DNA of 64,000 nt, from contig NW_027271156.1 in the NCBI RefSeq assembly GCF_040938485.1, positions 558,001 through 622,000 on the forward strand. The letters are read 5' to 3'. The notes beneath the pieces were generated by a model. It was not told the DNA's origin, did not search any database, and saw nothing but the letters and a program-made list of their open reading frames with translations. Position 1 is the stretch's first letter, and every line of letters starts with the position of its first letter. The stretch comes from Diadema antillarum. Taxonomy: Eukaryota. Position numbers and translations under genes: made by a program. Positions 1 through 64,000 of this stretch are shown here, one piece after another.

Positions 1-2989
1 CATCTGCATGATAAAAGAGCATCTTTACATCAAACCAGAGTCAATGTCCTTTCCTGGACAAAGAGCAAGTATTACAAAATTACACAAAGTACAGAGTCAT
101 CATAACATTTATTAATAGCATTAACATGATCAGAATTGAATGATAACTAAATGTTTTTCATCAAACTGTAATCCACCATGATGAGCCCCAACAAGCAATA
201 TCTTGTCATTCAGGATCATGCAATGCCATCATTAGGTGATTCGAGTATCCTCTCGGATCACCTTCTGTATCTGTACGGATTCTTTGTTCTTCTTCTTTCT
301 TCCTTTCTGGACAAAAGTTGTGTTTCGATTAGCTCAGAAAGTACTCTTCCTATCAATGCCAAAATTATACCATATATGTATCGTGTCCCAAAGACGACAG
401 ATCAAGTAAAATCATTGTGATCAGTCGACCGTGACGTCACTATGACGTCATTATATGAAAACATATTCTCAATCATATTTCATTAATGGAAAGGAATTTT
501 TCAATGAAATTTACGTCACATATAATTCAAGTTATGCGCATTCTACTAATTTTCTCAGAATTCATATTTTCTCTTAAAACGTGCGCGTACGCGCGCGTTG
601 AAATATTTGTATGCTCAAATCGAGCTCAAATTTTTATTGCACACGTTTCAGACCATTTGGAGCATTTTTTGAAAAATTGAAAAAATTGGACGGACGCGTA
701 CGCGCGCGCACATATACGCACGTACAGCTCATATGTAATAGAAATTTCCCGTTTTCTCACTCTTATCGGATGCCTGAAATGTCAAGGAATATTTCTACCA
801 AGTTTCAAGTCAATCCGACTCAATATGATGTCATACGGGCCCGTCAAAGTTGAAATTCCACGCGCGCGTCAATGGCGATATACAGTGCAACAATGCCAAA
901 AAACCGCCAATTTTAACCCCGATTTTACTCGTCAGGATGGACGGTGACCCCCCATTTTCTTTACATATTCTAAAAGCTGATGAGTTGTACATGTTATTTC
1001 ATGGGTTGGCGAAGCTGGAAAAATGATTAAAAGATATCAAATTTCTTAATAAAGTAAAAAAAGTAAATTTTCAAAATGACGTCATCAAATTTCAAGTTCA
1101 CTCGAGCGTATCTCACTTATCCTTTGCCAATTTACACCCAGATTTCATTATGTTGTAGCTTATTAAATGATCTTTCATTAATATAATTACAACATTTTGA
1201 TTGGATGACGGCATCACCTCGTAAAAATGGATTGAAAGTAATATTGTCAAATTTGACCAGTTTACGTGTTATCTCTATGGGAGAGCAGTTTTTCTGGCAG
1301 TGAAAATTGACATGACTCTTTTTTTCGAGCACTAGCTCACTTATGCTTCGGTGAATTTCTCCCAGATTTTAGTATGTTGTAGCTGAGACTTTGGGCTATC
1401 GTAACTGTGCCCTCCATTTTTTCATACGATGTCGGCATCACGTCGAAAAACTTGGTTGAAAATGGCACGAGGCTTCGATGCAGCGTCATTTTGCTTAATA
1501 CACGGGGCCTATGGAGAATGAAATAGGTCATTGCGTAGCGCATCCGACTCGTAATCCTAAGGTCCCTGGTTCGAGGCTCACCCCTGCCAATATTTTTTTT
1601 TTAATTTTTTAAACACTTTTTTTCTTCTTTTTCTTTAGCTAATCTTAATCTCCCTTTCCTTACTTTATCTTTTTCTGATTTTTTTATGCTTCTTCAAATT
1701 TCTATAAAACAACATAATTTTTTCTTTATTTTTCTTTCTTTCTACTACTTTCTGTGCAATAGATGAACAACAACAATGGCTATCAATCCCATATTTTGCA
1801 CATGTTTAGTACATGTCACGTACATTATTTCATAAAATAACAACTGCTTGATCGGACACCATCTTGGGTATGTAAATTAGGGTCAAAGGTCATAAATGTT
1901 TCATCCTGTATCTTGGTGAATACATGTCCTATCTTTCCCATATTTTGCACACGCAAAGACAATGTTACAAGAATCATTTCATAAAATAATCACTTTTTGC
2001 TTAGACGCCATCTTGGGTGTGCAAAGTGAGGTCAAAGGTCAAATATACTTCATTCTGTATTTCCGTTAGTGTATACGGAATTCGGTACCAAAGATGGCAG
2101 GTCTCACTCCCTTTTCTAAATGAGAATCCAAACATCACACGGCCAATGTCCCGTCAACACAGATGAAACCTGTATGGTCATGAATATTTGGATCAGGACT
2201 CATATCATTGATTTTCGAAGAGATCGGATCACCTAATTTGTCAGTGTTGACAAATTCCGGTTCTAGTTTGATATATGCTATTGTTTTCAGATCAGATGAA
2301 GTCACATTTTAGTATTTAATCGAGGATATAATCTCCCTCTTTGAACACATGCTGACTGCGATTCCGCTTCCCTGAGGAATGAAGTATGTGGAAACATGGA
2401 TGTGCATTCACAGTTCCAATTCCCTTGATTATAACCCTCACAAAACTAGACAGAAGAATGGTATAACATTGAAGCTGATAATAACTTAAGTCATTTCTGT
2501 GAATGACATGGCTGAATCTTGCAGATCTCTATGACTGGCACAACTGAACCAGTCCTTATTTGTTACCGAATGAGAGCTACTTACAATGTAGGTTAGTCTG
2601 TAACCATTTAGCAACTGGAGATTCCGTACATACTATGGCCTATTGTTCCCTAGAAGGTACAGCAATAATACTCCCATTTCGACAACTTTCTGAATAATGC
2701 AAAATAGCTCACATGTTTATTTCTTTCTATTACAGTGTATAAGTTATGTTAATTTGAAAGCCTATTAAGACTTTACCAAGAGACTTGTGTGTCACAGAAG
2801 TAATTCTGACATACTTTTGTTGACCTTTGACCTCTTTCCAAATACATATTATATATTCAAATGGAAACAATAACAATGGTAAAGCACAAAACTCTAAAAA
2901 TGCTGACGGGCAGTTTCGGACATTTCAGGGAGTGGAGTAATAAGATGAGTGGTTTGGGGCGGTTCAGTTACTTATGGGTTAAAACTCAC

Positions 2990-5900
2990 CCTGGTTCCTG
3001 ACTGGTCCACTGCCACTGAATCAACACTCTTTGCATGTCCTCGACACGTGTGCAATGGCCTGGCTTGCTTCTCATCCTCCTTCCACTCCCAAATGATCAG
3101 GGTCTGGTCATGTGATCCACTTACAAGCAAACTCTCAGAGCCACCTACAATGCACAATGAGCAAAATATAATCACAGGATGTGATTATATGTACTTGATA
3201 CCATTAAAGGTACCGTTTATCATCGGGAGCAGCGATTTAAAAATGTTCGAGTTATCACATTTGATGCACATTTGTAGGTCAGTTGTATCACTAAAATCCT
3301 ACCATGAAATGTTGGAATAAAGCCTAAAATATGAAAGATATGTCATTATTTTTCTTAATTAACCACAACTGTACCCAGTTTATTCCAGACACAATTTTAT
3401 TTTCACTACTGTTCACATTTTGTACATTTAACTATACTTAACATTGATTAAACTGAGTAACATTTTCAGTGGTCATTTCTCTCCCCAAGTCACATTTTAG
3501 AACTACATGTATTTTGAAGCACTAAAACTAGGGTTTTCCATTTCATCTGCAATTAGTAAATAATACCTTTAATGATACTGTTCAAAATTTGCTGTGTATC
3601 TGAAAGTTTACACTCCTCTGATCCACTTCATTCCTTGCCAGTGGATTAGTAGTCACGGCGACAATTCCTTGTAAACTTTTGATTCACAACATCCATAGAA
3701 ACAAGGTATTTATAAAACTTCAGGAAGAAGGCCCATCTCCATATGACACCACACAGAGGCTTGAAATATCTGAACATCATCAGTACACTGATGGGGAACA
3801 AACAAGTGGCACAAGGAAGACTGATGTCGACCCTTCAAAATGAGGATTGTATAAACTGTACACTGACACGAGAGCAGTTACTACAGCAGCCGGTGGGGTA
3901 TGATTAATCAGTGATGGCAAGCATTATAACCCATGCCCTACAGGAACCTGGTGGTCTGTGTATTAAGTCTATGGTGCTTTCAGAATTTAGTATGGAACTG
4001 GTTCATTATTCATGCATCCATTCGATGACTGCAAACATGTTAATACTGTAAAACATGATATTTTCACAGCATGAAATTTTCTCGAATTGAAGCCGACAGC
4101 CTTTTTTGCGAGTGGCCTCTAACATTCAGTGCATATACAGTGCTGTAGTGTAGACAAGACCTTTCACATGCCTTTTAATTTCGCGAATCCTAGCTCTCAC
4201 AAAATTTGCAAAATTAAAATGCATGCTAACATTCCTTATTTTACAGTAAATGATGCCGCAGATCATTTTTCGTTTCTGCAATTCACCTGTTGTGATCCAT
4301 TTGACACATTTCACAGGATCTGTATGATACTGTAGTGTCGCAACATTCTCTCCATTCTTTCCCCACAGTCGAACGCCGTTGTCATAGCAACCCGTAAGGA
4401 TTCTAGGGAGATAAACAGTGAACACTCACCATAATACAAATACTAAGCTTTTATCATCTTCATCTTCTTTTTTCTGGAGTTCTAAGCAAAATTCATACAA
4501 AATGGATGAGTCACTTCATTTTGGAAAACTTCGGTCACAAGTGCTGTACAGATTTTCATATTACCATCATTATCTAATGCTGGTTTATTGTTATGATGTG
4601 TATGTACAATGCTCAGAAACAACTTTGATGGTAACGCATAAAGTTATCAAATGTCCATTTGTAATTATCAAAAATATGGATAGACTACATAACAGAATAA
4701 CTGTTGTTATTTCAAACATTACAATATGATACACTTTTTTTTTACATGTGCACCTGTATGTCGACCATAGATGTGTATACTAAAATGTATTGGCATGTGA
4801 TATGCAATGTAACTCAGGACTAAATATGTGACCCGCTACAACAAAAGGATCCTAAAGTCGTTGACGGCTGAGCCGAGAAAATCGAGTTTGAAGTCACATC
4901 ATCAAAATTGGTCAAAACAATTGGATTTCTGTTTTTGGCATAATTTTGTAATCTAATGTTTTATCTATCATCTGCTGAAATTTCGAAGCTTAACCCTAAA
5001 AAGATTGGGGGGGGGGCCTAAAAGGCTCCCCCCTCTACATTTCGCGTGATTACTCTGCAACACGCAATGCTCTCGCTGCGATGCTCTAGGACTTTTTTCT
5101 TTCAAGTTTCCCGCACATTTTGACACAAAATTGGTGACGCCCGGGGGTACGGTTCTGAAGTTACATAACTTTTTGTACATGCATGTGACACCGAAAATGG
5201 CTCAAAAATGTGATTTTGTGTACAAAGTCAATGCAAATTGAGTTTTTTCACATGGTTCATATAAATATGCTTATCTTTACTCTCAATGGCTAAAATTAAT
5301 TTGTTTTTAGGAGTATCATGCTTGAAAAAGTGTCTGCCACAAATTTTGTTAAAAAAACAACAAAAACAAACGGTCGAAAAAACAAAGAAATACATAAGAA
5401 ATTCATAAAACAATAAAATAAATAAGAAATTAATTTTGATACCAAATTTTTTTTCAAGTACATTTGCTAAGAATGCCACAAAGAATAATTAGACCAAAAA
5501 TGAGCACTTTTGGAATTTTATTTACTGATTTAGATCAAAGAGTCTGATTTCTCGCATAAATTAGCATAATTAATCAAAATAAAAGAAAAGAAATCTTGTA
5601 GATTACATCGCACACTACCATTGTGCAAATTTTCGCGGCGATGCTCAAGGGATCGTATAGTTTTGGTTGAGACCTAATTTCAGGTTTCTAAAATTTTTTG
5701 GTGAGATAATGAGAAACCTCATATGAAATATGAAAGAGCATGTGATTCCATGAGGAATTCAATATTTATTTGATGAAAATTGGTTTTGAAATGGCTGAGA
5801 AATCCAAAACAGAGCAATTCTAATAAAGTGTGGGACCCACACTTTATTACGATCGCTTTGTTTTACTTTGTTTTTGGATCTTTCAGTCATTCCAAACCTG

Positions 5901-8900
5901 AATTTCATCACATAAACTTTGAATTCCTCTTAAAATGGTATGCTCTGTACTATTTCATAAGTGTTTTCTTGGTTTCTTGCAAAAACCTAAAAGCCCCATT
6001 CTCATCTCCACCAATACTGTACTATCCCTTTAAGGGGGGGGGGGGCCTTTAGGCCCCCCCAGTCTTTCGAGCTACCAAAATAGCCCAGTCTTTTTAGGGT
6101 TAATGATCAAAGGAAAGGCAAGAAATCAGCGTTTTTCTGGACTATGATTTTCTGACTTTCAACGTAACAGAAACGTGTCCGAAGATTTGTATTTTTAGCG
6201 CCGCAGCTAGACTCCGCCCCTAGCAACGAGGGAGTGAAGTGATCTTATTGGTCAGTGCGTGGCATCCTGAAACTGATTGGTCATGCGTAGACCGCTGGCG
6301 CTAAGCTTGAATGAACATCGCGGAGGTCGCTAGGAGCATGCCTTCTATTGTCCAGCGGTGAAAACTGTCTCGCCTCCCTTTGATCATGACTGCGTCAGAA
6401 GGAAAACTTTGAAGGCGATTTTCTCCAAACTCTAATTTCCTCAACCACTTGACATGCGCTAATAAAATCATCAATATCTCCGCAACCGAGTATTTTTATA
6501 AGCTGTGCTATATATGAAATTAAAGTAGAAGAGTAAGGGAATAATGTCATGCCATTTTTAGAAAATTGTCCTTCCCCAACTTTCGGATCCTTTTGTTGTA
6601 GCGGGTCACATACATGTATATCTTTAACACTTTTGTATACCGGTAGTGCAATCAAATCATCCGGCTGGTTGAATGGTCTCTCTGTTACATTGTTCAACCT
6701 TCCGAAGTGTCGTTATTGTATAAACAATTTGAAAACCCACAACAGGTGAAATTGACCACTGACCTTCAACTGTATTCAATTAAGAATAGTGTGATTAAAA
6801 CTTAATAGGTCTATACATCTGGACAAGGTTCAAATTCATATGTATGCCAGAAACTCCGATGAATTCATTGCACGTTCTCCACACAGATGCTAATAAGCAG
6901 TGAAATGCCAACATGCAGATCTCCTCCCCTCCCCCCCCCCCCCCCCCCATCCATTTAGGTTGGAATTTTGAATACGAATACCAGGATACTTAACTACACG
7001 TACCTACGTGTATGTAATTTTCCTAGCTACACACATAGGAAGGCATGACCATAAGCTAAGTATGTAATCCCAATCCCAACCATACATGCAGATGTGTACA
7101 ATTTTTCTTTTTTCCCTGAGCTGTTAGAACCTGGAACCTCCTGTAATGTTGGGTCACACATGCTCCAAGCAAAGGGGCATGTGTTTTTACTTGCACCATG
7201 CACAGTCACTTTAACCCATTGAGGACGAGTCCCGAGTATACTCAGGCAGGGGTCTATGGGAAATGCGTGTTGTAGCTAAATCAGTCCGTCCTCAACGGGT
7301 TAATTGTACATTAGTGACATTTAAAATCATCCTGCTCACCATGTCACCTCTCACTGACGCAAAACACTTCTGTCATCCCGGGATAGTTCCAAGGAGCTGC
7401 TGAAAGGTGTTAATGCTTCAAAGTTCAAGGTTCAAGACATGGGCCTTGTGACTTATAAGAGGATGTAGACTGCACAATTTATACTAACCTGTCATTCCAT
7501 CCATGAATAGCACTAACCCAATCGTCATGCAGAATGCTCCCCACTGGTTCAGGGGCAGCCTGCTTCACAACATACTCCACCTCAACGACTGTTTCGGTAG
7601 AGATGCCGCTAGCCTCGAGGTGACTGGCCAGGGGCAGTCGAAGGAACTCTCCATCGATGAGGAAGTCAAAATCCACATTCTGAATGTCTGCCTCTGCCTT
7701 ATCTGTCCATCAGTGAAACAAAAAGGACAATGCAATGACCTAAAGTTTGTAGCATGTATCTGTTTTCAGAGCGCTTCAGAATACTGTAAAATGAGGAATG
7801 TTTGTGTGCAATTTAATTTCGCGAGAGCCAAGATTTGTAAAATTAAAATGAACATGAAAGTTCTTGTCTACACCATACACATAGAATGTTAGAGGCAACT
7901 CGTGAAAATTTTATGCTGCGAAAAACAGCCATCGACTCCAATTCGCAAAAATTTCATGCCGCGAAAATATCGTGTTTTACAGTAAATCATAAAACATCAT
8001 GGAGATCTATATCACACAATGGCATATGACAGAAGCAAATGATTAGAGCATGAGAATATGCAATTTTATATCATCATCTTCAACAGATAATGAAATTGGT
8101 CCATACAATTGTACTTCAACACCTACCTGTGTCGGTTCACTGTACATCACCTAATGCACAAATTCGCATGTAATTAATACACACTCATACATTTTGTAGA
8201 TGAAACCTGGGGATATTTATCTGGTAGCACTAGGATTAGACAGTTTACATATTCAAAAATGGAAAATATCGTTATATTGGGATATCTATCTGTTAGTACT
8301 AGGATTAGACAGTTGAACAAAAGTATCATTTAAATTGCATAAATCTATGAAAAAAAAGCAATAAAAAAAGTTTAAAACCCCAAATAACATTCAACATTTT
8401 TTAATATTATTATAGGAAAATGAATTTTACCTTCATTTAGGAGCTTGTTGATGAGAGAACTGAGTTCTGGGACACCCACATTCGCCGGCACAGAAAATGG
8501 GGTATCAGAAACACGGTATCTGCAGCAGGATCAAGAATGTTACAGGCAAGAATAAGATTACAGAATCATTAGACACTGCAATAATGACCACGTTTAATCA
8601 GTGAAGGACTGCTCTACCTGAGATGAAAGTTCTTTGCCATTACAATCTTATCAACTGATCTGCACTTATAATGCAATGCATATTTGTTATGACCTGTGTG
8701 GACTTGAAAATGTCAGTCTTCCATTGAAACTGAATTGCAATTTATAAAAGAAACTAAATTTAGAAATGTTGTTTATGTGTTGTAAGGGTGTAGAATTCTT
8801 TTTTTCTGTCTTTCTTTGGTTCCCAGAGGTAATAATTAGGTTAAAGGTTCTACAGCAAGAAAATTTGTGTAAGGCCAAGTAAAAAAAGAAACCAGTTTCT

Positions 8901-11900
8901 CGTCCTCGCGCGCATCGATTTTGGCCGCCGCATCGATTTTTTTACTATTTACTATTTACTATTTTCAAAATGGCGCTGAAAATACCAAGAAATTCATAAT
9001 TCTCGTCCCAGCCCGCTCCCCGCCCGCATCGATTTTCACTTGCCGCATCGACTTTTTTGATATTTACCGTTTTTTCGGCCGCCGAAAAAAAAATCGACAA
9101 TTCACCTACCAATCGTGATGTGGATCATTTATAATTATGCCTTGCGTCCTCTACTTGGCTGTAGTACAGCTGTAGCTTCTGTAGTGCGTATGTATTATAA
9201 AATGGGTTCAAGAATGTAGCCAATTGGAAGCGCTGAAATGAGTCACGTGTGCGTGCATTAATTTTTACTATCATGCACGGCCTTGCAAAAAAGCGTAAAG
9301 TCACTGACGTCACAATGTTTACACTAGCAGTGCGCACTTAATCAGTTGTTACAAGTGCGTCGCGCGCTACCATACGCGCTGTCAATCCTGTAAACAACTT
9401 CTCGTTCGGGCTGCCAGCCGGCCTTTCTTGTGCACAACAATCATGTGGCGTACGTATACGCTTATACGTACAGTACTTACATGTGCGGGATTTCCGAGTG
9501 CGACGTGCGTAAATGTTTGGGACAAACATCCTCGGACGTCTTGACCCACAAAGGTACGTGAAAAACGCTGACAAATGCTGTTAGTTTTCGAATTTTCGAC
9601 CCATTTTATAAAACAAATGATGCACAGGATTATTTCGTGGCGTTAGTGGAGGCGTAGCTCACTCTCGGGTATTTACAATGTAGTGCAACATGCACTCGGC
9701 TTCGCCTCGTGCATGTTTCACAATTGTAAATACCCTCGAGTGCACTATACGCCTACACTAACGCACTCTATCCTGTGCATCATTTGTATATTAACACATG
9801 CATTTCACACTGCGAGCTCGCGATCGGCAAGAAGGAATGACCCACAAAGCAGTCGAACTGTAGTTGGATGGGCGCAGGCGGGCCTGGGCTAGCTGTGATG
9901 TACAGCGCACTCGGTAAGTCGTGAACGCGATAGCGGCAACATTTTTTTTTTGCGATCAATCGCTGATATTCCACGCATAGTTCGCGTATTGTTCGTATTT
10001 TTCCCTGTTTCTCATATTTCAAGCGGATGAATTGTACTGTACAAATGCTTGTGAGGATTGTATTGTGTTTGTATACTTTTTCATGTCATTGTGACTATGT
10101 GCATGTGTGGGCAGTGTCGGAAGGAACGGTGCCGGTGCAGTGGCCCCTTGGTAGCCGTGCCACACCGTATTGGCAAAGTGCGCGTGTCTGTAGCTGTCCA
10201 GGGTCGGTCACCAGTACCATCCCCTGGGGCCCGTTGCATAAAACTCCAACCGGATTTTTTTCCGGTTGAAATCACAAAATTCCGGTTGGAAGCTCCCAAC
10301 CAGAGTTTTTATGCAACGGATTTTACATTCTTAGGTTAGCAACCTTAAAAAATTCAGGTTGGGCAAATCCCAACCTGAATTTTTTAAGGTTGCTAAAAAA
10401 GTTTGATGCAACGGGACCCAGGTCTGTCAGCTGTCTGCACGCACGCATGAACACATTCAAATGTGTAGAAGCCTGTACACTCTGCTCTGTAACGTTGCAT
10501 CGCCGACGGCGATTTATTGTTCTATTTTGAAGAGAAAATGAATGCGCTTTTTCAGCAAATGTAGAATTATCAAATGGGTGTATCTACAAAATAAATAACT
10601 TTTCCACGGATTCTGGTTTGTCTCGTATTTCTGCGGGATACTTTTCTTTACGATGTAAATCCACGGACACGGCCGTGAGTCGTATCATCCGCAGTGTGGT
10701 ATACAATCATTCATCATCCAAATGATGAGTGATTATCAAATGTCTTTTTAGAACATGAAGAAGCATCTTTGAATGTTTAATGCTATAATGCCATATCAGT
10801 ATCATTTTGACATCCATCTGCAATTGTACAACAGTTTCCAGTTGAATGTGCTACAATACTGTGAAGAAATGTAGATACATACCAGCTGTGTGGACACAAA
10901 AAGTCACAAACACCAATGATGAATAAAGCAGTGTTTTGAATATCATGGAATTTATTTCAGTCGTACATTCTTTGTTGAAAGACATGTTTTATACCTGTTT
11001 CATTTAATAGCACAATACATCAGAATTGCAAGTACACTGGTATCAGAAATGCCTTTACAACACTAAATACCAGTATTAAGATGGTCATTTTCCCTTGACA
11101 TCTGTAGTGGAAAGAAAAAGCAAATGTATTTCTGCATGCATGAAGTTTCATTTCAAGTATGGTACATACTAGTAATCTATTTGTTTGACAATGCACAGAG
11201 TGCAGGCAAGACATACACTTGGGACCTGGTCTCTCATTACACAGCTACCAGAGTGATATTTCATTTCATAAATTGGATATAGAAAATAGTAAAGCCCTCT
11301 CTCGTTACCTTTCTCAGAATTACCGGACGAGAAACACATATTACTTTCATTTTGACAATCCTCGAAAAAATAGTAAGATATCAAATAGTAAGGACCTCCC
11401 TCATCGCCTTGCTCAAAAAACCCGGACGAGAAACTACTATCTTTTTTTACTTGGCCTAAACTAAGACAAGGTGATCCCACATCGTGAACTACCATGCACT
11501 GAGCAGCAGGCAAGCTTCTCTTGCTATTTGTGTTCCTAACAGTTGCTGAAAAGCAGTTGCTGAACAGGCTTTGATGAGAAGTACCTAACCCCGGGACGCT
11601 CCGTATACACAGTTACACACTGTGGGAGCGTCCTGAGTCAATAGAGTGCTATATCGGTAAGCTTGAAAAACATACACAGTCTGTCACAGATTTTCGCACC
11701 TCCGTAAGTTTCGAATATCACGAGGAAAAAACGTACTTTTATAGTATATACATAAGATTCTTATCTAATTAATACCCTTCGTTCACCTTGTTCTTGTTCA
11801 CACTGGTCCAATGATCTTGAAAAAACGTTTTTTTCACGGCCATATACGGGTCCGTAGTCCTAGCTCCCCATCCCATTCACCATTTTCGAAATCAGTATGC

Positions 11901-12728
11901 AGTACACTGCGCACGTAAATATTCATGTGCTGGCGGAGTCGCAATGCGTTTAGCCTTCTGACAAGGCCTGCGCGCGCGCACCCACCCAGAAAGCAACGCA
12001 ATATACAGCGAGAGGGTTTGCCAACAGTATGATAAGGCCTTGCCACAAAGCTACACGACTTGACGGCCAGCGCATGCGCACAAATCTCAAATCCATTGAC
12101 TGTATAAGATGTAGTTCTCCCGAGTTCCTCTCGACCGAGTCGCATTTAACTCATCAAACCGAGCAGAAAGGGACTATTGCCAGAACCAAAAGTTGAACGC
12201 AGTCAGTCTTCAACATTACATCTTCACCTGTAAGTCTTCATATTGCAGAATTTTTGCGATTTCATATTGATTTTTAGGCGCTATACTTCGCCTGTCATGA
12301 TCATGTCTGCTACAATGCGCAGCCCCAACACTGCGTGTTGGGGCTGGTCGCAGTTAAGAAGTACCATACATTGTATGTTGTCCATAGAAGTAGAAATATA
12401 AAGTAATAGGCGGTACTATGTATAAGTGACAATGCAACATGTGATAAGGTCATTGCTGCCCACCTCACACAGCGATTTTGACACATCAAACACAGTGCGA
12501 TATCACGTACCTCTGCAGTGCTCCCTAACGTTACTGCAGAACCAGAATTATCAAGTTACATTTACGATGTTGCATCACAGAAAATTGCCACGAATGATCA
12601 TGGCGCAAAATTTGAGGACGTCTGCTATGAGTATAAATTACAAATATTTTGTAGAACACAGTCTAGCTGGAATACACACAAAAAAAAAATGTTGGAAATC
12701 TAACGAACGATAGTTGTGAAAATGTCTT

Positions 12729-12766
<38 letters not shown>

Positions 12767-13466
12767 TTCAACTCTTGTATAGTGTCACTTTAGTTTAGTC
12801 TACAGAGGAGAGCCGTAAAAGCAAAAAACAAAACAAAAAATCCTTCAAACAGACCGATTTTTCTGTCTACAATGTAGGTCGGTGAGCATGTGATAAGGTT
12901 AACTGCGACCAGCAGCCCCATACCATACGCATACCCTATGCGTATGGGGCTGCTGGTCGCAGTTACACTAGTGATAACTGATATTGATAAGGTGTGTGAT
13001 TTAGACAGAAAGATCCGTCTGTCAAGAGGGAGTCTTTTATTTATTAATTAGGATTAAATTTATTATATTTTTTTTACATTATCGCTCTCCTCTGGAGGAG
13101 GAGGGATCCGTCAAGCTAGACGCAGTCTCCGCGGAACTTTTCCCCGACGACCAGATACAGACCGATCTTTCGGTCAAGGTGTGATTGGATTTGGAGACGC
13201 AAAACGATTTATAGCAGTGCAGTGAAAACAGCACATGTTGCTCCGCGTGGGACCACGCTGAAGTCTGAAGAGCGCATTCTTCTTGACAGAAATTATCAAA
13301 GCATATCCAGAAAGAATTAATGGTGAGATGATCATTTTTATAATAAAATTCCTAAGATCTACGATCTTAACTAGAAAGTGTAATGCACCATAACTTACAG
13401 TTCTTGTTTCGTGAAGAATCGAGTTTGTTGATACGCTCCCACGTTGTCTTCACTGTGCGACGCCAT
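2990..13466 (-). CDS. WDR12: Ribosome biogenesis protein WDR12 (Ytm1 homolog), 5' part; remaining exons not found and probably lie beyond the window start
   Basis: Exons (minus): 13399-13466 (MASHSEDNVGAYQQTRFFTKQE), 8431-8519 (YRVSDTPFSVPANVGVPELSSLINKLLNE), 7489-7702 (FDFLIDGEFLRLPL...LHDDWVSAI), 4287-4402 (ILTGCYDNGVRLW...HTDPVKCVKW), 2990-3144 (LVSGSHDQTLIIW...CRGHAKSVDSVAVDQSGTR). All junctions are GT-AG with matching phases, giving 642 nt = 214 codons. The ubiquitin-like NLE domain followed by WD40 repeats matches WDR12 as I recall it. Confidence 0.93.
4044..4248. mobile_element. MITE with TACTGTAAAA...TTTTACAGTA ends (copy 1)
   Basis: Terminal inverted repeats including TA. An inverted related copy lies at 7782-7984. 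Confidence 0.7.
4994..6099. mobile_element. piggyBac-type non-autonomous element nested in 4827-6610
   Basis: TTAA at 4990-4993 and 6100-6103; TIR CCCTAAAAAGA(T/C)TGGG matches at 15/16 positions. Confidence 0.85.
5647..6032. mobile_element. AAAGGG...CCCTTT-family MITE nested in the piggyBac-type element
   Basis: Closely related to 13605-13994 (shared TATAGTTTTGGTTGAGACC, GAGATAATGAGAAACC, GTGGGACCCACA); ends in ATCCCTTTAA. Confidence 0.75.
7215..7299. mobile_element. 85-bp piggyBac-type MITE
   Basis: TTAA on both sides (7211-7214, 7300-7303); TIR CCC(A/G)TTGAGGACG. Confidence 0.8.
7782..7984. mobile_element. MITE with TACTGTAAAA...TTTTACAGTA ends (copy 2)
   Basis: Same TIRs as 4044-4248; the internal sequence is related in reverse orientation. 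Confidence 0.7.
9613..9787. mobile_element. Foldback MITE nested in 8873-11456
   Basis: 18-bp perfect terminal inverted repeat ACAAATGATGCACAGGAT, with arms pairing imperfectly toward a central GGCTTCGCC. Confidence 0.7.
10227..10418. mobile_element. GG(G/T)CCCGTTGCA-family MITE, CWG flanks
   Basis: TIR matches at 11/12 positions; CTG/CAG flanks; related to 22685-22832. Confidence 0.65.
12900..12965. repeat. 66-bp near-perfect palindrome (mini-MITE)
   Basis: TAACTGCGACCAGCAGCCCCATAC ... GTATGGGGCTGCTGGTCGCAGTTA. Related ends occur near 12340-12355 and 63190-63205. Confidence 0.7.
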
Positions 13467-13604
13467 TTTTTTCTATGTTGTTGTTGTTTTGTTTTATTGT
13501 TCAGTGAATCGTAGTGGCGTTTTCCGTTTTCATCTCCGAGCGAGCGAGAATATTTACGTCATCCACGGTCATCCGTCAGTTTTCATTCGTTCTGCTGAAC
13601 GATT

Positions 13605-13994
13605 TTAAAGGGCTCATATAGTTTTGGTTGAGACCTAACTTCAAGTTTTTAACATTTTTGGGTGAGATAATGAGAAACCTCTTATGAAATATGAAAGAGC
13701 ATGTAATTCCAAGAGGAATTCAACGTTTATTTGATGAAAATTGGTTATGAAATGGCTGAGATACCAAAAACAGAGCTATAATAATAAAATGTGGGACCCA
13801 CATTTTATTACAATCGATTTGTTTTACTTTGTTTTTGGATGTCTCAGCCATTCCAAAACCAATTTTCATCAAATAAACTTTGAATTCCTCTTAGAATGGC
13901 ATGCTCTGTACTATTTCATAAGTGGTTTCTTGGTATCTCTGAAAAAGTTAAAAGCCAAATCCTCAGCTCTACCAATACTGTATCATCCCTTTAA
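13605..13994. mobile_element. TTAAAGGG...CCCTTTAA-family MITE just upstream of the WDR12 start
   Basis: Terminal inverted TTAAAGGG/CCCTTTAA; homologous to 5647-6032 and more distantly to 44090-44450 and 49789-50181. Confidence 0.75.
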
Positions 13995-14224
13995 ATTCAA
14001 AAGTAAGTTTTTTTGTTTGTTTGTTTGTTTGTTGTTGTTGTTGTAGTTGGTTTTTGTTTTTGTTTTTTGGTCACGCGTATTTGAAAGCAGTGCTGTATTC
14101 GCTTTACGAATAAAATAACTAAGGATTCTCACTTCACAGTTAAGGTATAGGAGTTCATTTTAGTATTGATCTTTCAGTCCTTCTATTGCCTGATTTTTTT
14201 CTCTCATTTATACACATTAGGATA

Positions 14225-15321
14225 GCAACCGAGCTAACATTTTGGACGTTTTCTGATCGTTCTTGAAACGTTCCAAGTTCGTTATTTGGACGTTTTCAGA
14301 ACGTCTTTTTGTGAAAGGTTTTTTGTCGTATTTAAAAAGTTTAAAATGGACGTTATAAAAACTTTTTTTTTTAATGTTGAAAAAAAAAACATGTAAGAGA
14401 AAAAAGTATACATATAGGCCTATACATTTACAAAACTTTTAGGATCCGCAGAAAACCTTTTGGACGATATAGACGTCAGAAAACCTTTTTAAAACAGTCA
14501 AAACGTTCATAAATCGTTTTAAAAGTTTTATGACCCTTTCCAGACTCGTTTAGAGAACCTTTTAATAACCGTCTAGAACGTCCAGAAAGCCATTTAAGAA
14601 CGTCTAATGTGTATTTTATTAAAAAATTTAAAAAGTAAAAGTAAGAGATTTTACAGTCACATTCTGGGATTAATAAGCCTTAATACTAATCCTATATTTC
14701 AATCTGTTCCTAACATCCTACCACCATATACCTATATCCTATTCTCAGTTGATGTGTCTATATCACATTATTTTGTATACCGGCAAAAATTTTGTAATGC
14801 ATGAAGACATGGTTAACTCAACTAAGATTAAATCACATATACCTTATAATTAGGCCTATTCAAATAATTATGAAAATACCTCTTCATAACACATTTAGAG
14901 ATTGTGAATAACTGACCAATCGATAACGTATTGGTACAATTAATACACAAAATTTGAATACAGGATAATTAATACTTTAGATATCAATGTCTTTTATCTA
15001 TTTCCACTAGTTTTCAAATTTAAGATGTTCTTAGTTGAGTACTAATAAATATGCATGAATATTCATGTTAAAGAAACCAATGACGAAGACGTACCAGACC
15101 TAATAACAACTTTTGTGGAAGTTTATAAATGACGAAGACATGGTAGACAGGCGTTTTGTAACGTCCATCGACGTTTTTAAAACGTTCTCAAACAAAAACC
15201 TGTGCTTAGTCCAATTGACGTTATATTATGTACGTTTTAAAACGTCCATTTCATACGAAGACGTGCGGAACCTGAAAAAAAAAAAAAGTTGAGGAAACTT
15301 TTTTTTTAATGAATTTGCTGG
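14225..15321. mobile_element. Degenerate TIR element rich in AAACGT/GGACGT motifs
   Basis: The interior has many repeated ACGTT/AACGTCC motifs. The ends resemble CC(G)AGCTAAC...TTTGCTGGG; boundaries are approximate. Confidence 0.4.
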
Positions 15322-15755
15322 GATCTCATATTGTAGATGAAATTAGTGATATTTGATAGCATCGCACGTTTTATATGATTTAATATCTTTTTGAAATATA
15401 ATCATCATGATATCTATCTAATATAAATAAATATGAATAAATAATCAATAAAATGATAAACAAATAAATAGATAAAGCAAGCATAAAGGATTCATGCACG
15501 TACGATATACATTTTGGTTAAAGTTATTATATATCCAACTATACTCATTGTGATTTTTGTGTGTTTGTGTAAAAAGTTGCTTCCTTGGATAACTTCTCTG
15601 AAAATCGGCTATTGCATTACATCTATGTCTACCCCCTATGACGATCACATTTTGCAAACAACAATCTTAGACACAACTGTTTTTCACCTAGGTCATCACT
15701 CAACGTCCTTGTTATCACGGTTATTATCAGTGCAAGCACCATTAATCACAAACAA

Positions 15756-15787
<32 letters not shown>

Positions 15788-16350
15788 GCAAAATCTTTAA
15801 TTGAATGAGACCATTAAGATACCAATAAGTTCGGTGACAGATTTTGGTGTTGCTCATTTGCGACCGATAGCCTACCTTGCACTGCATGGCCACTAACGTG
15901 ACCATGGTGACTGAGCTTTGCCTCACAGTTCAGAGTGTGTTATATCAAGAAGTCGAAAACACCTTTCAGGGCAGTTTATTTGAGTTCTTCTAGAGAAAAA
16001 AGAAGAACTACACTGCACTGTAGCGTTTTGTTAGCGAAATGTAAAATAGTATTAAAATATCAGTACAAAAAAAGCAACAACAATCAGTTCACTCCATGTT
16101 ATATTATAGGCATCAAAAACAGTGACAACAAAATATAAACAAGAAAACACTTAGAACTGAAGAAAGGCTATTGTAACAGTCTTATTGAACTGCTAATGAG
16201 AAATAAGCTTAGAAGTTAGTCTACGTAATTTTCTTTAAGACAAACCAATTATTGTTTTGTAAGTTATTAATATTCATATTTCATTTGCATTGTTATCATT
16301 ATTAGTTGGTATTATACCATTACTGTTGTCATCATGACTGCTCATCCCGG

Positions 16351-16387
16351 CTACTTCTACTACTATGCTACTACTATAGTAGAAGTA

Positions 16388-16461
<74 letters not shown>

Positions 16462-16510
16462 TGGTAGTAGTAGTAGTAGTAGTATAGTAGGCCTACTAAT
16501 AGTAGTAGTA
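16351..16510. repeat. (CTA)-like tract followed by a long (TAG)n microsatellite
   Basis: Pure TAG run from about 16388 to 16461, with imperfect flanks. Confidence 0.9.
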
Positions 16511-17133
16511 TAGAGTACACATAAGAGTAAGAGTAGTATAGAAGTAGCACAACTGCAAGTATCGCCGTCATCTTTTCACTCCATTTTGAAAGCGGGGAAA
16601 AAATACAATAACCACTCAGTTGACTGCATACCGGTAATATAGCCAAGCATAAATCAGTTGAGAAGTTGTTGCTGGACAATCTTTCAATTCTAAAGTGCCA
16701 CATCTATTTCACAGCTTAAACACAATGACAACAACAGCAAACAAACAAAAAAACAATAATGTAAAGGTCAAAAAGGTGACAAGAATGATCAGACCTGTGT
16801 GGATGTATATCCGTATACGAATACGAGAATTATTGCAATGAAGTCATTGACTTTTGTGGTTTTTGAATTATACCTTGCACCTCCTGCCTCGTGAGGATAT
16901 GATGTCACCGGCAGTGCTCAGGAAATACAGCGGTCCAAACTGTGTGCTGTATCAGTCAGCACTCGCGGGTAGACCATCTGCTGACTGGTACCAGGTACCA
17001 GATATTGTTGTTGTTTTTGTTTTTGTTCTTTTTATTTAGTGATATAACACGGTGATTAAAGAGTTGAAGAGTAGGATCCTATACAATGGAAAGGAAGAGA
17101 GAAAGAAAAAGGAACAGATATATAGATGTATCG

Positions 17134-17183
17134 GAGAGAAGAGAGAGAGAGAGAGAGATGATGATGATGATGATGATGATGAT
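17134..17183. repeat. Compound (GA)9-(GAT)9 microsatellite upstream of Trf
   Basis: (GA)9 at 17141-17158 runs directly into (GAT)9 at 17157-17183. Confidence 0.92.
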
Positions 17184-18093
17184 ATAGGCAATCAGACATA
17201 CTTTTGGCGGAAATAAAATAAAATGAAATGAAATTAATTAAGGTTTTTACTTTCCCTATCGCAGTCATTTTGTTCCCTGTTCAAATTCATTATTGATGAA
17301 GTGAATACCTGTCAAATATCAGTCAGCCCCCTTTAAAGATAAACAAACTAAACAAGAAATTGTAAGCAAACAAACAAACAAAACATAGAGATTCATCAGT
17401 CATTTATTGATATCATGATCTTATTCCACAGTTACCCCCTCCCACACACACACACACATACACACAACTACACTCAAAGATGAAGGTAAAATTTTACATC
17501 TCGATCCTTCTTGACGTATGATATTATATATAATGTCATAATGACATGGTTGAAAGCAAAGGAAGTGACAAAAACAAACATCTAAAACAAATTTAAAACA
17601 TGACTGGTACTAACGAAAGAAAAAAAGAAAAACAAGCAGGCACAACAAAGATCTGAGAAATCGAAATGAAACATTCGTATACAAGTTGTAACAAGTATTG
17701 AAGAGAGCATCTCGTCATTCTCATTCCTTTATTATCTAACAAGTGTAAAATTGAAATTTGGCAACTTTTTTGTTCTTTTTCCTTCTTGATTTTAATTAGT
17801 CTAATGTTCTCCCTTTGTGTGCTCGACCTAACTTATTTTGATAAAGTCATGAAGTTGAATGCACTCCTTTATACTTTATTAGGCTTTAATTGCCCCCTTT
17901 CAATCCGTTGGTCATTATGGATGCCCATTTGCGCCTTTTGTGTTGCTTCACTTTTGTTACGTCCTGTTCTTCACCCCGATTCCCTGAACAATGTGTCAGT
18001 CGCTGCCTCACACGGCCGGAAAGGCTGTGGAATAAAACCGGAAAAACAACTCATGAGCTGTAACAGCGGGTGATTTGGTACTGTCAGGCACCG

Positions 18094-18126
18094 ATTGGGA
18101 CGATTTTCAGCTCAAAATGTATAAAA
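18094..18126 (+). promoter_or_regulatory. Putative Trf core promoter: inverted CCAAT box (ATTGG 18094-18098) and TATA box (TATAAAA 18120-18126)
   Basis: The motifs are read directly, about 110-140 nt upstream of the Trf ATG. An Inr-like TCAGATT follows near 18151. Confidence 0.55.
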
Positions 18127-18235
18127 GTCGACCACATTGTCTGTACTCCTCAGATTTCTCGGGTTCGTGCTTCCACGAGAGAAAAACTTCCAAAGCAACG
18201 AACAGAAAACTTGTCAAGAGACGGATTCCATCACA

Positions 18236-18649
18236 ATGGCCTGGAAATCAACTTTGTTCATCCTCTTTCTCGCTGCACTTACTGTCGCAGGTAAGAATAA
18301 CCTCTTTCTTTCACATCGAGTCCTATTTTTTTTTTCATATGTGTACTCTTTTACCTATTCCAAGATTACAATAAAAAAGTTTAGATAAAAATTTCAATAT
18401 GCACAGAGAATGAGAGAAGAAAAAAAATTACGCGAAACTGAAATTCAAATAATCAGAGATGGCGTATGTTTGATTTTCTGCTCGATAAATCAAACCAGCG
18501 CTTAAACACTGTCTAGCCAAAACAAAAAAAAACAAAAAAAAAAAACCCAGATATGAATAACATATATATAATATATGATATATATTATAGATAAATACTT
18601 TTATATATATGAGATTAAAATCTCATATATAATAATATCTATATATACT

Positions 18650-18688
<39 letters not shown>

Positions 18689-20153
18689 TTAAACTTTATT
18701 TCTGTGTTAATTATAACTTCGTATAACAATTACACTGTGTTTATGATTCCTAGTCTCTCTCTCAGGCTGGAAAGTTATTATTTTTACTTTCTGAACGAGA
18801 ACGATACTCACGTATAATCACGGGAAAAACGGTTAGAGTTGGTTTTCAGTTCTACATTACTTGTTGCTTGAAGATTACATTATTATCTCAACGTCTAGTT
18901 TCCTTACCAGGGACTTTGGATAGCGTTTAAATGCTATGGGGTTTTGTGTTCCAATACGCACTCAAGGCGCACAAAGGGTTGACATGAGGCTACCACAAAG
19001 GTGTGTCTTGATTTGCAAAGTTCGGCAGGTCTAATTGCTTCTATTCGTCTAATAACGTAACGTTTTGTCCACTTCTTTTGTTGCAATATCTGAACTGATA
19101 CCCTTCATAGTACTGTACATTGACAATGATACCACCAAGATTGGAAACACGCGGACTTTATAATATACGTCTGTCTTTGGTGCTTATTTTACAGTTTGCG
19201 CACAGAACGGTCGTCGGGGTCCAGACGATATACGAAGGCGGGGTCGACCCTCTGATCGTCCTGGTAGTTGGGGAGGACCAGGTGGCCGCCAGACTGAGGC
19301 GAATCTAGAGCAACGCGGAGGCGGACGACGAGATGGTGGTCGTAGGAATGAGGGACGTTCTCGACCAGGGGAGCAATTTTCAGACGGCCAAGAAAGACAA
19401 GGCGTAGAGGGAGGTGAAGGAGCTGAGTTCGGAGGACCAGGGGGCTTCAGACGAAGAGGCGGTAAACCGTTCTTTGGACAGGGAGGAAGACAAGAGGAAG
19501 GTCGACAAGGAGGACCGGATGGGGATATGTCACCGATGTCTTTTGGTGGTGGTAGGAGGTCTGATAGAGCCAATGAAACTGATGGAGACGAAAGCTTCCC
19601 TGGTCGTCATCACGGAAGGCATCACTCACGCCACCATCACCATCATCAACATCACCATGGAAGGCGTAATGAGAGTGAGGAATCTGAAGAAGGAGATAAC
19701 AACGGTACCAGTATCTTCCCTTTCAGGTTCGGTCGCCATGGAAACCGCCGACATCACCATGTAAAGTGCAATGAGAGTGAGGAGTATGATGGCGAAGAAG
19801 ACAACAATGACACTCGCATCTCTGACTTCGAGGATGCACCATTTGGTAGACCATCTCGTCGTCGTCATCATCCCTGCAAACGTAATCGTACTGAGGAGGA
19901 AAATGAAATCTCAGATCGAGGGGATCGCCGTGATCAATCTGGACGGGATGGTGGGCGACGCGGCGAAGGTGGAAATGGTCATCCCTTCCAACGTCCGGGC
20001 AATGGTGGTCGTCCATTTGGCCGTCGAGGTGACAGAAAACCCGACAGCGATGACGAGGACATGTCGACCACTATCTCAACAAGGACTGAAGAAGTTGAAA
20101 TAGAAGCAGTTGTTACCGACATCCCCGAAGTGAATGACGGATTTTTGGCATGA
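18236..20153 (+). CDS. Trf: Transformer (Trf / 185-333)-like secreted Gly/Arg-rich, His-rich immune effector protein, 337 aa
   Basis: Exon 1 18236-18290 (55 nt, hydrophobic leader MAWKSTLFILFLAALTVA, donor G|GTAAG); phase-1 intron 18291-19194; exon 2 19195-20153 open to TGA. The product has a signal peptide, a Gly-rich region containing GGKPFFGQGGR (SpTrf GGRPFFGQGGR as recalled), PGRHHGR, His-rich repeats with six N-X-S/T sequons, and an acidic C-terminus (TEEVEIEAV). A leader exon plus one large exon is the known Trf architecture. Confidence 0.8.
18645..18683. repeat. (TA)n microsatellite in the Trf intron
   Basis: Uninterrupted TA run at about 18653-18683 within an AT-rich tract. Confidence 0.85.
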
Positions 20154-20553
20154 GCAGACTTTCTTCGTGTTTTCATGCCCAAGGACTTGGTGAACATTAG
20201 AATTTTGTTATCGACCCTGCTTAGCTCGTTTTACGTGGAATGGCACAGACTCGATTGCTCCAAGTTGTATGTCATATACATGTATTTGGAGCAGTAATCC
20301 CCTTTAAAATCTTTCCCCAAGCTGCCACAGACTTCTGCAGTCACGTTTTCTTATTTCTCGACTGCACTCAGGACTTTTGATAATCTCCCGTTCAGCGTTA
20401 TTACCCAATTTCTAGAAAATGATAAAAACCTATTTGATATAATTTTGTTCATATAAGTCGCCACATTTGAAAATGCAATTTGAAATGATCATGATTTGTC
20501 GTATTAACTGCCACTTTTGACAAGTGGGAACGGAATATGCATGTAAAAATAAT

Positions 20554-20559
20554 AATAAA
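20554..20559 (+). promoter_or_regulatory. Candidate polyadenylation signal for the Trf gene
   Basis: AATAAA about 400 nt after the Trf stop. A second AATAAA cluster lies near 21315-21330. Confidence 0.35.
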
Positions 20560-21995
20560 CTGCATAATTTATGATGCACTATATTGCCATACTTTCAACC
20601 GTAATGCCGCGTTGTTTGTTTGTTTTTATGTGCCCTTGATAGAGCAGGAGACAAAAAGAACATTTTACATTTTGTTGATAAGTGTTATGTGTGTTTGTGT
20701 GTACATGTGTTTCATGTTCGTAGTGAGGAATTGCGATGTGATTGAAATACATGTGCAGACTAAGAAAAGAAAACACAAAATAGTTTGAAACACAAAAACA
20801 CGCATACACACACACGCGAGCACGCACACACAGTATATTGGAGGATAATTCACATTTCACGATATTGGGCCAACAGTGAAATATAATTTCATGTTTGATC
20901 ACGTGTATGCAAAGCATTTCCTTCCTTACCCTTAGTTTTCCAATTACATGTTTCCTGTCATTTTTTTTTTCTTGAGTATGAAAATGTGCCACAAATTACA
21001 GAATACAGAATAAGCACTAAAACACACAGATTTGATTTCAAGCTCATCTTTTTTTTCCTTTCCAATTCTTCATTTACATCTCATGATATCCATCAGCTGT
21101 CCATGTCATACAATGTAATACATGTACAAATATATTTTGAGAGACATTAAGTCCCAAGTGTGTAAAACCATGGTGCATAGTGTAGATGACACTCCTGTGT
21201 TTGAGCATCTCAGTCACAGTGTATAAATATACACATACATTCTCTCGATGCCATCTTCAGGCATAAAATGAATTTTCTGTACATACATTTGATTTGAAAA
21301 AATCTCATTCAAAGAATAAATAAATAAAAATTGATGCATTGTTCTGAATTGCTTTTTAAGCATAAATGTACTTCATTTTCCTCTGAAACACTATCTTTAC
21401 ACCAAAATCAAATTTGAGACAACAAAACCGCGTGTAAACCAACCCTTGAAACATTTCCCACTTCCTTCATGATTCAATAATTTTACACACATTTTTGGAT
21501 AACTCCCTTCTAACATTCATGACAAACCTCAAAATTTTGTAGACATTGTGTCATGACTGCCAACTGGGTACACATGTTCCATTTTTGGCTACTTTGTGGG
21601 TGGAATTTCCTTTCCGTATATCTGAATCCATGTGCCTTTTACTGGCTCCAGTGTGAGCTTCAACACGGACAAATTGAACTGGAGCAATTCTACTCCACGC
21701 TGCAGTATACAGTAGTTCTACAGTTGTAGGCACAGTACTTGATATTGTGAATATCGTTCTTATGATGGAATCGGGATAGCTCCACATTACGTGAAGATTG
21801 TTCAGGAAGGTTTCAGAGCATCCTTATCAATTTCAGAAAGGATATTGTCTCATAAAGGGTTATCATCAAGGTATCAACATCCCAAAGATTAACATAATTA
21901 CGGTGGTCTTAAGGGGTTTTTAGCACACAAAATTAATGCAAGACATCTTGAAGATATGCAACATTCTGTGCACTATGCTCAAAATCTGCGACTTG

Positions 21996-22427
21996 TTAAA
22001 GGCACATGGTCCCGTGGTTTAGTTGAATGCGTAAGCGGGCACACAGCGCAAGTTTCCTATAGAGACCTACGCTTATCGACTCCTCTTCAGCGCTTATGCT
22101 GTGACCCACTTCCCCAAGTCCTAAGAAGACGATCCACTGTAGTCAGTGGTCTGATCACAGTTCGGCTCATGATTCGGCTGAGGGGGATGACAGCTTTAGC
22201 AAACTTCTTTTGTGATGTCATAATACAAAGCACATATGCACGCTCCCTGGCATTACTACAGACCATGTGATGCATAGAGAAGACAACGAAGGCAACGTTA
22301 CCTAGCAACACCTACGCGCTTTACTCTTGATGACACCTCAACTTTGACAATCTTCGTACCAATACTAATGGTGATCGGCAGTCTCATCAACAGCGCCCTC
22401 TACACTACCGGGACTATGTGCCTTTAA
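21996..22427. mobile_element. MITE with TTAAAGGCACAT(G/A)GTCCCG TIRs
   Basis: About 19-bp inverted termini with one mismatch. Confidence 0.7.
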
Positions 22428-22684
22428 ATTGCTGAAATTGTAAGTACAGTGTGTAGGCAAATGTGTCCATAAATGTACCAAATATCTGGCTAAAGATAAC
22501 ACCTTTTGATTGCAGACCATTCACTATGGTCAAATGTTCAAAACTATGGCTGTGATAGCCCCTGAGGACATCTGGACCCTTTAGTCCAGGATGTGACATT
22601 ATTTTCAGCAATATTTCATTCTCAGGCTGCCTGGCAGTAGATGGCGCTATTCTAATCATCTGCTTGCCAGTAGAAGCACACCAG

Positions 22685-22832
22685 GGCCCTGTTGCACAAA
22701 AGTTGTGATCAATCATTAGACATAAAATCAACAAACGTAAGGCCCTGAATATTCAATTCCAATCGGCTGATAACAGACTTCTGTTTGATTTTCTGACTTG
22801 TACATGAGAGCATCGTTTTATGCAACAGGGCC
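22685..22832. mobile_element. GGCCCTGTTGCA MITE with CAG target duplication
   Basis: Perfect 12-bp TIR; CAG at 22682-22684 and 22833-22835. Confidence 0.75.
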
Positions 22833-23043
22833 CAGCCAGCAGACAATCAGAGTTAACCATCCATTGACGGGCAGGCAGATGATGAAACATATTGCATTAT
22901 ACATCCTATTTTGTACTACTCCATAATGAGCTTGACCCTAACTACAGGGGCCTATCCACAATGTCAAGATCTTTTCCATACAGCAAAGTTACAATTTTAT
23001 GTGTAGGACCACTCATCTCCATATTTTTTTTTTTTTTTTCATT

Positions 23044-23292
23044 TGAAGAGTTTGTTCGCAAAAACCGATAAGTCCATTTTTGAAGATTTTGAAGTATGGT
23101 CTCTGTCATAAAGTACAAAACAATACCTTTTAAATGATATATTGGTCACTACATATAAAGGTAAATTTTTGAAGTTATGGTCAAAAGAAGCAAAAAAATT
23201 CTTATCATTCTCTTTATTTTTCTTGACTTTTAATCGCAAATATCTCCATTTGGCAAATATGGACTTATTGGTATCTGCAAACAAACTCTTCA
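23044..23292. mobile_element. TGAAGAGTTTGTT-family MITE (copy 1)
   Basis: About 34-bp imperfect TIRs; an inverted homologous copy lies at 26181-26428. Confidence 0.8.
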
Positions 23293-24108
23293 TTTTCTTT
23301 TGTGTTACATACTTCACAGATAGATGCTATGATTTGCAAGATGATATCACAACAGCCTTTGCGATTCTCTGGCATTATGTTTCTATCTGAATGATTCTAC
23401 TATACCCAATCTCCAAGAGAAAAAAAAAAATGAAATTACATTACAGTAAAAAGATTTTCTTCAAAATCGAATGCATGTCAATTTCCAAGGAGGAATAATG
23501 CTGATTTGGTACTTCAATGGGATGAAACCAATGCATTTTCCATGGCATAATAGTGGCAACTATACACCACATAGCAATTAATGCTGGAGAAAGAAAAAAA
23601 CAGCAATAAAAAGAGGTTTTCTTTGAAATGTTGCTAAACATCTTCACCCCCCCCCCCAAAAAAAAAAAAAAAAAACTCCATTACTGCTCAGACAACCTGG
23701 TACAAGTGTATCTACAATTGTACTGTATCTCCCTTCTCAGTCAGAGAGGCAACATAATTCTAGTGCATGGGGAAATGAAACAGCAAGAGTAAAAGAAGTG
23801 TAAAAATATTGGCCTTCTGCCATAAATGTAGAGCAGATTCCACCATTCCTATCCTTGGCGATAAATGGCATCAAGGTAGTTTAACGGGGTCCTGTACCAC
23901 ATGCAATGCACTTGTCAGTGTTCCATGTACAAGTTGCATGGGCAGTGCCTTTGCACAAAGACATGAGCAGGACATCATACTCAGTTCAAGTGTTCAAAAT
24001 CATTTCCACACAGTGTTTCTCTACTTTTGCGACAACAAAATAATTGCTTCCATGGACAAAAGTTCTCCCTCTCTCTAAAAAAAGAGCAGAAAATATTCCA
24101 AATCATTA

Positions 24109-25380
24109 TCAGACCGGGGTACCCTCTCCTCTTGATGAGGTTTCAGTTCTGGCTTTGGTCTGATCCACATTTGTTACGTCTTCGAGAGAAATCTTGTCCA
24201 CGGCGTGAAGGAGACCGTCCAGGTTGTCGTGATACTGCTTGCCAGACATCCCCAGCTGGCTTGGCAGAGGGCTGCTGTAGGCGTGAGATGCTTCCACCTC
24301 CTCCAGAACCCTGGAGGACTTGAGGTCCTCTACAGCCCCTCGCACCAAGACATTGAGAAGCCACTCAGAGTTACGCTTGCGCTCCGTTGTGAGGGGTGGG
24401 TAGGGGTTCCCGATGTACTCCAGGAAGGCCGTCTTCTGATTGTGATCTCCTTGGAAACCCGGAACTCGCAACAGCCTGGTGAAGTTCCGTGTTGTCCCTT
24501 CAAAGCGGGGACCTAGCACTTTAAAAAGCTTGTGAACTTGCTTCTTATCCTGTGATAAGAACAAAAAGAGACAACATTGACTACTTAATTTGTAGATGAC
24601 ACATGTAACAGGAACTCTTTGACAATTTGAAGTGTTGGTTGAAGGTATTTTATGATTATCAATAGACTTGACTTTGAACATCACGATTTTAATGCACTGC
24701 AAGTTAGACCACATGTTTGTCATTTTAGAAATATCATAACATGTCAGCAAACTTTGTTAATTTTTCAGTCATTATCATGCTATCTGTATGCAGTCTCCAA
24801 GGTTTAAAGAAATAACCATCATTAGTGATGTTTTCCCTTCACTCAATCATGAGCAAAAGGGCTTTTAATCCATCTAGAACAAGCTGGTTTAATGTAGCAC
24901 ATATTTTTCAATACCTGTTTGTGCATTCTCACGACTAGTCTTCGACAGGTTAATAACGTCACTTTAAATTTCAAGAAGTATGCATACATTGTACATATTG
25001 AGCTGTTAAATCATTCACAGTCAACACATTGAAGACAGAACATGCAAAAAAGTCCTTTGAAGAAATGCACAAAGAAAGTAATGCATTTACAAGTACTTGT
25101 TTCAAAGCCTTTTCCTTTTTTTTCAGTGATATTTCATGTGACATTTCAATTAAATTTCAGTGATACAGATGAGAACAGTCTGCAGTACCAAGCCTATAAA
25201 CAGAGTGCTGGTTTACACAAAAACAATAAATTCCCTAAGTACTTCTTTTTCTTATTTTCCTTCTTCATTCCACTATCACATGCCTTGCAATGTTATGAAA
25301 ATAATACAAAACATACAGTGTTGACAACTTTTGTCCATTCCGTACACTCAAGGAACATACTCTGAAAAACACATACATAT

Positions 25381-25415
<35 letters not shown>

Positions 25416-39000: not shown

Positions 39001-39052
39001 CAATGCTAGCCAAAGTAGGAGTAACCATAGCAACGATAGTTCGGGTCAATAA
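30072..39052 (+). CDS. KLHL10: Kelch-like protein 10 (BTB-BACK-Kelch CUL3 adaptor), 705 aa
   Basis: Exons: 30072-30396, 32072-32286, 33053-33333, 34693-34924, 35470-35591, 36053-36274, 36825-37049, 38080-38309, 38787-39052; total 2118 nt, phases consistent. BTB (LCDVTL...FPAHRNVLAACSRYFRALFT), BACK and six Kelch repeats are present. KLHL10-type stretches include LFAVGGWSGGSPTSAIECYDTRADRW, RRCYVSV, RSDASA, GGFNGNECL, RSNFG and DMNVYRSALS. The start codon could be extended by an unseen upstream exon (in-frame acceptor at 30031-30032). Confidence 0.9.
33380..33560. repeat. Imperfect (ATTC/ATTT)n tetranucleotide tract in KLHL10 intron 3
   Basis: Repeated TTCA/TTTA units are visible directly. 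Confidence 0.8.
34459..34601. mobile_element. GGGGGCATTTCATGAAGCGTTTTGTC MITE
   Basis: 26-bp perfect inverted termini. Confidence 0.8.
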
Positions 39053-40553
39053 TATAGATGAAAGGTGTGCTATAGTGTTGGAATGACAAACTGTGCGACT
39101 CCGACCATGATTCTATACCTATAAAGAGTCTCCAAAATATGTTCAAGATATAACACGGGGATGTAAATTGTGCTGGCTGTATGGCCCTTGAAAAAGAAGG
39201 TTAACAACGAACTTCATTTCGTCCACTCAAGCTGTTTGTCTTGCACCTTGCCGAGCGCTCTAAGGAGTCTAAAAAAGTATACTTAATGCAGCTGTAAATA
39301 CCCACTCTAAACGTTAAACGTTATATATTTCACGTTATACCTAAAAGCTTGTACGCTCTTCTGTAAAAGACGTGCAATGTCGTTACGACTTTGTAAGCAT
39401 ATGAATGACTAAAGAAAAACAGAAAATCCTTCAAATTCATCTTCAGAAGACATTGCAAGTATCAGCCTCTTTAAAACCGGCTCCCTCTTCAGCGAAACAT
39501 TTATAGTTCATACAATGTCATACCGTTTCCTATTGACACCTTGAAGAGTGCCTTGCAGCGTATACAACATTATTCACTGCATATCTTAAGACACTCATAC
39601 AAGCACACACCAACGCACATACATCCGTACAAAATCTTACATAACATGGCTGAATCTTCTTTTTTTATGACTCACTCAACAAACACAAATATGGCATTCT
39701 GGTAGAACTTACTGTTTTCGTAGAAAATTTTGCGCCAACATAAGACATGGCTATGCGGATACCAGTCCCATCTTACGAAAAATTTCAAATGAAGTTGAAG
39801 GAAGCATTGTGTTAAAACACACGACATAATTGGGAAAAGAAGGATTTGAATTCAAGAATTCTCGGCATTGGTCTCTGTGTCACAGATAAAAGTCATTTCA
39901 GCCCTTCCACATGAACGCCTTTCGGAAGCAGCCATACATCTTGACGATTGTGTATACTATAGCTGACACATTGGTTTGAGAAATTCAGTGATTGTCAACC
40001 AGTGAGAATATCAATCCAGCACTATATTGCACGGTAGAAGAATGCATCATGCATGTACAAAGGTGAAAAGCGGATAACCAGCATTGATATTGACCACAGT
40101 TTAAATCATCTCCCTTGAACTAAAAAAAAAAAAAGAACAGAAAGAAAATAGTCGCAGTGGATATTTCCACTGAGTACAGCTTAAAGAATCTGCTCACTGT
40201 CTCTAGTAAAGGCCCGTGAGCTTGATTGGTCTCATGTACATAGAGAAATATGAAAGTACTTATATCATTTATAAAGGAAATCATTCTACGTTTAATGATT
40301 ATATCTATTTTTCAAAGCAATAAATTTTTTGTACTTATTCATGCCGAAAGAGAGAAAGAAAATAATTGCGGTAACTTGCTGCATTCCTTTGATTAGATGC
40401 AAATAGATTGCCAATGTGGTGTTTGCAGTCGAGTGTGATATATTTCTCATGGCTACTTATGCAAGCGTCTGCCCTGTTCCTATTATACAATGTTTGGGAA
40501 ATCCCTTCTTTGTAATGCAATATTGGAGATGACTGGCAGGTGATCCTACTATA

Positions 40554-41163
40554 CAGGTTGGCCCAAAAAGTACGGAACGCGTTAGATCTTTAATTTCAAC
40601 AATATCGTTGCAAATATGTCCTTATTTTGCATACTATTGGAAAGGCCATTCTTTTTCCAATAGAATGACACCAAATTCTTTAATTTTGGTTGGTGCGTTA
40701 TGATTTTAGGACCATTTTTGTCAACCCTTGCAATTTTCAAAATGTGATCATTTTGCACTCTCAGGGATACCGAAACCAGCGAGAATTCGGCTTGCCATAA
40801 AACCAGTAGCATTCACAATGTGTGGAATGTGGGGCGGAATGTGTAATTGTTATTGTCCGTTATCATTGTGAATAATGTGAATGTCATTGTGAATATCATT
40901 GTGAATGCTACTGGTTCTATAGCAAGCCGAATTCTCGCTGGTCTCGGTATCTCTGAGAGTGCAAAATGATCACATTTTGAAAATGGCAAGGGTTGACAAA
41001 AATGGTCCTAAAATCATAACACATTAACCAAAATTAAAGAAATTAGTGTCATTCTATTGGAAAAAGAATGGCCTTTCAAACAGTGTGCGAAATAAAGACA
41101 TATTTGCAACGATATTGCTGAAATTAAAGATCTTACGCGTTCCTTTCTTTCTGGGCCACCATG
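40554..41163. mobile_element. 610-bp long-arm foldback MITE with TA target duplication (Tc1/mariner-type ends)
   Basis: TA at 40552-40553 and 41164-41165; arms of about 265 bp (40554-40818 versus 40896-41163) are near-complementary. Confidence 0.85.
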
Positions 41164-41171
41164 TATAGATC

Positions 41172-42301
41172 TTAAAGGGAAATTCCAAGTCAGTAATAGA
41201 TTTGTCTGATAAGAGATAGTAAAATCTTGCAAGTGCGAGAGTGAACACTATTGGTCAAAATGAAAATTAGAGAAATTGTGATGGTTTGCTAATTTCTGCG
41301 GAACAGTTCTGGTACAGTTGATATAACTATGCAAATGATGAATATGCGAGCTGATGATGTCACCACTTTAGAATTTTTCATTGATCGCGTACAAAAAAAA
41401 AAAGTGACGAAAATTCAATTTTCTGTTATCAAAGTGTAAACCATACCCTGCAAAAAGTCCGGTGTTAAATAGTGAACACCGAGCTGGCGTTAAATTTTCG
41501 GTGCTCATTTATGGTGTTAAATCAACACCTCCGGGTGTCATTTCCAATTTTTAAACTGTTTTTGAAGAGTTTCTTAGTAACTACACTTCTTGTTGATTTT
41601 TAACTTAAACAAGACGATCAAGAATTTTACATTAAAATACTAGATTTTTGAAAAAAATGTGAAAATAAATTTACACCACAGTAACACCAGCTGGTGTGGT
41701 CTCTTATTGAAGCTGGACTGGTGTTAAACCATTGATATTAACACCAACAAATATCAAATCAACACCATGTGGTGTCATTTTTGAATTAACACCAGTACAG
41801 TGTCAAAATAACACCAGGTACAGTGTCAAATTAACACCACGAAGTGTCAGGTGAACACTTTTCAACACCATCACAGTGCATTTTCAACACCTGTGGGTGT
41901 GGTCCTCTATTGAAGTTTGATCGGTGTTAGATTTAACACCCGTGGTGTTGAATCTAACACCGATGTTTTTACAGTGTAATATCATTCTTGGTTGAATAAT
42001 GATCAGACACATTAGGTTTAAGTCTGGGGATATTCGTGTTGAAATGAAAAACTGGAAAGTTTAAAATCTTATTTTCAAACTGTATAACAAGTTGTGAGGG
42101 AATGACATCATCACTTCACTATTTGCAAATTCACATTGACTGTTAAAGAACTGCTTCCGGAACAATAGTGAAACTTCAAATTTTCATAAGTTCTTTATTT
42201 TTCGTCCAAATTTTGGTCAAATTGTCATTGTTGTGCCAAAAACGGAGAAAACACTCCTTCTTTTCAAACTAACTTTCAACTGCACAGGAATTTCCCTTTA
42301 A
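41172..42301. mobile_element. TTAAAGGGAAATTCC...GGAATTTCCCTTTAA MITE with a nested insertion
   Basis: 15-bp inverted termini; interrupted by 41444-41978. Confidence 0.75.
41444..41978. mobile_element. C(A/C)CTG(T/C)AAAAA-ended MITE rich in AACACC/GGTGTT motifs
   Basis: TA-flanked imperfect TIRs and many internal AACACC repeats. Confidence 0.65.
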
Positions 42302-44089
42302 AGGAGTGGATCACTGTTCATTTCCCGTAATGTCCTTTGACTTACTTACCCTCCTTGTCTTCAAGTTATTCGTTTGGTGAATGATGCATTGTGATTGACA
42401 CACCTTGACGCGTGTGCTGGAAGGGGGTGTTTTGTGCATCCAACATCAATACTCATATACATACATAATAATCGATATCCATGTCGGATATTACCTTGAT
42501 GCATATAGAGACCATTGTCATAATGTGAATGGGCAACAACTCCAAATGTGTTATTGGTATCCATAGCGTCGGTATGTATTTTTTCCAAAGGTAATTAACA
42601 CGGTTTGTTTTATCTGTTTTATCTAACAAATTTGTTAAACACATTCGGTTAATTTTGTTTTGGGGGAGTTTTTTTTTTCTGCTTGCTTGTGCTTATTTTT
42701 TTTTTTCGATTTTTTTTCTTCGGCTTGTTCTTTGTTGTTTGTTTGTTTGTTTGTTTGTTTGTTTGTTTGTTTGTTGTGTGGTTTCTTTTTTCTTTTTCTT
42801 TTTCTTTTTGCAAGGTGCATTCGCTCTTAGCGAATCAGGAACAATATTGTTCCAATGTTCCCGTTTCCGTCCTATGAGTATTTCTAAGTCCGAGTGAGTC
42901 TTTACTGAGGTTATGTGCGATCGTTCTGTTTTGTATGTGATTCATCAATATCAGTGGTTTCAAAGCGTTATAAATTCTACGTGTTTTAAAGCTGTTAAAA
43001 CCATGAATGGATCATTTGGCTCTACAGTTTCAATTTAAAGCAAGACAAAATGACGGTGGGGTGATATATAATTATAGTTATATATACCACTTCTCTTTTG
43101 TATTACTAATTATTCATTCGGTATTGATGGACTATATTTGGCTTTGTTGTCCCAGACGGGTTAAACTATCGCAAAAGAAGCGTGTGACCCCCTTTTATTT
43201 ATTTGTTGTTGTATGGTGTATTAATTGCCAAAGCAACATCACGTTTATATAAGATTATTTCCCTCCATGGGCATAATTATCATTTTTATCAGATTATGTC
43301 AATCTTGATTACATATTGGACTCTTGATTTGCAAAACGTTGAATTGTCTGCTGTAGCATCTTTAAATCACAATACGAAGAATTGCAATGTTTTTGTAATA
43401 GAGTAAATTATTTATTTCTAACTCAATCGTGCCTGCGATTCTATACGCAATTTGATTCTGAAAAAAGGGATAGAATGTTATATAGATATATTTTTATGGT
43501 ATGCAACATTTTTCTGCAACACTTTTCTGCAACATCTCTTCTTGATATTTGTGAAAATGATCAAAGAATTTGTTACATCTACAGCACGTTTGCTTTTTAA
43601 AAAAATAAAATACTTATAGTAACAAACGTCACTCTCTCCTTGATATAGTGCAAAAAAGAAAAATACTATATCTGCAAACAATGTTGTGTGCAGGGCACAA
43701 TAGAAGTCTCGTTGTTCCCAACTTTTGCAAAACGAAACCATGTTCAGTACAGACAATATTGCCATACGCAATTTTTGGACTGTTGCTTTTCAGTTGTATA
43801 CCTGACAAGTCTGGATTGATAAATAAAAGGCAGTATAGTCATTGTGTTAAAGAGATGATTGTCATTCTTCAATAGAGCTGTTATGTTCTTTCTTGCCATT
43901 GACGTTGATTGAACTATCCACTGTATATCTCTGAGATATTTCATTATTTTGTGAATGTAAGATTCGTCTTTGGTATATATGGTATGTGTGTGTGTGTGTG
44001 TGTGAGTGTGTGTGTGTGTGTGTGTGCGTGTGTGTATGTGAGTGTGAGTGTGTAATTTGTGCGTATATGACTTATTTGCACAGAAAGGG

Positions 44090-44450
44090 TTAAAGGGTGT
44101 GTACAGTTCTGGTCGAGGTGAGGATTTTAACGTTTTTAACGTTTTGCGAGATATTCAGAAACCACTCTATGAGATGTCAAAGAGCATGCAATTCTAAGGG
44201 GTATCAAAAGTTTATTTGATGAAATCGGTTTTGAAATGGCTGAGATATCCAAAAACAAGGCGTGGCCTGTCGCATCACTTTTTTGGATGTCTCAGCCATT
44301 TGAAAAACAATTTTCCTCAAATAAACGTTGAATCCTTCTTAAAATTACATGCTCTTTCATATTTCATAAAAGGTTTCTCATTATCTCACTTAGGAATATT
44401 CAAAACATGAATCCCCACCTCAACAAGTACTGCATGTACAGTCCCTTTAA
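44090..44450. mobile_element. TTAAAGGG...CCCTTTAA-family MITE
   Basis: Same termini and internal blocks (GGTTTTGAAATGGCTGAGAT, GGATGTCTCAGCCATT) as 13605-13994. Confidence 0.7.
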
Positions 44451-45660
44451 TGGATATTGCAAGAGAATAAACATAGATTATGCAACATGCAAAGAGGAAT
44501 CAAATGAAAAAGGCCGTATTGTTTTCAAACATACATACACGAAAGAGGCAAGATTTGTTGTAATCACGTCTTTATTGATAAGTAAAAACAAAGGACATGT
44601 ATTATAATATACCACGTCCTATTCTGGACACATGGGAGGTAGAGACATACTTACAGATACTTACAGTGAACAAATTACAATATAGCTATATTTACAACAG
44701 ATATGTGAAGTTGAAAACAATCACACCGAATTAATCACCGTTCATTTCCCTACGCAGTACACATACACTGTATTACATTTCTGATTTCTGAAGCGTTAAT
44801 CAACTGTACTGATTTTATATCTTATATACAAAATTTTATATTTTGTACGCATTACATAATTTTGAGCGTTTAAGTGTCAATAACCAATGTAAGTTCGTCA
44901 TTTCGTTATCTATCTATACATGCTCATAGTCGAAATGATATTCTTAGGAGCCCTACTTCTTATTGGTTTACAAAGCTGCTGATCCATAATAAAACACATA
45001 CCTAAACATATTCGTGCCTTATTGCCCTACCTTGCAAATCCAGCGTTCAGATTCAGTTACAACGTGTTGAAAAATGCACAGATTCTTCCCTAAATTGGAT
45101 ACTGACGATGCTCAGCCGTGGCGTGCTAATCATGCAATACGCGTCAAGGGTGTTGGAATAATACAAGTAGTCAGAGAAGGTGTTAATAATCTATGATCGC
45201 TAGGATGCCCCAGTCTAACGACTGATTTGATGCTCCTTCATACATTTTTTTTTCATGCGTTTCATTGTCTTAATCTCACTTTCTTCGCAATCTACAAAAG
45301 AACCCTAATTTCCATTCTAGCACTTGATGGCGCAATTTATTGCAAAGATTGATATTTGATTATTGTACACCCTTGTATTACTTTGTTGTTGCTGTTATTA
45401 GGAGAAAAAGACAACAGTGAATGACGTAATAATGAAAATGATTGATGATGATCGCGCCTGCGCATTGTTTCTTAGTAAGAATACGCACAGTCCTGACGAT
45501 GCGCGTACACAAAAATAGAGCACGTATAACATGCGCAACAAACAAATCTTAGGAGTGTCTGTTGCATGCTATGTTTATGATCCTGTAGTGTTGTAAAGAA
45601 TAATGATCGCATACGACTTTCTCAAACTCTACTAGAAACGTTTCGGTTATTTCTAGTAAA

Positions 45661-48600
45661 ATGAAGAAGACAGTGGTGGGAATTTTTGGGACCTGGGACA
45701 TGTCTATCTGGTCAAGACCCGAGGACGTGTTCCGGGAAAAACTAGCGGAAAACCACACCCACCCGTTTACAGAGACTGCGCCAAATCGTAAGTAGAAATC
45801 GTATGGAAGATTCCTAACGTTAGAGCACGTTATAATCAACGAGGAATTAGGCGACGTTGATGAAGAACACAACAGACTTCTACGATTTTTTAAAGACATT
45901 TTACATCACTAATTATTATATAGACCCCTCAGAATCGTGCGGGTCAGTTTTTGCTCAAGGTGCATAGGCCTGCAGGTACGCGTCACTGCAGCGATTTGGT
46001 AAAGAAAAAACACGTTACTTTGAACTGAATCGAATTGAATACTTGTCCATGTATAAATATGTAGAGCCTACATAAACTTTATATGCATAGGGCCTACTTT
46101 ATTGTTCATTATTATGTGTACATATGTGTGTTTGTATGAATGCTTTTTGATCGCCCTGTACAATGTGTGTGCGTGTGTAGAGCCTGCCTGTTCTATTTTC
46201 TTTATAAATATATTTATACATTTAATAGAAAATCTATAGTGTATGTCCCGATAATCATTTTTTTTTCTTATAGAGCATTAATACATGTAGACCCATAATA
46301 CTTTAAAGTGTATCTACTTTTATAGCCTCAGGTGGTTGATAGCATAACTTTACCATTGTTGATTACTATACGTGATTTTTTTTTTTTCAATTTGTGACGT
46401 AGGGTTCATATATGAATTCCGATCCCAGTGGTTTTGGATTTTCCTCTTTGGAATCATCGTCGAGGTCATAGGAGTGACGCTCTGGTACCTGTTCTGGGAT
46501 CCGTCGGTAAGTAACAATCTTCCTGGAATACAAACAAAAAGATAAAGAAAATAACAAAGGGAAGGGGGGGGGGGGGCTCGCCCCCCTTTTTTTGCACAAT
46601 ACATAGGAATACATACATATAGGGTGTAACCACTCTGCATGGTTTGACTACTATTTGACAGTTTGTGTGCTTTGAGGGCCGTGTAATTGGAACAAAAAAA
46701 AAAAGAGCAAGGATAAAATCCTTATATTAATAACGTTTTTCAAACTGTGTTATGTCAAATGTCCCCGAGCTGGTACTAAGAGAAGGAAATTCAGAGGATA
46801 TCTAGCTAAGCAACACTTTTAGATTCTTTATGTTTGGTGAGTTTTGGTTTTTTTTTTGTGTGTGGGGGGGGGGGGACTTCTGAATGAAAATAAATGGAAT
46901 ATTAAGTTTCCATTTTAATTGCTTTCTTTCATTTTATCAAACAATGTAGCTGAAACTTTAATATTTCTTTTTTGTGAGGTTTGATTTGTTTGATTTGATT
47001 TGATTATCACACGTCAATTACTTTCTTGGTTTCATTTTCCTTATCCTTCGACCAGCAATTCATTTCGTTCGCCGTGCTCTTCTTCGTCATCAGTCTCCAT
47101 CGCATCTACGTCCACAAGGACATGATCAAGATCATCATCGACCTCCCCCGAGGCGAGTACTACATCGTGAAGAAAGGTGATCTGACCTACCGCGGTCTCC
47201 TGCACAACATCTACATCAGGCTTATTGGTCAGAACAGCGGTAAGTGTTATAAAATATCATAATTATTCTTATGGGGAAGTTCAATGAGCACGATCGAGTG
47301 GGTGCAGCGAAAAGGCGACTTTGATTGTTGCAACTTCTGAGGGTTAGGGCTTACATTTAGTATCGTTACAGTCCGTTATATCCAAGGCAATGTATATCAG
47401 ACTGACCATATGCTGACTGTTATAAATGGTATGTTTGCGGCACAGTTGATTTTTCTGTTAATGCTTCTCTAACAACCCACGCTGTAGGTTCTGGAGAAAT
47501 TTTCTTCAAGATAGTTTTGAATGGCTACAACCTCGCTCCACAAGATTTGACTTCATCGACTGTTCGAAAAGAGGTAAGATAATTCTTCCCGATAAGTATA
47601 TCGAGCAAGGCTTTTTGTCTCATTTTTTTTTTTAATCTTGTGCTCCGGCCTTAATACCTCACTCTGCAGTTCAGTTCAGTCAAAACCATTAACTTGGACA
47701 GGAGTATATCATGCTATGCCATGTTTACTGATTATTGGCCTATACACGTTCTGGTCAGAAATAAAGAAATCAAATCATAACAAGGAAATTAATACATTAC
47801 TCAAGGCAGGACAGTCATTACAAAAGGATATTACAATGATTGGAAGAAAAAATAACGTGGATGTGTTGTTACACCGTGAATCGAAACCCATGGCTGCTGC
47901 GCATGTATACCGAACACGCGTGTTTTGCGTGGATTTAGAATGTCATTCCGAAAAAAAGAGAAAAGTATATTCCCTACATCTATTTCGAAAAAAAAACAAA
48001 TCCGGAAAAACTATAGTATCCGATACAAATGCTCACCCTGTGAACCATTTTCCACCCTCTGGATGAGAGAGAGAGAAAAAAAAAACAAGCAAAGATAGCA
48101 TCGTTCTTGACAACCCACTCTCTATGGAATAGACGAACAATGAGACTTTGTTTTTCGAATTTTTGACAAAAGCCTTTACATTGCTTTTTTCACATATTCT
48201 AATTAGAGTTGATGTAATTTGTTTCAAATCAAATTGAAGGTTTTCTGCTTTGAAGAAAATCGTTACGAATGAATACATTCATTTTCTTCGTATAATCGGT
48301 ACATTCAAACACACTAAACGTATACGTTACATTAATCTGATAACGGCATGGAATGATCTGTTGATTTCGAGCCATTCACGACAGAGGAATAACGGTGGTC
48401 TGGCTGAATTATTGTTAGAATGTATATTGGTGGGCTTGGGATGCAGAAGGCCACCGGTAATAAATGAGCAAATAGATTGCAGAGATGACAGTCCGAAGAA
48501 AAAGTTAACACATGATTACGTTTATTAATGTATACAAAGCGAAAGGGAAGCGATGTTATCCATTATTTTGTATTTTATTATCTATTTATTTATTCATTCA

Positions 48601-49541
48601 TTTCCAGCAATAGGGTGGATAGCCCTTTCAGCACAGCTGAATTACAAAGGGGTCCACTTGACATAAATATAAAATTGATATAAAAAAAACTTCAGCGAGA
48701 AATACACATTAAAACTTGTACACCATGGGTATGAAATCATTGTTAAAAAAAGTGACTTACAGTTGACAAATTAGTATGATTCATTAAAATATTCAGTAGC
48801 AAAAGAACAAAATATACACAAAATGACTTGCAGTCGACATTTGTGCTTTATTATAGAAACTTGAAAAGTTGGGGCGCCGCTTGGCAAGCAGATTGGGCAT
48901 CAACTACTTTGACTGGACGGACAAATCAACACGTCGTATCCTTTCTCTTCAGAACGAAAGGGAACTTTACGAGTTGGATTGGAAATCTAGTTTGATATAC
49001 GTATAGACACCCAAAATTCATGAAACACCCGGTTGTCGTATAGACGATTGGTAGTTGTTCAAAGAGTTGACAATCGCCATAGAATCTTGACGTCAAGATA
49101 ATGAATTAAAATAATGCATTAGCAACATTTAGGCATCATTTTTTTCTCTTTGATCCTCGTCATGCAAACAGCCGGTACCGAAAGACGGGCCGTTTTGCAA
49201 ACAAACACTGCATATAGCTACATTTGATGATGCGGTAGAAATCCAAGGGTGATATTTGTCATTCCGAAGGTTTGTTAATCCGAAAATAGAAAATAGGCCT
49301 AACTGCTTTTAACAAACCTTTGGCATTACGAACCTTATTCGAAATAACGAAACTTAAATCACGTTTTCGGAATCACGAACCTCGGAATAACGAACTGTAA
49401 CCGAAATCCAAATACTCTGCTTAACTTTTGATACTTGTTTGTCAATAGCTTGTTTTTCCTGAACAACAATTTCCAGATGTCATCCGCCATCGTTCACCGT
49501 TTGCTTCGTCGCGAAGCAGCTCCATCGAAGAGGAACTCTGA
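45661..49541 (+). CDS. TMEM249: TMEM249 / CATSPER-theta-like sperm CatSper auxiliary subunit, 214 aa, two TM segments
   Basis: Exons: 45661-45787 (...RPEDVFREKLAENHTHPFTETAPN), 46403-46506 (RFIYEFRSQWFWIFLFGIIVEVIGVTLWYLFWDPS), 47056-47239 (QFISFAVLFFVISL...IIIDLPRGEYYIVKKGDLTYRGLLHNIYIRL), 47488-47573 (GEIFFKIVLNGYNLAP), 48857-48935 (LEKLGRRLASRLGINYFDWTDKSTR), 49477-49541 (HVIRHRSPF...EEEL*). Total 645 nt, all GT-AG and in phase. Colinear with recalled human TMEM249 motifs (PERHLARRL..N.FYPF, RGVYHF...GPLHLVYVRL, LGRYIARKLNINYFD...RHVVRH). Confidence 0.82.
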
Positions 49542-49715
49542 AAATGTCTTCTCATTTTGTTTTTCTGTAAACGAATCCATTGTAACAACACTTCATTTTT
49601 TGCCGCTTTGAAGTGCTTTGAGAGGTTTGAATCATCACTAAGATTATGAAGCATCCCAATCACTATCTCCCCGTATGATATGCTTTCCTGCATTCCTACC
49701 CCTCCCCCCCCCCGC

Positions 49716-49747
<32 letters not shown>

Positions 49748-49788
49748 GTCCCTTCCCCCTCCCACGTCCTTTGTTCGTTTCTTTGTCT

Positions 49789-50181
49789 TTAAAGGGATGA
49801 TATAGTTCTGGTTTTAAGAGGAGATTCAGATTTCGAATTTTTGCGAGATAGTTACTAAGAAACTACTTATATGAAAAATTAAAGAGCATATACAATATAA
49901 TAGTTTATTTGATGAAAATCACTTTTGAAAGGGCTGAGATTTTCAAACACAAAGCAAAACAAATCGGTCTTTATAAAAAGTGTGTCCCACCTTTTATTAC
50001 AGTGTATTTTTGGATCAGCCATATTAAAACCGATTTTTATCAAATAGAACTTTAAATTCCTCTCAGAATCTTACGCTCTTAAAAATGTCATATAAATGGT
50101 TTCTAATCATCTCACACACACACACACACAAATGTTAAAATCTGAATCCCCATCTCAATCAAAACTGTACCATCCCTTTGA
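49789..50181. mobile_element. TTAAAGGG...CCCTTT-family MITE, diverged
   Basis: TTAAAGGGATGATATAG start and CTGTACCATCCCTTT end; internal similarity to the other copies. Confidence 0.65.
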
Positions 50182-51774
50182 AATCGCTTTTTTAATCTTT
50201 CTGGGGATCTCCTTCTCTCGATTGTCATGCTGGAAACAACAATGCGACGCACTCATCAGCAGGTTTGAGATGCGCAGACTCGAAGTCCCCGACTTTGGAT
50301 GCCTTTTGTTACCAGCCATGATAATTTTCTGATTGCAAAAATGTAGCGCAGAAATTAAACTATTTAACATGACAAGGGAAGGACGGGAAAAGCGATAATT
50401 TTGAAGAAGGGAATACAGATGACATCTATAAGGCACAGTTTGAGATTGTGGCTGCTCAATTTAACGCAACGAATTGTCAAAAATTGTTGACGATGAAAAT
50501 CAAAATGGATGACGAAAACCAGAAACAAGCCATTTCTTTTTTCTAATGATACCATAATGATCAATGCTGTCACTTTTGATTATCAAGAGATCCATGAAGA
50601 GATATTACCACTATGATGTCATTGCAAGGCGGTTCCTGAAGTTGTTTAGTCTAATACTAACATGTTTACGGGAATAGATTTGGTAAATGCGTTCACTCAA
50701 TGCTAGTTTATTCAAACGGCATCTGTGATGATTCTTTTTTCCCTGATCACAGCTTAATTAGTGCAGTCGTAGAGGCATCCCAGATTCCTCGAACTGTATC
50801 GAAGAGTGGAGTTGAACATAGTTAGTAGTTAGATCATGTAAATCATGATAACTGCTTTTACCGAACTCTAAGGCATCTATAGTACGATAAGAGTAATTGT
50901 TTTCTGAGGATACTATGCTGTCACTTTATATCAAGATATCCTTGAAGAGATTAATACCACGCCATGGCAAGGCGTTTCCCGAAATTGTTTAGCAATATTT
51001 TCGCCTACGAGACGCTGTCAAAAATAAACGAGGAATGTGTAAAGGAGATAAATCAGAGTTGTTTTATCCTTATTACAACCGGGTAAACAGGATGTGATAC
51101 TGATTGTCTGATTGCACAGAAACAAAAAACAAAAAAAGGAAATGATGCAATCCTATAATGTAGAATTTGATTTGAATGAATGAATAATGACAGGCGACGG
51201 AAGACAAGATATAAGAGCACTTTGAGAAAATGTCAAAAGACAAGGTCACTCCAAATGACCAATGTAATTCTGTGTAATGAGTGAATGTAACAATAGTCGT
51301 GATGAACGTTATCATTTAATTTAAAGTCTGAGGAAAGACGGAAAATCCGTTTAAAAGTTATAAATCTTTTAAGTTTCAGTGCCGCCGTCACTGGATGGGA
51401 AGACAGTTTGTGACATCACTGCAGGACAAGGATATAGTTATAAAGAAAATAATCACAGAATTCAATCTCGACTTTCATCTTTGAGAGCAACGTAGGGGGA
51501 TCAATATTACCCTTAACATTGTGTCAGTATAACTATAGTCGACAGTGTGTGTATTTTCATTTACAAAAAGAAAATGACATTTTGTGGAATTCTCTTTATG
51601 TATTTCAGTCTTATATCGTTGTCCTGCCGTGACGTCGCAAACTTTTGTAATCTTCTTATCCAGTGATGGCTGCACTGAATATTTAAGAATTCATAACTTT
51701 TACACTGATTTTCTGATTTTCCTCTAACTTCCTTGATGTGTCCATCTATTCCTGCATTCACTCAATCCACACAA

Positions 51775-64000: not shown

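Follow-up and report, generated by a model that had tools for sequence, protein, structure and literature searches.

A Trf-like gene family in the diadematoid sea urchin Diadema with one conserved, dispersed member

Diadema is a euechinoid genus outside Camarodonta, and the locus described here raises the question of whether a small gene of D. antillarum, standing alone between two housekeeping genes, belongs with the Trf (185/333) immune effector genes of other sea urchins, and how it came to occupy this site. Trf genes have been recorded from six species, all of them Camarodonta, and they are reported to be absent from cidaroids (PMC8634487, PMC5491942). Our literature search found nothing that links Trf or 185/333 to Diadema beyond the D. 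antillarum genome paper, which names the family as one of interest without analysing it (PMC13511894), and nothing relevant on coelomocyte challenge in Diadema. The initial annotation had described the gene as solitary and Trf-like and had suggested a new Trf lineage, at a locus that could be ancestral or orphan. We analysed the window, i.e. the whole 64-kb stretch, which sits on D. antillarum contig JBFRCO010000268.1 and corresponds to our locus L006 (identical over 21.9 kb), and arrive at a modified reading, to which we assign a probability of roughly 0.6: the gene belongs to a Diadema multigene family, of which it is a functional, dispersed and single-copy member, and this family is the diadematoid counterpart of the camarodont Trf genes.

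The gene lies on the forward strand, spans 1.9 kb, and has the two-exon structure with a 55-nt leader exon and one large exon that had been read from it at the outset. Exon 1 (18236–18290) begins with the ATG at 18236 and covers the first 18 codons and one nucleotide of the signal peptide, as judged from the sequence and from tblastn with residues 1–18 of the protein P0001; it ends at the donor CAG/GTAAGA (CAG/GTAAGAA in an alignment of six copies). The phase-1 intron (18291–19194, 904 nt) contains poly(A) and (AT)n repeats at 18519–18683 and closes with the acceptor TTTTACAG immediately before exon 2 (19195–20153, 959 nt), a single open frame with a TGA stop at 20151–20153 that encodes the end of the leader and the whole mature protein. 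The likely 3′ UTR (20154–20559) is set by an AATAAA at 20554 in a motif scan. The spliced product of 337 aa is 100% identical to P0001, an NCBI ‘uncharacterized protein’ of D. antillarum, and a second haplotig (JBFRCO010000663.1) has the same neighbours and encodes an identical protein; haplotypes are known not to have been fully collapsed in the D. antillarum assembly (PMC13511894). Upstream of the ATG, promoter and 5′ UTR (17928–18235) are conserved in the alignment of the six copies, which come from two species. The motif scan placed an inverted CCAAT box (ATTGG) at 18094 and TATAAAAG at 18120; the TATA and ATTGG elements are invariant in the alignment, and the promoter, the 5′ UTR, exon 1 and the donor are near-invariant. 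Tandem Repeats Finder detected (GA)13 followed directly by (GAT)9 at 17134–17183, about 1.05 kb 5′ of the ATG, and a block shared with tandem-cluster copies (16680–17158, + strand) forms the 5′ edge of a duplicated unit, with 68–72% identity over ~480 nt in blastn comparisons of the loci L001 and L002 with the window. A (TAG)45 microsatellite occupies 16377–16510, just 5′ of this boundary at 16680, and 154 N at 60788–60941 mark a masked stretch or an assembly gap.

The leader MAWKSTLFILFLAALTVAVCA is a 21-residue signal peptide, which leaves a mature part of ~316 aa with 19% Gly, 16.5% Arg and six N-x-S/T sequons. By regional composition, the leader (residues 1–21) is followed by a Gly/Arg-rich region (22–155), a His-rich region (156–176), acidic repeats with N-glycosylation sequons (177–260), a second Gly/Arg-rich region (261–300) and an acidic C-terminus (301–337); the strings PFFGQGGR and PGRHHGR, to which the initial annotation had pointed along with the leader, are present. 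A Pfam scan of the exon-2 product returned no family match, and the ESM Atlas model of the exact 337-aa sequence has a pLDDT of 0.40 and a pTM of 0.11, the mature protein being predicted to be intrinsically disordered. Both Diadema species keep two RGD motifs in their solitary gene, at residues 260–262 and 296–298 (recorded as window equivalents 19013–19021 and 19121–19129), where every cluster copy carries RWD and RGG instead. Composition alone leads one to expect ~0.8 such motifs, and the RGDs were set aside as evidence.

The two neighbours are those first proposed. MRPL17 (bL17m; 24109–28536, minus strand), a 223-aa protein with the Pfam domain PF01196 (Ribosomal_L17), identified from its open reading frames and its orthologues P0008–P0010 and P0013, is convergent to the solitary gene at a distance of 4.0 kb and served as our synteny anchor. 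On the opposite side, 4.8 kb away and divergent, lies a protein of 447 aa with NLE and WD40 domains, for which the name WDR12, as opposed to Notchless, rests on the Pfam NLE+WD40 labels of the called gene, and beyond MRPL17 there is a BTB-BACK-Kelch gene, again by Pfam labels. No second copy was detected in the 64-kb window by tblastn with four family proteins, and 18 kb upstream and 44 kb downstream of the gene are free of paralogues; the statement that no second copy is present therefore holds for the window, whereas the genome contains a multigene family. An interspersed repeat of ~390 bp occurs at least four times in the window (5647–6033, 13603–14006, 44090–44450 and 49788–50196) and is found in both Diadema species (also at L004:20587–20984 and L010:9304–9692). 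It matches the same place in both orientations and is thus palindromic and MITE-like.

Close relatives of P0001 were found in Diadema only in a protein database search. On D. antillarum contig JBFRCO010000249.1 (L001), at least three intact copies are arranged head to tail within 21.5 kb, and about 40 kb from them lies one divergent paralogue, P0005, with 376 aa and 33% identity to P0001. In D. setosum, a three-gene cluster (L002), P0004 (L003) and P0007, the orthologue of P0005, all lie within ~190 kb of chromosome OZ188187.1, where the cluster region runs from 4.54 to 4.73 Mb. P0005 and P0007 (L004 and L005) constitute a second, very divergent subfamily that adjoins the tandem cluster in both species; they contain two and three 74-aa tandem repeats, respectively, and differ by exactly one such unit, which was gained or lost between the orthologues, and small block indels exist among the type-1 copies, to which the solitary gene belongs. 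The solitary gene is thus a family member and not an orphan: what stands of the proposed orphan locus is its solitary position, and what falls is the orphan status. In blastn, the window resembles the cluster copies only within 16680–20160, a unit of ~3.5 kb comprising promoter and gene. As the similarity stops at 16680 and at 20160, the cluster contig is not an allele of the solitary locus, and we rejected the idea of an allelic haplotig also because the corresponding D. setosum loci are on different chromosomes. P0004 (L003:9414–11057, annotated with 349 aa) is a rearranged copy in which the inverted 3′ end and 3′ flank of the gene, matching window 20777–20084, are fused straight onto exon 2; its protein consequently opens with residues that derive from antisense sequence and lacks a signal peptide, and it is probably a chimeric pseudogene. 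It was discarded as a candidate orthologue of the solitary gene, being rearranged, near the cluster and between other flanks.

The true orthologue was located by way of the D. setosum MRPL17 orthologue (P0013) on OZ188205.1, a different chromosome from that of the cluster, which bears out the solitary position: 4 kb downstream of MRPL17, and convergent to it as in the window, lies a gene of 344 aa, and the D. setosum flanks can be aligned collinearly with 15.6–35 kb of the window. Exon 2 of the two orthologues is 96% identical at the nucleotide level, with a dS of 0.10 and a dN/dS of 0.31. Since an orthologue with these values is present at the same site, the solitary gene is functional, older than the split of the two species, and under purifying selection. 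That it is more than a chance open reading frame follows from this dN/dS together with the conservation from promoter to donor in the six copies, and a pseudogene is ruled out, as the gene is intact in both species.

How the Diadema family relates to Trf was assessed with two published fragments of S. purpuratus Trf (SpTrf) of 70 and 78 aa (supplement of PMC9623053). BLASTP of these two fragments against P0001 gave collinear matches that start in the Gly-rich region and extend into the C-terminal tail, with E-values of 0.003, 0.03 and 0.03. With composition adjustment, the best match to an SpTrf fragment comprised only 12 residues, and P0003 gave no match. Smith–Waterman comparisons reached p-values of only 0.01–0.1, a Diadema HMM matched the SpTrf Gly/RGD fragment with p ~0.007, and the SpTrf C-terminal fragment beat all 2,000 global shuffles but did not stand out from block shuffles in which local composition was preserved (p 0.16). 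In profile searches, four Diadema proteins run with HMMER against 1.84 billion representatives returned Diadema proteins only at E ≤ 0.001, and a five-sequence profile run against 5.8 billion word-indexed proteins returned Diadema only at E ≤ 10; neither returned Trf. Of the initial interpretation, a likeness to Trf is supported by the structure, the region order, several motifs and the GA/GAT repeat, and not by homology at the level of database searches.

These results have to be weighed against the reading that the Diadema genes are convergent look-alikes, a secreted low-complexity family specific to Diadematidae and unrelated to Trf by descent, which might serve immunity or another purpose, such as building an extracellular or biomineral matrix. 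Composition, a signal-peptide exon and tandem duplication are common solutions, many secreted proteins are encoded by a short leader exon and a single large one, and the database-wide silence on Trf and the marginal, mostly compositional pairwise similarity are what such a family would give. Yet the octamer to nonamer PFFGQGGR(R) is shared exactly between the Diadema product and SpTrf element 6 at an equivalent position (shuffle p ~1e-3 to 1e-4), the matches are collinear, and the motifs recur in the same order. The published SpTrf sequence reads ‘...GGRPPFFGQGGRRGDGEETD...’, with ‘FGRKPFGDRPFGRRNGT...YGNRGRWGGENESEE...TTSSPPEVVEIAVNEEDVNVVAEV’ at the C-terminus (PMC9623053 supplement), and the Diadema counterparts are ‘GGKPFFGQGGRQ/RR’, ‘GGRPFGRRG’, ‘HGNRGGR’, acidic NESEE blocks and ‘...TEEVEIEAVVTD...’. 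The length of exon 1 is close to that of SpTrf, and the GA+GAT repeat has the same placement as in SpTrf, where GA and GAT repeats flank each gene (PMC8634487). GA repeats lie 0.85–1.4 kb upstream of most family copies and number 15 per 88 kb of family loci versus 2 per 64 kb in the window; a 3′ GA repeat is not present at the solitary gene. Furthermore, the nearest two of 7.7 million Atlas clusters to P0001 are ‘Sp185/333’ and ‘185/333’, and the same two rank first and second for P0005 in spite of its low identity to P0001, with scores of 0.89/0.85 and 0.86/0.85 and 0.72 for the next cluster, scores below 0.9 being leads only. Lower-ranked neighbours (0.63–0.68) are disordered proteins of the mineralisation type, such as enamelin, MEPE and ODAPH. 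Such matrix proteins resemble the Diadema product in the signal peptide, the low complexity, the acidic stretches prone to phosphorylation and glycosylation and the missing fold, but they score 0.63–0.72 as against 0.85–0.89, share no motifs and are vertebrate families. On balance, we consider independent origin of the likeness unlikely, if worth keeping in view, and true homology to Trf likely; as far as sequence comparison can tell, the Diadema family and the camarodont Trf immune effector genes are probably homologous, if very distantly so.

Set beside the known Trf genes (SpTrf, HeTrf, PlTrf and LvTrf), the solitary gene shows the same division into two exons, with an exon 1 of 51–55 nt that codes for a hydrophobic leader (51 or 54 nt in SpTrf; PMC8634487, PMC5491942) and a mature protein of ~300 aa on a single exon. 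SpTrf proteins are ordered as leader, Gly-rich region, multimerisation/RGD element, His-rich region and C-terminal region (PMC5491942), and the Diadema product follows the order Gly-rich, His-rich, C-terminal, with PFFGQGGR(R) (element 6), RPFGRR, (Y/H)GNRG, acidic NESEE and an EV(V)EI(E)AV-type tail; like Trf, it is predicted to be disordered and has several N-x-S/T sequons. Family copies in tandem clusters, with GA (and GAT) repeats on their 5′ side, and repeat-unit indels between Diadema orthologues are further shared traits. The differences are that a database-level sequence match is lacking and the host is a diadematoid and not a camarodont; that the intron has ~900 nt versus ~400 nt; that a second Gly/Arg-rich block follows the His/acidic part; and that no element-pattern mosaic is seen among close Diadema paralogues. 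RGD is known in Trf of S. purpuratus only (PMC5491942); in Diadema, no RGD follows PFFGQGGR, and the two RGDs that are present elsewhere are specific to the solitary lineage. Finally, the Diadema member is solitary among housekeeping genes, orthologously conserved and under a dN/dS of 0.31. Trf genes are typically found in tight tandem clusters, in which the solitary gene does not take part, but the family as a whole does cluster. A single-copy Trf-type gene is not without parallel, as LvTrf of Lytechinus variegatus is single-copy and not in a large cluster (PMC8634487). LvTrf does not occupy the site between MRPL17 and WDR12, since this gap in L. variegatus has neither a called gene nor a tblastn match to the Diadema family.

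This brings us to the origin of the solitary copy. One could imagine that the WDR12–MRPL17 site is the original home of the family, that the clusters came later, and that camarodonts lost this copy, a reading that takes up the initial idea of an ancestral locus predating cluster expansion. In our trees, the solitary pair falls outside every cluster copy of its type, though support is modest (76–81); this supports a lineage distinct from the cluster copies, and the site is conserved in the two Diadema species. The D. antillarum cluster copies form a clade of their own, however, and such species-specific clades point to gene conversion or turnover in the cluster, by which a dispersed copy that is not converted comes to look basal. 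In L. variegatus and S. purpuratus, Kelch(−), MRPL17(+) and WDR12(+) follow each other as they do in Diadema, with their orientations unchanged, and the MRPL17–WDR12 gap (4.7 kb in L. variegatus, 2.1 kb in S. purpuratus) holds no called gene and no tblastn relic in either of these two camarodonts. The otherwise empty S. purpuratus gap contains three GA short tandem repeats (L009:14269–14467), which count in favour of this reading but may be coincidence, as GA repeats are common in urchin genomes. The dS between solitary and cluster copies is 0.35, about 3.5 times the dS of 0.10 at the species split and far too low for an event that predates the separation of the orders, and the much deeper split of the family, between the P0005/P0007 type and the type of the solitary gene, is located at the cluster locus. 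The unit of ~3.5 kb that is common to solitary and cluster copies also speaks against an ancestral locus, which we regard as very unlikely. The empty camarodont gaps and the dS of 0.35 versus 0.10 instead indicate that the solitary gene is a copy transposed within the Diadema lineage. On the most economical reading, a unit of ~3.5–4 kb, with the upstream block, the GA repeat, the promoter, both exons and the intron, was copied as DNA from the cluster locus, landed in the MRPL17–WDR12 gap before D. antillarum and D. setosum separated, and has since been retained by purifying selection.

With regard to function, Trf proteins are known for rapid induction in phagocytes upon immune challenge and for binding of LPS, glucan, flagellin and phosphatidic acid, and we infer an immune role for the Diadema counterpart by analogy. 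The leader would direct secretion, and on the model of rSpTrf-E1 (PMC5491942) the protein may be secreted by coelomocytes. The blocks follow each other as cationic Gly/Arg-rich, His-rich, acidic and putatively N-glycosylated, second Gly/Arg-rich and acidic tail, and the disordered cationic and His-rich regions could bind many microbial surface polymers and anionic lipids. It may well be that the PFFGQGGR region, as the counterpart of the SpTrf multimerisation element 6, drives multimerisation, and the outcome would be opsonisation. The many dibasic sites, the cationic Gly/His-rich stretches and an apidaecin-type multipeptide precursor among the Atlas neighbours (0.68) might suggest a precursor from which cuts at RR/KR free several Gly/Arg- and His-rich antimicrobial peptides, but this is hardly credible, as P0001 has no regular peptide-plus-spacer units, its internal repeats in self-alignment are not above shuffles, and conservation is no weaker in the acidic, glycosylated blocks than in the cationic ones.

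What is new here is a diadematoid gene family that resembles Trf and includes a single dispersed, conserved member. More tentatively, and with the odds rather against it, one may go on to propose that Trf predates the diadematoid/camarodont split and that Diadema keeps a ‘frozen’ single-copy Trf gene at a fixed site besides fast-turning clusters. The system would then be far older than its recorded range in Camarodonta implies, and the frozen copy, with its purifying selection and its own two conserved RGDs, would suggest a role without diversification, perhaps in regulation or cell binding, that sets it apart from the clustered pathogen-binding copies. With a Trf-like family present in Diadema, the origin of this unusual immune gene system would shift to a deeper point in the sea-urchin tree, and an outgroup would be at hand for studying how its elements and repeats evolved. 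Comparing the solitary conserved copy with the unstable clusters offers a natural way to ask whether Trf diversification is driven by clustering and flanking repeats or by selection. D. antillarum has gone through two mass die-offs, and given these and the interest in Trf/185/333 expressed in its genome paper, the Diadema loci are concrete targets for immunogenetic work.
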